Shown here piece by piece: positions 1 to 64,000 of a DNA stretch of 64,000 nucleotides. Origin of the DNA: Spirochaetaceae bacterium. GTDB lineage: Bacteria > Spirochaetota > Spirochaetia > DSM-27196 > PWMO01. The notes beneath the pieces are model-generated. The model made no database searches and had not been told where the DNA came from. It worked only from the letters and a program-made list of their open reading frames with translations. Every line of letters begins with the position of its first letter. Positions within the stretch are counted from its first letter, which is position 1. A program made the translations under genes and the position numbers. The stretch lies in assembly GCA_007693325.1 (NCBI GenBank), contig REDW01000090.1, positions 32,504-96,503 on the forward strand, in the 5' to 3' direction.

Positions 1-1466
1 GGCGTTATCGCGAGCAGGGTTCACCGCGCAACCTGACAACCATCCACCCGATTGCCGCCGGTGACATGTACGGTATTGACGGGATCGATCACCTGGCCCA
101 GGAAGGACTGCTGAAGAGAGTGATTGCCGGATCGTACCCGTCCGGACCATCCAATCGTGAGTCACCCAGGATCTGGCAGATGATTCGTGACAACAAGATC
201 GCCGCGTACAACGTCCCCAGCGGTGTGCTGTTTGACATGCATCGTGATGTTGCAGCCGGACGCCCCGGTGTGCTGACGAAGGTCGGCATGGATACCTTTG
301 TTGATCCGCGGCGCAACGGCTGCAAGATGAACGAGGCAGCTGCCGAGGATATCGTCTCGCTGGTGGACTTTGCCGGCGACACGTGGCTGCATTTCCCCAA
401 TATTGTGCCCGGCGTGGCAATTATCCGCGGCACCACCGCCGATGAGCGCGGCAATATCTCAATGGAGCACGAGGGCGCCTACCTGGGGGTCATAGAACAG
501 GCGCTATCCGTGCGCAACAGCGGCGGCATCGTGATTGCGCAGGTGAAACGCGTCACTGAAGCGTTCTCGATACCATCGCAGCGCGTCTACGTTCCCTCTA
601 CGCTGGTGGACTACGTGGTGGTAGCGGCCGACCAGATGCAGACCACCGAGACGCTCTACGATCCGGCAATCAGCGGCGAGATCAGAAGACCGCTTGATTC
701 CTTTGAGCCGGTAGACGAAGGCGTTGAGAAAGTGATCGCGCGCCGTGCGGCAATGGAACTTGCAGCTGGCGACACTGTTAACCTCGGTTTTGGAATATCT
801 GCGTTGGTGCCGCGCGTCTTGATCGAGGAAGGCATGGCGGACCGTGTGACATGGGCCATTGAACAGGGGGCTACCGGCGGCGTGCCATTGACCGGTTTTG
901 CCTTCGGCTGCGCTGCCAATGCGGAGGCTATCTTGGCATCCCCGTATCAATTTACGCTGTTTCAGGGCGGAGGGATTGACGTTACGCTGTTGTCCTTCAT
1001 GCAGGTAGACCGTCAGGGAAGCGTGAACGTATCGCGGTTGACCGCCAAGCTGCACGTGACCGCCGGCTGCGGCGGGTTTGTCGACATTGTGACCGCGGTG
1101 CGCCGGATTGTATTCTGCGGCACGTTCACCGCCGGTGGGCTGGACGTACGGGTTGAAGACCAGGCGCTGAACATCGTGCGCGACGGCAAGGTGAGCAAGT
1201 TTGTGCCTCAGGTGGAACACGTGACCTTCTCGGGTAATCAGGGCCGCGCCAGGCAGCAGGACGTCACGTACGTAACCGAACGCTGCGTGATCAAGCTGCT
1301 GCCACAGGGGCTGACGGTAACCGAGATTGCCCCCGGGGTTGACCTTCAGCGGCACGTGCTCGACCGCTGTGAGATTCCACTGGCGGTAGCAGACAATCTG
1401 AAGACCATGGACGCTCGGCTCTTCAGCACCGGTGCGGTTGGTCTCTACCAGGACCACGGGAGGTGA
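1..1466 (+). CDS. acyl-CoA:acetate/3-ketoacid CoA-transferase family protein (5' end cut by window edge)
   Basis: Reading frame is open back to nt 3 (..NLTTIHPIAAGDMYGIDG..), so the listed ATG at 66 is internal. The long fused alpha/beta CoA-transferase pattern is present (IAGSYPSGPS, GFGISALVP, EQGATGG). Confidence 0.8.
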   Translation, partial: RYREQGSPRNLTTIHPIAAGDMYGIDGIDHLAQEGLLKRVIAGSYPSGPSNRESPRIWQMIRDNKIAAYNVPSGVLFDMHRDVAAGRPGVLTKVGMDTFVDPRRNGCKMNEAAAEDIVSLVDFAGDTWLHFPNIVPGVAIIRGTTADERGNISMEHEGAYLGVIEQALSVRNSGGIVIAQVKRVTEAFSIPSQRVYVPSTLVDYVVVAADQMQTTETLYDPAISGEIRRPLDSFEPVDEGVEKVIARRAAMELAAGDTVNLGFGISALVPRVLIEEGMADRVTWAIEQGATGGVPLTGFAFGCAANAEAILASPYQFTLFQGGGIDVTLLSFMQVDRQGSVNVSRLTAKLHVTAGCGGFVDIVTAVRRIVFCGTFTAGGLDVRVEDQALNIVRDGKVSKFVPQVEHVTFSGNQGRARQQDVTYVTERCVIKLLPQGLTVTEIAPGVDLQRHVLDRCEIPLAVADNLKTMDARLFSTGAVGLYQDHGR

Positions 1467-1470
1467 ACGC

Positions 1471-2277
1471 ATGACGTCAGCCGGACAGGCGCCGCAGCAA
1501 TCAAAGGTTGTATTTGAGCGGCAGGACTCGCTGGCGCGGATCACGCTGAACCGCCCCGCCAAGCTCAACACTCTCGATGACGAGATGCTCGATACTCTGG
1601 AGCGCCTGGTAATCGACATCGACCGCGATCCGAAGTGCCGCGCGGTTGTCATATGTGCCAACGGCGAGAAAGCGTTCTGTGCCGGCGCCGATATCAACGC
1701 CTGGGGCGACTTGGCGCCGCTTGAAATGTGGCGCTGGTGGACCCGCCGAGGGCACGACATCTTCGGTCGCATCGAGGGGCTGCTGCAGCCCAGCGTTGCG
1801 CTCATTGACGGCATCGCCTACGGCGGCGGACTGGAGTTGGCGCTCAGTTGCGATCTGCTGCTGGCAACACAACGCAGCCGTTTTGCGTTTCCAGAGACCG
1901 CAGTTGCGGCTGTTCCCGGCTGGGGTGGTACGCTGCGGCTGACCGAACGGGTAGGGGTGTCTCGCGCCAAGCAGATGATATTCACCGGCGACCCCATATC
2001 GGCCGACAGCGCCGCCGAGTGGGGACTGGTGAACGTTGTCTACGCTGATCGCCAGGCGATGGAACAGGCAGCAACAGCTATCATCGAGCGGATCGGACGC
2101 AACGCACCGGTGGCGGTTGCCGCGGTCAAGCAGCTGTTGCGGCTGCATCAGGCGAGCCGCTACGGTGCCGGGGCAATGGAGTCGCTAGCCGGCGGGCTCA
2201 CGGCTCTAACGCAGGACGGCGCTGAGGGAATCGCTTCGTTCCGCCAGAAGCGCAGCCCGGATTTCCACGGCCGGTAG
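1471..2277 (+). CDS. enoyl-CoA hydratase/isomerase (crotonase) family protein
   Basis: Crotonase motifs are present (ITLNRPAKLNTL, FCAGADI, GGGLELALSCD). GGAGG lies 7 nt upstream of the ATG at 1471, so I prefer this start to the track start at 1432. Confidence 0.85.
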   Translation: MTSAGQAPQQSKVVFERQDSLARITLNRPAKLNTLDDEMLDTLERLVIDIDRDPKCRAVVICANGEKAFCAGADINAWGDLAPLEMWRWWTRRGHDIFGRIEGLLQPSVALIDGIAYGGGLELALSCDLLLATQRSRFAFPETAVAAVPGWGGTLRLTERVGVSRAKQMIFTGDPISADSAAEWGLVNVVYADRQAMEQAATAIIERIGRNAPVAVAAVKQLLRLHQASRYGAGAMESLAGGLTALTQDGAEGIASFRQKRSPDFHGR

Positions 2278-2296
2278 GCCGGCAGGAGCAATACAC

Positions 2297-3478
2297 ATGC
2301 AGGATCGCGAACGCAAGATACTGCTGCTGACCGTCAGTGCTCACGCCATGGTGCACGTCTTCGACGGTATGGTAGCGCCGCTGGTGCCGCTGCTGGTTGA
2401 GGTGTTTGACACCAACTATTTCCGCATTGGTCTGGTGGTGTCGCTGTTCTCGATTCTGTTCGGCGCCGGATCGCTGCCCGCGGGCTTCATGGCGGACCGT
2501 CTCGGTCCGCGGCGCCTGATCACGGTCTATCTGTTCGGCGCGGGGCTTTCATTTGTGGTTGTGTCCGTGATCAGCTCGTACTGGGTCTATGCTGGAATCA
2601 TGGCGCTGGCCGGACTTTTCTGCAGCACGTATCACCCCGCTGCCAACACGCTGATCGGCAAGGAGATCGCCGCGCGCGGCAACGCGTTTGGTATCCACGG
2701 AATTGCCGGCAGCATCGGCACCGCCGCCGCTCCGGTGGTGGTTGCCTGGTTGGGCAGCCGCGCGGGATGGCGCACGCCGCACCTGGTATTCGGCGTTTTG
2801 GCTGTTCTGGTTGCGATCTATTCGCTGCGAATCCCGGTGCACTCCACCGTGGCAGAGGCCGAGCGGCCCCGGGTGAAGCTTGCGGCAACCCGTGCGCCGA
2901 TGCTCTCGCTGGTAGCGTTCTACGCCGCGGCCGCGGTGCTCGGCCTGGCGTATCGTGCCACCATGACGTTTCTACCGGCGTTCATGGGCGAGCGGATCGT
3001 CGTTGCCGGTATCGACGCGCTGACCGCCGGCGGCATGATGGCAACGCTGACGCTGCTTTCAGGCGCGGTAGGACAGTACGCCGGCGGACGGTTGGTGGAT
3101 CGTCACCCACCGGAGCATCTCTATCTGCTGGCGCTGGTTGTCAGCTCGCTGTTCCTGGTCTTGATGATTGTTGGCGGGGGATTGCTGCTGGTTGCAGCGG
3201 CGGTGGTCTTTGCGCTGTTCTATTTTGCGGTGCAGCCGATTCAAAACGATATTCTGGCGCGCTACATTCCATCGCACAGCCTTGGGGCGGCCTACGGGCT
3301 GCATTTCCTGCTGGTCTTCGGCGCGGGCTCGTTTGGCGGCGCCGGGGCGGGCTTTGTGGCCGACCGTCTGGGGCTGACGGCAGTCTTTGTGACAACCGCA
3401 GCGCTGTTCGGTGTCTCGACCCTGCTGATCGTGCTGCTGGTGGTCAACCGTTCGCGGGTGGATGCAAACACAGCGTGA
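2297..3478 (+). CDS. MFS transporter
   Basis: About 12 hydrophobic helices and an MFS loop motif (GFMADRLGPRR). CAGGAG lies 8 nt upstream of the ATG. Confidence 0.85.
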   Translation: MQDRERKILLLTVSAHAMVHVFDGMVAPLVPLLVEVFDTNYFRIGLVVSLFSILFGAGSLPAGFMADRLGPRRLITVYLFGAGLSFVVVSVISSYWVYAGIMALAGLFCSTYHPAANTLIGKEIAARGNAFGIHGIAGSIGTAAAPVVVAWLGSRAGWRTPHLVFGVLAVLVAIYSLRIPVHSTVAEAERPRVKLAATRAPMLSLVAFYAAAAVLGLAYRATMTFLPAFMGERIVVAGIDALTAGGMMATLTLLSGAVGQYAGGRLVDRHPPEHLYLLALVVSSLFLVLMIVGGGLLLVAAAVVFALFYFAVQPIQNDILARYIPSHSLGAAYGLHFLLVFGAGSFGGAGAGFVADRLGLTAVFVTTAALFGVSTLLIVLLVVNRSRVDANTA

Positions 3479-3512
3479 TCGAGTGTTAACGGTGCACCGA
3501 TCAGGGGTTGCG

Positions 3513-3530
3513 ATTGCTGCATGCAACTGT
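3513..3530. promoter_or_regulatory. related operator-like site ATTGCTGCATGCAACTGT
   Basis: 13 of 18 positions are identical to 7810-7827, including the whole TGCATGCAAC core. It lies upstream of the second MFS gene. Confidence 0.35.
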
Positions 3531-3540
3531 TGTTCATCCG

Positions 3541-3563
3541 CCGGGCAGCAGTCTGCTGCCCGG
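3541..3563 (+). terminator. GC-rich hairpin CCGGGCAGCA-gtc-TGCTGCCCGG after the first MFS gene
   Basis: Perfect 10-bp stem with a 3-nt loop. There is no clear T-tract, so termination efficiency is uncertain. Confidence 0.4.
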
Positions 3564-3616
3564 CAGAGTAGAGTTTGGAGAAGGAAAGAGAGGATGAATA
3601 GAGTCACCGCGCTATT

Positions 3617-4975
3617 GTGCATCGCGCCTTTTGCTCTGCCACCGCTTGCCGGCGGAAAGCGAAAGTTGTGGCCATAACAGAAAAGACGCCCGGAACAGAG
3701 CAGTTGGGCAGCACGTCGTATCGCCGCTGGCTGCTGTGGGCGGTACTGGTGCTGCCGTACACGGTGGTCTATTTTCACCGGCTTGCCATAGGTGTGCTGC
3801 GCGAAGACCTGGCGCTGGAGTTTGCCCTCACGGCTACGGCGTTTGCCCAGATTGGTGCGGCCTACTTCTATACCTACGCAGCGCTTCAGATCCCGGCGGG
3901 AATACTGTCCGATTCGCTTGGCCCGCGGCGTACGGTCACCATCGCGGCTCTGATTACCGCGTTGGGAACTGCCATGTTTGCTTTGGCCGCAACAGCGGAG
4001 GCGCTGTTTGTGGGCAGGATGGTAATCGGAATCGGTGTGTCAACGGTCTTCGTTGCCATCTTGAAGGTGCTGGCGGTCTGGTTTGATGACGGAGAGTTTG
4101 CAACCCTCACCGGACTCACCGCCGGTGTTGGAACGCTTGGGGCCATCGGAGCGCAGACTCCGCTCTACCTTGCATCACAACGCTGGGGCTGGCGCGCGGC
4201 ATTCGTGGCCGTAGCTCTGTTCAGCGCGTTGGCCGCGGTGCTGTGCTACACCGTGGTGCGGGATCGCCCCGCGGCGGCCGGCAACAGGCACGGCGAGGCT
4301 GCGCACCAAAGCCATACTAACCTGTGGCGCGAGCTGGGCGCAACATTGCGCAACGCGCGCACATGGCCGCCGTGGCTGATGTTTGCCGGAGTCTACGGCT
4401 CCTTCATTGGGCTGGCGGGAACCTGGGGACAGAGCTATCTTGTGCTGGTGTTGGGGGTAGCACCTGAGACGGCCGCGGGATTACTCACGATGTCGGTGAT
4501 CGGCATCGCCGTTGGTGGGGTGCTCTTTGCCCGAATCTCTGATGCGTTACGCCACCGCAGGCTGCCGATGATAAGCTGTGCGTCGATCTATCTTGTGTTC
4601 TGGATCGTCTTTGTCAGTGGGACCGTACAGAGTGTTAGCGCGCTGCGGTTTCTGATGCTTGCTATCGGCCTGGCCGCCGGCGTGACTATGACTGCGCTGC
4701 CGTGCGGCAAGGAAGTCAACCATCCATCGTTCTCCGGTACGTCCACCTCGGTGGTCAATGTTGGAGGATTCTTTGGATCGGCGATGATCCCGGTTGCTAT
4801 GGGGTGGGTGCTGGACAGATTTGAGCCGGTTGTTGGCGTTTCAACCGCGTATCGCTATGCGCTGCTGGTGTGTGTTGCCGGGGCCGCGCTCGGTGCTCTG
4901 GGCGCAAGCCTGGTAACCGAGACGCGCTGCCGCAACATCTATTTTGCGTTGCAGCAGCGCGCCAAAGAGTCCTGA
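3617..4975 (+). CDS. MFS transporter (start uncertain: GTG 3617 or GTG 3668)
   Basis: Multi-helix hydrophobic protein with an MFS motif (GILSDSLGPRR). The N-terminal 17 codons are not transporter-like, and an upstream mini-ORF overlaps this region. Confidence 0.8.
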   Translation: MHRAFCSATACRRKAKVVAITEKTPGTEQLGSTSYRRWLLWAVLVLPYTVVYFHRLAIGVLREDLALEFALTATAFAQIGAAYFYTYAALQIPAGILSDSLGPRRTVTIAALITALGTAMFALAATAEALFVGRMVIGIGVSTVFVAILKVLAVWFDDGEFATLTGLTAGVGTLGAIGAQTPLYLASQRWGWRAAFVAVALFSALAAVLCYTVVRDRPAAAGNRHGEAAHQSHTNLWRELGATLRNARTWPPWLMFAGVYGSFIGLAGTWGQSYLVLVLGVAPETAAGLLTMSVIGIAVGGVLFARISDALRHRRLPMISCASIYLVFWIVFVSGTVQSVSALRFLMLAIGLAAGVTMTALPCGKEVNHPSFSGTSTSVVNVGGFFGSAMIPVAMGWVLDRFEPVVGVSTAYRYALLVCVAGAALGALGASLVTETRCRNIYFALQQRAKES

Positions 4976-4997
4976 CAGACCGGCCTGACACGCGATG

Positions 4998-6143
4998 TCA
5001 GGAGAGCTGTGGCACGTCCATCCAGGCGCGTTTCTTCCAGCTTTCCAGTCCCAGCTCCGCCAGCTGCACACCTTTGGCGGCTTCCAGCAGATCCCAGCGG
5101 AACTCACCGGCGCCGGCGTGGTACTTCAGAAACAGCTCCCACTGGATTTTGAAGGCGTTTTCGTACGGATCGCGGTCCGGCATTCTGGTCCAGCTTTCGT
5201 AAAAGTTGACCGGATTAGGAATGTCGGGATTCCACACCGGCTTGGGCGTTGCTCCTTCACTCTGGATGTAGACGTCGCGCAGTCCAACCCAGGCTGAGCC
5301 GTTGGTTCCGTCAACCTGGAGCCCCATGATTTCATCGCGGCGCAACCTGATCTGCCACGACGTATTGAAGTGCACAAAAACCCCGTCCTCGGTCTCAAAG
5401 GTTGCCCAGGCGGTGTCTTCAGCGGTTGAATCGTACGGCTTACCATTCTCGTCAACGCGCTTGGGTATGGTCACGGCACCGACGGCCGATATTCCCTTGA
5501 TCGGTCCGAACAGGTTGTCGACCACGTAGCGCCAGTGCGGAAACATGTCAACGAAGATGCCGCCGCCGTCCTCTTTGCGGTAGTTCCAGGAAGGGCGCTG
5601 GGCGGTCTGGTGGAAGCCGTCGAAGACCCAGTAGCCAAACTCCATGCGAACGTTGACAAGGCGTCCGAAGAACCCGGTGTCGATCAGGTACTTGAGCTTC
5701 AGCATGCCGGGCAGCCACAGCTTATCCTGTACTACGCCGTGCTTGACGCCGGCTGCCTTGGCTTCGTGGTAGAGCGCCAGCGCTTCGCTGGTAGTCTCGG
5801 CGGTTGGTTTTTCGCAGTAGATCGATTTACGGGCAGCGATTGCTTTCCTGACCGCCGGTACGCGCAACTGCGTCAGCTGGGCGTCAAAGTAGATCTCGTT
5901 GGCAGAATCCGCCAGCGCAGCGTCGAGGTCAGTGGTGAACTGCTCAACCTGGTACCTCTTTGCCAGCGCCTCGAGTTTCTCCTGGTTACGGCCGACCAGG
6001 ACCGGCTGCGGCATCAAGCTGTCTCCGTTGGCAAGGCGCACTCCACCCTGATTGCGAATAGCAATGATCGAACGCTCCAGATGCTGGTTGGTACCCATGC
6101 GACCGGTGACACCGTTCATGATTATCCCGATTTTGCGTTGCAT
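4998..6143 (-). CDS. Gfo/Idh/MocA family oxidoreductase
   Basis: N-terminal Rossmann motif KIGIIMNGVTGRMG. AGGAGA lies 6 nt upstream of the ATG at 6143. The alternative ATG at 6158 overlaps the upstream stop as ATGA. Confidence 0.85.
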   Translation of the reverse strand: MQRKIGIIMNGVTGRMGTNQHLERSIIAIRNQGGVRLANGDSLMPQPVLVGRNQEKLEALAKRYQVEQFTTDLDAALADSANEIYFDAQLTQLRVPAVRKAIAARKSIYCEKPTAETTSEALALYHEAKAAGVKHGVVQDKLWLPGMLKLKYLIDTGFFGRLVNVRMEFGYWVFDGFHQTAQRPSWNYRKEDGGGIFVDMFPHWRYVVDNLFGPIKGISAVGAVTIPKRVDENGKPYDSTAEDTAWATFETEDGVFVHFNTSWQIRLRRDEIMGLQVDGTNGSAWVGLRDVYIQSEGATPKPVWNPDIPNPVNFYESWTRMPDRDPYENAFKIQWELFLKYHAGAGEFRWDLLEAAKGVQLAELGLESWKKRAWMDVPQLS

Positions 6144-6154
6144 CGAATCTCTCC

Positions 6155-6973
6155 TCATACGTGTTCTTTGTAGGCTTGAATGATCTTCTGCAGGTAGCTC
6201 GACTGATCGGTGCTCCAGTAGTGCGTCGAGAAGATCTCCACTTCATTGAAGCCGGTAAACCCGGCCTGCTCCACTGCGTTACGGAAATGTGGGATGTCGA
6301 TGCAGCCTTCACCCATCAGAGCACGGTCCAGCAGAAAGTCACGCGTTGGTACGCGCCAGTCACAGACGTGAAAGGCAAATATCCGCTCTGCTGCACCGCA
6401 ACGCGCAATCTCGCCGATGGCGTTGGGATCCCACCAGATGTGATAGACATCCACCGCTACGCCAACGTTGGGCAGGTCGATCTGGTCGCACATGTCGTTG
6501 GCGCTCTGCATGGTGTTAACCGCCGACTTGGCGTCCGCGTACATCGGGTGCAGCGGTTCAATCGCCAGCTTGACCCCCGCCTCCCGCGCGCGTCCCGCCG
6601 CAGCCAGTATGCCTTCGGCGATCTGGGCTCGAGAGTCCGCAAGCGGTTGGCCGGGGTCGGCCCCGCAGACCAGTACGATAAGCGGTGCGCCCAGTGCCGC
6701 GGCCTCGTCTATTGCGCACAGATTGTCTTCAAGCGCGCGTGCACGGGCATTGGCGTCAACCGATGGGAAGAACCCGCCACGACAGAGGCTGACAACCTGC
6801 AGCCCCGCGTCACGGATACTGCGCCCGACAGTGGCCGGATCACGGTTTGCCAGTGCGTCGCGCCAGACCGTAATACCGCTGACGCCGCAACGCGCGTAGT
6901 TCTCCACGGCTATCTCGACACTCCACGGTTTGGTAGTGACTGTGTGTATACAAAGCTTGTCCAGGTCCTGCAT
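6155..6973 (-). CDS. sugar phosphate isomerase/epimerase (xylose-isomerase-like TIM barrel)
   Basis: Length and motifs of the AP-endonuclease-2/xylose-isomerase-like TIM family (LAIEPLHP, HVCD). AGGAGA RBS lies 7 nt upstream. Confidence 0.85.
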   Translation of the reverse strand: MQDLDKLCIHTVTTKPWSVEIAVENYARCGVSGITVWRDALANRDPATVGRSIRDAGLQVVSLCRGGFFPSVDANARARALEDNLCAIDEAAALGAPLIVLVCGADPGQPLADSRAQIAEGILAAAGRAREAGVKLAIEPLHPMYADAKSAVNTMQSANDMCDQIDLPNVGVAVDVYHIWWDPNAIGEIARCGAAERIFAFHVCDWRVPTRDFLLDRALMGEGCIDIPHFRNAVEQAGFTGFNEVEIFSTHYWSTDQSSYLQKIIQAYKEHV

Positions 6974-6984
6974 GCCCGGTTCTC

Positions 6985-7791
6985 CTATAGTCGCGGCAGA
7001 TGGAATCCACCGTCAGAGTGAATCACTGAGCCGGTGGAAAACGCCAGATCGCCATCCAGAATGGCGCGCACCAGACGCCCGATATCCGCTGGGGTTCCCC
7101 AGCGCCGCTGCGGTACCAGCCCCTCGCCGATCAGTGCGTCGTACTTGGCCTTCACTCCGCTGGTCATATCGGTCTCCGTGATGCCGGGACGCACTTCGTA
7201 CACCTGAATACCGTCTGCGGCCAGGCGCGTGGCCCACAGCCGGGCGGCCATCGCCAGACCGGCTTTGGATACACAGTACTCTCCCCGCTGAATCGACGCG
7301 GCGTCCGCGGAGATCGAGCCGACAAACACTATCTTGCGTCCGGACTCAATTGCACTCGCAGCGACACTATCGGGATCTCCGTCGGTGCCGAGCCAGCGGC
7401 GCACAACCGATTGGGTCAGGAAGTAGGGGCCCGTGAGGTTGATATCCAGGACTTCGTGAAACGATTCTTCGGTTGCCTCGGTGATATCGAGGCGCTGCCG
7501 CGGTCCAATTCCGGCGTTGTTCACCAGCGCGTCGATTGTGCCAAACGTGTCCCAGACTTCGCTCAGCAGCCGCGACCTGTCCTGCGGGTTGCCGACGTTG
7601 GCCTGGAAGGCGGCAAACCGGCCCGAGCCGGCGTCAGTACACGCCGCCAGGGTCTCCTCAGCCGCTTTGTGATTGCCGGCGTAGTTTATCGCTACCGAGT
7701 AGCCGCTGCGGGCCAATTCGAGTGCTATTCCGCGGCCGATGCCTCGGCTTGCACCGGTCACCAGAGCAACGGGATTTTTGGGGTCTGACAT
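6985..7791 (-). CDS. SDR family oxidoreductase (3-oxoacyl-ACP reductase-like)
   Basis: TGASRGIGRGIA cofactor motif, NNAG, and the YxxxK catalytic motif (YCVSK). Confidence 0.9.
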   Translation of the reverse strand: MSDPKNPVALVTGASRGIGRGIALELARSGYSVAINYAGNHKAAEETLAACTDAGSGRFAAFQANVGNPQDRSRLLSEVWDTFGTIDALVNNAGIGPRQRLDITEATEESFHEVLDINLTGPYFLTQSVVRRWLGTDGDPDSVAASAIESGRKIVFVGSISADAASIQRGEYCVSKAGLAMAARLWATRLAADGIQVYEVRPGITETDMTSGVKAKYDALIGEGLVPQRRWGTPADIGRLVRAILDGDLAFSTGSVIHSDGGFHLPRL

Positions 7792-7809
7792 ACCAGCTCC
7801 AATGTGCTA

Positions 7810-7827
7810 GTTGTTGCATGCAACAAC
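7810..7827. promoter_or_regulatory. perfect 18-bp palindrome GTTGTTGCATGCAACAAC (operator candidate)
   Basis: Lies between the putative -10 and the RBS of the SDR/isomerase/oxidoreductase operon, 48 nt downstream of the ROK gene stop. Confidence 0.5.
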
Positions 7828-7839
7828 GTTGATTACGCA

Positions 7840-7868
7840 AGGGTACCCTGTGTTTGCCGGTCTGTCAA
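7840..7868 (-). promoter_or_regulatory. sigma70-like promoter TTGACA-N17-TACCCT
   Basis: Read on the minus strand just after the ROK stop. The -35 is perfect and the -10 is weak. Confidence 0.3.
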
Positions 7869-7874
7869 GAAAAA

Positions 7875-9158
7875 CTAGTTGGCGGTAGCTCGGAGAGTGA
7901 GGAGCTGCTTGAGCCGCGAACGGAAAAAGCGGTAGACGCTGCCGCGGGCACAGCCGCGGAAGTCGGCGGTAACAGCGCGGATCTCCACCTGGTCTCTGGC
8001 GTAATCGGGCAGCTGGCTGCGCAGGAAGCGGCACAACCGGCCAAAGACTACTTCATTTTCGGTGAATGGGCCGGCAATTACAATCACGTCCGGGTAGAAG
8101 ATCTGATGAATGTTCAGCAGCGCGAGCATCACGTTGTGTGTAGCACGAGTAATCGCGGGGTGGTCTGCAATTTCAGGGCAGCGCATGGTGCGTCCGAGCT
8201 CGCGTTCATCGGTGAGGCTGCCTCTGATATCCTCTGCAATCTCTGCGCGGATTGCCCACAACGCGGCTTCGGTTTCAAGGCAGCCAACCGCTCCGCACTG
8301 GCACGGTTTGCCGTGATCGAGCGACAGCCGGGTGTGTCCGATCTCGCAGAAGCGGCCGATGGTAGAGCCCATCACCGCACCGCCGTGAGCGTAGGCAGCC
8401 CCGATACCGAACCCCCAGTGTACAAAAAGCACGTCTTTCTGCTGATACGCGAGGTTTTTCTGTACCAGGTATTCCAGCTCCGAGTCCTGCATGCGGCTGA
8501 TGGTCACCGGCAGACCGAGCTGCTCGCTGAGCAGCCCGAAATCGAGAGCCCGGATGTTGCGCCAGCGAGCGGCCGATACCCACGTGTTGTTGCCTGAGGC
8601 AACCGTGCCTACCAGAGAGAGTGCAATTCCGAGGATCTCCGCGCCTGCCGGCACGTGCCGGCCAATCACCGCAAAAGAGCGCACGCACGCCTGCAGGAAC
8701 TCGCGGTTGTCGGTATCCGGAGCCAGTGGTTCGATGTGCTCAGCGACAATCTCTTCGGCAAGATTTATCAGCGCGGTCCGCAGCTCGCGCGCCTGGACGT
8801 ACATCGATACTGCCACCAGCCGGTTGAACTCAAGTTGCAGCAGCACTGCCGGTCTGCCCGGCCGGTCACCCTCAACCGCGGCCACGGCGGTGACAAATCG
8901 TTCCTCGATAAGTTCCTTGACCGCCCACGACACGGTTGTTGGCCGGATCCCGGTCTGCTCCGCGATCCACTTGCGGCTGCACGGGGCGCTGGTTGCAAGC
9001 TTCTCAAAAACCAGCGCCTTTTCGCGATCCTTCAGTCTGTAGCGCTCGCCATCATGAATCGAGCCAATGGTACTCAGCAACGCCCGGCCTCCCTCATGGT
9101 GCGCTTGAAGTGTATCTCGCGCGTTAGCGAACGCCGGCAGTAGACTGCGGCCGATCAT
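7875..9158 (-). CDS. ROK family transcriptional regulator (start uncertain)
   Basis: N-terminal wHTH-like segment (SRKWIAEQTGIRPTTVSWAVKELIE) followed by a ROK sugar-kinase fold with a cysteine motif (GHTRLSLDHGKPCQCGAVGCLE). The first 78 codons of the track ORF overlap the upstream gene, so I trimmed to the ATG at 9158, which still overlaps by 35 nt. Confidence 0.75.
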   Translation of the reverse strand: MIGRSLLPAFANARDTLQAHHEGGRALLSTIGSIHDGERYRLKDREKALVFEKLATSAPCSRKWIAEQTGIRPTTVSWAVKELIEERFVTAVAAVEGDRPGRPAVLLQLEFNRLVAVSMYVQARELRTALINLAEEIVAEHIEPLAPDTDNREFLQACVRSFAVIGRHVPAGAEILGIALSLVGTVASGNNTWVSAARWRNIRALDFGLLSEQLGLPVTISRMQDSELEYLVQKNLAYQQKDVLFVHWGFGIGAAYAHGGAVMGSTIGRFCEIGHTRLSLDHGKPCQCGAVGCLETEAALWAIRAEIAEDIRGSLTDERELGRTMRCPEIADHPAITRATHNVMLALLNIHQIFYPDVIVIAGPFTENEVVFGRLCRFLRSQLPDYARDQVEIRAVTADFRGCARGSVYRFFRSRLKQLLTLRATAN

Positions 9159-9903
9159 TGTATCCGGGCAACAGCGAGGCTGAGCTCTTGTCCAGGAAAA
9201 CGTGGCTGTCGCGGTGCTCCTTGAGCACCGAAGCAGGGTAGGCCGGAGAGATCTCGCCGCCGGGGTCCAGGCAGTTGCGGACAGCTTCAGCCTTGCGTTT
9301 GTCGGGAACCACGCAGATGATCGAGCGACTCTTGAGTATCTGCTGAATCGACATCGTAAACGCCTTTGCCGGAACATCATCCAGCGACGCAAACCATCCC
9401 TCGCCGACCTGCTGCAATCGGCAACGTTCCTCCAGTTCGACCACGATATACGGCTCTTCGGTCCGGAAGTTCGCCGGAGGGTCGTTGAACGCGAGGTGTC
9501 CGTTCTCGCCTATTCCCAGGAAGGCGACATCTATCTCGTCTGTCTGAATCAAACCGGAAATCCGATGGCGTTCGGCTTCTACGTCTTTAGCTCCACCGTC
9601 TATCAGGTGTGCGGCCGCCGGGTGAACCCGGTTGACTATCCTGCTCTCGATGTAGCCGGCAAAACTTGCGCGGTGAGACTTCTCTATCCCAACGTACTCG
9701 TCGAGGTGAAAGATCTCGATTCTGTGCCAGTCGATGTCATCCCGACTGCACAGCAGGTCAAGAAACTGCAGTTGTGAGTTTCCGGTAGCCGCTATGACGC
9801 GCACGCGCTGCCTGGCCTCCAGGGCGTTTCGTAGCAGCTGTGCTGCCTTTTCGGCTGCGGCTGCCGCCATCTGCTGTTGACTCTCAAGTACCTGTATTTC
9901 CAT
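9124..9903 (-). CDS. glucosamine-6-phosphate deaminase / 6-phosphogluconolactonase family protein (NagB-like)
   Basis: NagB-family pattern: ATGNSQLQF, FHLDEYVG, LGIGENGHLAFNDP. Confidence 0.8.
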   Translation of the reverse strand: MEIQVLESQQQMAAAAAEKAAQLLRNALEARQRVRVIAATGNSQLQFLDLLCSRDDIDWHRIEIFHLDEYVGIEKSHRASFAGYIESRIVNRVHPAAAHLIDGGAKDVEAERHRISGLIQTDEIDVAFLGIGENGHLAFNDPPANFRTEEPYIVVELEERCRLQQVGEGWFASLDDVPAKAFTMSIQQILKSRSIICVVPDKRKAEAVRNCLDPGGEISPAYPASVLKEHRDSHVFLDKSSASLLPGYNDRPQSTAGVR

Positions 9904-9934
9904 TGTGCATTCCTCCCGATTGTCTGGTTGGCCT

Positions 9935-10984
9935 TTAGACTATGCTAACCGTACGCCCCTCGCGATTCGATTGATAAATTGCGTCTACAATCCGCAGCAC
10001 CGCCAGGCCGGCTTCTGCGGTTGTTGCCGGAACCTGCGCGCTGTTGTTCCGAATACACGACAGAAAATGCGTCAATTCATCCCTATAGCCGAGAGATTCA
10101 TTCTCGTTGACCGCCGGGCGGGTCCAGCCCTGGGTGAACTCGGCTTTTTCAACTGCGTACGCGATGCCCGGTTTGGAGAAAACCGACAACGGACTACCGA
10201 AGGTCAGGTCAACCTTGACAACACCTTCGCTACCGTAGACCTCGATTCGATCATCCATCCCGCCGCTGGTGATATAGTTGCCTTCCACCACGGCTCTCTG
10301 TCCGCCGGGGTAGTGCAGTACGGCAAGGCCCCAGTCCTCGCCTTCAAAATCCGTGTGGATGAAATTACCGTCGAGACCACCGTTGCAGCAGCCGGTAACG
10401 CGCTCGGGCATGCCCATAAGGTGGTAGAAATAACCAATCGGATGGATGCCCACGTGAATCATCGATCCTCCACCGCAGTATTCTATAGTCCTGGCGTAGG
10501 GCGAATGCGACCCGTTGTGGCACTCCTTGCCTTTCAGAAACAGCGGACGGCCAATCCCGCCTTCCTTGATGATCTGTTCTGCGCGTACCAGTGCCGGTGC
10601 AAAGATCCAGTCTTCCGCGTAGAAGTAACGTGCCCCGGTTCTCTGCTGCGCCTTCAATACCAGCTCGGCGTCGGCAAGCGTTGTTGCAAACGGCTTCTCA
10701 CAGATTACGTGCTTGCCGGCTTCCATGGCAGCCACTGCCATGCGGGCGTGCAGGAAATTCGGTACGCACAGGTCTACCACCTGGACCTCAGAGTCCATCA
10801 GCAGACCGTCCAGATCGGTGTAGGTCCGCATTGGACCGTAGTCGGCGTTGAACGCTTCGCACGCATCTGGAGACAGATCGGCAATTGCAACTACCTGCGC
10901 CTCGGCCAGTGTTCTCCAGATCTGGGCGTGAAAGCGGCCCGCAAACTGGGCGCCAACGATTCCGACTCCTGTCCGTTCACTCAT
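9935..10984 (-). CDS. Gfo/Idh/MocA family oxidoreductase
   Basis: N-terminal GIVGAQFAGRFH Rossmann motif and EKP motif (VICEKPFA). Confidence 0.85.
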   Translation of the reverse strand: MSERTGVGIVGAQFAGRFHAQIWRTLAEAQVVAIADLSPDACEAFNADYGPMRTYTDLDGLLMDSEVQVVDLCVPNFLHARMAVAAMEAGKHVICEKPFATTLADAELVLKAQQRTGARYFYAEDWIFAPALVRAEQIIKEGGIGRPLFLKGKECHNGSHSPYARTIEYCGGGSMIHVGIHPIGYFYHLMGMPERVTGCCNGGLDGNFIHTDFEGEDWGLAVLHYPGGQRAVVEGNYITSGGMDDRIEVYGSEGVVKVDLTFGSPLSVFSKPGIAYAVEKAEFTQGWTRPAVNENESLGYRDELTHFLSCIRNNSAQVPATTAEAGLAVLRIVDAIYQSNREGRTVSIV

Positions 10985-10988
10985 CTTG

Positions 10989-12230
10989 CTACTCCCTTGT
11001 GGGCATATTCGATGCCGGCCGTTCGATCATGCTGATAGCGCCTCTGGGGCACACATCGATACACGTCGAGCACGCCAGGCACAGCTCGGGATCAACCACG
11101 GTGGTTCCCTCGTTGTGGTGGATCGCATTGCAGTGGCCGATCTTCCAGCACATCCCGCAGCTGGTGCACACGGCCGGGTCAACCTGCGCGTACCCGTCGT
11201 GCAGCGTCAGCCCCTGTGCCGAGGTAATGTTCTGATGCAGCAGGTCACGCATATCACCAATCGTCTTGTACTGCATGTCGCGCATATAGTTGGTCAGCTT
11301 ATCCAGCAGCCGCGGCAGCCAGTCAAATCCGCGAATCATGGTTTCGGTACAGATCCACACGGCATCTGAGCCGACCATTATCTGCTGTACCGCGCTCTGC
11401 AGGTCCGATACGCCACCCGAGCCAATGATGAACGCGTCCGGCCCGAGATGGTGCCGCATCTGGTAGGTGTCGCGCAGAGCAAGCGGGCGCAGCCACGGGC
11501 CGGAGATGCAACCGAGGGTAATCTGGTCCTGCAGACGGTAGACCGGATCCAGCGGTCTGGTGATGTCGATATCGGGAATACCGAGGCGGTTACCCGAGTG
11601 GCCCACCGCTGTTGCGCCGGCGTCCAGCGCCACTCGGCCGGCAGCGGCGAGCTGGTTTCCCTCGGGGCTGAACTTGACAATCACCGGTACCGTAACCGAT
11701 TCGGTGACAAAGCGGACCGCTGTGGGCAGGTTGGTCAAATCGTTGCCGAGGCTCGCACCGGTGCTCTTATCAGTGGAGGTACCTGTACTCGATAGATTGA
11801 ACGACATATTCGGGCAGCACATGTTGAGTTCCACGGCGTGGGCTCCGGCATCCTGGAAACGCCGTGCGAGCCGGCCCCAGCCCTCGTAGTCCTGGCCGTC
11901 GTAGGTGATGGTAGGGATGATAGCGAAGTCTTGCACCGCGCTGCGCGCTTGCTCGACAACGCTGAGCGCCTCGTCGGCAGTCAGCCGCTTTTCAGCCGTG
12001 AATATGTGGATCTTCTCTTTCTTGAGCCAGCGATAGCGCGGCGGGAAGCTCAGATACGGGACCGGATCGATTGCAAGCTTGATAGAAGCGCCTGCCCAGC
12101 CGTTGTCTGCGGCCATCCGCATCTGGTCGACGTTCTTCACGGTGGGGCCGGACCCCACCAGAAAGGGATTGCGCAGGCTAAGCGAACCCAGTTGCACGTT
12201 CAGATCGGCACTGCTGCTACTCACGTTCAC
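10989..12230 (-). CDS. dihydroorotate/dihydropyrimidine dehydrogenase-like flavoprotein with C-terminal 2x[4Fe-4S] ferredoxin domain (PreA-like)
   Basis: DHOD/DPD TIM-barrel pattern (LRNPFLVGSGP, ELNMCCPN, VIVKFSP, GSGGV) plus CTSCGMCWKIGHC and CLACSTCIDVCP clusters. Its start overlaps the livF-like stop as ATGA. Confidence 0.75.
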   Translation of the reverse strand: MNVSSSSADLNVQLGSLSLRNPFLVGSGPTVKNVDQMRMAADNGWAGASIKLAIDPVPYLSFPPRYRWLKKEKIHIFTAEKRLTADEALSVVEQARSAVQDFAIIPTITYDGQDYEGWGRLARRFQDAGAHAVELNMCCPNMSFNLSSTGTSTDKSTGASLGNDLTNLPTAVRFVTESVTVPVIVKFSPEGNQLAAAGRVALDAGATAVGHSGNRLGIPDIDITRPLDPVYRLQDQITLGCISGPWLRPLALRDTYQMRHHLGPDAFIIGSGGVSDLQSAVQQIMVGSDAVWICTETMIRGFDWLPRLLDKLTNYMRDMQYKTIGDMRDLLHQNITSAQGLTLHDGYAQVDPAVCTSCGMCWKIGHCNAIHHNEGTTVVDPELCLACSTCIDVCPRGAISMIERPASNMPTRE

Positions 12231-12934
12231 TCCGCACTGCCCAGGTAGGCTCGCTTGACTACCGGATCGCCTGCAAGCTCTTTGCCGGGCCCTTCCGCTA
12301 CTACGCGTCCGGTCTCCAGGACATAGGCGTAATCTGAAATTGAAAGCGACTTGACCGCGTTCTGTTCAACCAGCAGGATGGTCAGTCCCTCCTGGTGCAG
12401 CTCCTGGATGAGGCGGAATATCTCCAGGCTGAGCTTGGGCGCAAGCCCCAGCGACGGCTCGTCCAGCAGGAGTAACCTGGGGTTGGACATCAGGGCGCGC
12501 GCAATTGCCAGCATCTGCTGCTCACCGCCGGACAGCGTACCGCCGGGCTGATTCTTGCGCTGCTCGAGCACCGGGAACAATCGGTATGCTCGCTCCATAT
12601 TCTCTTCCTGAACCGCCCTGTCCTTGACGCTGTAGGCCCCCATGATGAGGTTCTCCCTGACCGATATCGATGGGAAAATCCTGCGGCCCTCGGGAACCTG
12701 AACGATGCCCTTGCGCACAATCCGCTGCGGAGAGGAATCCATCGGCTGTCCGTGGAACAGGATTTCTCCTTCGGCTCGCTTCACCATGCCGCTGATGGCG
12801 TTGATGGTGGTGGACTTGCCTGCACCGTTGGCGCCCACCATTGCCACGATGCGCCCCTCGGCTATGGTCAGGCTGATCCCGTGAAGCGCTGTGATCCCGC
12901 CGTAGCGCACGGTAAGGTTGCGCACCTCTAACAT
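12227..12934 (-). CDS. livF: branched-chain-amino-acid-type (HAAT family) ABC transporter ATP-binding protein
   Basis: Walker A GANGAGKST, signature LSGGEQQML, Walker B LLLLDEPS. Confidence 0.9.
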   Translation of the reverse strand: MLEVRNLTVRYGGITALHGISLTIAEGRIVAMVGANGAGKSTTINAISGMVKRAEGEILFHGQPMDSSPQRIVRKGIVQVPEGRRIFPSISVRENLIMGAYSVKDRAVQEENMERAYRLFPVLEQRKNQPGGTLSGGEQQMLAIARALMSNPRLLLLDEPSLGLAPKLSLEIFRLIQELHQEGLTILLVEQNAVKSLSISDYAYVLETGRVVAEGPGKELAGDPVVKRAYLGSAE

Positions 12935-13701
12935 ACTTCCCCCATATCCCCCAGGTACGCCTGCAGCACCTTCTCGTTGCGGGTGATCTCCTGCGGGGTT
13001 CCCTCGGCAATCTTTCTTCCGAAGTCCATCACGTGGATCCTGGAGCAGATATTCATGACCAGCTCCATATGATGCTCCACCACAATGACCGAGAGCTTCC
13101 TTTCACGGTGGATGTGCTCGATGGTCTTCATGAGCTCGCGAATCTCTGCCGGATTGAGGCCGGCGGCGGGCTCGTCGAGCAGCAGCAGCTTTGGCGCGGA
13201 CATCAGCGCCCTGGCGAGTTCCAGGCGCCGGCGCAGACCGTACGCCAGGTTCTTCGGTTTCTGCTCGGCATGCGCCTCCAGTCCCAGGAAGGAGAGCTGC
13301 TCTCTGGCGCGTTCCTCAATCAGCTTCTCCTCACGGCGCACGCGCGGTGTGCTCAGCAGCTCATCAAAGACGCGGTATCCGAGCTGACTTGTGTAGGCAA
13401 TTTTGACGTTGTCGATAACCGACAGGCCGTCAAACAGGCGGATGTTCTGAAACGTCCGCGAGACACCGAGAGCCTGTATCTTGTGTGACGGAAACCGGGT
13501 GATGTTGGTGCCGGCGAAATGGAGCTGACCCTTGTCCACTTCCTGAACACCCGAGATCAGGTTGAAAGTGGTTGTCTTGCCTGCACCATTGGGACCGATG
13601 ATGGCACTGATTTCTGCGTCATCCTGGCTCAATGAGAAATCTGCCACGGCCGCCACCCCACCGAAATTCTTGGAAATTGCCTCTATGCGCAACAGTTCCA
13701 T
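12928..13701 (-). CDS. livG: HAAT-family ABC transporter ATP-binding protein
   Basis: Walker A GPNGAGKTT, Walker B LLLLDEPAAGLNP. I chose the MELLRIE start at 13701, just after the upstream permease stop. Confidence 0.9.
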   Translation of the reverse strand: MELLRIEAISKNFGGVAAVADFSLSQDDAEISAIIGPNGAGKTTTFNLISGVQEVDKGQLHFAGTNITRFPSHKIQALGVSRTFQNIRLFDGLSVIDNVKIAYTSQLGYRVFDELLSTPRVRREEKLIEERAREQLSFLGLEAHAEQKPKNLAYGLRRRLELARALMSAPKLLLLDEPAAGLNPAEIRELMKTIEHIHRERKLSVIVVEHHMELVMNICSRIHVMDFGRKIAEGTPQEITRNEKVLQAYLGDMGEVC

Positions 13702-13703
13702 TT

Positions 13704-14573
13704 TCACGCTCCCTGTTTGCCGCTTCGCTTGCGTCCAAGCACCGACTTGATCCACGCCGGCGAGAACTCCCAGTTTCCAAACAGTCCCTGGGTGCGAAAC
13801 ACAATCACCAGGATCACCAGGACCCCGAGCAGAACGTCACGCCAGACGTGAGCAAAACGAAACAGCTCTCCGAAGCTGTAGTAGAAGATTCCCGTAATCA
13901 GTGCACCGGTGACGCTGTTGATGCCCCCCACAAAAATGATGACGATCAACTTGGCCGATTCCAGCCAGTTGAACAGATTGGGCTCTATGAAGGACATGTT
14001 GAAGGCCAGTAGCGCCCCTCCGTAGGACGCAATCGCTGCGGATAACAGGAAGACTTTGATCTTGTGGGCGTAGACGTTGACCCCCATCGCCTGGGCGGCC
14101 AGCTCATCGTCACGGATGGCGATGCACGTTCTGCCAAACGCCGTCTTTTTCAGGTTGGCAACAAACACCACCACCACCAGAGTTGATACGCCTATCAGCG
14201 GCAGTTCGGCGGCATACGGGATTCCCGCCAGGCCCATGGCCCCGCCGGTCAATTGGGCTGTCCATAGCAGCAGCGCCCGCACCATCTCGCCAAATCCAAA
14301 CGTAACCAGCAGAAAGTAGTCGCGACGCAGTTTGAGGGTCGGTGCGCCGATGATCAGTCCTCCGATCATTCCCACAACAACAGCGAGGACCATGGCGAGC
14401 CAGATCGGCAGGCCAAAGCGGGTGGTGGCCAGGCCGGCGGTGTAGGCGCCCAGGGTGATGAATGCTCCGTGTCCAAGCGAGAACAGTCCGGTCAGGCCGC
14501 TGAGCATGTAGACCGAGAGCACAAACATGGTGAACAGCAGCGTAGTCTCCAGGACCTTGGCGTAGAAAATCAT
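13704..14573 (-). CDS. livM: HAAT-family ABC transporter permease
   Basis: Polytopic LivM-like permease. AGGAG RBS lies upstream of the ATG at 14573. The longer track ORF would overlap livH. Confidence 0.85.
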   Translation of the reverse strand: MIFYAKVLETTLLFTMFVLSVYMLSGLTGLFSLGHGAFITLGAYTAGLATTRFGLPIWLAMVLAVVVGMIGGLIIGAPTLKLRRDYFLLVTFGFGEMVRALLLWTAQLTGGAMGLAGIPYAAELPLIGVSTLVVVVFVANLKKTAFGRTCIAIRDDELAAQAMGVNVYAHKIKVFLLSAAIASYGGALLAFNMSFIEPNLFNWLESAKLIVIIFVGGINSVTGALITGIFYYSFGELFRFAHVWRDVLLGVLVILVIVFRTQGLFGNWEFSPAWIKSVLGRKRSGKQGA

Positions 14574-14583
14574 GGCCGCTCCT

Positions 14584-15468
14584 TTATGCCTTGACCGTGT
14601 ACGGCTTGCCGGCAATTCCCCGCGGCCGGACCAGCAGAAGCAGGACAATGCCGAGGTAGATGATAATTGGTGTTACCGACGAGCCGACTTCGGCTATCAG
14701 CAGCGCCTCCACCACTCCCAGCAGTATTCCTGCAATGACGCCACCCGCCAGACTTCCCATGCCGCCGATGATCGCCGCAATGATGCCCTTGATCATCATC
14801 GAGCCGATAAAGGGCGTAACAGTGTAGGTCATTCCGAGGAAGAATCCGGTTATTCCGGCCAGCATTCCCGCAATCAGGAACGTGATCCCGGTTACCACGT
14901 CGGTATTGACCCCCATCAGCGGCGGGGTATAGATGTCACTCGAGGCAGCGCGAATTGCGATCCCAAGCTTGGTTGCTCTGAGAAACAGCGTCAGCGCGAT
15001 GAGTACAACCGCCGAGATGACCAGCATCAGAAGATAGGTCCGCGAGACAATCAGACCCGAGATATTGAAGGCGGTTCGCTCAAAGAAGTCCGGATAGGAG
15101 AAGTAGTGTGCACCCCACATGGCGGAGAAAAACTGCTGCACGATCATGGCCACCGTGATCGAATTCACAAAGAAGTAGGTCAAAGGTTTTCCAGCGATGC
15201 GAATCGGGCGGAATACCAGTCGCTCAACCAGCAACCCTGCCAGACCGCCAATCAGCGTGGTAGCTGCGAGAGCCAGCCAGAAGTCGCTGATGAGATTGCG
15301 CGAGAGGTAGTAGCCCGCGTAGGCGGTGATGGCAACTACGCCGCCGTGCGAAAAGTTGGAGAACTTGAGCACATTGAATACGATGCCGAAGCCTACCGCC
15401 ATAACGGCGTAGACCCCGCCGAGCGAAATACCGTTGATCAGTTGCTGAACGAAGATACTCGATCCCAT
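14584..15468 (-). CDS. livH: HAAT-family ABC transporter permease
   Basis: Typical LivH-type N-terminus (QQLINGISLGGVYAVMAVGF) and a polytopic profile. Confidence 0.9.
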   Translation of the reverse strand: MGSSIFVQQLINGISLGGVYAVMAVGFGIVFNVLKFSNFSHGGVVAITAYAGYYLSRNLISDFWLALAATTLIGGLAGLLVERLVFRPIRIAGKPLTYFFVNSITVAMIVQQFFSAMWGAHYFSYPDFFERTAFNISGLIVSRTYLLMLVISAVVLIALTLFLRATKLGIAIRAASSDIYTPPLMGVNTDVVTGITFLIAGMLAGITGFFLGMTYTVTPFIGSMMIKGIIAAIIGGMGSLAGGVIAGILLGVVEALLIAEVGSSVTPIIIYLGIVLLLLVRPRGIAGKPYTVKA

Positions 15469-15539
15469 ATCACGCCTTCCCTTGCACGCGGGTCTGTGGT
15501 CGCTGATTACCCTGATGAAGCGAAGCAGGCAGATTGTGC

Positions 15540-15567
15540 TTGCATTATTATCAGGTTGTGATATTAT
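15540..15567 (+). promoter_or_regulatory. sigma70-like promoter TTGCAT-N16-TATTAT for the binding-protein gene
   Basis: AT-rich patch in the divergent livH/SBP spacer. It is followed by the inverted repeat GTTCAA-N7-TTGAAC (15586-15604). Confidence 0.4.
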
Positions 15568-15624
15568 AGGCTAGGTTCACGCATAGTTCAACCGTTTCTT
15601 GAACAATTCCAAGGAGGCTTTCTG

Positions 15625-16821
15625 ATGAAGACAATGATGCGCTCTGCAGCAATAACCGCTGCGCTGGTACTTGCATCCGCCGCGATGCTGTTTGCCGCCG
15701 GCCAGGCCGAAGAGGCTACTGACCGCCCGGTTCGAGTGGGATTTTACGCTGATCTCAGCGCAGGCACCGCGCAGTGGGGGACCGATGCCGAGAAGGGTGC
15801 CCGGCTCAAAGTGAAGGAGATCAACGAGGCCGGAGGCGTCCTCGGTGGCCGCCCGGTGGAGCTGATTGTGTACGATATCGAGATGAGTCCGACCGAAGCG
15901 GTGCGCGCGTACACACGCCTTGCACAAGAGGATCGCGTTGCTGCGGTCAACGGCTCACTGCTCTCCAATACGGCGCTGGCGGTTTCTCCGGTTGCCCAGC
16001 GCCTCCGGGTTCCGGTTGTTTCGCGGGCAATGGACGAACGCGCAACCACTCCGGACTTCGATGCTGAGAATCCCGATCGTGACATTCCGGTCAACCCCTA
16101 CTTCTTCCTGACCCAGCCGTCCGCGTTTCAACAGGCTGCGATCATCGCCAGCTACGCGATGCACGAACTGGGGATGGAGTCCTTTGCCATGCTCTACACG
16201 CCGTCCAATTCCTACTCGCTCTATCTGGCGCGTGGATTTGAACACTACGTTGAGAATAACGGCGGCCAGATGCTCGGCAACTTTGAGTTCCAGGCTGGAG
16301 ACATGGATTACCGTTCGCAGCTTACCCGCATTCGCGAGCTGAACCCCGAAGGGCTGTTCATTCCCAACTACGTGACTGAGAACGCCAATGCGGTCCGTCA
16401 GGCGCGCGAGATCGGCGTGGATGCGCGGTTCCTTGGCAACAACTCATGGTACAAGCCGATGGACGAGGTTGCCGGTGTTGCGGCTGACGGGTCCTATTTC
16501 CCCAACAACATCACCTTTGACGATCCAAAACTGCAGGATTTCTTTGCGCGCTATCGCGCTGAGTTCGGCGCTGACCCGCGGCTGCATTCGTTCTCCGGCT
16601 ACGATGATGTCGGTTTGATCATCGATGCCATCGAGCGCGCCGGTTCGGACAATCCCCAGGACGTGCAGGCCGCGCTGTCCGACGGTACGCCCTACGAGGG
16701 AGTGGTCACAACCATCGAGATCGATCCTTCCACCCATCGGGCGGTCGACATCCCGCTGTCGATCCTCAGGTTCGAAGGCGACGAGATCAAGACGGTCGAG
16801 TTTGCTTACTTTGCCGAGTAG
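15625..16821 (+). CDS. ABC transporter substrate-binding protein (LivJ/K-type, type I periplasmic binding fold)
   Basis: Signal peptide and Peripla_BP_6-like pattern. AAGGAGG RBS is present. The gene is transcribed divergently from the livHMGF-type operon. Confidence 0.9.
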   Translation: MKTMMRSAAITAALVLASAAMLFAAGQAEEATDRPVRVGFYADLSAGTAQWGTDAEKGARLKVKEINEAGGVLGGRPVELIVYDIEMSPTEAVRAYTRLAQEDRVAAVNGSLLSNTALAVSPVAQRLRVPVVSRAMDERATTPDFDAENPDRDIPVNPYFFLTQPSAFQQAAIIASYAMHELGMESFAMLYTPSNSYSLYLARGFEHYVENNGGQMLGNFEFQAGDMDYRSQLTRIRELNPEGLFIPNYVTENANAVRQAREIGVDARFLGNNSWYKPMDEVAGVAADGSYFPNNITFDDPKLQDFFARYRAEFGADPRLHSFSGYDDVGLIIDAIERAGSDNPQDVQAALSDGTPYEGVVTTIEIDPSTHRAVDIPLSILRFEGDEIKTVEFAYFAE

Positions 16822-16861
16822 TGCCCGCGTTGGGTGCTGACATCCGGTCCTGACACATCGT

Positions 16862-16906
16862 CCGCTTCGGGCCAGCGCGTCAGCGGTGGTCCGAAGCGGT
16901 TCTTTT
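16862..16906 (+). terminator. rho-independent terminator after the binding-protein gene
   Basis: CCGCTTCGG ... CCGAAGCGG stem, extendable by 3-4 further pairs, followed by TTCTTTT. Confidence 0.6.
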
Positions 16907-18281
16907 ACAGCTTCCTCACAAAGGCGTCGGCCAGACGCTCCAGTTCTCTCTGCTGTTCATCGCTCATTCCGGACTGCGGATCTCCGTCGGCAAGCTGTTG
17001 AGCCTTCTTCTCGGCGGTGTCGGCCGCGGCTGGGCAGCCCTGCGCCAGCCAATCCAGGCGGCGCCGGCGGAACAGCACGGTTGGTTCAAACAGTTCCGAG
17101 CGGAAGTGCTGCATCGTGTGGGGATGCTCGAGGAATGAACCGGCGATGCCGGTTTCCCGGACTATATCGATTGCCAGTGTTTCATCGCTGACTTCCATTC
17201 CGCGAAGGTAGCGCCGGGTGAAGGCGATCATCTCGTCGTCCAGTACGGCCTGCGCGGGTGAGACAGTCATTTCTGATTCCAGCTGGCCGACTGACCACAC
17301 AACCGACACGCGCTCGCGCAGGTGGGTGGCAAATCCAAACATCTTCTCCAGCGCCGCCTGCGAATCCGGCAGCATGGATTCGGTGGACACCCAGCTGCTC
17401 GACGGAATAGCGTACAATCGTCCAAGCTCGGCGGCGGCGCCGGCGTAGAGCGCGTTCTCCGGGCCACCGGTGACCGCGATTGCTGTGCGCATGTCGAAGG
17501 TGTGGGCAAGACCCAGGTTGAAGATACAGGGCCGGCCGGGCTCCAGCAGCTGGTTTACCACAATGCCGGCCAGGATCTCCGCGGTGCCAACCGCACACGA
17601 CCCGGCCAGAGTAACCGGACCTGAGACGCCGGCCATCGGCTCTCCGTTTACCGTAACCGGGATTCCGGCGCCGGCGGTCTTGCGGAATATCTCCAGGGCC
17701 AGATTGGTCCAGCGCAGCGGCCCGTGCGCCGTGAAACCGATACTGAACCACGGGAAGTTACCAACAACAGCCTTCATTCTGGTCATCACTTCTGCACCTT
17801 CGGGGGAGAAGCAGAACACCCGGATGTGCTTGGTCGAGTTGGCGCTGATTATCTTGAGACCGACAACGTCGCGCGCTTTTGGCGGGACATCGTCCATCGC
17901 GTAGCTGAATATTCCATCCACATTCGGCAGACGGTGCAACAGCCGCGCCCATCGCGGCAGATCGGCCGACGTAAACGGCCGCGCCGCTCCGTTTTCGTAG
18001 ATGTTCATCCCCGGAACCGACCATATTGCGCTTTCTCCGTCCGGCGATACTGTCTTTCCGCCACCGAAACGGTCGGCAAGCGTGAAGCTTGACGGACAGC
18101 GCGAGAGGGCGTCTTCCACCAGCGGCCGCGGAAATCGAATGACGTTAGTGCCGTTGCCCTCGCGGGCGCCGTGTGACAGGAGCATAGTGCAGATTTCGTC
18201 GTGTTCCATGCGCACCCCCGGCTCCTGTAGCAGAGCCAGAGCTGCCTCGTTGATTTGCTCGACATCAATATTCATCGTCAT
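16905..18281 (-). CDS. trimethylamine methyltransferase (MttB) superfamily protein, non-pyrrolysine type
   Basis: MttB/COG5598-like sequence along its full length with an uninterrupted ORF and no in-frame TAG. The ATG at 18275 has better RBS spacing (AGGAG + 6 nt) than the ATG at 18281. Confidence 0.8.
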   Translation of the reverse strand: MTMNIDVEQINEAALALLQEPGVRMEHDEICTMLLSHGAREGNGTNVIRFPRPLVEDALSRCPSSFTLADRFGGGKTVSPDGESAIWSVPGMNIYENGAARPFTSADLPRWARLLHRLPNVDGIFSYAMDDVPPKARDVVGLKIISANSTKHIRVFCFSPEGAEVMTRMKAVVGNFPWFSIGFTAHGPLRWTNLALEIFRKTAGAGIPVTVNGEPMAGVSGPVTLAGSCAVGTAEILAGIVVNQLLEPGRPCIFNLGLAHTFDMRTAIAVTGGPENALYAGAAAELGRLYAIPSSSWVSTESMLPDSQAALEKMFGFATHLRERVSVVWSVGQLESEMTVSPAQAVLDDEMIAFTRRYLRGMEVSDETLAIDIVRETGIAGSFLEHPHTMQHFRSELFEPTVLFRRRRLDWLAQGCPAAADTAEKKAQQLADGDPQSGMSDEQQRELERLADAFVRKL

Positions 18282-18292
18282 CTCCTGTCCTG

Positions 18293-19168
18293 TCAGCCGA
18301 ACTCAGGGCCGGTCATCGCAAAAAGTACGTTGTGTCTGCCTTGAAGCGCCGGCCGGGTATCTGCCATGCGGGTGAAGGATCGCTGTTCACGGAATCCAAT
18401 CGACCTTAACCAGTTGAGATACTCGGTCTGTTGGTCAAAGACATCAACAAAAACCGGCTGACCGTTGGTAACCGCGAGTGCTGCCTCGGTCAGGCGCATG
18501 GCCGTTGCCGCACTGCCTGCGTATAGCGGGCCCAGCTGGTAGGCGGCGCGTCCGTGCCTCAGCAGCAGAAAGGAACTATCGTCCTGGGCATCGGTCAGCA
18601 TGACATTGCGCTTCTGTTGCCAGAGTGCGTGGATCAGCCACCTGCGGTCCAACCCCAGCACCGCGGCATCGAGCTCTGCGGCTGACTCGGCGCCGTCAGG
18701 AGCAACCGGTTGTATGCCGGCTATCTCGGTTCTTACGTTCAGCCGCGGCGCAGATCGAAGCTCCAGACGGCGCAGCACCATGAGCGGAGAGAACCCGTGT
18801 TGCCGGTATATCGGCAGGCCCAGCTCTGTTGCGTCAAGCGCCGTTACTCGAGCAGATTGGCGTGCCGCATCCAGCGCCGAGACAAACAGTTGAGTGCCAA
18901 GCCCGTGCCCGCGGAACTCCTGCAGGGTGAGCAACATGGCGAGCCAGGCAACGTCCCCATACTGCAGAGTCACAATCGAGGCCACGAGCCGGCCTTCCCT
19001 GGAGCGCCGTCCGACTCCGCTGCCGTGCTGCAGCATTACGTGCCAGTCATCGCCGCTCTGATTCCACCCCGCCGCCGCCGAGAGCGCCAGAGCCTCCTGC
19101 GAATGTTCAGGCAGCAATGTGACCGCACGAAAGGCGGGCGTGCCCGCCGATTCCGAAGAGTGCTTCAT
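18293..19168 (-). CDS. GNAT family N-acetyltransferase (two-domain)
   Basis: Acetyl-CoA motif region (FRGHGLGTQLF) plus a C-terminal extension domain. It lies 11 nt upstream of the MttB-like gene. Confidence 0.7.
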   Translation of the reverse strand: MKHSSESAGTPAFRAVTLLPEHSQEALALSAAAGWNQSGDDWHVMLQHGSGVGRRSREGRLVASIVTLQYGDVAWLAMLLTLQEFRGHGLGTQLFVSALDAARQSARVTALDATELGLPIYRQHGFSPLMVLRRLELRSAPRLNVRTEIAGIQPVAPDGAESAAELDAAVLGLDRRWLIHALWQQKRNVMLTDAQDDSSFLLLRHGRAAYQLGPLYAGSAATAMRLTEAALAVTNGQPVFVDVFDQQTEYLNWLRSIGFREQRSFTRMADTRPALQGRHNVLFAMTGPEFG

Positions 19169-19280
19169 GGCGGCATTATAGAAGCCGCCGCAACGAGCTG
19201 TCTACTGTTAAGGGATTGCCGCGCAGCGGGTGGCCGGTTGACAGCCGTGCGTATTCCGATAGTCTGTCTGACAGGAATAC

Positions 19281-20480
19281 GTGATGCAACCCTTGGTCCA
19301 AACTTCGCCCTTTCTGGTTGGAACAGTCATTGCCCTCCTTTTTGCGGCCTGTGCTGTATCATCGGATCCGTCGGCTGACCGTGCCTCGGCACAGACTGCG
19401 GACAGCGGCGCGCTGGTGCAGCACGCCAGCGGCTTTGACATAGAGCAGCGCGACGGCTTCTGGCTGTTGACCGTCACACGGCCTTGGCTGGATGCGCGTT
19501 CGGATCTGCAGTACGCGCTGGTACCGCGGCAAGAGCGGTTAGGCAGTGAAGAGGCCTCAGCTGCCGTTGCCGCCGAAATCCCGCGGGCTGCCACCATTAT
19601 CCGAACCCCTGTCCGATCGATCGCAACGTTCTCGGCCAGCTTTCTCACTCCGCTCGAGATCCTGGATGCCCGGGAAAGTTGGGTTGGGCACGACGAACCG
19701 GCACGGGTCTACGCAGAATGGGCACGCGAGCGGGTGGATAGCGGGATGGTAACCCGGCTTGGAGACCAAACGGACGTGGACATCGAGCGTCTGCTGACGC
19801 TGCAGCCCGACGTGGTGATGATCAACGAGTACGAGCCCGATGGACCGGTATCTGCGCGCCTGGCCGCGGCCGGACTGCCGGTGCTGGTGAATGGGGACTG
19901 GCTGGAGACAAGCCCCCTGGGGCGCGCGGAATGGATCAAGGTATTCGGGCTGCTCTACGATCGCTGGGAGCAGGCGTTGCAGCGTTTTGCACAGATCGAG
20001 CAGTCCTATAGCGAGTTGCGTGGCCTGGCGGCTGACACGCACGCGCGGCCAACGGTCCTGACCAACGCCCCCTACGGCGGGGTCTGGTCGGTACCCGCCG
20101 GAGGAAGTTACACCGCGCAGCTCTTGCGCGATGCCGGATCGGATTACCTCTGGGATGACAGCCCCGGAACCGGGGCGCTGCATCTCGATCTGGAGCAGGT
20201 GTTTCTGCAGGCCCGCGACGCCGACGTCTGGATCAATCCGGGTGCGTGGCAAACGCTGGCCGACGCTGCGCGTCAGGACCCCCGGTTGACGGTGTTCGAG
20301 GCCTACAGAGACGGGCGAGTGTACAACTTTGACCGGCGCATCACCGCCGCTGGTGGTAACGACTACTTTGAATCCGGGCCGTACCGGCCCGATCTGGTAC
20401 TTGCGGATTTGACCCGCATTCTGCACCCGTATCTGCTGCCGGATCATGAGCTGCACTACTACCGCAGGATAGCGCGATGA
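19281..20480 (+). CDS. ABC transporter substrate-binding lipoprotein (iron-siderophore/cobalamin BtuF/FecB-type)
   Basis: Lipobox-like LLFAAC and a Peripla_BP_2-like pattern. The stop overlaps the next gene's start. Confidence 0.8.
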   Translation: MMQPLVQTSPFLVGTVIALLFAACAVSSDPSADRASAQTADSGALVQHASGFDIEQRDGFWLLTVTRPWLDARSDLQYALVPRQERLGSEEASAAVAAEIPRAATIIRTPVRSIATFSASFLTPLEILDARESWVGHDEPARVYAEWARERVDSGMVTRLGDQTDVDIERLLTLQPDVVMINEYEPDGPVSARLAAAGLPVLVNGDWLETSPLGRAEWIKVFGLLYDRWEQALQRFAQIEQSYSELRGLAADTHARPTVLTNAPYGGVWSVPAGGSYTAQLLRDAGSDYLWDDSPGTGALHLDLEQVFLQARDADVWINPGAWQTLADAARQDPRLTVFEAYRDGRVYNFDRRITAAGGNDYFESGPYRPDLVLADLTRILHPYLLPDHELHYYRRIAR

Positions 20481-21517
20481 ACCGCGGTGTGATGCTCCGC
20501 TTCGCGGTGCAGGGCGCAGCCCTGCTGGTCGCAGTGGCCGCCAGCATCTCGCTGGGATCGGTCTGGATTCCACTTGATGAGGTTGCGCGCGTAGTTGGCG
20601 GTGGCGAGGCTACCGTGGCGGTGTGGACCACGGTTATCCAGCAATTCCGGGTTCCACGCACGCTGACCGCTCTGCTGGCCGGGGCCGGTCTGGGAGTCAG
20701 CGGCCTGGTGATGCAGACCCTTTTTCGCAATCCCCTGGCCGGCCCGTTCGTGCTGGGGATCAGCTCCGGTGCCGGACTTGGGGTAGCGCTGCTGGTTTTA
20801 ACCGCAGGGAGCGCCGTGGGCGGCGTCTTCCTTTCGGTTGCAGGCGTATTTGGCGGTCTGGGCCACGCCGGAGCCGCTACGCTGGGGGCGGCGGCTGTAC
20901 TCGCCGGGGTGCTACTGGTTGCGCGCCGCTTGAGCAGCATGACGCTGCTGCTGCTGCTCGGTGTGTTGTTCGGTTACGCCGCTAACGCACTGACTACGGT
21001 ATTGATTCACTTTGCCGATGCTGAACGGATTCAATCGTATCTGCGCTGGACCTTCGGCAGTTTCTCGCACGTGCCGGTCTCAGAACTGTGGCTGATGGCG
21101 CTGTTGGTATTGGGCGGAACGATAGTAGCCTTCATCCCGGCGCACTCGCTCAACGTTCTGCTGATGGGAGACCACTACGCGGCCAGTGTCGGAGTCAAGA
21201 TCGCGCGGGTCCGCTTTGTGGCGGTGAGCGCTACCGCACTGCTGTCCGGTGCAATCACCGCGTACTGCGGCCCGATCGGTTTTGTCGGAGTGGCGGTGCC
21301 GCATCTGGCGCGGTCGATGTACTCCAGTTCCGATCATCGGGTCCTGCTCCCGGCTACCGCCCTGGCCGGGGCATTGATCGCTGTGCTGGCCGACATCATT
21401 GCCCGGTTGCCGGGAACCCAATACGTGCTGCCGTTGAATGCCGTGACGGCGCTGTTTGGAGCGCCGGTGGTCGCCTGGGTTCTACTGCGGCGCAGACCCA
21501 ACGAGGTCAGGTCATGA
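20477..21517 (+). CDS. FecCD/BtuC family ABC transporter permease
   Basis: FecCD pattern (QQFRVPRTLTALLAGAGLGVSGLVMQ, GPIGFVGVAVPHLAR). Confidence 0.9.
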   Translation: MNRGVMLRFAVQGAALLVAVAASISLGSVWIPLDEVARVVGGGEATVAVWTTVIQQFRVPRTLTALLAGAGLGVSGLVMQTLFRNPLAGPFVLGISSGAGLGVALLVLTAGSAVGGVFLSVAGVFGGLGHAGAATLGAAAVLAGVLLVARRLSSMTLLLLLGVLFGYAANALTTVLIHFADAERIQSYLRWTFGSFSHVPVSELWLMALLVLGGTIVAFIPAHSLNVLLMGDHYAASVGVKIARVRFVAVSATALLSGAITAYCGPIGFVGVAVPHLARSMYSSSDHRVLLPATALAGALIAVLADIIARLPGTQYVLPLNAVTALFGAPVVAWVLLRRRPNEVRS

Positions 21518-22542
21518 TGCCGGTGAGACAGCGCGACAACGTGCTTCACGCCCGCGGCCTGGCGGTTGGCTACGGGCAGGCCGGCGCCGAAGGGTGTACG
21601 GTACTTTCCTCGGTTGATATCGATGTTGCCGCCGGCGACCTGATCTGCGTTATCGGGCCTAATGGAGTGGGAAAATCAACGCTCTTGCGCACTATAGCCG
21701 GTCTGCAACACCCGCTGGCCGGCCAAATCAATCTGCTCGATGAATCGTTGTCCGCATGGCGCCCCCGCGAACGGGCGCGCAGGATAGCCGTGGTGCTTAC
21801 CGGATATGTCGATACCGGCTACATGAGCGTATGGTCGATGGTGGCGCTGGGACGTTTCCCCTACGCCGGTGGCTGGGGAAGACTGCAGGTCGAGGATCGG
21901 CACAAGATCGACCAAGCCCTGCTGACCGTGGGAATTGGCCATCTGGAGGGAAGACTCTTCTCGCACCTGAGCGACGGCGAGCGGCAGAAGGTGCTGATCG
22001 CACGCGCGCTGGCGCAGAACCCGGTTGTCCTTGTTCTTGACGAGCCAACGGCGTATCTTGACGTTACCGGCCGCGCTGAGACTATGCACACATTGCGCCG
22101 GCTGAGCCTGCACGGTCAACACGCGGTTGTGGTCTCGACGCACGATATCGAGTTGGCCCTGCGTACTGCAGATAAGCTGTGGCTGATCGGCAGCGACGGC
22201 AGCCTGCGCGTCGGGGCACCTGAGGATCTGGTGCTCAGCGGCGAGTTCGGAACTGTCTTTCGTACCGACCGCGTGAGCTTTGACGCGCAGAGCGGCAGCT
22301 TCACGGTCAACAGCGCTGCAGCTCGTCGGGCCACGTTGATCGGTAGCGGTCTGGCTCGCGAATGGACCGCGCGGGCGCTTCAGCGGCTCGGTTGTGCGGT
22401 GGTGGAGACTGATCCGCAGCCGGATGTACGCGTGGAGCTTCACGACACACGGCGCGCGGTCGGCATTCTGACTTCTGGTGACAGCGGCTGCCGCTTCGGC
22501 TCAATAGCCGAGCTGGCCGCAGCGTTGAAACAGGAGCGGTAG
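21514..22542 (+). CDS. ABC transporter ATP-binding protein (FecE/BtuD-type) with about 80-aa C-terminal extension
   Basis: The ATG at 21514 overlaps the permease stop (ATGA). Walker A GPNGVGKST, signature LSDGERQKV, Walker B VLVLDEPT. Confidence 0.85.
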   Translation: MMPVRQRDNVLHARGLAVGYGQAGAEGCTVLSSVDIDVAAGDLICVIGPNGVGKSTLLRTIAGLQHPLAGQINLLDESLSAWRPRERARRIAVVLTGYVDTGYMSVWSMVALGRFPYAGGWGRLQVEDRHKIDQALLTVGIGHLEGRLFSHLSDGERQKVLIARALAQNPVVLVLDEPTAYLDVTGRAETMHTLRRLSLHGQHAVVVSTHDIELALRTADKLWLIGSDGSLRVGAPEDLVLSGEFGTVFRTDRVSFDAQSGSFTVNSAAARRATLIGSGLAREWTARALQRLGCAVVETDPQPDVRVELHDTRRAVGILTSGDSGCRFGSIAELAAALKQER

Positions 22543-22553
22543 AAGGGGTAACC

Positions 22554-23111
22554 ATGGGTGAAGAGACGCCTTTTGAATGGGTAACCACGCGCGGCGGAGA
22601 CCGCGGAGAATCGGGCTACTATTCCGGTGAGTGGCGGCGCAAGGATGATCTGATATTTGCGGCAGTTGGCGATATCGACGAGGCCAACAGTTTCACCGGC
22701 GCTGCTCGCGCGGCGCTGCGCGCTGAGCTCGGCGATGAGTTCGGCCTGACCGTCATGCAGCGTACTCTGCTGCGCGTTGGTGCGATGGTGGCAACGTCTC
22801 CCGATCACGAGCTGTACGCCACTATAGAGCACGTTACCGATAGCGACGTTGAAGCACTCGAGGGCGTCGAGCAGAAGCTGCTGCAGAATACGCGCATCGA
22901 TCCGGTCTTTATACTTCCCGGCGAGACAGCGCTTTCTGCAGCCGTGGACGTGGCGCGCAGCGTTTGCCGCCGCAGCGAGCGCCGGTTGGTCAGCGTTATC
23001 CGCGAGCGTGGCCGCCACGATCTGCACGCCTGTCAGAACTACCTGAACCGCCTGTCCGACTATCTGTTTATTCTGGCGCGCCACGTCGAGCAGCGGGGCA
23101 AGCACCGCTGA
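22554..23111 (+). CDS. ATP:cob(I)alamin adenosyltransferase, PduO type
   Basis: PduO/MMAB pattern (TRGGDRGESG, DIDEANS, and the C-terminal RLSDYLFILAR motif). Confidence 0.85.
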   Translation: MGEETPFEWVTTRGGDRGESGYYSGEWRRKDDLIFAAVGDIDEANSFTGAARAALRAELGDEFGLTVMQRTLLRVGAMVATSPDHELYATIEHVTDSDVEALEGVEQKLLQNTRIDPVFILPGETALSAAVDVARSVCRRSERRLVSVIRERGRHDLHACQNYLNRLSDYLFILARHVEQRGKHR

Positions 23112-23113
23112 CG

Positions 23114-24127
23114 ATGCACGACTTTGGCGCCAACCCGGCAGCGATGCGAGCCTGCCGGGCGATGAACGATCTCGGCGCCGCCGCCCGACCGTTTGTGTTT
23201 GTACTCGACTACGCACTTCATGAACCGCTGGTTGTGCCGCTGCACCAGGTCGACGCTACGCAGTTGAAATACTGGATCCGCGGCGCCGGAAACGACCTGC
23301 AGCGCCCGCCGGCGGACCGTGTGCCTCCGCGAATCTCGGTTCTCAGTGCTCCGAGTCGCGCGCGCTATCGGCGGGCGTTTGACACCGTGCAGCAGCATCT
23401 GCGCTGCGGTAACTCTTACCTGGTCAACCTCACACTGCCGACCCGGATTGCAATCAGTGGTTCGCTCAGCGACCTCTTCTATCACAGCGAGGCCAAATAC
23501 CGTGTCTGGCTGCGTGACCGGTTTGTGGCGTTCTCACCCGAACCGTTTGTCACCATCGCCGATGGCGTGATCCGGTCTTGTCCAATGAAGGGCACGCGCA
23601 GCGGGGAAGGGCAGCGGCAGGCTGACGCCCTGTTGGCTGATCCCAAGGAGTACGCTGAGCACGTTACAATCGTCGATCTGATTCGAAACGATATCGGGCG
23701 TGTGGCGCGCCGGGTCAGCGTGGAGCGCTTCCGCTACGTAGAGACACTCAAGACAGACCGTGGCAGTCTGTTGCAGATGAGCTCGGAGATCGTCGGCCGG
23801 CTTGCGCCGGACTGGCCGGGTCGGATCGGCGATATCCTGCTGGCGATGCTTCCACCGGGATCGGTGACCGGAGCCCCCAAACAGATGACCTGCCGCATCA
23901 TTGCAGAGGCCGAGGGCTACCAGCGCGGCTTCTACACCGGGGTGGTCGGCCTGTTTGACGGACAGCAGCTAGATTCCGGCGTGCTGATCCGCTTCGTCGA
24001 GCAGACCGCTGAGGGATACCTGTTCAAGAGTGGCGGCGGCATTACTATCGACAGCCGGGTTGATCTGGAATATCAGGAGTTGCTGGACAAGATCTATGTG
24101 CCATTGCATCGAGACTATTCGCATTGA
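23114..24127 (+). CDS. pabB: chorismate-binding enzyme, short aminodeoxychorismate synthase component I-like
   Basis: Chorismate-binding C-terminal motifs (PGSVTGAPK, RGFYTGVVG, GGGIT). I chose the ATG at 23114, directly after the PduO stop. Confidence 0.7.
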   Translation: MHDFGANPAAMRACRAMNDLGAAARPFVFVLDYALHEPLVVPLHQVDATQLKYWIRGAGNDLQRPPADRVPPRISVLSAPSRARYRRAFDTVQQHLRCGNSYLVNLTLPTRIAISGSLSDLFYHSEAKYRVWLRDRFVAFSPEPFVTIADGVIRSCPMKGTRSGEGQRQADALLADPKEYAEHVTIVDLIRNDIGRVARRVSVERFRYVETLKTDRGSLLQMSSEIVGRLAPDWPGRIGDILLAMLPPGSVTGAPKQMTCRIIAEAEGYQRGFYTGVVGLFDGQQLDSGVLIRFVEQTAEGYLFKSGGGITIDSRVDLEYQELLDKIYVPLHRDYSH

Positions 24128-24698
24128 AGACGGCCGCCCACAGCAGCTGGTCTACCACCAGCGGCGGCTGGACGCAACGCGTCGAGAACTATTCCCCGGC
24201 GCCGGCCCGCTGCAGCTGAGTGAGGTTCTGCCGGCTGCTCTGCCGCAGACAGGTCTGCACAAGCTGCGGCTGACCTACGCCGAGACGCTGATACGGGTGG
24301 AAGTCGAGCCGTATCAGCGCCGGGCGCCAGCCTCGCTGAAGTGCGTTGTGGCCGATGACATCGACTACCGTTTCAAATGGGCTGATCGGACCGCGCTGCA
24401 GCGCCTGCTGGATCAGCGCGGTGAGGCCGATGAGATCATCATTGTACGTCACGGGATGGTTAGCGACAGCTCCTACAGCAACCTTGTCTTCTTTGACGGC
24501 GTTGACTGGCTGACACCCGCTGAGCCGCTGCTGTTCGGTACTATGCGCGAGCGGCTGCTGCAGCAGCACGCCATAACGGCTGAGTCGCTGTGGGTCGAAA
24601 AGCTACAGCGCTTCTCGTGCGTCTCGCTGATAAACGCCATGAATCCGCTGGGAGAAGTGGTGGTGCCTATCGAAGCCGTACAGATGCCGGACGGCTGA
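24096..24698 (+). CDS. pabC: class IV aminotransferase-fold protein, aminodeoxychorismate lyase-like (short form)
   Basis: Short ADC-lyase-like pattern (YHQRRL, NLVFFDG). Adjacent to and overlapping the pabB-like gene. Confidence 0.6.
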   Translation: MCHCIETIRIEDGRPQQLVYHQRRLDATRRELFPGAGPLQLSEVLPAALPQTGLHKLRLTYAETLIRVEVEPYQRRAPASLKCVVADDIDYRFKWADRTALQRLLDQRGEADEIIIVRHGMVSDSSYSNLVFFDGVDWLTPAEPLLFGTMRERLLQQHAITAESLWVEKLQRFSCVSLINAMNPLGEVVVPIEAVQMPDG

Positions 24699-24724
24699 TC
24701 CGCAGCGGCACAAAGCTATCCTGG

Positions 24725-25645
24725 CTATCTCGCGCAGCGAAACCCCATGTTGCCGGTAGCGCTGTCGGGTGTATTCGAAGAGCGCGCCGCAACGCGGTAG
24801 CGGTTGCAGTAGGAGTGGTGGCACAGGTACGAGCCTCCGCGCATTACGCGGGCGCTGCCGCTGTCGGGACCACGCGGATCCACACGTGGGCCATCGACGT
24901 GAAACGACGGGCTCCACCAGTCGGTACACCACTCCCAGACGTTGCCGGCCATGTTGAACAGTCCGAACCCGTTTGGCGCGTAGTGGCGCACCGGACAGGT
25001 TCCGATCCAGCCGTCCTCTGCGCTGTTGTGGGTTGGGAAGTCTCCCTGCCAGATGTTGCAGAAATGCTCGCCGCCGGAGGTAAGCTCATCTCCCCACACG
25101 TAGCGCTTCTGCACCAGCCCGCCACGGGCGGCGTACTCCCATTCGGCCTCGCTGGGCAGCCGTGTGCCGGACCAGCGGCAGAAGGCCTGCGCATCGTTCC
25201 ACGAGATATGAACCACCGGATGATCCATACGTTCGCGTATCGAGGAGCCTTTGCCTTCGGGACGGTGCCAGCACGCGCCTTCCACCGCGCGCCACCACGG
25301 CAGCCCGGGCACCTCACGTACGTGCCCGCGCTTGTGAGCCAGTTTGCTCACAAGCAGATGAAACACGAAGCACCAGCCGATACGCTCGCCCTCGGTCACG
25401 TAGCCGCTGTCGTTGACGAACTCGCCGAACTGGCGGTTACTGACGGCGTAGCGGCTGATCTTGAACGCGGACAATTGGACCTCGCGCACCGGCCCCTCGC
25501 CGTCGGCGGGGAACCCTTCGGAGTCGTCCGTTCCCATCAGGAACTCTCCGCCGTCGAGCGCCACCAGATCCTGGTGGACCGAGCCGCGCGGGCCCGCGCC
25601 TGCCTCCGCAGGCGGCGGTGCGTGGTCAGCCACTGTGTGCACCAC
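24725..25645 (-). CDS. formylglycine-generating enzyme (FGE/SUMF1 family)
   Basis: FGE-sulfatase domain with conserved WEWC and the catalytic cysteine pair region RGGSYLCHHSYCNRYR. Several GTG starts are possible between 25633 and 25645. Confidence 0.85.
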   Translation of the reverse strand: MVHTVADHAPPPAEAGAGPRGSVHQDLVALDGGEFLMGTDDSEGFPADGEGPVREVQLSAFKISRYAVSNRQFGEFVNDSGYVTEGERIGWCFVFHLLVSKLAHKRGHVREVPGLPWWRAVEGACWHRPEGKGSSIRERMDHPVVHISWNDAQAFCRWSGTRLPSEAEWEYAARGGLVQKRYVWGDELTSGGEHFCNIWQGDFPTHNSAEDGWIGTCPVRHYAPNGFGLFNMAGNVWEWCTDWWSPSFHVDGPRVDPRGPDSGSARVMRGGSYLCHHSYCNRYRVAARSSNTPDSATGNMGFRCAR

Positions 25646-26207
25646 TGGCCTGATCGGCTGGGCCGGGAAGCGGTTCAGGGCGGCTGCCGCAGCGGTTACC
25701 GTTGCCGATCTGCCGGCCTTCGGCCAGATGCAGATCGGTGTCGTAGATAACGTAGCTGACCGGGATCTCCTTGTTGCCTGCCGGAGTGTAGCCCATCACC
25801 GCACCGGGGTTGATCACCCAGCTGTTCGCATTGCGTTCGAGTGCGTACTGATGATTGTGGCCGTAACAGACTACATCGGCCTTTGAAGTGTCGATGGCAG
25901 CCGCCACGGTATCGTAGTGGGTAGCCACAAAGGAGCGCCCACCCAGTCTGCCACTGAACAGTTCGCCGTGAAGTTGAACGTTGTCGAACTTTGAAGCTGC
26001 CTCGGTGATGCGGTAGAGATCACCGTCGTTGTTGCCGAAGACGATGTGGATTGGCCGGCTGCCAAACCCGTCCACCAGTCGGGCAACCATGAATGGGGCG
26101 CACAGGTCACCGCAGCAGAGCATCGCATCGGCATCGTCCAGGACAGCGAGCACCGAGCGCAGGTTCCAGACGTTATCGTGAATATCCGAGATTATCGCGA
26201 TTTTCAC
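25626..26207 (-). CDS. metallophosphoesterase (YfcE/MJ0936-like)
   Basis: Motifs ISDIHDN, GDLC, GNND and GHNH. GTG start with AAGGAGG 7 nt upstream. Confidence 0.85.
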   Translation of the reverse strand: MKIAIISDIHDNVWNLRSVLAVLDDADAMLCCGDLCAPFMVARLVDGFGSRPIHIVFGNNDGDLYRITEAASKFDNVQLHGELFSGRLGGRSFVATHYDTVAAAIDTSKADVVCYGHNHQYALERNANSWVINPGAVMGYTPAGNKEIPVSYVIYDTDLHLAEGRQIGNGNRCGSRPEPLPGPADQASGAHSG

Positions 26208-26247
26208 CGGATGCCTCCTTGAGGGCCGTGTCTACTCCTCCTGTTAC

Positions 26248-26277
26248 ACTATAACAATGCGCCCCCGCGGCGTGCAA
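26248..26277 (-). promoter_or_regulatory. sigma70-like promoter TTGCAC-N18-TATAGT for the metallophosphoesterase/FGE pair
   Basis: Read on the minus strand about 40 nt upstream of the GTG start at 26207. Confidence 0.4.
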
Positions 26278-26300
26278 TATCGACTGCGCTTACTGTCCAA

Positions 26301-27851
26301 TCACTGATTTCTACCAAAATGGCGCATCAGGTCCCCTTCGTAAAACATCGCGTCGTGGTTGAGAATGCCGCTCGGATCAAAAAGGTCTTTGATCTCGCGC
26401 ATGGTTTCGTAGAGCGAGTCGCCCCATTCGCGGCGCAGATACGGCGCTCTCAGCCTGCCCATGCCGTGTTCCGCCGTGATTGTGCCGCCCAAAGAGAGCA
26501 CCAGCTCATAGGTCTCATCGGCTACCGCGCGAACGACGTCTGCCAGTGACGGATCGTGTGTGTCAAATAGTGGTCGCAAGTGAAGGTTGCCGTCGGCAGC
26601 ATGACCGTAGATCGGCAGCGGGATAGCACGTTTGGAGAAGATTGGGGTCAAAGCCTCCAGGAACGGTGCCAGGCTATCAACCGGGACACCGATGTCGTTG
26701 ACTACCGAGAGTGCACTGCGGCCATCTGAGCGGTTGCGCAGTTGCAGCATCATTCTCTTACGTACTTTCCAGAACGCTGCCTGCTGCCGCGGGTCGCTGA
26801 TGGCAATTGCGGTACGCGCACAAGTGTTGCCGTAGAGCCGGTCTGCGGCGTTGTGCGCGGTCTCTGCGGCGGCGCCGGGGCTGTCTGCGCTGTACTCAAC
26901 AACCAGCATTGAGCCGGCCGAAACTGCAAACGTGATACCCTGGTCTGCCAGCAGTTGCACACAGAAGCGGTTGAGTATTTCGCAGGCAGCCGGGTCGCTG
27001 CGACGGACCGCACTGACGGCATCACAGGCTTCAGCCTCGCTGTCAAACGAGAGCACCAGCAGGCTCTGGTCGGCCGGTGCGGTCGGGCAGCGAAGTCGGA
27101 CGGCTTCAATGATACCGAGGGTTCCTGCGCTGCCGGCAAACAGCGCGGTCAGGTCCGGACCGGGGGCTTCAAGCAGCGCGGTCAGGTTGTAGCCGCTGGC
27201 GGTCTTGCGCTGCTGGCCCGCGCGAAGACGCTCTAGCGCGTCACGGTCGGCGGAGAGGCCATCGGCTATCGTGCTGAGCCCTGTGCGAATCCTGGTTGGA
27301 ATCGTCTGTGGCTCGGCGGTATCGATCCGCGTTCCATCGGCCAGCAGCACCACCAGGGAGTCAAGATAGCGGTCGATGGCGCCGTGGCGCAGCGCGTGTG
27401 CTCCACTGGCGCGCGTGGCAACGTTTGCTCCGATGTAGGAAAGCGGTCCGCTGGAGGGATCGGACGGCAGGTGGAAACCGCGCTGGTTGAGCATGCTCTG
27501 CAGCCGGTCGTGACGCAGGCCGGCGGGAGCGGATGCCAGTAGCTCATCACCGCAATCCTGCAGCCGGACATCAGCGGCGTCGGAGGGTTGCGCAATCGGC
27601 AGCAGTACCACCCCTTCACCGATCGCCGAGCCACCGGTGTTGCTGGCCCCGGCACGTGCGGTAACCGGGATCCGTTCCTGGCTGCAGAATTGCAGCAGGC
27701 GGGAGACATCATCGGCATCGGCCGGCTCTACCACTGCAGCGGGTACAATAGAGTAGATACTCATGTCGGTTGAATGCTTCTGGCGGGTGCGCGCATCGGT
27801 GTAACAGGCACCCCGTAGATGGTCGGTGCAAAACCTTTTAAGCGAGATCAT
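26301..27851 (-). CDS. FAD-binding oxidoreductase (GlcD / D-lactate dehydrogenase family)
   Basis: FAD_binding_4 N-terminus (VVEPADADDVSRLLQFC, ARAGASNTGGSA) and the C-terminal FAD-oxidase motif (ITAEHGMGR). Confidence 0.85.
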   Translation of the reverse strand: MISLKRFCTDHLRGACYTDARTRQKHSTDMSIYSIVPAAVVEPADADDVSRLLQFCSQERIPVTARAGASNTGGSAIGEGVVLLPIAQPSDAADVRLQDCGDELLASAPAGLRHDRLQSMLNQRGFHLPSDPSSGPLSYIGANVATRASGAHALRHGAIDRYLDSLVVLLADGTRIDTAEPQTIPTRIRTGLSTIADGLSADRDALERLRAGQQRKTASGYNLTALLEAPGPDLTALFAGSAGTLGIIEAVRLRCPTAPADQSLLVLSFDSEAEACDAVSAVRRSDPAACEILNRFCVQLLADQGITFAVSAGSMLVVEYSADSPGAAAETAHNAADRLYGNTCARTAIAISDPRQQAAFWKVRKRMMLQLRNRSDGRSALSVVNDIGVPVDSLAPFLEALTPIFSKRAIPLPIYGHAADGNLHLRPLFDTHDPSLADVVRAVADETYELVLSLGGTITAEHGMGRLRAPYLRREWGDSLYETMREIKDLFDPSGILNHDAMFYEGDLMRHFGRNQ

Positions 27852-28106
27852 GTACTATAGGTAGCGCATTGTTCACCGCGAGTCAACGCGGAGTGCTATC
27901 TCAGCACCAGTATACCACCCACGATCAGCAGCAGTACCAGGAACAACGCCCGAATCAGAATCACCTTGATTGCTGGTTCCACATGCAAAGGATAGCAGAA
28001 CTTTGTTAGAATTCAATGAGTTTCGGTTCAAAAATTCGTAGCCCTGTTCGCGAGTCTCGGGTCTCGGCGATTGACCAACCACGGTTGGGGTGCTACCGTG
28101 CCGTCC

Positions 28107-29132
28107 ATGAAAGTGCTGGTGACCGGTGCCGACGGAATGCTCGGCAGTTACATCGTGCGCGAGCTGCTGCAACGGGACTTCGCCGTGCGTGCGCTGCTGC
28201 AGCCGGCACGCCACACCGGTACTCTGGACGGCCTTGCAATCGAAGCCTGCGAAGGCGATGTTCTGGTGCGCGCGGACGTGTTGCGCGCAATCGACGGTTG
28301 TGACGCGGTTATCCACACGGTGGCATCCACCGACATCTGGCCGGCGCGCTCGCGTGCTACGTGGCAGCTCAACTACGACGCGGTTGTGCAGCTCGGCGAA
28401 GCGCTGCTGGAACGCGGGCTGAGCAAGCTGGTGCACATCGGTAGCGCCAACTCATTTGGTCCTGGACCACGTCACGCTGCAGGTACCGAGGAGAGCCCCT
28501 ACACCGACGGACGCTTCGGCCTTGATTACCAGGACTCCAAGTACGCCGCACAGCAATGGCTGTTGCAGCAGCATCGTGAACGCGGCCTGCCGGTCAGCAT
28601 CATCAACCCCACGTTCATGTTTGGCGCCTACGATTCCAAGCCGGGGTCCGGTTCCATGATTATCGCTGTAGCGCAGCAAAAGACACCGGGTTACACGCGT
28701 GGCGGCAAGAGCTACGTCCACGCGCGCGACGTGGCGGTTACCGCAGTAAACGCTCTGACCGCCGGCCGCAACGGCCGCTGCTACCTGGCGGCGGGGGAGA
28801 ACTTGAGCTATCGCGAAGCGTTCCGCCTGATAGCAGAGATTGCGGATGTTGCCCCGCCGCGGCTCTATCTGCCGCCGCTGCTGACGCTGTGCGTTGGAGC
28901 TCTCGGCTCGCTGGCGGCGTCCGTAAGCGGCCGAAAGCCGCGCATTTCGCTGCCGATGGCGCGGCTTGCCAACACCGACTGCTATTACTCCAACCAGCGC
29001 GCGGTTGGAGAACTGGATATGCCGACTTCGTCGCTGCGCGACGCTGTTCTGGAGGCCTACAGCTGGTTGCGGGAGCACGGCTATCTGGAAGCCGAGGGCG
29101 CCCGGAGCGCCGCAACGCAGGGGCTGCGATGA
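28107..29132 (+). CDS. NAD-dependent epimerase/dehydratase family protein (dihydroflavonol-reductase/3-beta-HSD-like)
   Basis: MKVLVTGADGMLGSYIV Rossmann start and YxxxK (YQDSKYAAQ). Confidence 0.8.
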   Translation: MKVLVTGADGMLGSYIVRELLQRDFAVRALLQPARHTGTLDGLAIEACEGDVLVRADVLRAIDGCDAVIHTVASTDIWPARSRATWQLNYDAVVQLGEALLERGLSKLVHIGSANSFGPGPRHAAGTEESPYTDGRFGLDYQDSKYAAQQWLLQQHRERGLPVSIINPTFMFGAYDSKPGSGSMIIAVAQQKTPGYTRGGKSYVHARDVAVTAVNALTAGRNGRCYLAAGENLSYREAFRLIAEIADVAPPRLYLPPLLTLCVGALGSLAASVSGRKPRISLPMARLANTDCYYSNQRAVGELDMPTSSLRDAVLEAYSWLREHGYLEAEGARSAATQGLR

Positions 29133-29974
29133 GTACGATGCAGGAGTTCAACGGCAGACGCGTACTGGTAACCGGCGGTGCGAAGGGCATCGGACGCGAG
29201 ACGGTGCGGCTGTTTGCACAGCACGGCGCCCGGGTTGCGATGACCGGCCGGGACACCGGTGCGCTGCAGCGGCAGGCCGAGCAGTTTGCGCGCGAGGGAC
29301 TTGAAGTCCTCGCGCTGGCCGGCGATGTCACATCACTCGAGGATTGCCGGGCGGTCATCCGGTCTACAGTAGAGCAGTTTGGTGGGTTGGATGTGCTGGT
29401 GAACAACGCCGGTATGTCGATGCGCGGCATGTTTGAACAGACTTCGCTGGAACTGTTCCGCACCGTAGTGGACATCAACTTCACCGGTGCAGTCTCGATG
29501 ACGCGGCTGGCGCTGCCCGAGCTGCTGCAATCGCGAGGCAGCGTTGTTTTTGTGTCGAGCCTTTCAGGACTGCGCGGGTTGCCGGGGATCGCCCCGTACA
29601 GCGCCGCAAAGATGGCGTTGACCGGTTTCTCCCAGGCGCTGCGCTGCGAGCTGTCACCGCGTGGCGTGCACGTCGGCATTCTCTACGTCTCTTTTACCGA
29701 GAATGACAACGGCAAGACCATCTACGATGCCGAAGGAAACCGCATCCGGCTGCAACGTGCACGCAACAGCTCTACGCAATTCGATGTTGCGCGCGCTGTT
29801 GTGCACATGGTGCGCCGCCGCAGGCGTTCGGTCATCATGACTCCGTTGGGTAAGCTGGCCGCGCTGGCGTATACGTTGTTGCCCGGCCTGTCCGAGCGGC
29901 TGATAACACGCTTTGCTGCCCGCAGCGATCTGTATGGTACTGCCGCAAAGGCCGCAAATGGAGGTTCAACCTGA
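29129..29974 (+). CDS. SDR family oxidoreductase
   Basis: The ATG at 29129 overlaps the upstream stop (ATGA). Motifs TGGAKGIGRE, NNAG and YSAAK. Confidence 0.85.
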   Translation: MSTMQEFNGRRVLVTGGAKGIGRETVRLFAQHGARVAMTGRDTGALQRQAEQFAREGLEVLALAGDVTSLEDCRAVIRSTVEQFGGLDVLVNNAGMSMRGMFEQTSLELFRTVVDINFTGAVSMTRLALPELLQSRGSVVFVSSLSGLRGLPGIAPYSAAKMALTGFSQALRCELSPRGVHVGILYVSFTENDNGKTIYDAEGNRIRLQRARNSSTQFDVARAVVHMVRRRRRSVIMTPLGKLAALAYTLLPGLSERLITRFAARSDLYGTAAKAANGGST

Positions 29975-30012
29975 CCATCGCACTGATACTGACGCTCTTC
30001 ACTTTTGGATTC

Positions 30013-30669
30013 ATGGTTTACTATTTCAGCGGTAGCAGCGGTGTGCTTCAGTCGCTGGCCGCGCGCCTGGCTGCGGCCGGCAGCACGGGCGTGTCGCAAC
30101 AGGAAGCGCTGGTGTACGCACAGAAAGCAGTCGGCTTTGTTACCCTGGGTCTGATACCGGCGCTGGTGAGTCTCTTCCTGCCGGGGGGCCTGGGCGCGGC
30201 AGGCCTGATGCTACCTGCCGGCCCCAACGTTTTCTGGTGGTCATTGCTGCCGGTGGTGTTCTTTGCGCTGCTGGTGGGCGTGCGGCCGAGGCGGCGCGTC
30301 AATACCGCTTTCTATCCGCAGGTGCGTCAGAACCGCTGGGATCGCAGACGCGTGCTGCGCAACAGCTTCTTCTGGTGCCTCTACCTGGCAGGTTACGAGT
30401 TCAGTTTCCGAGGGTTTCTGTTCTTTCCACTACTGCAGTCGATGGGGCTCGAAGCGGCAATTGCGCTTAACTGTGCACTCTACGCGCTGGCTCATCTGTA
30501 CAAGGGCTCCGGTGAAGCCTTTGGCGCATTCTTCCTGGGGATCGTTCTATGCGTGATTGCCTGGGCCACCGGATCATTTGTTATCCCGCTGATTATCCAC
30601 ATCATCCTGGCGCTCAGCAACGACTACGCCGCGGTGGTGGCGCATCCCGAGATGTCGTTTGTCAGCTGA
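30013..30669 (+). CDS. CPBP (CAAX) family intramembrane metalloprotease
   Basis: Motifs GYEFSFRGFL (EExxxR-type) and ALAHLY plus a late HxxxN-like IIHIILALSND. See the finding on a possible CTG start at 29971. Confidence 0.7.
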   Translation: MVYYFSGSSGVLQSLAARLAAAGSTGVSQQEALVYAQKAVGFVTLGLIPALVSLFLPGGLGAAGLMLPAGPNVFWWSLLPVVFFALLVGVRPRRRVNTAFYPQVRQNRWDRRRVLRNSFFWCLYLAGYEFSFRGFLFFPLLQSMGLEAAIALNCALYALAHLYKGSGEAFGAFFLGIVLCVIAWATGSFVIPLIIHIILALSNDYAAVVAHPEMSFVS

Positions 30670-30755
30670 GGGTTAGCCTCGTCCCACAGGTTGAGGTTGA
30701 CCGAGCGGATACTGCGGCAAATGGTCAGCGGCTCGATCACAGAATCCTGATACGG

Positions 30756-31172
30756 CTATGCGCCGGGCTCGGGCGGCCTGCGGTATCGCTTGTGTCGCGC
30801 GCGATGCTTCTTGGCGGTTATCCGCCGCTCTACCGAGCTGCGCGTTGGCTGGGTAGCTGTGCGCCGCTTGCGGCGGGCCAGCGAGGCACACAGCAGCTCC
30901 AGCGCGCGTCGGCGAGCGTGGTCGCGATTAGCCCGCTGTCCGCGCGCCTCTGAGGCGTGTACTATCAGTTCGGCCTCACCGGTCAGGCGGTTGGCAAGCC
31001 GCTGCCGGGCGGTCTGAAGCTGCTGCGCCGACACGGGCAGGCGATTCAGTGGCAGGCGCAGCGTGGCGCGGGTATTGACCTTGTTGACATTCTGTCCGCC
31101 GGGCCCGCCCGAACGTGAGAACTCCCAGCGTCCCTCGCGTTCTATCCAGCGTTCGAGTTCATCGCGTTGCAT
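30756..31172 (-). CDS. arfB: alternative ribosome-rescue factor ArfB (peptidyl-tRNA hydrolase, GGQ domain)
   Basis: SGGPGGQNVNKVNT GGQ motif and a basic C-terminal tail, about 138 aa. Confidence 0.85.
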   Translation of the reverse strand: MQRDELERWIEREGRWEFSRSGGPGGQNVNKVNTRATLRLPLNRLPVSAQQLQTARQRLANRLTGEAELIVHASEARGQRANRDHARRRALELLCASLARRKRRTATQPTRSSVERRITAKKHRARHKRYRRPPEPGA

Positions 31173-31211
31173 GGCACCTTACAGCATAATACGCCGCCGG
31201 CCGATAGCGTG

Positions 31212-31874
31212 TCAGCGCTTACGGTAGCGCAGTTCGATTTCCCAGGGGTGCGTCAGACCGGTGTAGGTGGCTCCCTCGCGCTGGATACTCTGGTTGCGGT
31301 TATCGTACTCGATGGTCACGTTCTGATTGCGCACAACGCGGTGGTCGTACTCCAGCCGCAGGTCGGATTCTACCGCTACGGGCCGCTGGCGCTCAAATGC
31401 AATATCGGTGAAGAATGTGTGGTCGTACATGCGAACACGCAGCGTGCGCTCCCGGTTGTCCAGTGGATGGCGGAAGGGTACAAAGAAGCGGTAGACAATC
31501 CGGTGGTTGCGCATAAAGGCGCTGAACTGCTCGATGCTGTCGGTGGCGTGGGATTCCCCGTCGACAATCACGTAGGTGAAGTAGTCGTAGAATTGCAGAT
31601 TGGAAAACGCGCCGTCGTGGATCTCCTGAATCAGGCTATCGGAGAACGAACCCTGTCGCGGAGCGCCAAAGTCAAGCACAATCATCGACGTGAACAGCTC
31701 GTCAAAGGCCCACTCGGCCCAGAAGCCTTCCAGTGAGTTGCTGTTGAACTGAAATGTGACGCGTGCGTCGATGAAAACATGCGGGTGAGCGTTGGCTGCG
31801 CCCGGAGCACTCAGAAACAGGGCCAGTCCAAGAAGCGCGCCTGCAACGCCCCAGCGGCTTTTTGCTCGTGCCAT
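31212..31874 (-). CDS. DUF1007 family periplasmic protein
   Basis: Signal peptide followed by the AHPHVFID motif and the WxFDE pattern typical of DUF1007. Confidence 0.75.
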   Translation of the reverse strand: MARAKSRWGVAGALLGLALFLSAPGAANAHPHVFIDARVTFQFNSNSLEGFWAEWAFDELFTSMIVLDFGAPRQGSFSDSLIQEIHDGAFSNLQFYDYFTYVIVDGESHATDSIEQFSAFMRNHRIVYRFFVPFRHPLDNRERTLRVRMYDHTFFTDIAFERQRPVAVESDLRLEYDHRVVRNQNVTIEYDNRNQSIQREGATYTGLTHPWEIELRYRKR

Positions 31875-31952
31875 AGGTTCCTCTTAACAGCTATCGGCAC
31901 GATTGGCAACCGCTGGAACGGCGCCTGCTCAGGCTTGGCCGTGGCCCCATTA

Positions 31953-32591
31953 TCAAAGCCGGCAGGCCACGATCAGACCGTCACGGATTGGTACCAGAGT
32001 AACCGCCCACCGCTCGCTTTCGCTGATACGGCGCGTGAACTCGCGCACGCCGTGCGTATCGGCCGATTCATCCCCCCGGTCCCAGACGGCGCCGCCCCAG
32101 AGCATGTTGTCGATAATCAGCACACCGCCGGGCCGCAGTTGTGATTCTATCACCGCCAGCGATTCGGGATAGGCGTGCTTATCGATGTCGTTGAAGATGA
32201 GGTCGAAGGGGCCGCTGCTGTTGGCCAGGGCTTGTAGCGCTTCGCTGACCTGGTAGCGAACGATATCGGCGTAACCAAGCGTCTCGAGGTGGGCACGCGC
32301 CATCTGCGACAGGCCGTGATCCCATACAACGTGATGTACAACGCCGCCGCCGTTTTCCCGTACCGCGCGCGCAAACCACGCTGTGGAGTAGCCGTAGCCG
32401 GAGCCGAGCTCAAACACGCTGCGCGCGCCGATCATGCGCGCGACTACGTAGCACAGCTGGCCGGCAGCCGGTCCGATAATCGGGAAATCGTGTTCGCGCG
32501 CGTATTCTTCCATGCGCAGCATCTCGGCCGGCCGCTGCGGGACCACCGTTTCCAGATATTCGCTCAGTTCTCGTGGCAACAGTGCACTCAT
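31953..32591 (-). CDS. class I SAM-dependent O-methyltransferase (caffeoyl-CoA OMT-like, family 3)
   Basis: ELGSGYGYST motif I and the DIDK and IIDNMLW motifs. AGGAGG lies 9 nt upstream of the ATG at 32591, which I prefer to the track GTG at 32648. Confidence 0.8.
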   Translation of the reverse strand: MSALLPRELSEYLETVVPQRPAEMLRMEEYAREHDFPIIGPAAGQLCYVVARMIGARSVFELGSGYGYSTAWFARAVRENGGGVVHHVVWDHGLSQMARAHLETLGYADIVRYQVSEALQALANSSGPFDLIFNDIDKHAYPESLAVIESQLRPGGVLIIDNMLWGGAVWDRGDESADTHGVREFTRRISESERWAVTLVPIRDGLIVACRL

Positions 32592-32746
32592 GCCCGATAG
32601 CCTCCTGTGTCTGTGTTGTAGCGTCCAGCGCAGGCTGGCGTATACCACGCCGCTGTGTCAATAATGCAGCGGCACGGTTGGCAGCCAATCGGCGTCCGTG
32701 GTATGAAGAGCCAACGAATGAAACCATCACTTCACCCGGGCGTAAC

Positions 32747-34489
32747 ATGGTAATACTGCAAATTGCCGGCAGTCTCGGTCTCTTTCTTTTCGGCATGCGC
32801 ACCATGAGTAACGGGATGCAGCGTGCTGCCGGGGAGCGGCTGCAGGCCATTCTCAACTACATGACGGGCAATCGTTTCACCGCTGTGGCTACCGGGGCGC
32901 TGCTTACAATTCTGGTGCAGTCTTCGTCGGCCTCTACGGTGATGGTGGTCAGCTTTGTCAACGCTTCGCTGCTGAGTCTGACCCAGGCGGTTGGCGTAAT
33001 CATGGGCGCCAATATCGGTACAACGCTGACCGGTTGGATGGTTGCCGCAATCGGGCTGGATTTCAGCATATCGGCGCTGGCGCTGCCGGCAATCGGCGTT
33101 GGAGCGGTACTGGTATTCAGTCGAAAACTGCGCCGTACGCCGCACGGAGAGGCGCTGATCGGCTTCGGGATCATCTTCCTCGGCCTGTCTTTCCTGCGCC
33201 AATCTGTTCCCGACGTAGCCGAGTATCCGCGTCTACTCGAACAGCTGACACGGATTGGCGGCCACGGCGTGTTCTCGATTGTTGTCTTTGTGCTTATCGG
33301 CGGAGTGCTGACCGTGGCTGTGCAGTCTTCGTCGGCCGCAATCGCAATAACTTTGACCGCCGCGTTTGCCGGATGGATCGATTACCCCAGTGCCGCTGCG
33401 ATCATCCTTGGTGAGAACCTCGGTACTACCGTTACCGCCAACCTGGCGGCAATTGGCGGCACGCTCTCGGCGCGCCGCGCGGCGCGCGCGCACCTGATGT
33501 TCAACGTGATTGGCGTAGTCTGGATGCTGGCGCTCTTTCCGCTGGCGCTGCAGCTGGTAGATCTGATTCTGCCTGGATCACCCTATGTGATCGATGGGGC
33601 TCGCAGTGCGCTGCCGGCGCATCTGGCGATGTTCCACACGATGTTCAACGTTGTCAACACTGCCTTGTGCATCGGATTTGTGCCCCAACTCGTGCGCCTG
33701 GTGCACCGCGTGATTCCGGGGCGTCAGGATGAAGAGGAACTCGGTACGTATCGATTGCCGATTGTGGCAACACAGCTGTACCAGAGTCCGGAATTCTATC
33801 TGATTGAAGTCCGTAACGAGATCGCACGACTTGGCGCGCTGGCTGAGAAGATGTTTACACGTCTGAGCGATCTGTTGACCGCAGATGAAGCCGCTGTTGA
33901 TCGCACAGTGGTGCAGCTGGAGCGTGAGGAAGTCTATACCGACCAGATGCAGGACCAGTTGACCCGATTTCTGGCGTCCTTCTCGATGGAAAGCCTCACC
34001 AGGCGTGCGGCTGCTGACGTTGCCGCAATGCTGCGGGTTGTTGATGAGCTCGAGAGTATCGCCGACAGCTGTTATAACCTGGGGCTGCTTGCGCAGCGGC
34101 GCGTGCGCAAGCGTCTGGTCATCGATCCGCAGGCCCTGCCGGGTCTGATGGAGTATATGCAGTTAATCTCGCGCTTTCTCTTGTTCATCCGTGAGCACCT
34201 CGATCAGAACGTCAGCCGCGAGGAGTTCCTGGCGGCACAGGCGCTGGAAGAGCAGGTCAACAGCGGACGCAACAGTTTGAAGAAGGCGGCGCGCAAGCGA
34301 CTGCAGGGCGGTAGTGACGTCCGTACCGAACTGCTGTTGATCGATATGATTGCGCAGCTGGAGCACATTGGGGATTTTGCGCTCAACATAGCCCAGTCCC
34401 TGGCGCCGCCACCGACTGATGATCAATGGCAACAGATGCGGGGGCGCAAACGTGCACAGTTCAGCCGCAGTGGCTCACCGGAGCTGTAG
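32747..34489 (+). CDS. Na/Pi cotransporter family protein with C-terminal PhoU-like domain
   Basis: GSLGLFLFGMRTMSNGMQ and duplicated QSSSA motifs. I chose the start at MVILQ (32747) by family N-terminus. Confidence 0.85.
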   Translation: MVILQIAGSLGLFLFGMRTMSNGMQRAAGERLQAILNYMTGNRFTAVATGALLTILVQSSSASTVMVVSFVNASLLSLTQAVGVIMGANIGTTLTGWMVAAIGLDFSISALALPAIGVGAVLVFSRKLRRTPHGEALIGFGIIFLGLSFLRQSVPDVAEYPRLLEQLTRIGGHGVFSIVVFVLIGGVLTVAVQSSSAAIAITLTAAFAGWIDYPSAAAIILGENLGTTVTANLAAIGGTLSARRAARAHLMFNVIGVVWMLALFPLALQLVDLILPGSPYVIDGARSALPAHLAMFHTMFNVVNTALCIGFVPQLVRLVHRVIPGRQDEEELGTYRLPIVATQLYQSPEFYLIEVRNEIARLGALAEKMFTRLSDLLTADEAAVDRTVVQLEREEVYTDQMQDQLTRFLASFSMESLTRRAAADVAAMLRVVDELESIADSCYNLGLLAQRRVRKRLVIDPQALPGLMEYMQLISRFLLFIREHLDQNVSREEFLAAQALEEQVNSGRNSLKKAARKRLQGGSDVRTELLLIDMIAQLEHIGDFALNIAQSLAPPPTDDQWQQMRGRKRAQFSRSGSPEL

Positions 34490-35332
34490 CCGGGCGATGC
34501 TTTCGCGGAACGGGGCGGTACAGTCCAGAGTAAGCGGTGTAATCGAGACAACACGGTCAACCAGCAGTGCATAGATATCATCTCCAGGATCGAGGCTGGC
34601 TATATCATCGTTGATAGTGGTAGCCGCTTCGCGAATGGCACTTTCGGGGTGCGGGTTGCGGTAAAGCGGCAGGTAGTACGGCTGGCGCGATAGCACGGTA
34701 AAGCGCTCCTCGATTCCTGCGGGACACGGATCGGGGACGTCGATCTTCAGCACGTCAAACGGCAGAGGCTCATTCAGTCCTGCTGCTTGGAGCAGACGCG
34801 CGGTGTACTCCCTGGTTACCCGGATCGCGTCCTGCCAGTCCAGCTTGCCGTACTTGAAATGGTGCTTGATGGCGGTCTGGCGCGATGCGGCGATGCTCGG
34901 GATTCCGTGCGAGGCTGCCTGCAGTGCGGCGCCAACGGTGCCGGAAATAGTGATGTTGCTGCCGAGGTTTTCGCCGAAGTTGATACCCGACACCACAACA
35001 TCGGGCATGCCCTCGGCGTATAGAACCATCAGCGCGTGGCGCACTACCAGCGCCGGCGATGCGTCCAGGTGGTACGCCTTCACCGATGAGTCAACGCCGT
35101 CAAGCTGCACCGGGTGCAACGTATCCGAGCGGTTTCCCTGCAGACTGCGACCGCGTGCGGTCTGTTGGGTGGTGGGTGCGGCAACGGTCACCTGCCCCAG
35201 ACCGCTTACCGCTTTGACCGCGGCTATCAGGCCGGGTGAATCGATGCCGTCGTCATTTGTTACCATTATCTGCGGCCGCGCGCCGGCAGGCCGCTCACCA
35301 CTGTTGCTCGACATTCCCGGATCATAAGTCAT
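34475..35332 (-). CDS. surE: 5'/3'-nucleotidase SurE
   Basis: VTNDDGIDSPG and GINFGENLG motifs. An N-terminal extension of about 22 aa is possible if the ATG at 35332 is used. Confidence 0.85.
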   Translation of the reverse strand: MTYDPGMSSNSGERPAGARPQIMVTNDDGIDSPGLIAAVKAVSGLGQVTVAAPTTQQTARGRSLQGNRSDTLHPVQLDGVDSSVKAYHLDASPALVVRHALMVLYAEGMPDVVVSGINFGENLGSNITISGTVGAALQAASHGIPSIAASRQTAIKHHFKYGKLDWQDAIRVTREYTARLLQAAGLNEPLPFDVLKIDVPDPCPAGIEERFTVLSRQPYYLPLYRNPHPESAIREAATTINDDIASLDPGDDIYALLVDRVVSITPLTLDCTAPFRESIARLQLR

Positions 35333-35412
35333 GCTCGGCCTGGTTGCAACCGCTGCGCGGTGAGTGATCTGGCCGTCAGCGTGGCCCGCAGCCTATGAGA
35401 TTGGAAGCACGC

Positions 35413-35979
35413 TCAGCGCTGCGCCTGCAGCAGCTTGCTCAATGCCTCGAAATCCTGGCCCAGCTGACGCGAAGTGTCGAGCAGCGGATTGTACGGGCCG
35501 CCGGCTGCATAGGTGGCGATTGTACCGCTGCTGCTGCCGTCACCGCCCGAGCTTTCCGCGCCGGGGGAACCCGCTGTGCCGCGCGCCGACGGGCCGGAGC
35601 CGGGAACGCGGGTCTCCTCGCGGTTGAGGAATTGCTGATCGGTGTACATCAGTTGCTGCGGGTCCAGAATCTCGTCTTCGATGCGCAGCATCATCTGCTC
35701 GGCGCGGTCCGGTGTCAGACGCTCGCTGCGGCGGATCTCCTCGCTGAGCTGCCACAGGTTGCGCAGCTGATCGCCGCTCAATGCCAGCGAGTCCTGTTCG
35801 TTCTGCATGCGCAGGATAAACCCCAGCAGTCTGCCCAGCTCGCTGACCACTTCCAGTTCCGCGCGCAGCGCCTGCATGTGCGCTGATGCACTCTGTTCCT
35901 GGGCCGGTGCGGCCGCGGCGGCCGCAAGGAGCAGCAGGGCTGCTGTCAGCGTCCAAACCAGTTTTCGTTGTGTTCTCAT
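35413..35979 (-). CDS. secreted hypothetical protein (helical, LTxxQ-like repeats)
   Basis: GGGAGG RBS 4 nt upstream of the ATG at 35979 and a signal peptide (LLLLAAAAAAPAQE). It is the last gene of the efflux operon. Confidence 0.6.
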   Translation of the reverse strand: MRTQRKLVWTLTAALLLLAAAAAAPAQEQSASAHMQALRAELEVVSELGRLLGFILRMQNEQDSLALSGDQLRNLWQLSEEIRRSERLTPDRAEQMMLRIEDEILDPQQLMYTDQQFLNREETRVPGSGPSARGTAGSPGAESSGGDGSSSGTIATYAAGGPYNPLLDTSRQLGQDFEALSKLLQAQR

Positions 35980-36007
35980 TGTTCCTCCCTCGTTGGCGGG
36001 TCGGGTA

Positions 36008-37246
36008 TTATTCATAGCGCAGCGCCTCTATCGGGTCGAGTCTCGATGCGCGATAGGCCGGATAGCCGCCGAAGAACAGGCCAATCACCACGGCAAACGA
36101 GAACGCGATCAGCACAGAGTCCGGTGTCACCACCGACGCCAGCCCACCGAAGCGCTGTGCGCCCCATGAGAACAGGTAGCCCAGCAACACCCCTATGAGC
36201 CCACCGCCGGCGGATAGTATCACCGCTTCGGTAAGAAACTGCGTCATCACGTGGCGCCCCTTGGCGCCCAGCGCCATGCGCACACCGATCTCGCGTGTAC
36301 GCTCGGTGACCGATACCAGCATGATGTTCATGATCCCGATGCCGCCCACCAGCAGGCTGATGGCGGCGATGCCGGCAAGCAGCAGCGTGAAGGTGTCCGC
36401 CACTCCGGTAACGGTACCAATCAGGTCCATCTGGTTGGCGATGTAGAAGTTGGCCATCTCCATTGACGGTACGCGGCGCAGCCGCAGCATCTCATTCTCT
36501 ATCGTTGACTGCAGCTCGTACATCACGTCGGTGGAGGCGGCCTGGATGTTGATGATGGCGTAGTTGTCCGATCCCGAGAGCGAGCGGCGGTAGGTGGTGA
36601 AGGGTATCAGAACCGAGGCATCCTGCGTTGGCGAGCCTTTCTCCTCCATGATCGCGATCACGTGAAACGGAAGTCCGTTGATGCGAATGGTCGCTCCAAG
36701 CGGATCCCGGCCGTCGGGGAATAACTCACGGTAGGTCTGCACACCGATTGCTACCACGTTGCGCCGGCTCTCCATGTCCAGTTCGCTGAAGAATGATCCG
36801 TACATCGGATGGAAGTTACGGATGTCGGGGTAGTTCGGGTCAGTGCCGATTACGGTGGCCACGGTGTTACGGTTCTCGAACTTGAGCTGACCATTCTGCG
36901 AGGATTCACGCGCCGTCTTGACCACCAGGTCGGACGGCAGTGAATCGATGAACTCCAGGTCATCGGCGGTCAGCATCGGCGCTATGTTGGTGGTGCGCTG
37001 GCGCACCAGCGATGTTCCACGCGGCTCACCCGAATAGACAATCAGCAGGTTGGCACCAAGGTTGCTCAGCCGGCTCTCAACCGCGATGCCGGCACCGTGG
37101 CCCAGCGCGGTCAGTCCGATGACCGATGCCACGCCGATTACCACCCCCAGCGCGGTCAGAAAGGCGCGCACCTTGTTCGACAGGATGCTGCGAAACGACA
37201 TCGCACTGTTTTCCCACAGCATTACTAACCGGGCTCTGCCTGTCAT
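36008..37246 (-). CDS. ABC transporter permease (MacB/FtsX family)
   Basis: MacB_PCD-type large periplasmic loop between TM1 and TM2 and an FtsX C-terminal domain. The start overlaps the ATPase stop. Confidence 0.9.
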
Positions 37247-37926
37247 ACGATTACTCCCGCCCGATTGTCGACAATCAAGCCGTCCAGCAGCCGCACCAGC
37301 CGGTCGGCGTGCGCAGCCAGCGCGTTATCGTGGGTCACCAGGATCAGCGTTACCCCGTCGTGGTTGAGTTCCTCGAACAGCGCCATGATTTCCTCACCGG
37401 TGCGGGTATCCAGCGCTCCGGTCGGCTCATCGGCTAGGATCAGCGCAGGCCCCCCTACCAGCGCGCGCGCTATCGCTACGCGCTGACTCTGGCCGCCGGA
37501 GAGCTCGGTTGGCAGGTGCGTCATGCGGTCGTCCAGTCCGACGCGTTCGAGCATGGCTTGCGCGGTAGCGCGCCGTCTGCGTGCCCCAATCCCACGGTAG
37601 ATCAATGGCAGTTCGACGTTCTCCAGCGCAGTGGCGCGCGGCAGCAGGTTGAAGGTCTGGAATACAAATCCGACACGCAGATTGCGAATTTCGGCAAGAT
37701 CGTCGGGGGCCAGCTCAGCTACTTCCTCTCCGGCCAGCAGGTAGCTGCCGCTGTCGGGGCTATCCAGGCAGCCGATGATATTCATCAGGGTTGACTTGCC
37801 CGATCCGCTTGGCCCGGTAATGGCTACAAACTCGCCGGCTTCGATCTGCAACGATACACCGCCCAGCGCGTTCACCATCGTTGGGCCCATCTGATACCGT
37901 TTATGGATATCGCTGATGTGGATCAT
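37243..37926 (-). CDS. ABC transporter ATP-binding protein (MacB/LolD-type)
   Basis: Walker [10 protein letters not shown], signature LSGGQSQRV, Walker [13 protein letters not shown]. Confidence 0.9.
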
Positions 37927-39155
37927 CGGCCGCCTCCGCCGCCGCCGCCTCCACCACCGCTTGTCGGCATCGGGATGATCGAGCTACCCGACGGTGCCGC
38001 CGGGGCGGTACTGCTTGCAGGGATGCTCGGCAGCACGTCCGCGCGGTCCGGCATCTTCACCAGTTCACCTTCCTTCAGACCGTCCAGCACTACAACAGAG
38101 GCACCGTCATTGGCTCCGAGTTCAACACGCCGGGTGTCCACTTCGTCTTCACCGCTGACAACGTCAACGTAGCTGCGCGTGCGTACGCTGGATACCGCGC
38201 GCGCCGGAATCACGATGCCGCTGTCGCGCGCTATAAGCACCACCAGGTCGGCGCTCATTCCCGGTTTCAGACGGCCCTCGCTGTTGTCGGCGGTGGCGGT
38301 TACGCGAAAGACCGAGATGTTACTGATGATCTCGGCTTCCGGGCTGATGCTCTCGAGTTGTGCCTGCAGCGAGGTGCCCTCCAGCGCATCGCTGCGGATG
38401 CTCACCGGCATCCCGACCGCTACGCGCGCGATATCGTATTCGTCGATTTCGGCGCGAAAGCGCAGGCGTGACAGATCGCCAAATGTCATCAGGGTGGAGT
38501 TCTGGCCGGCAAAATCGCCCTGGTTTACTGCCGTAGACAGAACGGTTCCGTCGAATGGGGCGCGGATGACAGCGGCGTCACGGTCTGCCAGCGCGGTGTC
38601 GAGGGAAACGGCGGCTTTGTCGACCGAGAGCGCTGCCGAGCGCAGGGCATACTGTGCCGAAGCAAACTGGTCACGCGCGGTCTCCACCTGCTCGCGTGAT
38701 ACCGCTCCGGAGGCCAGCAGCGCCTCCCGCTCCTGCAGCACCTTCTCGGCCTTGGTCAGCGTTTCGCCGGCGCGTTGGTGGTTGATCTCGGCCTCCTGCA
38801 GCGCAATACGCGCCAGCGAGACCGCTCTTTCGGCTGCTCGATCGTCAAATGCGATCAGGATCTGCCCCTGGCGAACCGTAGCTCCCTCGGCGGCAACCGA
38901 GACCACCGTGCCGCCGGACGGAGCACGCAGGGTGCGTATCAGGTGCGGTTCGGCAACCGCCGGGCTTTCCACGCTCACGGTTACCGAGCCTTCGGCTGCC
39001 TCGGCAGTCTGGATCCGCGGTTCTTGCGCTTCGCCCTGATTGTCATCGTTGAGCCGTTGATAGACAGTCCAGCCGGAACCCACCAGGATCGCTATTACGA
39101 CGATGGCGATCAGCGGCTTGCTACGCTTTTTCTTTGTGCGCGGTTTTGCTATCAT
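37923..39155 (-). CDS. efflux periplasmic adaptor (membrane fusion protein, MacA/HlyD family)
   Basis: N-terminal TM anchor, coiled-coil hairpin, beta-barrel domain pattern, and an unusual Gly10 C-terminal tail. Confidence 0.85.
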
Positions 39156-40648
39156 CGAGTACCTCCAAACAGGGAATGATAGATGGACGCAGGCAGCGCA
39201 TGCGGCAGATACGCGGTTGCCAGATAGGCCAGTTGTGCTCCGACCAGGTTGATTTCCGCCTCCGTGACTGCCAGTTCGGCACGCCTGGCCGCCGCGTGGG
39301 CAGCGGCCGCTTCGGCCGGTGCGGCCAGACCGAGTGCATCGCGAGCGCGTATCGCATCCAACGAGGCGTCAAAGCGCTGCAGAGCCTGACGTGCTGACTC
39401 GAGCAAGGCTTCGGCGGAATCGATGCGCCGGTAGCGCGAGCGGACGTCGGCTTCCAGCGACCGCTCCAGGGCTTCCAGCCGGGTAGCTTCGTACCGTACA
39501 GCGGCTTCGGCTGCTTCAATTGCATGTGAGCGCGCGCTGCCGACACCCAGCGAGAAGACCGCCTGAAACGTGATTGAATTTCTGTTTGAGTCCGAGCTGC
39601 TGCGATCCGAGCGTGACGTTACGTCGGTTCCAATCCCGATCGGCGGCGGAGTGTACGACAGAGAGAGCGATGGCCGGGCAAAAGAGTAGGAGATCGAGCC
39701 GCTCTGATCGTCGGCATCCGAATAGGACAGACGCAGTGTAGACAGCAACGGATCCCGTGGTACGCTGGTGCTCGCCAGCGCGCTGTCAAGTGCGGCCTGC
39801 TGCTGCGCGATGCGCGGATGGTCGGCATCGATGCGGTCCAGAGCAGATTGAAGCGGTGGCACGTCCAGTCGTCCAATATCTGCCGTTGGAGACCGCGGCG
39901 TATAATCGTCGATCATCTCGGGCGATCCAAAGCGATGCGGAATCTCGCTGCCACTGAGAACCAGTAGATCCAGCAGCAGCAGTTCCGCGCTCGTTGTGCC
40001 GTTCTCCATTGCCTGCTGGGTGCGGCGATAGTCCTCGCGCACGCTGAAAAGATCGATCAGCGAAATTTCTCCGCCGCGGTAGCGCGCCTCTTCGGCGTCC
40101 AGCAGGCGGCGCGCGGCATTGTATTCGGCCTCGAGTACCGGGATTTCCGCCCAGGCGATGTAGACCGCCGCGTAGCTGGAATAGAGCGTTGCCGCCGTGT
40201 CCAGCAGTACCCGACTCAGCTCGGCCTCGGCGCCCTGCAGACGTGCCAACGCTCGTTCCAGGTGTAGTCCGTCGGCCGCGCTCAGCCCTGTCGGAATGGT
40301 AGTCCCGATTGTGGCGCTGACTTCGTGATATAGGTCGGGATCCTCATCGGCCGGCCACGACGTCTTCCACCACGGTGTCAGCGAGAAAGACAGATCTCCG
40401 CGATAGCCGGCCGCAACGGCTTCCTGCCGTGCAACCTGGTAGCTGTTGCGTGCAGCCGCCACCTGGCCGGTGTCACCTGTACGCTGCAAAAGTGCGATCA
40501 GGCTCTGCGGTATCGCATCGTCCGGTTGCGGTGACAGTGCGACCAGCGGTTGCGCTGTTATTGAGAGTGTCATTAGTGTCATCATTGCTGCCAGCACAAG
40601 CAGCGCCGGTTTGCGCGTGCCGCTTTGATAAACGTTTGGCGTTTTCAT
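39152..40648 (-). CDS. TolC-like outer membrane efflux protein
   Basis: Signal peptide after MKTPNV and two OEP-like repeats rich in A/L/R coiled-coil. The track ORF (802 aa) continues antisense through the response-regulator gene, so I trimmed to the ATG at 40648. Confidence 0.7.
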   Translation of the reverse strand: MKTPNVYQSGTRKPALLVLAAMMTLMTLSITAQPLVALSPQPDDAIPQSLIALLQRTGDTGQVAAARNSYQVARQEAVAAGYRGDLSFSLTPWWKTSWPADEDPDLYHEVSATIGTTIPTGLSAADGLHLERALARLQGAEAELSRVLLDTAATLYSSYAAVYIAWAEIPVLEAEYNAARRLLDAEEARYRGGEISLIDLFSVREDYRRTQQAMENGTTSAELLLLDLLVLSGSEIPHRFGSPEMIDDYTPRSPTADIGRLDVPPLQSALDRIDADHPRIAQQQAALDSALASTSVPRDPLLSTLRLSYSDADDQSGSISYSFARPSLSLSYTPPPIGIGTDVTSRSDRSSSDSNRNSITFQAVFSLGVGSARSHAIEAAEAAVRYEATRLEALERSLEADVRSRYRRIDSAEALLESARQALQRFDASLDAIRARDALGLAAPAEAAAAHAAARRAELAVTEAEINLVGAQLAYLATAYLPHALPASIYHSLFGGTR

Positions 40649-40693
40649 GCTGCCATAGGTACACTGCGCCGGAGGAGCCAATAGGGAGAAACG

Positions 40694-40710
40694 GTGAAGT
40701 TTGCGTGAAG
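40694..40710 (+). promoter_or_regulatory. direct repeat GTGAAG-N5-GTGAAG (11-bp phasing), OmpR-family binding-site candidate
   Basis: Lies in the 201-nt divergent spacer between the TolC-like and response-regulator genes. Confidence 0.35.
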
Positions 40711-40750
40711 ATGTCGGCGTCCCGTTTGTTGGCCGCGGAGCGTGCCGCGG

Positions 40751-40767
40751 CTTCACCTGATCTTCAT
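40751..40767 (-). promoter_or_regulatory. direct repeat ATGAAG-N5-GTGAAG on the minus strand (11-bp phasing)
   Basis: The plus strand reads CTTCAC-ctgat-CTTCAT. It is the mirror-oriented partner of 40694-40710. Confidence 0.35.
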
Positions 40768-40849
40768 ATCTTCTCCGTGTGTCCGACACACGCTGCGCGC
40801 ATAGTGAGAGCATTCGTAGTATATTGTGAGACTGGGAGCCGGGGTAATC

Positions 40850-41620
40850 ATGGCACGCATTTTTGTAGTGGAAGATAACGAGGGATTGCGCGATACCATC
40901 GTCTCGTATCTGCAGCTGGACGAACACGAGGTAGTGCCGTTTTCCCGGCTTGCCGGGCTGGAGGACGCCGCGCGGATGCGTCGGCCGGACCTGCTGATTC
41001 TTGACGTGATGCTGCCCGACGGAGACGGGTTTCTCTTTGCGCGCAAACTGCGTGCCTTCTGTGCTGCGCCGATCATCTTTCTGACCGCACGGACGTCCGA
41101 GTCTGACCGCATCACCGGCTTTGAAGTCGGAGGCGATGACTACGTGGTAAAACCGTTCTCCAACAAGGAACTGATGCTGCGCGTCCGCGCACTGCTTCGT
41201 CGGGTGCAGACCGCCGCGGCCGCACCGGCTGAATCCGCGCTGCAGCGCTGGAGTCTGCAGCATGACGGCCACGGTCATGCGCTGGAACTCGACCAGGCGG
41301 GTCACCTCTGTCGCCACAACGGCAAGGCGGTGGCGTTGACCGCCGCGGAGTGGAAGATCCTGAGCCATCTTGCGCAGAACCCCTCGATAGTGGTGTCGCG
41401 CGAGAGACTGCTGGGCGTCTGCCTGGACTACCTGGCCGAGGGCTCGGAGCGTACCATCGATACTCACATCAAGAATATTCGGATCAAGCTTGCACACGTC
41501 CCGTGGATCGACACCGTGCGCGGTTTCGGGTACCGATTCACCGGTGAGCCGTCGCGCCACGGCAAGGGTTCTGAGGCCTCCGGCCGCACGGCGTCACAAC
41601 CGGACGGCGTCGATGCGTAG
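40850..41620 (+). CDS. OmpR/PhoB family response regulator
   Basis: MARIFVVEDNEGLRD receiver domain (DLLILDVMLPDGDG) and a winged-helix C-terminus (VRGFGYRF) followed by an extension of about 25 aa. Confidence 0.9.
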   Translation: MARIFVVEDNEGLRDTIVSYLQLDEHEVVPFSRLAGLEDAARMRRPDLLILDVMLPDGDGFLFARKLRAFCAAPIIFLTARTSESDRITGFEVGGDDYVVKPFSNKELMLRVRALLRRVQTAAAAPAESALQRWSLQHDGHGHALELDQAGHLCRHNGKAVALTAAEWKILSHLAQNPSIVVSRERLLGVCLDYLAEGSERTIDTHIKNIRIKLAHVPWIDTVRGFGYRFTGEPSRHGKGSEASGRTASQPDGVDA

Positions 41621-42929
41621 TCTGTTTCGCCGCACGTTCATCGCTTTCATCTCCAGTTTTGCGGTGCTGCTGATCGTGCTCGGCGGCGCACTGGTTGCGG
41701 GCTACCAACATTCGTTGTCGACCTGGAGCGCACGCCGCATGACGATGGTTGAGAACGCCGCGCGGCGGATCCTCAGCGGCAGCCCTGCAGTCGAGGAGCA
41801 ACTGCCACAGGACGTGCCGGTGTTCATCTATGATGCCGAGGGCACGCTGGTCGCCTCAAACCGCGGGGTCGGGCGGCGGCGCGACCTGGAGCACGAGGAA
41901 CAGCGTGTTGCACTGCGGGCCGGGGAACGGCTGATGGGTTACTACTCGGTTGGCTCGGCGGTCTTTCGCAACGACGCCGCCAACCGGGCGCTGGCCCAGT
42001 CGCTGGTGCGCGCCGCGGCGGCAGGTGCGCTGGCAGCCTTTGCGGCGGCGGTGGTTGCCGCCTGGGGATTTGCGCGTTCACTGTCCAACCCTGCCGCCCG
42101 CGTTGCCGAGGGTATTGATTCGATTGCCCACGGCACGCCGACGGAACCGATTCCCGAGCAGGGTGCCGAGGAAATCGTGCGGATTGCCCACGCGGCCAAC
42201 ATGCTGGCAACACGGCTGAACAACGAACGGAGTCTGCGTACCCAGTGGGCTCAGGATGTTGCCCACGATCTGCGTACGCCGATCGCCTCGATTCGCGCCC
42301 AACTGGAGGCCATAGTCGACGGCGTCTACCAGCCCGACCCCACGCGTATCAACGGCACGCTGGCTGAACTGGAACGCGTTGAGCGGCTGATCGCCGATCT
42401 CGATGAGCTGATGAGACTGGAAGAACCCAACGTGAAAATGAACCTGAGCCGATTCAGTGCCGCCGATTTTGCCGCTACGCTGGCCCAACGCTTTGGTCAC
42501 GAGATCGAGAAGAAGAAGATCCTCTGGGAGGTTGACGCCCACGATACGCAGTTGAACGGTGACGAGACGCTGTTGTACCGCGCACTGTCCAACGTTCTGG
42601 CCAACGCTATCCGTCACACTCCGGAGAGAGGCCGCATCCGCCTGGCGCTGTGGCATGCCGTGTCCTCCGGGGAGCAGGAACCGATCGTCTCCGGCGATGC
42701 GGCCGGGACCGTGCGCATTACTGTCACCAATGACGGACCGCCGATCCCGCCGCAGGAACTGCCGCATCTGTTCGAGCGGCTCTACCGCGGTGAGTACGCA
42801 CGCAACAGCGACGGCTCCGGGCTGGGGCTGACTATCGCACACCGTATCGTGCTGCTTCATAACGGAACCATCGATATCAGCAGCAATACGGCCGAGGGCA
42901 CTACTGTCTCGATCGCCTTGCCGCAATAG
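41613..42929 (+). CDS. sensor histidine kinase (2 TM, HAMP, HisKA, HATPase_c)
   Basis: H-box AHDLRTPIAS, N-box LSNVLANAIRH, G-box GSGLGLTI. The ATG at 41613 overlaps the RR stop. Confidence 0.9.
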   Translation: MRSLFRRTFIAFISSFAVLLIVLGGALVAGYQHSLSTWSARRMTMVENAARRILSGSPAVEEQLPQDVPVFIYDAEGTLVASNRGVGRRRDLEHEEQRVALRAGERLMGYYSVGSAVFRNDAANRALAQSLVRAAAAGALAAFAAAVVAAWGFARSLSNPAARVAEGIDSIAHGTPTEPIPEQGAEEIVRIAHAANMLATRLNNERSLRTQWAQDVAHDLRTPIASIRAQLEAIVDGVYQPDPTRINGTLAELERVERLIADLDELMRLEEPNVKMNLSRFSAADFAATLAQRFGHEIEKKKILWEVDAHDTQLNGDETLLYRALSNVLANAIRHTPERGRIRLALWHAVSSGEQEPIVSGDAAGTVRITVTNDGPPIPPQELPHLFERLYRGEYARNSDGSGLGLTIAHRIVLLHNGTIDISSNTAEGTTVSIALPQ

Positions 42930-43019
42930 GTACTTATTCACACACTCTTCATAGTGACTCCATTGGCCATCCACTTGCTCGGGCGATACTAAGCACAGAA
43001 ATAGTTCAGGAGGTACTGA

Positions 43020-43574
43020 ATGAGTACACGTACTTTGGTTCTTGCAGGAATGATGGCAGCAGTTGCCACCGTCGGCGTCTTTGGCGACGACACGCGCACG
43101 CTGGGGCGTGACGTAGCCCGTGACGGACGGCTCAGCGAGCTGAGCGGAAGTCTGGAGCATCGCGACAACGAATGGTTTGTCGATGCAGGGGACGGCAGCT
43201 ACCAGCTGATGATGGGCCGCTACGGCTACGAACAGCCTCTGCCGCTTGCCGAAGGCGCCGCAGTCGAGGTCCGCGGCTTCGCCGTACCCGACTACGTGGC
43301 GCCGATCAGTGTGGCAACGCGCGGCGAGAGCGCCGAGTTCTGGCACGAGGCGCGCTACCCGCTGTGGGCCGGCTCCGGCGAACGTCGTAACGCAATTGGT
43401 GAGCAGCGTGGTGCCCGTGCTGAGGACGCCCGTGGTCTGGCGCTGGACCGCGAAGCGGCTGCTGCGCCCCGGCTCGAACGCGGTGCGGCGCAGTCGCGGA
43501 CCCGGGATTCCGGCCGAACGCAGCAGCGTGAACAGCAACCTGCACCGCGTGCCGGCCGTCCGGGGCGCAACTGA
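43020..43574 (+). CDS. secreted hypothetical protein with R/E/Q-rich disordered tail
   Basis: AGGAGG RBS 7 nt upstream and a signal peptide. No terminator separates it from the HK gene. A terminator hairpin follows it. Confidence 0.6.
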   Translation: MSTRTLVLAGMMAAVATVGVFGDDTRTLGRDVARDGRLSELSGSLEHRDNEWFVDAGDGSYQLMMGRYGYEQPLPLAEGAAVEVRGFAVPDYVAPISVATRGESAEFWHEARYPLWAGSGERRNAIGEQRGARAEDARGLALDREAAAAPRLERGAAQSRTRDSGRTQQREQQPAPRAGRPGRN

Positions 43575-43611
43575 CGGTTGCGTGAAGGTTCGCGAATCTG
43601 CAACATGAACC

Positions 43612-43635
43612 AGGCCGCCCGTAAGGGCGGCCTTT
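43612..43635. terminator. hairpin terminator AGGCCGCCC-gtaa-GGGCGGCCT + TT between convergent genes
   Basis: Perfect 9-bp GC stem with a GNRA-like tetraloop. It lies between the 43020-43574 gene (+) and the cyclase gene (-). Confidence 0.6.
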
Positions 43636-43744
43636 ACGCGTTGGTGATGTGGCCAGCCGCGCAGTAGACCTGGTTATGCGCGACATCGCGAGCCACGTGT
43701 GCTTTGTCGGGAGCGGACGCATCGGCATTCACCCGGGCGCAGCC

Positions 43745-44731
43745 TCAACCCGCCGCAATTCGGCCCATCAGTTCGGGTTCGTTGTCCGTGCCGTCAGGTC
43801 TGTGGTAGAGGTTGTCGATCCGCCCGGGGATCAGAACTGCCTCACGGTCCTGAAAAGTGATGCGCTTGCTGAACGGGGCGGCAAGCCGCGCCGGCAGACA
43901 AGCGTGCAGCGTCTTGGACAACCCTATCGACCCCGCCGGGACCGCGGACTTCTCGAGGTGGCAGGCGTAGTTGATGACGTCGGAGACAATTGCGCCTACG
44001 TCGTTGGCAAACGTGAGCTTACCGCTGTCCAACCCTGCACGCAGCGCCAGGTCAACCTTATCGGGGAGCTCCATGCGGGTGTTCAAAACCGGCATAGTAA
44101 GCTGGAGCTCAAGGGCAAACTGCACCGCGCGAACTTCGTGCTCCTTGAACGCAAACGCTATGATGCCGCCATCACCGTTCCAGTTCCAGATACGCCCGTC
44201 GTAGGGGCGCAGCCTGTCCTTGACATGCTGGGCCAACTGAAACAGCGCCTTGCCGACCTTCCTGGCACCGTGACTGCGCGACAGCGCCGAGCTGCCCACC
44301 ACGTCAAGACTCAGCACGGTCAGCGGGTAGGACCTGCCGTTGCGCAGCGATCCCCAGTTCATCAGCTCGAACGGATCGTCCTTGATCTTGATGACCTGTC
44401 GGCGCGAGAAATCGTAGGCCAGCCCCGACCCGGTCAGCTTGTCGAGGAACAGCTCGATGCCTTCCACATTGGCCTGCCGCCCCATGAATTGCGAGCCGTC
44501 GGTCTCGACCAGCAGGTGAATCAGCTTGGGATGGCAGTTACACTCCGAACAGTGTTGAACCAGTAGTTGGGCTGCGCGTCTGGCCGGAATCGTAATGTGA
44601 TTCTGTTCATTGAGCAGTTTGTAGATATCGAAATTTCCAAACAGCAGCTTACCGAGTTCCTCGATCTGAGCTGCTTTGAAATTAGTTGCGAGAAGCTCGA
44701 TCAGGTCTTTTTCCAACGCGATGTCCAACAT
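43745..44731 (-). CDS. class III nucleotidyl (adenylate/guanylate) cyclase domain protein with helical N-terminal adaptor-like domain
   Basis: Cyclase homology domain (VLSLDVVGSSAL, WNGDGGIIAF, ALRAGLDSG, VINYACHLEK). A TATAAT box overlaps the upstream ATG at 44809, so I prefer the ATG at 44731, which has a GGGGGA RBS. Confidence 0.7.
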   Translation of the reverse strand: MLDIALEKDLIELLATNFKAAQIEELGKLLFGNFDIYKLLNEQNHITIPARRAAQLLVQHCSECNCHPKLIHLLVETDGSQFMGRQANVEGIELFLDKLTGSGLAYDFSRRQVIKIKDDPFELMNWGSLRNGRSYPLTVLSLDVVGSSALSRSHGARKVGKALFQLAQHVKDRLRPYDGRIWNWNGDGGIIAFAFKEHEVRAVQFALELQLTMPVLNTRMELPDKVDLALRAGLDSGKLTFANDVGAIVSDVINYACHLEKSAVPAGSIGLSKTLHACLPARLAAPFSKRITFQDREAVLIPGRIDNLYHRPDGTDNEPELMGRIAAG

Positions 44732-44807
44732 AGGACGTATTCCCCCGGAGATGACGGTATTGTGCGCAACTTTGTTAGTTTTTCTGACGCGACGTACGTT
44801 GCCCTCC

Positions 44808-44835
44808 ATTATACTACATTACCGCAAAAAGTGAA
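44808..44835 (-). promoter_or_regulatory. sigma70-like promoter TTCACT-N16-TATAAT for the cyclase gene
   Basis: A perfect TATAAT overlaps the first in-frame ATG at 44809, which argues for the downstream ATG at 44731. Confidence 0.4.
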
Positions 44836-44912
44836 GTGCTTTGCAGTGGCTATGCAAAACCGAACGTCCTCGCGTATGATGGAGGCAACTTCAAGCAGAT
44901 GTCGGAGGGCGT

Positions 44913-47450
44913 ATGGCGCAGTCGAAAGGCAAACGCGTGGCAGAGGCGCGTCATGTGTGGCCGCGCGAGGGACACGACCACGATTCGCTGGCGTGGGGGT
45001 TTGCCGAGCATCTCAAGTATTCGCTCGGTGTCGACAGCTACAGCTCAACCCAGCACGATCACTACCTTTCGCTGGCCTACACCATCCGCGACCGGCTGAT
45101 TCACCAGTGGATCCGCACCCAACAGACGCATCACATGCAGAAGGTGAAGCGAGCCTACTATCTTTCACTGGAGTTCCTGATCGGCCGTTCAATGGGCATG
45201 AACGCCATCAACCTGCGCCTCGACACGGCGCTGCAACAGGCGCTGGAGTCGCTCGGGTACTCGTGGGATGAGATTCGCGAAGAAGAGGTTGACGCCGGTC
45301 TGGGCAATGGCGGTCTGGGGCGGCTGGCGGCCTGTTTCATGGAGTCGTTGGCAACGCTCGATCTGCCCGCCTTCGGTTACGGACTGCGCTACGACTACGG
45401 CATCTTTCGCCAGGCTATCGACCACGGCTACCAGGTCGAACATCCCGATGACTGGCTGAGGCGTGGCAATCCGTGGGAAATAGAGCGGCCCGACCGCGCA
45501 CCGGAGGTTCACTTCGGTGGACGGGTAGAGCTGTTCAGCGAGCGCGGCCGGCTGCAGGCGCACTGGGTCGATACTGAAACGGTCATAGGGATCGCCTACG
45601 ACATGCCGGTTGTTGGTTACGGGGGATCGACTGTCAACACGCTGCGGCTGTGGAGCGCGCGCGCTCCCGAGGAGTTCGGTTTCAGCGATTTCAACCTGGG
45701 CGACTACATGCAGGCTGTGCGTTCGAAGGTAAACGCCGAGAATCTCACCAAGGTGCTCTATCCCAACGATCGACTCTACCTCGGCAAGGAGCTGCGCTTG
45801 CGTCAGCAGTACTTCTTTGTGGCGTGCTCGTTATGGGATATCCTGCGCCGCTTCAAGGCCGAGAATCTGCCGTGGGACAAGCTCCCCGAAATGGCGGCGG
45901 TACAGCTCAACGACACGCACCCGTCATTGGCGGTGCCCGAGCTCATGCGTGTCCTGCTCGATCAGGAAGGGCTGGAGTGGGACAGTGCGTGGGAGATTAC
46001 CGTTGCCACTCTGGCCTATACCAACCATACGTTGATGCCCGAGGCGCTCGAGAAATGGCCGGTTGCCATGCTCGAAGCGCTGCTGCCGCGGCATCTGCAG
46101 ATCATCTACGAAGTCAACCGGCGTTTCCTGATGCGCGCTGCGGTCTGTTTCCCCGGCGATATAGCCAGGCTTCAGAACGTCAGCGTGATCGAAGAGGGTG
46201 CCGAGAAGCAGGTGCGCATGGCCAACCTGGCGATAATCGGTTCTCACTCGACCAACGGTGTGGCAGAGCTGCACACCAGGCTGCTGCAGCAACGTGTGGT
46301 TGCCGATTTTGCGCTCATATTCCCCGAGCGTTTCAACAACAAGACCAACGGTATAACGCAGCGGCGCTGGCTGCTGAAGGCCAACCCGCGGTTGGCGCAG
46401 CTGATCAGCGAGGCAATCGGCGAAGGGTGGATCACCGATTTTGCCCAGATCGAAAAGCTGAAACCGTACGCCGGGGATGCGGCGTTTCTCGCGTCGTTTG
46501 GGCGGGTCAAGCAGCAGGCCAAGCTGGACCTTGCGCGGTATCTCGAGAGGCTGCACGGCTGGGAGCTCTCCAGCGCATCGCTTTTTGACGTGCAGATCAA
46601 ACGCATCCATCAGTACAAGCGCCAACTGCTCAACGCGCTCGGCATCGTTGTGCTTTACAACCGACTGCGCAACGGTGACGATGCGGCGGTCCCGCGCACG
46701 TTTCTCTTTGGCGGCAAAGCCGCGCCCGGGTACGATCTGGCAAAGCTGATGATCAAGTTTGTCAATAATCTGGGAGCGGTCATCAACAACGATCCGGTCA
46801 CGCGCGGCAGACTCAAGGTCTTCTTCCTGCCGAACTACCGGGTCTCGTTGGCTGAACGCATCTTTCCGGCTGCCGACATATCCGAGCAGATATCCACCGC
46901 CGGAACCGAGGCATCGGGTACCGGCAACATGAAGTTCATGTGCAACGGAGCGTTGACGCTCGGAACGCTCGACGGCGCCAATATCGAGATTGCAGAACAG
47001 GCCGGCCGAGAAAATGTCTTCATCTTCGGACTGACCGCCGATGAGGTTTCTGCACAACGCCAGTCGTACAATCCGTGGGAGTGCTACCAGCGCAATCCGG
47101 AAATCAGGCAGGCCATCGATCTGATCTCCAGCGGTTTCTTCAACGTCAACGAACCCGGGATATTCGATCCGCTGCTGCAGTCGCTGTTCCAGAACGGTGA
47201 CTTCTACATGAACCTTGCCGACCTGGGTCCCTGGGTCGAGGCTCAGGAAGCGGTATCGCGTCTCTACGCAGATCAGAACGCATGGAACCGCAAGGCCGTT
47301 CTCAACATTGCAGCCTCGGGTAAGTTCTCCTCGGACCGCACGATCCGGCAGTACGCCGAGGAGATCTGGCACGTGCAACCGTGCCGGGTTGAAACCGACG
47401 TGGATCCCGCGGCAACGCTGCAAGAGGCGCAGCGCAGCAACAACCGCTGA
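44913..47450 (+). CDS. glgP: glycogen/alpha-glucan phosphorylase
   Basis: Full-length GT35 pattern including the EASGTGNMKFMCNGA pyridoxal-phosphate site. GGAGGG RBS is present. Confidence 0.95.
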   Translation: MAQSKGKRVAEARHVWPREGHDHDSLAWGFAEHLKYSLGVDSYSSTQHDHYLSLAYTIRDRLIHQWIRTQQTHHMQKVKRAYYLSLEFLIGRSMGMNAINLRLDTALQQALESLGYSWDEIREEEVDAGLGNGGLGRLAACFMESLATLDLPAFGYGLRYDYGIFRQAIDHGYQVEHPDDWLRRGNPWEIERPDRAPEVHFGGRVELFSERGRLQAHWVDTETVIGIAYDMPVVGYGGSTVNTLRLWSARAPEEFGFSDFNLGDYMQAVRSKVNAENLTKVLYPNDRLYLGKELRLRQQYFFVACSLWDILRRFKAENLPWDKLPEMAAVQLNDTHPSLAVPELMRVLLDQEGLEWDSAWEITVATLAYTNHTLMPEALEKWPVAMLEALLPRHLQIIYEVNRRFLMRAAVCFPGDIARLQNVSVIEEGAEKQVRMANLAIIGSHSTNGVAELHTRLLQQRVVADFALIFPERFNNKTNGITQRRWLLKANPRLAQLISEAIGEGWITDFAQIEKLKPYAGDAAFLASFGRVKQQAKLDLARYLERLHGWELSSASLFDVQIKRIHQYKRQLLNALGIVVLYNRLRNGDDAAVPRTFLFGGKAAPGYDLAKLMIKFVNNLGAVINNDPVTRGRLKVFFLPNYRVSLAERIFPAADISEQISTAGTEASGTGNMKFMCNGALTLGTLDGANIEIAEQAGRENVFIFGLTADEVSAQRQSYNPWECYQRNPEIRQAIDLISSGFFNVNEPGIFDPLLQSLFQNGDFYMNLADLGPWVEAQEAVSRLYADQNAWNRKAVLNIAASGKFSSDRTIRQYAEEIWHVQPCRVETDVDPAATLQEAQRSNNR

Positions 47451-47464
47451 GCAGTGCCGGCGTC

Positions 47465-49267
47465 TTACATGACGCAGTTCTTGCAGTTCTGTTTAGCCCG
47501 GTAGAGCGCCTGGTCTGCCGCCGAGAGCAGCGAATCGCTTGATCCGTCGCGGTGCGGGATTGCGGTTGCCACGCCAAAGCTTGCGGTCATGACGTTGATG
47601 AGCCCGCTGTAGCGGTGCTCGATGCACAGCGATTCAATGGCGCCACGCATGGTCTCGGCGATCTTAAGGGCACCCTCATCGGTTGTTGACGGCAGAATCA
47701 CGGCAAACTCTTCGCCGCCGTAGCGCGCCACAAAGTCCGAGGAACGGTTGAGCGTGTTGTGCAGCGTGTGCGCTACCTGCGTCAGCGCCTTGTCTCCCAG
47801 AAGGTGACCGTAGTTGTCGTTGTAGGCCTTGAACTCATCGATATCGGCCATAATGACCGACAGCGGCTGGCTGTGGCGTTGCGCGCGCGTCCACTCCTTG
47901 GACAGCGTAAGGTCAAAATGACGCCGGTTGCTGATTCCGGTCAGCGAGTCGCGAAAGGTCAGGCTTTCCAGGCGGTTGCGCTCGGCCAGCAGCTCCTCGA
48001 TGCGGCGTACGTTAGCGGTAAAACGAGTAGCCAGCGCCAGGCTCTGGAAGAACAGGAAGACGAGCAGCCCGACATCGGTGTAGTACCCGGTTCGTACTAC
48101 ACCGAGGTTGTACAGCACATCGTTGACCACCGTGACCCACAGCAGCGCCATGCCGGCAGCGTAGATTGTCGCACCGGCACGGCCGGCGCGCATTGCCCTG
48201 AATGCAACGTAGACCAGGTAGGCGCTGCCGAGAACAGCCATCACGTGGAAGCCGTAGAGCGTAGCGGTGAAGATACGTGCGGGGGTGACCAGCGTCAGCG
48301 CTCCGAACGACATGCCAAGAATCTGTATTGCGCGCAATACCGGCTGGTGCATTTCCTGCGGAAAGAGGGCAGCGGTATAGAGAAAGAACAGCGTGAAACC
48401 GACGTACATAGTGAAGTACTCGAGCGTCATCAGCAGTTCCCACATTGCCAGGCTCTCCGCTTCGACTAGCGCCGGCTGTCCGGTCAGCGTGGCACGCAGC
48501 GCCATCAGGATCGACACCAGTCCAAACCAAAGCGTGGAACGCTCACGCGTGCGCACCGTTATCAGGCCCAGATGATAGATGCCCATTACCAGCAGAGCGC
48601 CAAACACAAACCAGTTGAAGTTGCGCCGCGCCTGGATGGCGGAAAGCAGATTTGGCCGGCGCGAGATCAGCAGCTCGTCGCGGATTCCACCGCGTGCGTG
48701 GTGGAAATTGGCAACCTGCACCAGTAGCGTTAACTCTTCGCTTTGTGGCAAAAGCCGGTGAGTGGTGGTGATCCACGCGGGAACAGTGGTTTGCGGCGAG
48801 GTTCCCACCTCTCCCCCGCGCAGAACCAGCGCTTCACCGGCGTAGACGCGAAAGGCGGTGGATATCTCGTTGACGCGCAGATAGTGCGGCTCGAGCGGCT
48901 TGTCCAGCAGCAGGTCAAGCCGATAGGTCCCGAATCCGTGGGCCCCAAACGGATGCTCTGCTACAAGTTGATGGTTCCACAGCGCCGGCACTTCGATAGG
49001 AACCGGCGGCGGTAGCGTATCGAGCTGATCCGGGCCTACCAGCTCCCGTGGATAGAACAGCCACTCTCCGTCAAGGGGTAGCGGACGGCTCAAATTTGCG
49101 CCGCGCAGATCGAGTCTACCGCCGCGTGCGCGTGGTCCTGTGTAGCTGTGCGGGGCAAACAGGCGCGCCGTATCGGCATCAACGCAGGCTGCCAGAATCA
49201 CCAGAATCAACAGCAGAGCACAGCAGATAGCAATAGTACGCCCGGTGGTAGCCTTCACTGTAGTCAT
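47465..49267 (-). CDS. diguanylate cyclase with 7TMR-DISM extracellular and 7TM sensor domains
   Basis: N-terminal 7TMR-DISMED2-like region (LDGEWLFYP, GFGTYRL) and seven helices. GGDEF domain with active-site GGEEF and I-site RSSD five residues upstream. Confidence 0.9.
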   Translation of the reverse strand: MTTVKATTGRTIAICCALLLILVILAACVDADTARLFAPHSYTGPRARGGRLDLRGANLSRPLPLDGEWLFYPRELVGPDQLDTLPPPVPIEVPALWNHQLVAEHPFGAHGFGTYRLDLLLDKPLEPHYLRVNEISTAFRVYAGEALVLRGGEVGTSPQTTVPAWITTTHRLLPQSEELTLLVQVANFHHARGGIRDELLISRRPNLLSAIQARRNFNWFVFGALLVMGIYHLGLITVRTRERSTLWFGLVSILMALRATLTGQPALVEAESLAMWELLMTLEYFTMYVGFTLFFLYTAALFPQEMHQPVLRAIQILGMSFGALTLVTPARIFTATLYGFHVMAVLGSAYLVYVAFRAMRAGRAGATIYAAGMALLWVTVVNDVLYNLGVVRTGYYTDVGLLVFLFFQSLALATRFTANVRRIEELLAERNRLESLTFRDSLTGISNRRHFDLTLSKEWTRAQRHSQPLSVIMADIDEFKAYNDNYGHLLGDKALTQVAHTLHNTLNRSSDFVARYGGEEFAVILPSTTDEGALKIAETMRGAIESLCIEHRYSGLINVMTASFGVATAIPHRDGSSDSLLSAADQALYRAKQNCKNCVM

Positions 49268-49311
49268 TTATAATGGAACTTGTTAATAATCGCCATAGTA
49301 GCATAGCAACC

Positions 49312-49340
49312 TTTGCGTTTGGGAGCAACGCATGTATAAT
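49312..49340 (+). promoter_or_regulatory. sigma70-like promoter TTTGCG-N17-TATAAT for the small OMP gene
   Basis: A perfect -10 hexamer lies 20 nt upstream of the start codon region. Confidence 0.4.
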
Positions 49341-49359
49341 GCAGTTTAAGGGATAGACT

Positions 49360-49827
49360 ATGCGTTCAATGAAGGTAGTGTGTGCTGCCGCGCTGATCTT
49401 GTCTTGTGCGGTGGTGCAGGCAGCGGACAGTTTCAGTCTGGGGGTTATTCTCGGCCATCCCACCGGCGTCAGCGCCAAGCTCTGGCTTGGTCCGACCAGC
49501 GCCATTGATGCCGCACTGGCGTGGAACTTCCAGGCGGATCGGCTGCATTTCCACGCTGACTATCTGCGTCACTTCTTCGATGTCTTTGACGTGGCGCCGG
49601 ACCGCCTGCCGCTCTACGCTGGCATCGGAGCCGATTTGCGGCTTCGTGCCGATGGCCCCGGAGCGTCCGGCGGGCTGCGTTCGGGCGTGCGTGTGCCGCT
49701 GGGCATCAGCTTTCTCTCGGCAGAGGTTCCGCTTGATCTCTTTGCCGAGGTGGTGCCGGCGATGCGTCTCTACCCGGCTACCACCTTTGATATCTGGTGG
49801 GGCCTCGGCGCTCGCTACCGATTCTGA
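49360..49827 (+). CDS. small outer-membrane beta-barrel-like protein
   Basis: Signal peptide (CAVVQA), alternating hydrophobic pattern, and a C-terminal aromatic residue (..GARYRF). A TATAAT promoter and AAGGGA RBS lie upstream. Confidence 0.55.
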   Translation: MRSMKVVCAAALILSCAVVQAADSFSLGVILGHPTGVSAKLWLGPTSAIDAALAWNFQADRLHFHADYLRHFFDVFDVAPDRLPLYAGIGADLRLRADGPGASGGLRSGVRVPLGISFLSAEVPLDLFAEVVPAMRLYPATTFDIWWGLGARYRF

Positions 49828-49846
49828 GAAGGTCCTGTGTAGAACG

Positions 49847-49866
49847 CGGCTGCTCGCGCAGCCGTT
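49847..49866. terminator. short hairpin CGGCTGC-tcgc-GCAGCCG + TT between convergent OMP and helicase genes
   Basis: 7-bp stem and a weak T-tract. Confidence 0.3.
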
Positions 49867-49876
49867 GCAGCGAGGT

Positions 49877-51319
49877 CTACGCGCGCGGCCGGCGGCTGTC
49901 TGGGCGCTTGCCGCCGGCGGGTCCACGCCCGTTGGCGCGCCTGCTGCCGGCATTGCGGCCATTGCCGCCGCTCCTGCTTTGTCCGTTGTCGCGGCCGGCT
50001 GCGCGCGGCGCCACCCTGGGAACCTCGAAATGGAATTCGTGGTCCCGGTCAACCCGTACGGACATCTTCATCAGCTGTTCGATAGCGCGCAGTGAACGGA
50101 CCTCATCGCGCGAGCAGAACGAGACCGCCGATCCGTCGGCGCCCGCACGGCCGGTGCGGCCGATGCGGTGCACGTACGTCTCGGCTTCAGCCTCACCGGG
50201 GAGCTCAAAGTTTATCACGTGCGATATCGAATCCACGTCGATTCCGCGCGCCGCCACATCGGTGGCAACAAGCACCTGGATCTTTCCTTTCTTGAAGGCA
50301 TCGAGCGCGCGGGTGCGCGCGCTCTGGGTCTTGTCGCCGTGGATGGCGTCGCTGTCGATGTTCTGTTTATTCAACGCCTTGGCCACACGCGTGGCGCGGT
50401 GCTTGGTGCGCGTAAAAACAATCGCCCTGTGCATATGCTGGCGCTCGATCATATCGACCAGCAGCGTCAGTTTGTCGGCCTGGTCAACAAACATCACCGA
50501 GTGGTCGATAGCCTCTACGCGCATGCTGCCGTGTTCACACTCGATGCGTACCGGATCCTTGAGAATTCCGGCAGCAAGGTCTGCAATTTCGCGTGGCATG
50601 GTTGCGGAGAACATCGTGGTCTGGCGTCTCTGCGCGGTCATCGCCACAATGCGTCGAACATCGGGAATGAATCCCATATCGAGCATGCGGTCGGCTTCGT
50701 CCAGCACCAGGTAGCGCACGTCTTCCAGCGTCACCGCTTTCTCGTTGATGAAGTCGAGCAGTCTGCCGGGTGTGGCAACCAGCACCTCGGGCTGCTGCGC
50801 CAGTTCGCGAGCCTGGGTGTTCTTGGAGGCGCCGCCGTATACTACGGTATGTCGCACTTTGAGCCGCGCACCATAGGCACTCACGCTCTGAGAGATCTGC
50901 ATCGCCAGCTCCCGGGTGGGTGCCAGGATCAGCGCGGCAGGGCGCGCGGCCTCGGCCCTACGGCGCGGCAGGCCCGCCATGTGATCGGTCGGGATTCGCC
51001 CGCGGCTGTTTGCGGCGTTGCTGCGGCTGTTGCGACGGCCGCCGGTGCCGCGTTGTGGCGCTGCGGCAGGTTCTTCAAACGTACGCTCGAGCTGCCTTGC
51101 TACCGACAGGCTTTGCAGGATCGGCAGTACAAATGCAGCGGTTTTGCCGCCGCCGGTCTGGGCGGTGCCGAGAAGGTCGTGGCCTGCAAGCAGCACCGGT
51201 ATGGCTCGCGCCTGGATCTCGGTTGGAGTGTGGTAGCCCTCGGACTTGAGTGCGTTGAGGATCGGGGTGATCAATTCCAGTTCGGAAAAGGTTACATCAG
51301 AGGTTACAGTATCAGACAT
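49877..51319 (-). CDS. DEAD-box ATP-dependent RNA helicase (RhlE-like)
   Basis: Q motif region, AQTGGGKT, PTRELA, DEAD, SAT and HRIGRTGRAG motifs, plus an R/G-rich C-terminal tail. Confidence 0.9.
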   Translation of the reverse strand: MSDTVTSDVTFSELELITPILNALKSEGYHTPTEIQARAIPVLLAGHDLLGTAQTGGGKTAAFVLPILQSLSVARQLERTFEEPAAAPQRGTGGRRNSRSNAANSRGRIPTDHMAGLPRRRAEAARPAALILAPTRELAMQISQSVSAYGARLKVRHTVVYGGASKNTQARELAQQPEVLVATPGRLLDFINEKAVTLEDVRYLVLDEADRMLDMGFIPDVRRIVAMTAQRRQTTMFSATMPREIADLAAGILKDPVRIECEHGSMRVEAIDHSVMFVDQADKLTLLVDMIERQHMHRAIVFTRTKHRATRVAKALNKQNIDSDAIHGDKTQSARTRALDAFKKGKIQVLVATDVAARGIDVDSISHVINFELPGEAEAETYVHRIGRTGRAGADGSAVSFCSRDEVRSLRAIEQLMKMSVRVDRDHEFHFEVPRVAPRAAGRDNGQSRSGGNGRNAGSRRANGRGPAGGKRPDSRRPRA

Positions 51320-51542
51320 GCGAGTCCTTTTGGGGTGCAGTTCGGCTCTCGCGGAAGTGCACGGGTTATGGTTTGCAAATGGATATCATTCAGAAGCGCT
51401 GAAGCACCGGAGGTGTAATTCGGCGGGATTCCGTGATTTCACGGTTCGCTAAACAAACTATTGCACATACGCCGGCATTGCGTCAAGCCTCAGTGATATG
51501 CTCGTGATAGACTCTGACAGATGCACAAGGAGCGCATCGTGA

Positions 51543-52022
51543 TCACCGCCGGGCCCCGGCGCTGCCCTGGTAACGGATCACATCGCGGATTGCCGCGATC
51601 CGCTTGAGCCCGGCAATGTCGGATTCTGAAGCCCGCTCGGGGCGGTCACGGTCACAGTTGACCAGGCAGAGGAAGCCGAGGTATGAATCGGCGTCGGCGT
51701 AGAACTGGTGCCAGGTATCCGCAGGAACGTAGACCGTGTCGAACGCCTTGATGCGGCGTACGTGGTCACCCAGCATCACCGACCCCGATCCGCGCAGCAC
51801 CAGCACCGCGTGAACGTGGTGGTGGCGCTCCAGCGCCGAGTGTCCGCCGGGTTCTGATTCAAAGTAGCGCAGTTCGGACGGCAGGTTCTCGTCGGCCTCA
51901 AACAGGATCTGCTTGGACATGCCGCGCGACTGGCTCTCGGCGGCGTTGTAGGTCTTGGTCTCCACGCCGCTCCAGCGGTACGCCTCACCCTGCTTCACAA
52001 AATTGCGAATTGCATCTTCCAT
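51543..52022 (-). CDS. cupin domain protein
   Basis: Cupin motifs (GGHSALERHHHVH ... VYVPADTWHQF). The start abuts the transketolase subunit stop. Confidence 0.7.
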   Translation of the reverse strand: MEDAIRNFVKQGEAYRWSGVETKTYNAAESQSRGMSKQILFEADENLPSELRYFESEPGGHSALERHHHVHAVLVLRGSGSVMLGDHVRRIKAFDTVYVPADTWHQFYADADSYLGFLCLVNCDRDRPERASESDIAGLKRIAAIRDVIRYQGSAGARR

Positions 52023-53030
52023 TTACAAAGCCTCCAGTTGCATCTCGCCGCTGAACTGCGAGAGTCGTACTCCGGCAAGATCTTCCTCGTTGATATTGAA
52101 GCGTTGGTCCAGAACGCGCTCGGTTGCGTGCACCAGGCTGATGGCGTCCAGGCCGTACTCCTTCATAAGGTACTCCCTCGATGCGCCGTGGGCGTAGGTG
52201 TCGCGCAGGCCAAGGCGCGTCAGCGGGATTCCGATGCCGTGCTCGGCCATCATTTCGGCAACCTCGGTTCCCAGTCCTCCCACGGTGGTGTGGTTCTCCA
52301 TTGTGATGACGCCGCGTTTGACACAGGCCAGCTGCTGCGCCAGCGCGGGATCATCAAAGGGCTTGTGCGTGGTGACGTGGATGTGGCTTATCGAGACGCC
52401 CTTTGCGCCGAGCAGCGCAGTGGCGCGCAGCGCCTCCTCGGTGCAGATGCCCGCGCTCACCAAGGCGATGTCCGTGCCGCGGCTGAGGATGCGCGATCGG
52501 CCCAGCTGCATCGGCTCGGCGGCGGGGAAGAGCCGCGGGATATCCTTGCGTACCATCCGCACGTAGACCGGTCCGTCGACCGCCTGCGCTACGTCGAGTA
52601 CCGACTCAACATCGGTGGCGTCGCCGGTCTCCAGGATGGTCATGTTGGGCAGCGTGCGCAGCACGCCGACGTCGTTGATCGCCTGGTGGCTCACACCGCC
52701 GGGTGTCAGTATCCCCGGCAGGAAGCCGAACATGCGTACGCGCAGGTTGGGGTAGGCAATCGACATCTCGATCTGGTCCAGCGCGCGGCGGTACATGAAG
52801 ACCGCAAAGGTGTGCACAAAGGGCGTGTAGCCGTCGCGCGCCATTCCGCCGGCAAAGCTCATCATGTTCTGCTCGGCCATGCCGAGCGAGAAGAAGCGAT
52901 CGGGGTAGTGCTTCTTGAACAGCCCAATTTCGGTTGAGCCGGTGAGGTCGCCGGAGAATACCACTACTTCTGGCCGGTCTTTGGCCCACGCTACCAGGTT
53001 CTTCTCGTGTACTTGCGTCAGGACTTCCAT
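52023..53030 (-). CDS. transketolase family protein, C-terminal (pyrimidine-binding) subunit
   Basis: Split-transketolase B-subunit pattern (GMAEQNMMSFAGGMA, HQAINDV). Confidence 0.9.
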   Translation of the reverse strand: MEVLTQVHEKNLVAWAKDRPEVVVFSGDLTGSTEIGLFKKHYPDRFFSLGMAEQNMMSFAGGMARDGYTPFVHTFAVFMYRRALDQIEMSIAYPNLRVRMFGFLPGILTPGGVSHQAINDVGVLRTLPNMTILETGDATDVESVLDVAQAVDGPVYVRMVRKDIPRLFPAAEPMQLGRSRILSRGTDIALVSAGICTEEALRATALLGAKGVSISHIHVTTHKPFDDPALAQQLACVKRGVITMENHTTVGGLGTEVAEMMAEHGIGIPLTRLGLRDTYAHGASREYLMKEYGLDAISLVHATERVLDQRFNINEEDLAGVRLSQFSGEMQLEAL

Positions 53031-53032
53031 GG

Positions 53033-53944
53033 CTACATCTCCCTCAGGTAGTCGCGGTAGCGGTTGATCTCAGCCTCGCTCTTGAAGCGCACGTAGTGAA
53101 GATTGGGCTTGCGCTCTTCCAGCAATTCCACGCCGCAGGCGGTGTTGGTGTAGCATAGAATCACCAGCGGTGTGCCGGCGTGCCGGGTGCGCGCGGCACG
53201 CTCGAGCGCTTCGATGTCGTGGCCGTCAACGGTCACCACCGTAGCGCCAAACGCGGTGAAGCGGTCAGCCAGCGGCTCGATGTTCATCACCTCGCTGGTA
53301 AGGCCGTCAACCTGCTGTCCGTTGACGTCGATGTAGACGCCGACGTTGTCCAGCTTGTGATGCGCCAGCGCCTGCACCGCTTCCCAGGTTTGGCCTTCCT
53401 CGCACTCGCCGTCGGACATGAAGACCCAAACCTTGCCGCTTTCCTGCTTGAGGCGTCGCGCCAGTGCCACGCCGCCGGCCTGGCTGAGCGCCTGGCCGAA
53501 TGAACCGGTAGTCAGCTCCATGCCGGGAGAGTGCTCGGCGCCGATCATCTCAACCGAGCTGCCGTCGGCGTTGAAATCAGCCAGTGCCTCAGGTGCTAAT
53601 CGCCCGGTTTCTACCAGCGCGGCGTAGACCGCTACGGCGTAGTGAGCCGCGGACAGCAGCAACCGGTCGTACTGCGGTGCGCGCGGGCCGTTGTAGTCCG
53701 CGCCCAGGTGGTGCAGCCCCGGCCGCGGAACACCGGCAAACGGTGGCGGTTTCAGTGGTGCCCGGCTCGGGCCGATGTTGAGAACTTTGGTGTAGAGTAC
53801 CGCCAGAATGTCGGCTGACGAGAGCGCCTGGCTCAGGTAGCAGCCGTTCTTCTCTATGGTAAGCTGCAGCGCACGGCGGCGAATTCCGCGCGCTACGCGT
53901 GTGGCGCGGTCGACCCAGGCTTCAGTCTGTGTTGATGATGACAT
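53033..53944 (-). CDS. transketolase, N-terminal (thiamine-diphosphate-binding) subunit
   Basis: TPP motif region (SDGECEEGQTWEA). AAGGGG RBS lies upstream of the ATG at 53944. The longer track ORF adds 48 non-homologous codons. Confidence 0.85.
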   Translation of the reverse strand: MSSSTQTEAWVDRATRVARGIRRRALQLTIEKNGCYLSQALSSADILAVLYTKVLNIGPSRAPLKPPPFAGVPRPGLHHLGADYNGPRAPQYDRLLLSAAHYAVAVYAALVETGRLAPEALADFNADGSSVEMIGAEHSPGMELTTGSFGQALSQAGGVALARRLKQESGKVWVFMSDGECEEGQTWEAVQALAHHKLDNVGVYIDVNGQQVDGLTSEVMNIEPLADRFTAFGATVVTVDGHDIEALERAARTRHAGTPLVILCYTNTACGVELLEERKPNLHYVRFKSEAEINRYRDYLREM

Positions 53945-54081
53945 GCCTTTACCCCTTCTGTGCCGGCTTGTGCAGGCGGCGCATCGTGTCAGCGATCGGT
54001 TGTAAGCTACTACGGTGCCTGCACCTTGGTCAACGTAGTTCGCGCGTAAAATGGCAAAAACATGCAGATATCGGCACAATA

Positions 54082-54110
54082 TTGACATTGGCGTTGATGC
54101 GGTGTAGGCT
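54082..54110 (+). promoter_or_regulatory. sigma70-like promoter TTGACA-N17-TAGGCT; predicts a leaderless DeoR mRNA
   Basis: The -10 ends 6 nt before the ATG at 54117, and no Shine-Dalgarno sequence is present. Confidence 0.45.
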
Positions 54111-54116
54111 CACTCG

Positions 54117-54887
54117 ATGTTTGTCGAACAACGGCTGGAACAGTTGCTGCAAGCGCTCAGTAGCGCTGGATCGCTCACGGTAGAACAGGCGGTAGAACTG
54201 GCCGACGTATCGGCGGACACCGTGCGTCGTGACTTCAACCGGCTTGCCGAACGCGGGCTGGCGGTGCGCACCCACGGCGGGATCATGAGCCGCGACGGCT
54301 ACGTCCACGACTCGCCGATTCGAGAGCGCAAAGTGCAGCGCGCGGCGGAGAAAGCCGCTATCGCGCGCGCGGCAGCTGCTCTGGTGGTGGACAACGAGAC
54401 CATCGCCCTCGATGGCGGAACTACCACCTTCGGCGTGATCGAGCATCTGAGAGCGGATCTGACGCTGACGGTGATTACCTATTCGCTGGACGCGGCAATT
54501 GAGGTTGCACGGCGTCCCAACATGAGCGCCATCGTGCTGGGGGGGCTTGTGCGCGAGCCAACGCTCAGCGTGGTTGGACCCGATGCAATGGCGATGGTGG
54601 GTAACTTCCATGCGAACACGCTTCTGCTGGGCGCCAACGGCGTGAGTCTCGAGCTGGGTCTGATGACACCTAATCGCATGGAGGCTCAACTCAAGACCGC
54701 ACTGATCGGCATCTCGGACCGCGTGGTGCTGTTGGCGGATTCATCCAAGATCCATAAGCGTGCGCTGGTTACCTTTGGCAGTTTGCAGGCGGTGACAACG
54801 CTGGTAACCGACGCGGGCGCCGATCCGTCTTTCCTGGAACAACTGAGGCAGAGCGGAATCGAAGTCATTATTGCACAACAGGAGTGA
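54117..54887 (+). CDS. DeoR/GlpR family transcriptional regulator
   Basis: N-terminal HTH (VEQAVELADVSADTVRRDFNRL) and a DeoR C-terminal sensor domain. Confidence 0.9.
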   Translation: MFVEQRLEQLLQALSSAGSLTVEQAVELADVSADTVRRDFNRLAERGLAVRTHGGIMSRDGYVHDSPIRERKVQRAAEKAAIARAAAALVVDNETIALDGGTTTFGVIEHLRADLTLTVITYSLDAAIEVARRPNMSAIVLGGLVREPTLSVVGPDAMAMVGNFHANTLLLGANGVSLELGLMTPNRMEAQLKTALIGISDRVVLLADSSKIHKRALVTFGSLQAVTTLVTDAGADPSFLEQLRQSGIEVIIAQQE

Positions 54888-54891
54888 GACG

Positions 54892-56133
54892 ATGCAAGAG
54901 ACGCAGAGACACAGCCGTGAGGCCGACCACCGCCGGGATGCCAACCGCGGTCCGCAGGCGGTGCAGTTTGGCGCCGGCAATATCGGGCGCGGGTTCATGG
55001 GGCAACTGCTGCACGAGGCAGGCTACCACATCACCTTCATAGACGCGGCGGTTGATCTGGTGACAGCGCTGGAGGCCGAAGGGCGCTACCCGCTGCGCGT
55101 GCTGGATGCAGAACAGGGCGCGGCGCAGGACCTGGTGATAGATAACTTCAGCGCGGTTCTCGTAACTGACCGGGCGCGTACCGACGCGGCAATTGCCGCT
55201 GCCGACGTAGTATTCACCGCGGTGGGGGTGCGTTACCTGGGGGAGATCGCGCCGGTGCTGGTTTCCGGGCTGCGCGCGCGCCGCGCCATGGATGCCCCGC
55301 CGCTGGACGTCTACCTGTGCGAAAATCTGCTGGATGCCGCAGGACAACTCTGCAACGCAGTGTCTGCACTAATCAGCGAAGACGAGCGCGGCTGGCTGCA
55401 GCGGCGCGTCGGGTTTGTGGGCACCTCGGTGGCGCGCATGGTGCCGGTGCTGCCGAGCGAGCTGCGCGCCGGGCAGCCGCTGCTGGTTGTGGCGGATGGT
55501 TATCACAAGTTGCCCTACGATGCTGCTGCGCGCCGCGCGCCGCAGCCGCCGATCGACGGTATGTACGCGGTACCCGACTTTGCCGCCGAAGGCGAACGCA
55601 AGCTTTTCATCTACAACATGGCGCACGCGGCGCTGGCCTACCTGGGCCACCAGCTCGGCCTGCAGTACGTGCACCAGACCTTTGATGATGCCGCTGCTAT
55701 GCAACTGTTCCGCGGCGCTCTCGATGAGGCGTGTGCCGGTCTGGCTGCCGCACGACCTGGAGTCTTCAGCGCCGATCAACTGGCTGAGACCCGCGCCGAC
55801 ATCCTGCTGCGATTTGCCAATCCGATGCTGCAGGACACCATAGACCGCGTCGGCCGTGACCCGATCCGTAAGTTGGGCAGATCCGATCGACTTGTAGGCT
55901 GCGCTCTGATGTGTCTGCGCGGCGGAGTCCGGCCGCATAACATCACCGCAATTTGCGCTGCGGCGCTGCGCTACGACCGCGCCGGTGATCCGGACGCCGA
56001 GCGTTTGCAGACAATGATCCGCGACCGCGGCCCCGCGCAAGCGCTGGCCGGGGTCTCCGGGCTCGACCCCTCCGGCGATCCAGACCGCAAGTTGATCAGC
56101 ATGGTGATGAAGCACTATGATCTCGGCGCGTGA
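54892..56133 (+). CDS. mannitol-1-phosphate 5-dehydrogenase / mannitol dehydrogenase family protein
   Basis: N-terminal VQFGAGNIGRGFMGQLL typical of MtlD-type enzymes. Confidence 0.7.
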   Translation: MQETQRHSREADHRRDANRGPQAVQFGAGNIGRGFMGQLLHEAGYHITFIDAAVDLVTALEAEGRYPLRVLDAEQGAAQDLVIDNFSAVLVTDRARTDAAIAAADVVFTAVGVRYLGEIAPVLVSGLRARRAMDAPPLDVYLCENLLDAAGQLCNAVSALISEDERGWLQRRVGFVGTSVARMVPVLPSELRAGQPLLVVADGYHKLPYDAAARRAPQPPIDGMYAVPDFAAEGERKLFIYNMAHAALAYLGHQLGLQYVHQTFDDAAAMQLFRGALDEACAGLAAARPGVFSADQLAETRADILLRFANPMLQDTIDRVGRDPIRKLGRSDRLVGCALMCLRGGVRPHNITAICAAALRYDRAGDPDAERLQTMIRDRGPAQALAGVSGLDPSGDPDRKLISMVMKHYDLGA

Positions 56134-56746
56134 GGCACTGCAGCGGCTGCAGGCGGGTAACGAGCGCTTTGTGGTGCACCGGTCCGAGCACGATACTTTG
56201 ACCAGCGTAGAGCGCCGGCTCACGCTGACGGCTGCTCAGGAACCTTTTGCGGTAATTCTGGGATGCTCGGATTCACGCGTGCCGGCCGAAATTGTCTTCG
56301 ACCAGGGACTCGGTGATCTGTTTGTGATCCGCGTTGCCGGAAACATCGTTGCATCGTCGCAGATCGGCAGCGTTGAGTTTGCCGTGGAGGTGTTCGGCAC
56401 ACCGCTGGTTGTGGTCCTGGGACACACCGGTTGCGGTGCGGTGAACGCTACAGTAGACCAGCTCGAGCAACCCGAGCGCGAGCAATCGCCAAATCTGCGT
56501 TCGATAGTTGACCGAATTCGTCCTGCGGTTGAGCCGTTGCTGGAATCCGGACTGCGCTATGGTCGCTCTGAACTGGTGCGCCGGGCAATCCGCGCCAATA
56601 TCCGCGCTTCGGTCGATCAGCTTCGCGGCGGCTCAGCCATCCTGCAGCGGCACGTAGAGCACCATGGATTGCGTGTGATCGGAGCCGAGTACTCGCTGGA
56701 TTCCGGCAGGATCGATTTCTTCGAAGGCGTTGACCGGCTCGATTGA
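56117..56746 (+). CDS. beta-class carbonic anhydrase
   Basis: CSDSR and GHTGCGAV zinc-ligand motifs and an N-terminal LQAGNERF. It overlaps the upstream gene by 17 nt. Confidence 0.85.
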   Translation: MISAREALQRLQAGNERFVVHRSEHDTLTSVERRLTLTAAQEPFAVILGCSDSRVPAEIVFDQGLGDLFVIRVAGNIVASSQIGSVEFAVEVFGTPLVVVLGHTGCGAVNATVDQLEQPEREQSPNLRSIVDRIRPAVEPLLESGLRYGRSELVRRAIRANIRASVDQLRGGSAILQRHVEHHGLRVIGAEYSLDSGRIDFFEGVDRLD

Positions 56747-56773
56747 ACCGGCCGAAGCGCCGGCAGCGTGCGC

Positions 56774-58579
56774 CTACAGCAGCGCGCCGATCTGCGCTAT
56801 GGCGCCGCCGAGCAGGAAGGCGGTGCCGGTGGTCAGCAGTAGCATGCCGATGGCGGTGCGCACGCCGAATTCACGGCCCAGCGTAGCAACAACTGCAATG
56901 CACGGCACGTAGAACAGCCCTACGGTAGCGCCCACAAAGAGCTGCAGCTGGGTCAGCGGCATATCGAGCAGCGGCAGCACCGTCAGCTCGCGGCGCACCA
57001 CACCCAGCAGCAGCGGCACTGCGGCTTGCTGCGGCAGGCGCAGCCATCCGGTTACCAGCGGCGCCAGCAGCACCCCGATCTGCGCCAGCAGACCGCTCTC
57101 GTAGAGCAGCGCCGCCACACCAACGGCCGCCACCATCGGCAGGGCTCCATCCGTGAGGTAGTTCCTGGCGCGCGCCAGCAGTTTCTGCAGCATTACCGCC
57201 GGACGCGGCATCAGCAGCTCGGGAAGCTCAAACACCAGCTGCGACCGCTCGCCGGGGAGCAGGCGGTCTGTGATCAGTCCGGCAATGATCATCACCAGAA
57301 ACGAGAGACCAAACAGCGCCGCCACCAGCCACACACTGGATTCAGCCAGCAGCGCGAACAGCGCTCCGGTCTGCGATATGCACGGAACAGCCAACGAAAT
57401 CAGCGTAGCCACAATCAGCCGTTCACGGCGTGAGCCCATCGCGCGGGTGGACAAAATACCGGGAATCGCGCAGCCGTAGCCGAGCAACAGCGAGATGCTG
57501 TGCGATCCTCTCAGACCGATCTTTGACAGCAGTCCATCGAGCAGCACTGCAAACCGCGGCAGGTAGCCGGAGTCCTCCAGCAGGCTGATCGCCAGGTAGA
57601 AGGAGAGCACGTACGGTAGTACCAGGGTGAACGGCCACTCGATACCCTTGATCAGCAGTCCGTACTCGCCAATCAGAATGTTCTGAAACAGGCCGGGCCC
57701 AATCGCACGCGTGACCGCAGCAGTCAGGAGCGGGAAGAGGTAACCGCGCGCGATCGGCAGCAGCAGCAGCTGGCGCATACCCATCCCCAGCCCCACAATC
57801 AGGCCGAACGCCAGTGCAAGAACCAGTACCGCTACCACCAGCCCCGGCCACGGGCGAACCAGGGCTTCGGAGTCAAATCGGCGCCGGCTGCCGCGCCGCA
57901 GAGATACGCGGCGCCGCCGAGCGGTTTGTGACACCGCCGGCGCCGTGTGGACCGCTTGAGCGATCTCTTCGGCCAGCGGCCACAGGCCGGCTGTCTCGGT
58001 TGTCGCTGCAGTGTGCAGAGTTCCGGCGGCCGCTGACCCTTCGGCGGGTGCCGGTTTGCGCAGCGTCTGCGCAACAAGCTGGTGCAGCTGCGCAAACCCC
58101 TGGCCGGTGACGGCAACCGTGGGCGCCACCGCAACACCCAGCAGGCGCGACAGCTCTGCGGCATCGACCGCTATTCCCCTGGCGGCGGCTACGTCGATGC
58201 GGTTCAGCACCACCACGGTGGGCTGTTGCCTTGCCAGCACCTGCAGCACCAGGTAGACGCTGCTTTCCAGGTTGACCGCATCGGCTACCGCGATTACCAG
58301 GTCAACCGGGCGCGACAGCATCTCGATTGCTACGCGTTCGGCTTCGTTAGTAGCCGACAGCGTGTAGGTTCCGGGCACATCAACCAGCGTGGCTTCGAAT
58401 TCGCCAATGCGGCCAATACCGCGTGCAAACTCCACGGTGGTGCCCGCGTAGTTGGCAACCGATACGTCCATGCCGGTGAGCCGGTTGAAGATGACACTCT
58501 TGCCGACGTTTGGAGCTCCGATCAACAGGATCTCGCAGGCGCCGGTGTCTGTGATGCCAGATCGGGCGTGACAGCGCAT
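56774..58579 (-). CDS. feoB: ferrous iron transporter FeoB
   Basis: N-terminal G domain (GAPNVGKS, DVPGTYTL, NRID) followed by a polytopic gate/nucleoside-recognition membrane domain. Confidence 0.9.
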   Translation of the reverse strand: MRCHARSGITDTGACEILLIGAPNVGKSVIFNRLTGMDVSVANYAGTTVEFARGIGRIGEFEATLVDVPGTYTLSATNEAERVAIEMLSRPVDLVIAVADAVNLESSVYLVLQVLARQQPTVVVLNRIDVAAARGIAVDAAELSRLLGVAVAPTVAVTGQGFAQLHQLVAQTLRKPAPAEGSAAAGTLHTAATTETAGLWPLAEEIAQAVHTAPAVSQTARRRRVSLRRGSRRRFDSEALVRPWPGLVVAVLVLALAFGLIVGLGMGMRQLLLLPIARGYLFPLLTAAVTRAIGPGLFQNILIGEYGLLIKGIEWPFTLVLPYVLSFYLAISLLEDSGYLPRFAVLLDGLLSKIGLRGSHSISLLLGYGCAIPGILSTRAMGSRRERLIVATLISLAVPCISQTGALFALLAESSVWLVAALFGLSFLVMIIAGLITDRLLPGERSQLVFELPELLMPRPAVMLQKLLARARNYLTDGALPMVAAVGVAALLYESGLLAQIGVLLAPLVTGWLRLPQQAAVPLLLGVVRRELTVLPLLDMPLTQLQLFVGATVGLFYVPCIAVVATLGREFGVRTAIGMLLLTTGTAFLLGGAIAQIGALL

Positions 58580-60309
58580 CAGGAGCTTTCAGACAGCGGT
58601 GTGATTCCAATCTGCGATGCTATAGAGCGTTCCAGAGCAACCTGGCGTCCGCCGATTGAGCAGATGACCGGGCCGCCCCACGGCTGGCAGGCCACCAGGC
58701 TGCAGGTCTTACCGGGGCGCAATCCCAGCGCGGCGAGCGCCGGGAGGTCCGGTGCGTGCGAGATGGTCCCGTGTTGCCGCGGGGCGAGGTCACACAGCAT
58801 GCACTGGGTGCACCCGCTGGTGGCAATATCGTTGGCGGAGACAAAGTCTTCGGGTTTTCTGAGCATTACCAGTTCCTTGTGGGCCGCTATTCTGATGACC
58901 GTACCTGCCTGCCGCAGGCCGAGTTCGCCGGGCGTCACACGCCGGTAGGCACCGCACAACGCACCGCGTGGATTGCGGTAGACTACGCGCGTGTCCGCGT
59001 CGGCGGTCTCCAGGATGCGTTGCAGTACCGTTTCTCTTGGCTGCACGTGCAATGCAACCACCACCGCATCGTAGCCATGGTACGATAAGGCCAGTCCGTT
59101 ATCGTGCAGCAGGGTAATCGCGCCGGCACCGCTGTTGCGCGGAGCCTGGCGTCTGAGTGCCTCTCGGGCGGTCAGCAGCGCTTGCTGGTTACAGTCAACC
59201 GCGGTTACGTTACAGCCGCGCCGTGCCAGACCCAATGCGGTCATCGGGTATGGACCGGAACCCAGCACCAACACGCGCGACCCGGGTGTGAGCCTGGCCA
59301 GGCGGTGTTCTGCGGCGATCATTCCGCGGTAGAAGACAGCCGTATAGATCCATCCCCAGGCGCGACAGCGTGCAGCAAATCTCTCGAGCCGCACCACGGC
59401 GCGCAGGAAGAAAGAATAAATCCACGACATGGGTACGCTCCTTGACGTAATGCCGCTGCGTGGCCGGCCGTCCCGGTTTGCCGCCAGCGTCAGCGCGGCG
59501 GCGCTCGAGAGAAGCAACGGCCACCAGAAAGTGATGACTCGCGACAGCAGCGTCACAGCGGCGGCTTCACCGGCGCCGATTCCTGATGCTATCAGGATTC
59601 CAGCCATTCCCACCTCGTAGCTACCCAGGCCGCCGGGGGTAATCGGCAGTAGACCCAGCGCGTAGGCGCCAAAGGTTGCGGCTACAATTGCCGCCGGCGA
59701 CACGCTCACGCCGCTAATGCGTGCGGCCAGTGCGACCTTGAGCGGGTAGAGCGCCCAGATCAGCACCGCCAAGACCAGCAGTACGGCCACCAGCCGGCCT
59801 GGTAGATAGGCTCTGCCGGGGCCGGACATAGTGCGATAGAGCAGCGCAAGTGCGACACTAACCGCTGCCAGCGCTGCAATGACCACTGCGCCACCAGCGG
59901 CCGGAGCGATGCCGAGCAGACCGCCGACAGCGGCACCTCCGGTTATTACCGCAGCAATCGGGACCACCAGCAGCAATGCCACGAGCATCAGCAGCTTGTG
60001 CAGCGCCATGGCTCCAACCAGCCGCGCGGAGCTCAAGCCAAAACGTTGCCGAAACAGCAGCACTCGCGTTGCCTCGCCGCCCAGCTTGGCTGACGGTGTA
60101 ATGGACTCTATCAGACTGCCGCCGAGATAACGCAACATGACCGATTTCCACCCCACCGCAACTTCGCCGGACTTGATCCCGCGCAGCAGCAATGTCCACT
60201 GCAGCCCGATGAGACCGAGAGACAACGTCTGTAACAGCAGCAGCCCGGTCACCGCGAGCCACGATAGCTGCGACAGGCATGCCAGAGCTGCGGCAAGTTC
60301 GGCTTTCAC
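58579..60309 (-). CDS. three-domain fusion: MprF-flippase-like (UPF0104) membrane domain, nicotianamine-synthase-like domain, FeoA domain
   Basis: aa 1-275 are polytopic with ITPGGLGSYEVG. aa 285-495 carry VLVLGSGPYPMTALGLA, VTAVDCNQQA and YDAVVVALHV. aa 500-572 carry CTQCMLC plus the FeoA-like LAALGLRPGKTCSLVACQPWGGPVICSIGGRQVALERSIASQIGI. The stop overlaps the feoB start (TGATG). Confidence 0.65.
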   Translation of the reverse strand: MKAELAAALACLSQLSWLAVTGLLLLQTLSLGLIGLQWTLLLRGIKSGEVAVGWKSVMLRYLGGSLIESITPSAKLGGEATRVLLFRQRFGLSSARLVGAMALHKLLMLVALLLVVPIAAVITGGAAVGGLLGIAPAAGGAVVIAALAAVSVALALLYRTMSGPGRAYLPGRLVAVLLVLAVLIWALYPLKVALAARISGVSVSPAAIVAATFGAYALGLLPITPGGLGSYEVGMAGILIASGIGAGEAAAVTLLSRVITFWWPLLLSSAAALTLAANRDGRPRSGITSRSVPMSWIYSFFLRAVVRLERFAARCRAWGWIYTAVFYRGMIAAEHRLARLTPGSRVLVLGSGPYPMTALGLARRGCNVTAVDCNQQALLTAREALRRQAPRNSGAGAITLLHDNGLALSYHGYDAVVVALHVQPRETVLQRILETADADTRVVYRNPRGALCGAYRRVTPGELGLRQAGTVIRIAAHKELVMLRKPEDFVSANDIATSGCTQCMLCDLAPRQHGTISHAPDLPALAALGLRPGKTCSLVACQPWGGPVICSIGGRQVALERSIASQIGITPLSESS

Positions 60310-60941
60310 GCTGTTCTCCTGCCTATTCCCTTATGCGCCACCGCTTTGCAGAGTACCGAGCGGTTGAAGGTCGGCATGCGGTGACGGGTTTCGGCAACGG
60401 CCGCCCCGGCTGCGGCGAAAACGCCGTATTCGTGTTCCAGGCCGGGGCGCGCCAGGCGAAAAACCGCGCGGCCGTTCGGCTGCAACAGGCAGCGCTGAAG
60501 GTTGTCCCAGATGGCGTCCTTGGGTGCAGCCTGCAGCGCCACCAGTGCCACAGTTGCAACCGGCAAGCGGTCAACGGCGGCGTCTGCGGTTATAACCGTG
60601 ATGCGGTGCGACAGACCCAGGCAGCTCACCAGCTCGCGCGCCTGCGCGGCGGCAGCGGCGTCGACATCCACCGCGATTACCCGCGCCCCGCTCTGCCGGG
60701 CTGCGAGTACCGCGCTGAACGGCAGAGTACCACAGCCGATACTGAGTACTGTGTCGCGCTGATCCACCGCGGCGAGCTGTAGCTCGCGCGCAACAAGCGC
60801 CCGGTAAGGAAGCGCATAGAGCGCAAAAAACCATGGTCGAACGGCGAATCGCCGTTCCAGCGACGCAACCAGTGGCTTGATCATGCTCATGCAGAGTTCC
60901 GCGAGCCGGAGCAGTGCGAAACAATCGGGCATGAGCGGCAC
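60306..60941 (-). CDS. nicotianamine-synthase-like / atypical SAM-dependent transferase (paralogue of the fusion's middle domain)
   Basis: Motifs SIGCGTLPFSAVLAA, VIAVDVDAAAAAQARELV and RITVITADA. The stop overlaps the next start. The start codon is uncertain (GTG 60941, ATG 60932, ATG 60890/60884). Confidence 0.55.
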   Translation of the reverse strand: MPLMPDCFALLRLAELCMSMIKPLVASLERRFAVRPWFFALYALPYRALVARELQLAAVDQRDTVLSIGCGTLPFSAVLAARQSGARVIAVDVDAAAAAQARELVSCLGLSHRITVITADAAVDRLPVATVALVALQAAPKDAIWDNLQRCLLQPNGRAVFRLARPGLEHEYGVFAAAGAAVAETRHRMPTFNRSVLCKAVAHKGIGRRTA

Positions 60942-61084
60942 GCTGCCGTAACCGCCGCAGCGTGGCTGCAGCGCATGCCCGGGCTACCGTGGTGCAGAAA
61001 ACAGAGCATGTGCCCCAAGAGTGTCAGCGGTCCTCGTAACGCAGCCCACACAATGGCTCTCCTCAAAGTTTTAGGCTTACCTAA

Positions 61085-61113
61085 CTTTTAACGCGCGAAC
61101 GAGGACTTGTCAA
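61085..61113 (-). promoter_or_regulatory. sigma70-like promoter TTGACA-N17-TAAAAG for the NAS-like/fusion/feoB operon
   Basis: Read on the minus strand in the AT-rich spacer. The -35 overlaps an ATACTTGA motif copy. Confidence 0.35.
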
Positions 61114-61165
61114 GTATTCAATAGAAAATTATCGAAAAGTGTTAGTGGTGATGTCGGGGGGCGGC

Positions 61166-61951
61166 TCAGGAGAACCGAAAGATCACTCCCAGGCCGAGTA
61201 ACCAGCTGCGGATCTTCTTATCGTAGTCTCCGTGGGCAGGGTCATCCTGCACGTCCTCGGAGGTACTCCAGATACGCGTGCGGCGAGCAACCGTGGCGTC
61301 CAGCTTGACAACAGGCGAGAGGTGATAGAGCACGTTCAGGTAGGGACCGTGACCGTAGAGCAAGGTCTCCGCAAAGTTAAGCGGTACGTAGAACTCATAG
61401 TTGGCAGCAATATTGAGAAGCGGCTCGCGGTCAACAACCCAGAACCAGGTCAGCCCCGGCCGCAGGTTCAGCCACTGCTGCTGGTTGAAGGTGTTGTAGA
61501 AATAGCGGTTCTTAAGCATCAAGACCCAAGTCTCACCGGGCAGCATCTCCAACAGAAAGCGCGGCGAGACGTCGGCAAAGAACACGTGTTCTGTGCGCGA
61601 GTCAGTGTTCTTCCACTCGAAGCTGTCGTTTGTGGCGACCCAGTCGTCATCGTGACGGGCCCCCTGCTGCACACGGTAGAATCCGCCGACCTTGAGGTTG
61701 CGGTGCAGACGGTAGTAGCTGCCCAGTGTCAGCGAACGGTAGAGCACATCGAACTGGTCTTCGGCGCGCCCGTCGACGCTGATCATCGGCTCCCACTCCC
61801 CGAAGCGCCAGAAACCACGCACATGTGTTTCAAATTCGATCCTGGAGTCCGGTGCCGACGGCACGTGGCGGTCGGCCGGAAGCGTCACGGTCACATTGAG
61901 CAGTACTAGCAGCGCCAGCAGCACCATCATCGATTTGGCAAACTTGAACAT
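61166..61951 (-). CDS. predicted outer-membrane beta-barrel protein (possibly DUF2490-like)
   Basis: GGGAGG RBS 5 nt upstream, a signal/anchor sequence, alternating beta-strand pattern rich in Y/F/R/N, and a C-terminal ..VIFRFS. Confidence 0.55.
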   Translation of the reverse strand: MFKFAKSMMVLLALLVLLNVTVTLPADRHVPSAPDSRIEFETHVRGFWRFGEWEPMISVDGRAEDQFDVLYRSLTLGSYYRLHRNLKVGGFYRVQQGARHDDDWVATNDSFEWKNTDSRTEHVFFADVSPRFLLEMLPGETWVLMLKNRYFYNTFNQQQWLNLRPGLTWFWVVDREPLLNIAANYEFYVPLNFAETLLYGHGPYLNVLYHLSPVVKLDATVARRTRIWSTSEDVQDDPAHGDYDKKIRSWLLGLGVIFRFS

Positions 61952-62155
61952 GATAGCCTCCCGGTAGGCGCGGAATCAGCACGTGCTGAATGGTGGGCAG
62001 CACGCGCCGCGCAACCCATTGCTTAGCGTTTATGTCCACAATAGCATCAAGTATGCTGTGTGCTTTGTCAAGCGCTCCAGCCTCCGCTTCGGCCTCCGGC
62101 GCCGGGTGGAGCAGCGCGGGCCGAAAACGTGGCTCTACGCGCGAACCCTACGCAT

Positions 62156-62198
62156 CATACTTGAAAAATGGAAGACAGTCTTCCATTTTTCAAGTATG
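62156..62198. terminator. 43-nt perfect palindrome with a bidirectional-terminator core (AAAAA-TGGAAGAC-a-GTCTTCCA-TTTTT)
   Basis: CATACTTGAAAAATGGAAGAC a GTCTTCCATTTTTCAAGTATG has 21-nt arms with no mismatch. It lies downstream of the FucI-like gene. Confidence 0.55.
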
Positions 62199-62296
62199 AA
62201 ACCGAGGCGAGTGGCATTCCGACTGATTCAGTGGCTTTTGGTGCGCTTCTTCGTGCCCGGTCATCCTTGTGCCCGAGCAGCTCCTGCGGCTCAGGC

Positions 62297-62326
62297 CCGG
62301 CGCGGGCCCGAGGAGACCCGCGCCGG
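62297..62326 (-). terminator. GC hairpin CCGGCGCGGG-N10-CCCGCGCCGG immediately after the FucI-like stop
   Basis: Perfect 10-bp stem with no U-tract. It may be an mRNA-stabilising or REP-like hairpin rather than a terminator. Confidence 0.3.
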
Positions 62327-62338
62327 CAGAACGGCGGG

Positions 62339-63760
62339 TTAGAAGACTGTAACGTCGTAGCCGAGGTAGGTCTCGAACGCCTCCCTCAACGGGGCAACGT
62401 GGTTGCCCGGGGTAATGCTCACGTGATGCCGGTGGCCGGTACGGCCGATCCATTGCAGCACGTTCTGCAGCCCCGCAATCTCCGCCACGCCGGCACAGCC
62501 GAAGAAGCCCGCGGGAATCGGGTCATCGGTGATTCTGCCGCTGCCCAGGTAGAAACGTAGTTTGCCGGCTTCGGTGATCATGCTCGAATAGGTAAAATCC
62601 ATCTCGCGGATCCGGCCCTGGTTGCAGCCAAATCCGTAGCCCTCACCAAGACTGTTGGCCAGGATGCTGTGATCCGAGATTGTGCCCTTCTCGCGCATCA
62701 GGCTGCGCGGGACGTTGCCGCAGTGGAACAGGATGCACTTGTCCGGTTCATCACCGTAGTTGTTGTTCCAGTCCAGAATACTGGTAGCCTCGCCGGAGGC
62801 CGCGCCCAGGGCGTACATCACGACCGCGTTGGCGATATCAACTTCGCAGGCGGCCGGTACGCCATGGTCTGCCAGGTCGCCGGTAACCAGACACGGCGAA
62901 ATGCGGTAACGGCGCTGGAGTTCGGTCCAGCAGCGGATTGCCAGCGTGTCTATTGACATTTCGTCGGTCAGCCCATCGAGGACAAGCTTGAGGCGGGTGA
63001 GGTTCTCGAGCGTCTCCGGCGGCGTCTTGCTCCAGTCAGCAACCTCGGCTAGCGCTTGCTTGCATGTCTTGAACGCCGCCGAAGCGTTATCAACAGCGTC
63101 CATGCGGTCAAAGACGTCAGCGAGATCGGTGGTCTCGACGGTAATTCCGTGATTCTGCAGCGCGATCTCGTCGGCGCGCACGGTCTTGAACGGTGTGGTA
63201 CGGGCACCGATAGCGCCGACCACCAGACGGCGCAGCCCTCGCGTAACGCGACAGATGCGGTCAAAGTCGGCGATGTTTTGCTCAAACTGCACGCTCTGCG
63301 GGTGCACGGTGTGTGGGATCAGGTTGGTGAAACGAATGCGTGCCTGCTTCAATACGTCCATAACCGAGAGCTTGCCGCAAAAGGAGTCGCGCCGCTCCTT
63401 GGGACCGAGCTTGTCGAGCTCGTCGGGATAGGCATGAATGAATATCGGTACATCGACGTCGCGAAGCGCCTCCATCGCCCCGTTTTCGTCACCGAAGTTG
63501 GGTAGCGACAGGATCACGCCGTCGATGCTGGTACGGTTCTGGCGCACAAACTCGGCGAATACACGACCCTCTGCCGCTGTTTCTACGGCGCCCAGACGCG
63601 TAGCGTTGTCATCAAGCATCAACACATCGTGACCTAGCCGCTTCAGCACGTCGCCGACTTCCTTGCGTGCCGATGTCATGTAGTGCGACGGAAAGAAGCC
63701 GCGGTTTCCAAAGACCAGCGCAAAACGTGACTTTGCGCCCATTACGTCCATTGTGCCCAT
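62339..63760 (-). CDS. L-fucose/L-arabinose isomerase family protein
   Basis: FucI-like short-form pattern (FGNRGFFPS, LPNFGDE, CEVD). GAGGAGG RBS lies 9 nt upstream. Confidence 0.75.
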   Translation of the reverse strand: MGTMDVMGAKSRFALVFGNRGFFPSHYMTSARKEVGDVLKRLGHDVLMLDDNATRLGAVETAAEGRVFAEFVRQNRTSIDGVILSLPNFGDENGAMEALRDVDVPIFIHAYPDELDKLGPKERRDSFCGKLSVMDVLKQARIRFTNLIPHTVHPQSVQFEQNIADFDRICRVTRGLRRLVVGAIGARTTPFKTVRADEIALQNHGITVETTDLADVFDRMDAVDNASAAFKTCKQALAEVADWSKTPPETLENLTRLKLVLDGLTDEMSIDTLAIRCWTELQRRYRISPCLVTGDLADHGVPAACEVDIANAVVMYALGAASGEATSILDWNNNYGDEPDKCILFHCGNVPRSLMREKGTISDHSILANSLGEGYGFGCNQGRIREMDFTYSSMITEAGKLRFYLGSGRITDDPIPAGFFGCAGVAEIAGLQNVLQWIGRTGHRHHVSITPGNHVAPLREAFETYLGYDVTVF

Positions 63761-63848
63761 GTTAGTGTGCCTCCTCGACAGATTCGGGTAGTGTCCGGTA
63801 GTATATCATACACTCTGAAACTGCAAAACAGAAACCAGGAGTTCAGGC

Positions 63849-64000
63849 GTGGGTCATAACGGTACAGCCACCGTCATCGAGAATGTCTGGATAGAACCCT
63901 CCGATGGTTGTCGGCTGGCTGCCAAGCTGTGGCTGCCGCCGGGTGCCGAACACGAAGCGGTGCCGGCAGTGCTCGAGTATATCCCGTACCGCAAGCGCGA
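63849..64000 (+). CDS. CocE/NonD family hydrolase (X-Pro dipeptidyl-peptidase S15-like), 3' end cut by window edge
   Basis: Not in the ORF track. GTG at 63849 has AGGAG 8 nt upstream (spacer ttcaggc). It translates to VGHNGTATVIENVWIEPSDGCRLAAKLWLPPGAEHEAVPAVLEYIPYRKR, a typical CocE/NonD N-terminus. Confidence 0.55.
   Translation, partial: MGHNGTATVIENVWIEPSDGCRLAAKLWLPPGAEHEAVPAVLEYIPYRKR

Follow-up and report, generated by a model that had tools for sequence, protein, structure and literature searches.

A feoB operon of a soda-lake spirochaete joins two shortened nicotianamine synthase-like enzymes to an MprF-type flippase-like domain

Introduction

In plant cells, nicotianamine buffers Fe(II) intracellularly. 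Neither nicotianamine synthase (NAS) nor the thermonicotianamine synthase of M. thermautotrophicus (MtNAS) needs a dehydrogenase to produce its hexadentate chelator (PMC10248798), and for this reason the missing CntM of the locus described here poses no problem. In ferrous iron import, FeoA is thought to modulate the GTPase of FeoB (PMC8980893). The arrangement presented here, found in a soda-lake spirochaete and combining FeoB with two shortened NAS-like enzymes and an MprF-type flippase-like domain, is undescribed; no published description of a NAS-like/flippase-like/FeoA/FeoB arrangement was found in the literature.

Organization of the operon

The window is the whole stretch of DNA that was analysed, 64,000 nucleotides in length. 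The operon consists of four translationally coupled genes: a short open reading frame (sORF), a small NAS-like enzyme, a flippase-like/NAS-like/FeoA fusion and FeoB. The following features have been identified:

61085..61113, minus strand: promoter-like element, TTGACA (61108-61113), 17-nt spacer, TAAAAG (61085-61090)
61066..61084, minus strand: DtxR/IdeR-type iron-box-like operator, TTAGGTAAGCCTAAAACTT, directly abutting the -10 element
60887..61051, minus strand: sORF, 54 aa, MWAALRGPLTLLGHMLCFLHHGSPGMRCSHAAAVTAACRSCPIVSHCSGSRNSA, GTG start, GAGGAG Shine-Dalgarno 7 nt upstream
60306..60941, minus strand: upstream small gene as maximal ORF, 211 aa
60306..60890, minus strand: small NAS-like gene, 194 aa, whose maximal ORF reaches 60941
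58579..60309, minus strand: fusion gene, 576 aa, GTG start
59455..60309, minus strand: flippase-like membrane domain of the fusion (aa 1-285), PGGLGxYE motif at aa 225-232
58834..59424, minus strand: second NAS-like domain, in the fusion (aa 296-492), with RLE309, Y327, GSGPYPMT, VTAVD372, ALHVxP and RVVYRNPRGxLxxxY
58582..58812, minus strand: Cys cluster (C500, C503, C506) and FeoA/SH3-like domain (aa 505-570, C536, C550), PF04023
56774..58579, minus strand: feoB, 601 aa, its start overlapping the stop of the fusion (TGATG)

The first-pass annotation described three minus-strand genes joined by stop/start overlaps, and both the translations and a direct reading of the junctions bear this out. 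The small gene and the fusion overlap in GTGA at 60306-60309 (...GCG TGA AAG...), and TGATG at 58577-58581 joins the fusion stop to the feoB start, with the A at 58579 shared (...TCC TGA TG CGC...). All peptides quoted in that annotation (ITPGGLGSYEVG, VLVLGSGPYPMTALGLA, VTAVDCNQQALLTAREAL, YDAVVVALHV, RVVYRNPRG, CTQCMLC, SIGCGTLPFSAVLAA, VIAVDVDAAAAAQARELV and RITVITADA) are present in the translations. The three genes stand, but a fourth, the 54-aa sORF at 60887..61051, had been overlooked. The upstream gene is likewise present, but probably not with the 211 aa first assigned to it: judged from the sequence, its start is most likely the ATG at 60890 (MSMIKP...), as in all relatives, and not the GTG at 60941, and the 17 extra codons before this ATG change non-synonymously between sister genomes.

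The TGA of the sORF overlaps the ATG of the small NAS-like gene (ATGA, 60887-60890). Its product is rich in Cys and His, and the motif [LI][WC]FLHHG ... C-x2-C-P-[IL]-x3-C occurs in all spirochaete cassettes with upstream sequence available. Where codons differ, they do so at synonymous third positions (TTT/TTC, CTG/CTC/CTT, CAC/CAT, GGT/GGC/GGA/GGG); the sister locus L029 departs from the window by eight synonymous and four non-synonymous changes and has ATG in place of GTG as start codon. No family in Pfam or NCBIfam matched the sORF product.

Promoter-like element and iron-box-like operator

The -35 element and the sequence from the -10 element onward are identical in the sister MAG loci L029/L031 and in the more distant L003/L005. 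The TTGACA/TAAAAG promoter was not listed by a generic promoter scan because the -10 rule of that scan demands T at position 6. Compared with the DtxR/IdeR consensus TTAGGTTAGCCTAACCTAA (PMC7762939), the operator agrees at 14 of 19 positions and at 13 of the first 14. Its core, TTAGGTAAGCCTAA (61071-61084), is found once in the 64 kb, where 0.07 matches would be expected even with one mismatch allowed. Other loci also have this box ahead of the cassette, without mismatches in L029-31, L003, L005/6 and L008, with one mismatch in L004/9 and L011, and with two in L012-L014; in the archaeal locus L015 it is present twice. By its resemblance to the consensus, a DtxR/IdeR-like box is present at the putative operon promoter.

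NAS-like enzymes

The small gene had been called a paralogue of the middle domain of the fusion, and in an alignment of 81 aa the two are indeed 40% identical (E 4e-9). Both had been assigned to NAS/CntL and not to the ordinary methyltransferases, an assignment supported at family level by profile, alignment and model comparisons. Against the PDB, the best match of each single sequence is MtNAS (4.5e-7 for the small protein; 1.7e-8 by phmmer, over aa 326-473, for the fusion), followed by CntL. A 25-sequence profile gives NAS 1.4e-15, CntL 1.9e-10 and the best methyltransferase 2.1e-7, and a profile of 147 family sequences gives MtNAS 6.4e-25, CntL 1.2e-19 and the best methyltransferase, which is also the best non-NAS match, 1.8e-8. 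Alignment by hhalign with NAS reaches probabilities of 98.7-99.1, the upper value for the fusion domain against Methanothermobacter NAS (E 1e-17, NAS residues 68-265 covered). In Foldseek searches MtNAS ranks first for both models. The AF2 model of the small protein (pLDDT 91.3) has 3fpe as best match (5.5e-12), and the fusion domain matches MtNAS at 2.6e-9 (204 columns, rmsd 3.1), CntL at 1e-6 and generic methyltransferases at 9e-6 or worse.

The best NCBIfam match of the small protein is CntL (1.3e-8). With Pfam NAS (PF03059, gathering score 27.1 bits) both sequences of the window remain under the cut-off, at 23.7 bits (3.6e-5) for the small protein and 13.1 bits for the other; PF03059 is the commonest Pfam match in the family representatives (102/147), several of which exceed the cut-off (40.4, 39.3, 38.2 and 35.4 bits). 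The family shares with NAS/CntL the motif GxGxxP[FLM]T (LLVGSGAYPMT in CntL, LVLGSGPYPMT in the window), conserved as GCGxxPFT in the small protein. The Glu and Tyr aligned with MtNAS E81/Y107 (E12 and Y29 in the small protein) are invariant in the cassettes and retained in at least 90% of the 147 representatives. AtNAS1 requires catalytic residues matching this Glu and Tyr (PMC10248798), and a CntL E84Q mutant has been crystallised (PDB 7c9k). In contrast to NAS, the enzymes of the window are without the first ~65 residues. These N-terminal residues help to close the reaction chamber of MtNAS, and without them the enzymes may catalyse a different reaction or use a different acceptor.

Membrane domain, FeoA and FeoB

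The proposed UPF0104/MprF-flippase type of the hydrophobic N-terminal part holds: PF03706 (LPG_synthase_TM) matches aa 6-267 at 2.5e-24 (86.8 bits, cut-off 33.4) and TIGR00374 (flippase-like) scores 70.6 bits over a cut-off of 43.2. The domain aligns with the N-terminal flippase part of the MprF model NF033480 (positions 29-301), and its Foldseek match is P. aeruginosa MprF (9j8s, 2.5e-7). The window fusion is without a first helix of about 40 aa present in relatives.

The CTQCMLC cluster is followed by a FeoA/SH3-like segment, as first read: PF04023 matches aa 505-570 at 6.1e-12, and the PDB FeoA structures 3e19/2k5i match at 0.008. C503, C506, C536 and C550 are invariant across nine spirochaete fusions and are not conserved among unfused FeoA proteins of other phyla. 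FeoB, described as canonical, has every expected domain (FeoB_N 4.8e-45; Gate 4.4e-27, in two stretches; FeoB_C 5.1e-8), but its TIGR00437 score of 311.5 bits, over residues 21-570, falls just below the cut-off of 315.65.

Recurrence of the module

Three cultured species of Alkalispirochaeta, as well as many independent contigs from metagenomes, have the same gene order and the same fusion, and therefore the arrangement is neither chance nor an assembly artefact, and the 576-aa fusion is real. Only 12 relatives of the fusion were found in a word-indexed search of 5.8 billion proteins. The suspected linkage of NAS-like, FeoA and feoB sequences recurs across phyla, with the modules fused or split beside feoB in Spirochaetota, Desulfotomaculum (where a flavodoxin gene, a further hint of iron regulation, follows feoB), Clostridia, Dehalococcoidia, Acetothermia and a Thermoplasmata archaeon. 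FeoA is also joined to NAS-like domains in independent architectures: one consists of 268-308 aa proteins in which only NAS and FeoA are linked, another combines small+NAS+FeoA in the absence of a flippase domain. The module is conserved across phyla, and its gene structure and domain identities are established.

Proposed function and alternatives

The best explanation, which is inferred, is that the operon equips the ferrous-iron importer Feo with a unit of its own for making and translocating a chelator. Scarcity of Fe(II) would cause a DtxR-family repressor to leave the box, allowing transcription of the operon. The two N-terminally shortened NAS-like enzymes would transfer the 3-amino-3-carboxypropyl group of S-adenosylmethionine (SAM) to an amine acceptor with release of methylthioadenosine, yielding a nicotianamine-like aminocarboxylate ligand. 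The MprF-type domain may carry this product, as a free molecule or a lipid head group, across the cytoplasmic membrane to its outer face, and the product would bind Fe(II), scarce in usable form at high pH. Through its FeoA domain the assembly would dock on FeoB, at the cytoplasmic G domain, so that captured Fe(II) is imported near the site of ligand synthesis. The sORF product may be an accessory specific to the lineage, perhaps sensing metal or redox state in a role like that of FeoC. This iron-repressed module remains a tentative reading, with a probability of roughly 0.45, and its metallophore function is an inference without chemistry, expression or transport data. Against it count the Syntrophomonadaceae cassettes, around which feo genes are absent for about 6 kb, and the Alkalispirochaeta loci, with no recognisable iron box. 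To our knowledge, the LPG_synthase_TM domain of MprF is the only one functionally characterised; it flips lipids, and we know neither of export of soluble molecules by such a domain nor of a FeoB that accepts iron from a chelator.

Export may not take place at all: an intracellular nicotianamine-like ligand could take over Fe(II) as it leaves FeoB, with the flippase-like domain as an anchor only. The SAM-dependent domains and FeoA are both necessarily cytoplasmic, FeoA is fused to NAS-like domains even without a membrane domain (P0043, P0087, P0167, P0177, P0179), an HMA metallochaperone-like gene follows one close homologue of the small enzyme, and we know of no extracellular role shown for the thermonicotianamine of MtNAS. 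Such a hand-off is nevertheless unlikely, as all recovered cassettes pair the small enzyme with a flippase-like gene that keeps the invariant polar and charged residues of its family and the PGGxGxxE motif, which exceeds the needs of an anchor. Close homologues of the small enzyme lie beside a TonB receptor, a FecCD ABC importer and DedA in two organisms, one of them Halorhodospira halophila; DedA, the Halorhodospira partner, belongs to a different translocator family and is hard to reconcile with a mere anchor.

Somewhat less probable still is that both proteins are methyltransferases acting on a lipid head group, on FeoB/FeoA or on some other target, the flippase-like domain moving the methylated lipid and the Feo link reflecting regulation, or a remodelling of the membrane at high pH, instead of chelation. 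The fold is a class I SAM-binding one, the NAS N-terminal domain is absent, the public annotation of the proteins is "SAM-dependent methyltransferase", the small protein exceeds the Methyltransf_25 cut-off (1.9e-7, 32.1 bits against 27), and many methyltransferase structures match at E ~1e-9 with TM-scores (0.62-0.65) that MtNAS does not better. The family profiles, however, prefer NAS/CntL over any methyltransferase, with a margin of 11 to 16 orders of magnitude, GxG is followed by a motif of the NAS/CntL type (P-x-T), the candidates for the NAS catalytic Glu and Tyr are kept, and the genomic contexts are repeatedly metal-related.

That the NAS-like domains are pseudo-enzymes, binding only SAM or a metabolite and tuning FeoB through FeoA to methionine/SAM or metal status without any product, is improbable: a FeoA-fused ligand-binding domain could serve as a sensor and catalysis might be lost through the N-terminal truncation, but candidate catalytic residues and full SAM-binding motifs persist in at least 90% of the 147 diverged representatives, the small enzyme stands as a protein of its own and also occurs without FeoA/FeoB nearby, and sensing needs neither two paralogues nor a conserved translocator.

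Where the source is known, the cassettes come from soda lakes or hyperalkaline serpentinite sites, a pattern that rests on 19 loci from a pattern-limited scan, several with unknown source. Alkaliphiles from several phyla have the module, which may reveal their route of iron acquisition at high pH.

Gene content and organization of the cassette

The cassette is an operon of four translationally coupled genes under a predicted iron-responsive operator, as follows from a short open reading frame (sORF) and an iron-box promoter located upstream of the three overlapping minus-strand genes recognised in the first-pass annotation. The junctions between these three genes were read directly and are as described there: a TGATG with a shared A at 58579, and a GTGA at 60306-60309.

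56774..58579, minus: feoB, 601 aa
58579..60309, minus: fusion gene (flippase-like/NAS-like/FeoA), 576 aa, GTG start
60306..60941, minus: upstream ORF, the maximal ORF of the small NAS-like gene
60887..61051, minus: sORF, 54 aa, with a GAGGAG ribosome-binding site and a TGA overlapping the ATG of the small gene
directly upstream of the sORF, minus: promoter-like TTGACA-N17-TAAAAG, abutted at the -10 element by TTAGGTAAGCCTAAAACTT

The small gene, related to nicotianamine synthase (NAS), had been taken as an ORF of 211 aa; this length has to be corrected, the most likely start being the ATG at 60890 (194 aa, MSMIKP...) shared by all relatives. The peptide strings cited in the earlier description are all present in the translations, and its assignments for the outer domains of the fusion and for FeoB were borne out by profile searches. 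The flippase-type part of the 576-aa protein matches PF03706 LPG_synthase_TM at aa 6-267 (2.5e-24; 86.8 bits, cut-off 33.4) and the NCBIfam flippase-like family TIGR00374 (70.6 bits, cut-off 43.2). FeoA is found at the C-terminus, at aa 505-570 (PF04023, 6.1e-12, 45.9 bits, cut-off 23), and can be aligned with stand-alone FeoA proteins from related cassettes. FeoB is canonical, with PF02421 FeoB_N (4.8e-45), two stretches of PF07670 Gate and PF07664 FeoB_C (5.1e-8); its TIGR00437 score of 311.5 bits is marginally below the cut-off of 315.65.

An N-terminal helix of about 40 residues is absent from the fusion of the window (60190-60309, minus strand) and from P0001, an 89%-identical relative, and is present in the other seven fusions of alignment A1; the flippase-like domain of the window therefore has one helix fewer. 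Two further genes may be mentioned. A beta-class carbonic anhydrase (Pro_CA, 8.8e-41) at 56117-56746 on the plus strand converges on feoB, with 27 nt between the stop codons, a neighbourhood not kept in the cassettes of relatives. A DUF1007 protein (2.1e-39) at 31212-31874 on the minus strand is the second metal-related gene in the window, this family being usually linked to Ni/Co/Zn transporters.

The sORF and the predicted iron box

The sORF product carries the motif [LI][WC]FLHHG, followed by C-x2-C-P-[IL]-x3-C. This motif is present in every spirochaete cassette with available upstream sequence, the sORF is found only in spirochaete cassettes, and its nucleotide differences between relatives fall at synonymous third positions. 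None of the Pfam and NCBIfam families matched the five sORF products searched, at E up to 10, and the assignment to a known Feo accessory, FeoC or the FeoB-associated Cys-rich membrane protein, was rejected for lack of any HMM match. The sORF accounts for the conservation between the promoter and the first enzyme gene. A leader RNA or riboswitch in that interval was also considered and discarded, the fold being no better than that of shuffled sequence (z = -0.48); Rfam gave no match at the gathering threshold in the whole window, nor at E <= 1 in 60800-61250.

The element TTAGGTAAGCCTAAAACTT agrees at 14 of 19 positions with TTAGGTTAGCCTAACCTAA, the 19-bp palindromic DtxR/IdeR consensus operator (PMC7762939). 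Its 14-bp core occurs once in 64 kb, against 0.07 occurrences expected, and copies of the box precede the cassette in other spirochaetes and in Syntrophomonadaceae; a Thermoplasmata archaeon has two of them ahead of its cassette. A DtxR-type regulator is predicted for the cassette from these sites, without binding data. The DtxR-type box was preferred to a candidate Fur box, GATAATTTTCTATTGAATA, located upstream of the -35 element, which agrees by eye at only 9 of 19 positions with the Fur consensus.

Directly upstream of the operon lies a 261-aa ORF (61166-61951, minus strand) whose product begins like a signal peptide and ends in ...VIFRFS; an outer-membrane beta-barrel is a possibility. Pfam, NCBIfam and the PDB gave no match for it, and its position is conserved only in the sister MAG (loci L029-L031); it was not retained as part of the system.

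Affiliation of the NAS-like parts

The first-pass annotation likened the middle domain of the fusion and the small protein to the NAS/CntL enzymes, CntL being the aminobutyrate transferase of opine metallophores. The rival explanation, that both are true methyltransferases, can draw on the Pfam scores of the window copies: the gathering score of NAS (PF03059), 27.1, is met neither by the small protein (23.7-23.9 bits) nor by the fusion (13.1), and Methyltransf_25 is above its cut-off for the small protein. Members of the same family do exceed the PF03059 cut-off (40.4, 39.3, 38.2, 35.4, 29.4 and 28.6 bits), and NAS is the commonest Pfam match (102 of 147) among family representatives drawn from an exhaustive profile search. 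In every comparison that ranks the families NAS/CntL come first, which upholds the earlier view against ordinary methyltransferases. The closest known structure is the thermonicotianamine synthase of Methanothermobacter thermautotrophicus (MtNAS; 3FPE/3FPG/3O31).

E-values of the NAS-like parts against MtNAS, CntL and the best methyltransferase
Query; MtNAS; CntL; best methyltransferase
phmmer against PDB, fusion; 1.7e-8; 0.0093; 0.063
phmmer against PDB, small protein; 4.5e-7; 3.3e-5; 0.0012
profile of 25 close homologues; 1.4e-15; 1.9e-10; 2.1e-7
profile of 147 representatives; 6.4e-25; 1.2e-19; 1.8e-8

Alignment by hhalign with a full-length Methanothermobacter NAS, taken from a genome, gave probabilities of 98.7 for the small protein and 99.1 for the fusion domain, covering NAS residues from 66/68 to the C-terminus. 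The AlphaFold model of the small protein (pLDDT 91.3) has 3FPE, an MtNAS structure, as its best Foldseek match (5.5e-12), followed by many methyltransferases with similar TM-scores. For the model of the fusion (pLDDT 72) MtNAS was matched at 2.6e-9, MprF at 2.5e-7, CntL at 1e-6 and generic methyltransferases at 9e-6 or worse. Foldseek TM-scores did not discriminate between NAS and methyltransferases, and sequence profiles were used for this purpose instead.

The SAM-binding motif is of the NAS type, GxGxxPxT/S, rather than the GxGxG of methyltransferases: the small protein has GCGTLPFS and the fusion GSGPYPMT, corresponding to GGGPLPLT in MtNAS and GSGAYPMT in CntL, and G52, G54 and P57 are invariant across the 147 representatives. 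In MtNAS, E81 and Y107 have been proposed as catalytic, and the equivalent residues E77 and Y106 are required in AtNAS1 (PMC10248798). The candidate counterparts are E12 and Y29 in the small protein and E309 and Y327 in the fusion, where "RLE309" is identical to "RLE81" of MtNAS; the catalytic glutamate of CntL is E84. These pairings rest on alignments whose gap placement is ambiguous by 2-3 residues. With the same reservation, the candidate Glu and Tyr are invariant in the cassettes and kept by 90% or more of the 147 representatives, a pattern to be set against the rival possibility of regulatory pseudo-enzymes, for which the shortened form of both parts could be cited. The N-terminal helical domain of NAS (about 100 aa), which together with the Rossmann domain encloses the reaction chamber, is incomplete: the alignments begin at MtNAS 66-68, roughly the first 65 residues are missing, only two helices precede the first strand, and the NAS-like parts comprise about 190-200 residues. 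Judged from profiles and predicted structures, the two SAM-binding parts are filed here as shortened members of the NAS/CntL superfamily and not as nicotianamine synthases, their enzyme activity being inferred.

Distribution and modular arrangement

The complete fusion is rare, with 12 proteins in an index of 5.8 billion. It is carried by Alkalispirochaeta americana, A. sphaeroplastigenens, A. alkalica and many metagenome contigs, always in the gene order small gene, fusion, feoB, with varying flanking genes; within Alkalispirochaeta the context was read from A. sphaeroplastigenens and A. alkalica. An origin as an assembly artefact is excluded, since the fusion occurs in isolates and in many independent assemblies. 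The linkage to feoB recurs in relatives across lineages, whether the modules are fused or split. A pattern-limited scan of one genome per species yielded 19 loci, on which the five modules map in all degrees of fusion and fission.

Arrangement of the modules in related loci
Desulfotomaculum: all five modules as single genes, order unchanged
Spirochaetaceae MAG and Thermoplasmata archaeon: flippase gene and NAS-FeoA fusion
Syntrophomonadaceae: flippase-NAS fusion and small gene
Acetothermia and Dehalococcoidia: small, flippase and NAS genes next to convergent feoA-feoB
Herbivorax, Serpentinicella and a Clostridiaceae MAG: FeoA, small, flippase and FeoB, without the second NAS-like domain

What stays constant is a core of the small enzyme and the flippase-like protein, usually accompanied by FeoA/FeoB. 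The family of the small enzyme is large: an exhaustive profile search gave 3068 representatives at E <= 1e-3, of which 665 reach E <= 1e-10. The 150 representatives with the best scores are almost all 177-230 aa long, and the five longer members checked are further NAS-FeoA fusions.

Several individual loci deserve description. In the Desulfotomaculum MAG (L023, 5226-10550) the five separate modules follow the order of the fused spirochaete cassette, with a flavodoxin gene just downstream of feoB; flavodoxin is the typical low-iron replacement for ferredoxin. A Spirochaetaceae cassette (L012, 7396-9594) is without a separate small NAS-like gene and encodes a FeoB of 732 aa in which about 160 residues are inserted after the G domain, ahead of the membrane domain. 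Two Syntrophomonadaceae MAGs (L013, 8715-10748; L014, 8429-10465) encode a secreted 5'-nucleotidase/metallophosphatase of about 677 aa after the flippase-NAS fusion and the small gene; both keep iron-box-like sites upstream, and feo genes are absent over about 6 kb. In Halorhodospira halophila and a second organism (L026, 6301-7583; L032, 7001-8291) a homologue of the small enzyme with 52-53% identity overlaps a DedA/VTT gene, and this pair ends an operon of TonB receptor, Peripla_BP_2, FecCD, ABC ATPase and cobalamin adenosyltransferase genes. At L034 (7001-7866) a 54%-identical homologue is followed 20 nt later by a gene for an 86-aa heavy-metal-associated (HMA) domain.

Wherever the source of these loci and homologues could be identified, it is alkaline. 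Soda-lake sediment MAGs are represented, including a "CSSed" Spirochaetales MAG that, at 92% identity, is the closest relative of the window; Alkalispirochaeta, Halorhodospira, Natronospora and Serpentinicella are likewise from alkaline sources, and the Acetothermia MAG comes from the hyperalkaline Samail ophiolite well NSHQ14. Herbivorax ANBcel31 was obtained from Siberian soda lakes (PMC11700989). This association is a strong hint and not a census, as the source of several loci is unknown and the scan was pattern-limited.

Comparison with known systems

MtNAS and the plant and fungal NAS (PF03059) are the best sequence, profile and fold match of both NAS-like parts. The motifs GxGPxPxT, AAL..PK and R..YR...G....Y are common to both groups, the Glu/Tyr candidates correspond, within the gap ambiguity, to E81/Y107, and in neither case would chelator synthesis need a dehydrogenase partner. 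The differences relate to length (190-200 residues in the cassette, 265-320 in NAS), to scores below the Pfam cut-off, and to the presence of two paralogues, one of them placed between a membrane domain and FeoA.

The CntL/CntM clusters for staphylopine, pseudopaline and yersinopine provide the second-best match (CntL, 1.2e-19) and the top NCBIfam match. They resemble the cassette in logic, combining a SAM-dependent aminobutyrate transferase, membrane export and a metal importer under a metal-responsive repressor. Zur is the known regulator of cnt clusters, whereas the regulator predicted here is of the DtxR type; in further contrast, the importer of the cassette is FeoB and no histidine racemase is present. 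The cnt clusters are defined by CntM with a CntL-type gene, an EamA/MFS/MatE exporter and an ABC or TonB importer (PMC7438024). The absence of CntM reported in the first-pass annotation extends to the relatives: in the window and in related loci, the cassette and its flanks are without CntM, EamA/MFS/MatE exporters and ABC/TonB importers.

Like MprF, the lysyl-phosphatidylglycerol synthase/flippase, the fusion begins with a flippase-type membrane domain and continues into a cytoplasmic enzyme domain. Its match to the MprF model NF033480 is limited to positions 29-301, the flippase part, and reaches 34.8 bits against a cut-off of 600; the structural match is to P. aeruginosa MprF (9j8s). Unlike MprF, the fusion has neither the aminoacyl-phosphatidylglycerol synthase domain nor the six helices belonging to it, its enzyme domain is NAS-like, FeoA is appended, and the window protein is without the first helix.

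Compared to Feo systems (FeoABC; FeoAB of Bacteroides fragilis), the cassette possesses the FeoB G domain, two Gate domains and FeoB_C, with a FeoA/SH3 domain encoded immediately upstream of feoB and translationally coupled to it. In contrast to these systems, its FeoA forms the C-terminus of a membrane enzyme of 576 aa and not a protein of about 75 aa or an N-terminal extension of FeoB, and FeoC is absent. The sORF, encoding a small Cys-rich product within a feo operon, recalls FeoC and the "FeoB-associated Cys-rich membrane protein" known from Firmicutes/Bacteroidetes; its N-terminal segment is short and hydrophobic, and its tail contains C-x2-C. It differs in standing first in the operon, in its restriction to spirochaete cassettes and in matching no family.

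The cassette is thus not a cnt-type opine system, because CntM, an EamA/MFS exporter and an ABC importer are absent; not MprF, because the synthase domain is absent; and not a canonical nicotianamine synthase, because its enzymes are truncated and below the cut-off. Within the literature searched in full text, nothing was found that links Feo with nicotianamine synthase or flippase-like proteins. The cassette is unmentioned in a recent NAS phylogenomic study (PMC12454661), in a Feo architecture survey, which refers to FeoA with "an additional domain" and names no NAS, methyltransferase or flippase partner (PMC8749426), and in an opine-cluster survey without mention of Feo, flippase-like domains or spirochaetes (PMC7438024). 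The public names of the cassette proteins are only "flippase-like domain-containing protein" and "methyltransferase". The cassette is a Feo system with an unprecedented accessory unit, of which no description was found.

Proposed function

As far as is known, enzymes of the NAS/CntL superfamily carry out a single chemistry, the transfer of the SAM aminocarboxypropyl group with release of methylthioadenosine, which builds aminocarboxylate metal chelators. The best-characterised function of LPG_synthase_TM is the flipping of a modified lipid made by its fused enzyme domain, and FeoA is the cytoplasmic partner of FeoB. On these grounds, and because of the iron box and the repeated metal-related contexts, the best-supported reading, in which the chemistry is inferred, is an iron-repressed module for ligand synthesis, ligand translocation and the supply of Fe(II). 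It would synthesise an aminocarboxylate ligand, the flippase-like domain would translocate it, Fe(II) would be handed to FeoB, and the FeoA domain would tether the enzyme-translocator to FeoB. A rival explanation, an intracellular Fe(II) acceptor, would suit the cytoplasmic position of FeoA and has to be weighed against the flippase-like protein of the constant core.

Within the preferred reading of a ligand-translocating Feo module, two translocated species fit the data. One is a free nicotianamine-like molecule, by analogy with the synthase, exporter and importer logic of the cnt clusters and the Halorhodospira operon. The other, which we consider unlikely without dismissing it, is a lipid head group in place of a secreted metallophore, giving a membrane-anchored Fe(II) chelator that would concentrate iron at the mouth of FeoB in alkaliphiles. 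The open-chambered NAS-like enzymes would then add at least one 3-amino-3-carboxypropyl unit to a phospholipid amine, e.g. phosphatidylethanolamine, and the flippase-like domain would move the nicotianamine-like head group to the outer leaflet. This idea derives from MprF, in which a head-group-modifying cytoplasmic enzyme is fused to the flippase of its product. It would fit LPG_synthase_TM here and DedA/VTT in Halorhodospira, families whose best-characterised members move lipids, as well as the absence of the usual small-molecule exporters of cnt clusters and the loss of the chamber-closing N-terminal domain of NAS. The chemistry required has an analogue, and no more than that, in BtaA (SAM:diacylglycerol 3-amino-3-carboxypropyl transferase), which moves the SAM aminocarboxypropyl group onto a membrane lipid in betaine-lipid synthesis; the BtaA-type family (DUF3419) was not among the Pfam matches of the small protein or the fusion. 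There is a realistic chance that the cassette is categorically new as a lipid-anchored chelator.

In the cassette a NAS-type enzyme is seen for the first time joined to an MprF-type flippase domain and to FeoA. It also defines a large unannotated family of NAS/CntL-type enzymes of about 190 aa, with 665 cluster representatives at E <= 1e-10 known publicly only as "methyltransferase" and linked with metal import across several kinds of genomic context. In the cultured Alkalispirochaeta americana, A. alkalica and A. sphaeroplastigenens, two questions would become testable: how Fe(II) gets to FeoB and what role FeoA has, and how anaerobic alkaliphiles acquire iron in the range of pH 9.5-11, in which its solubility is very low. 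Should the product prove to be a lipid head group, this would represent a new class of membrane-anchored metal chelator.
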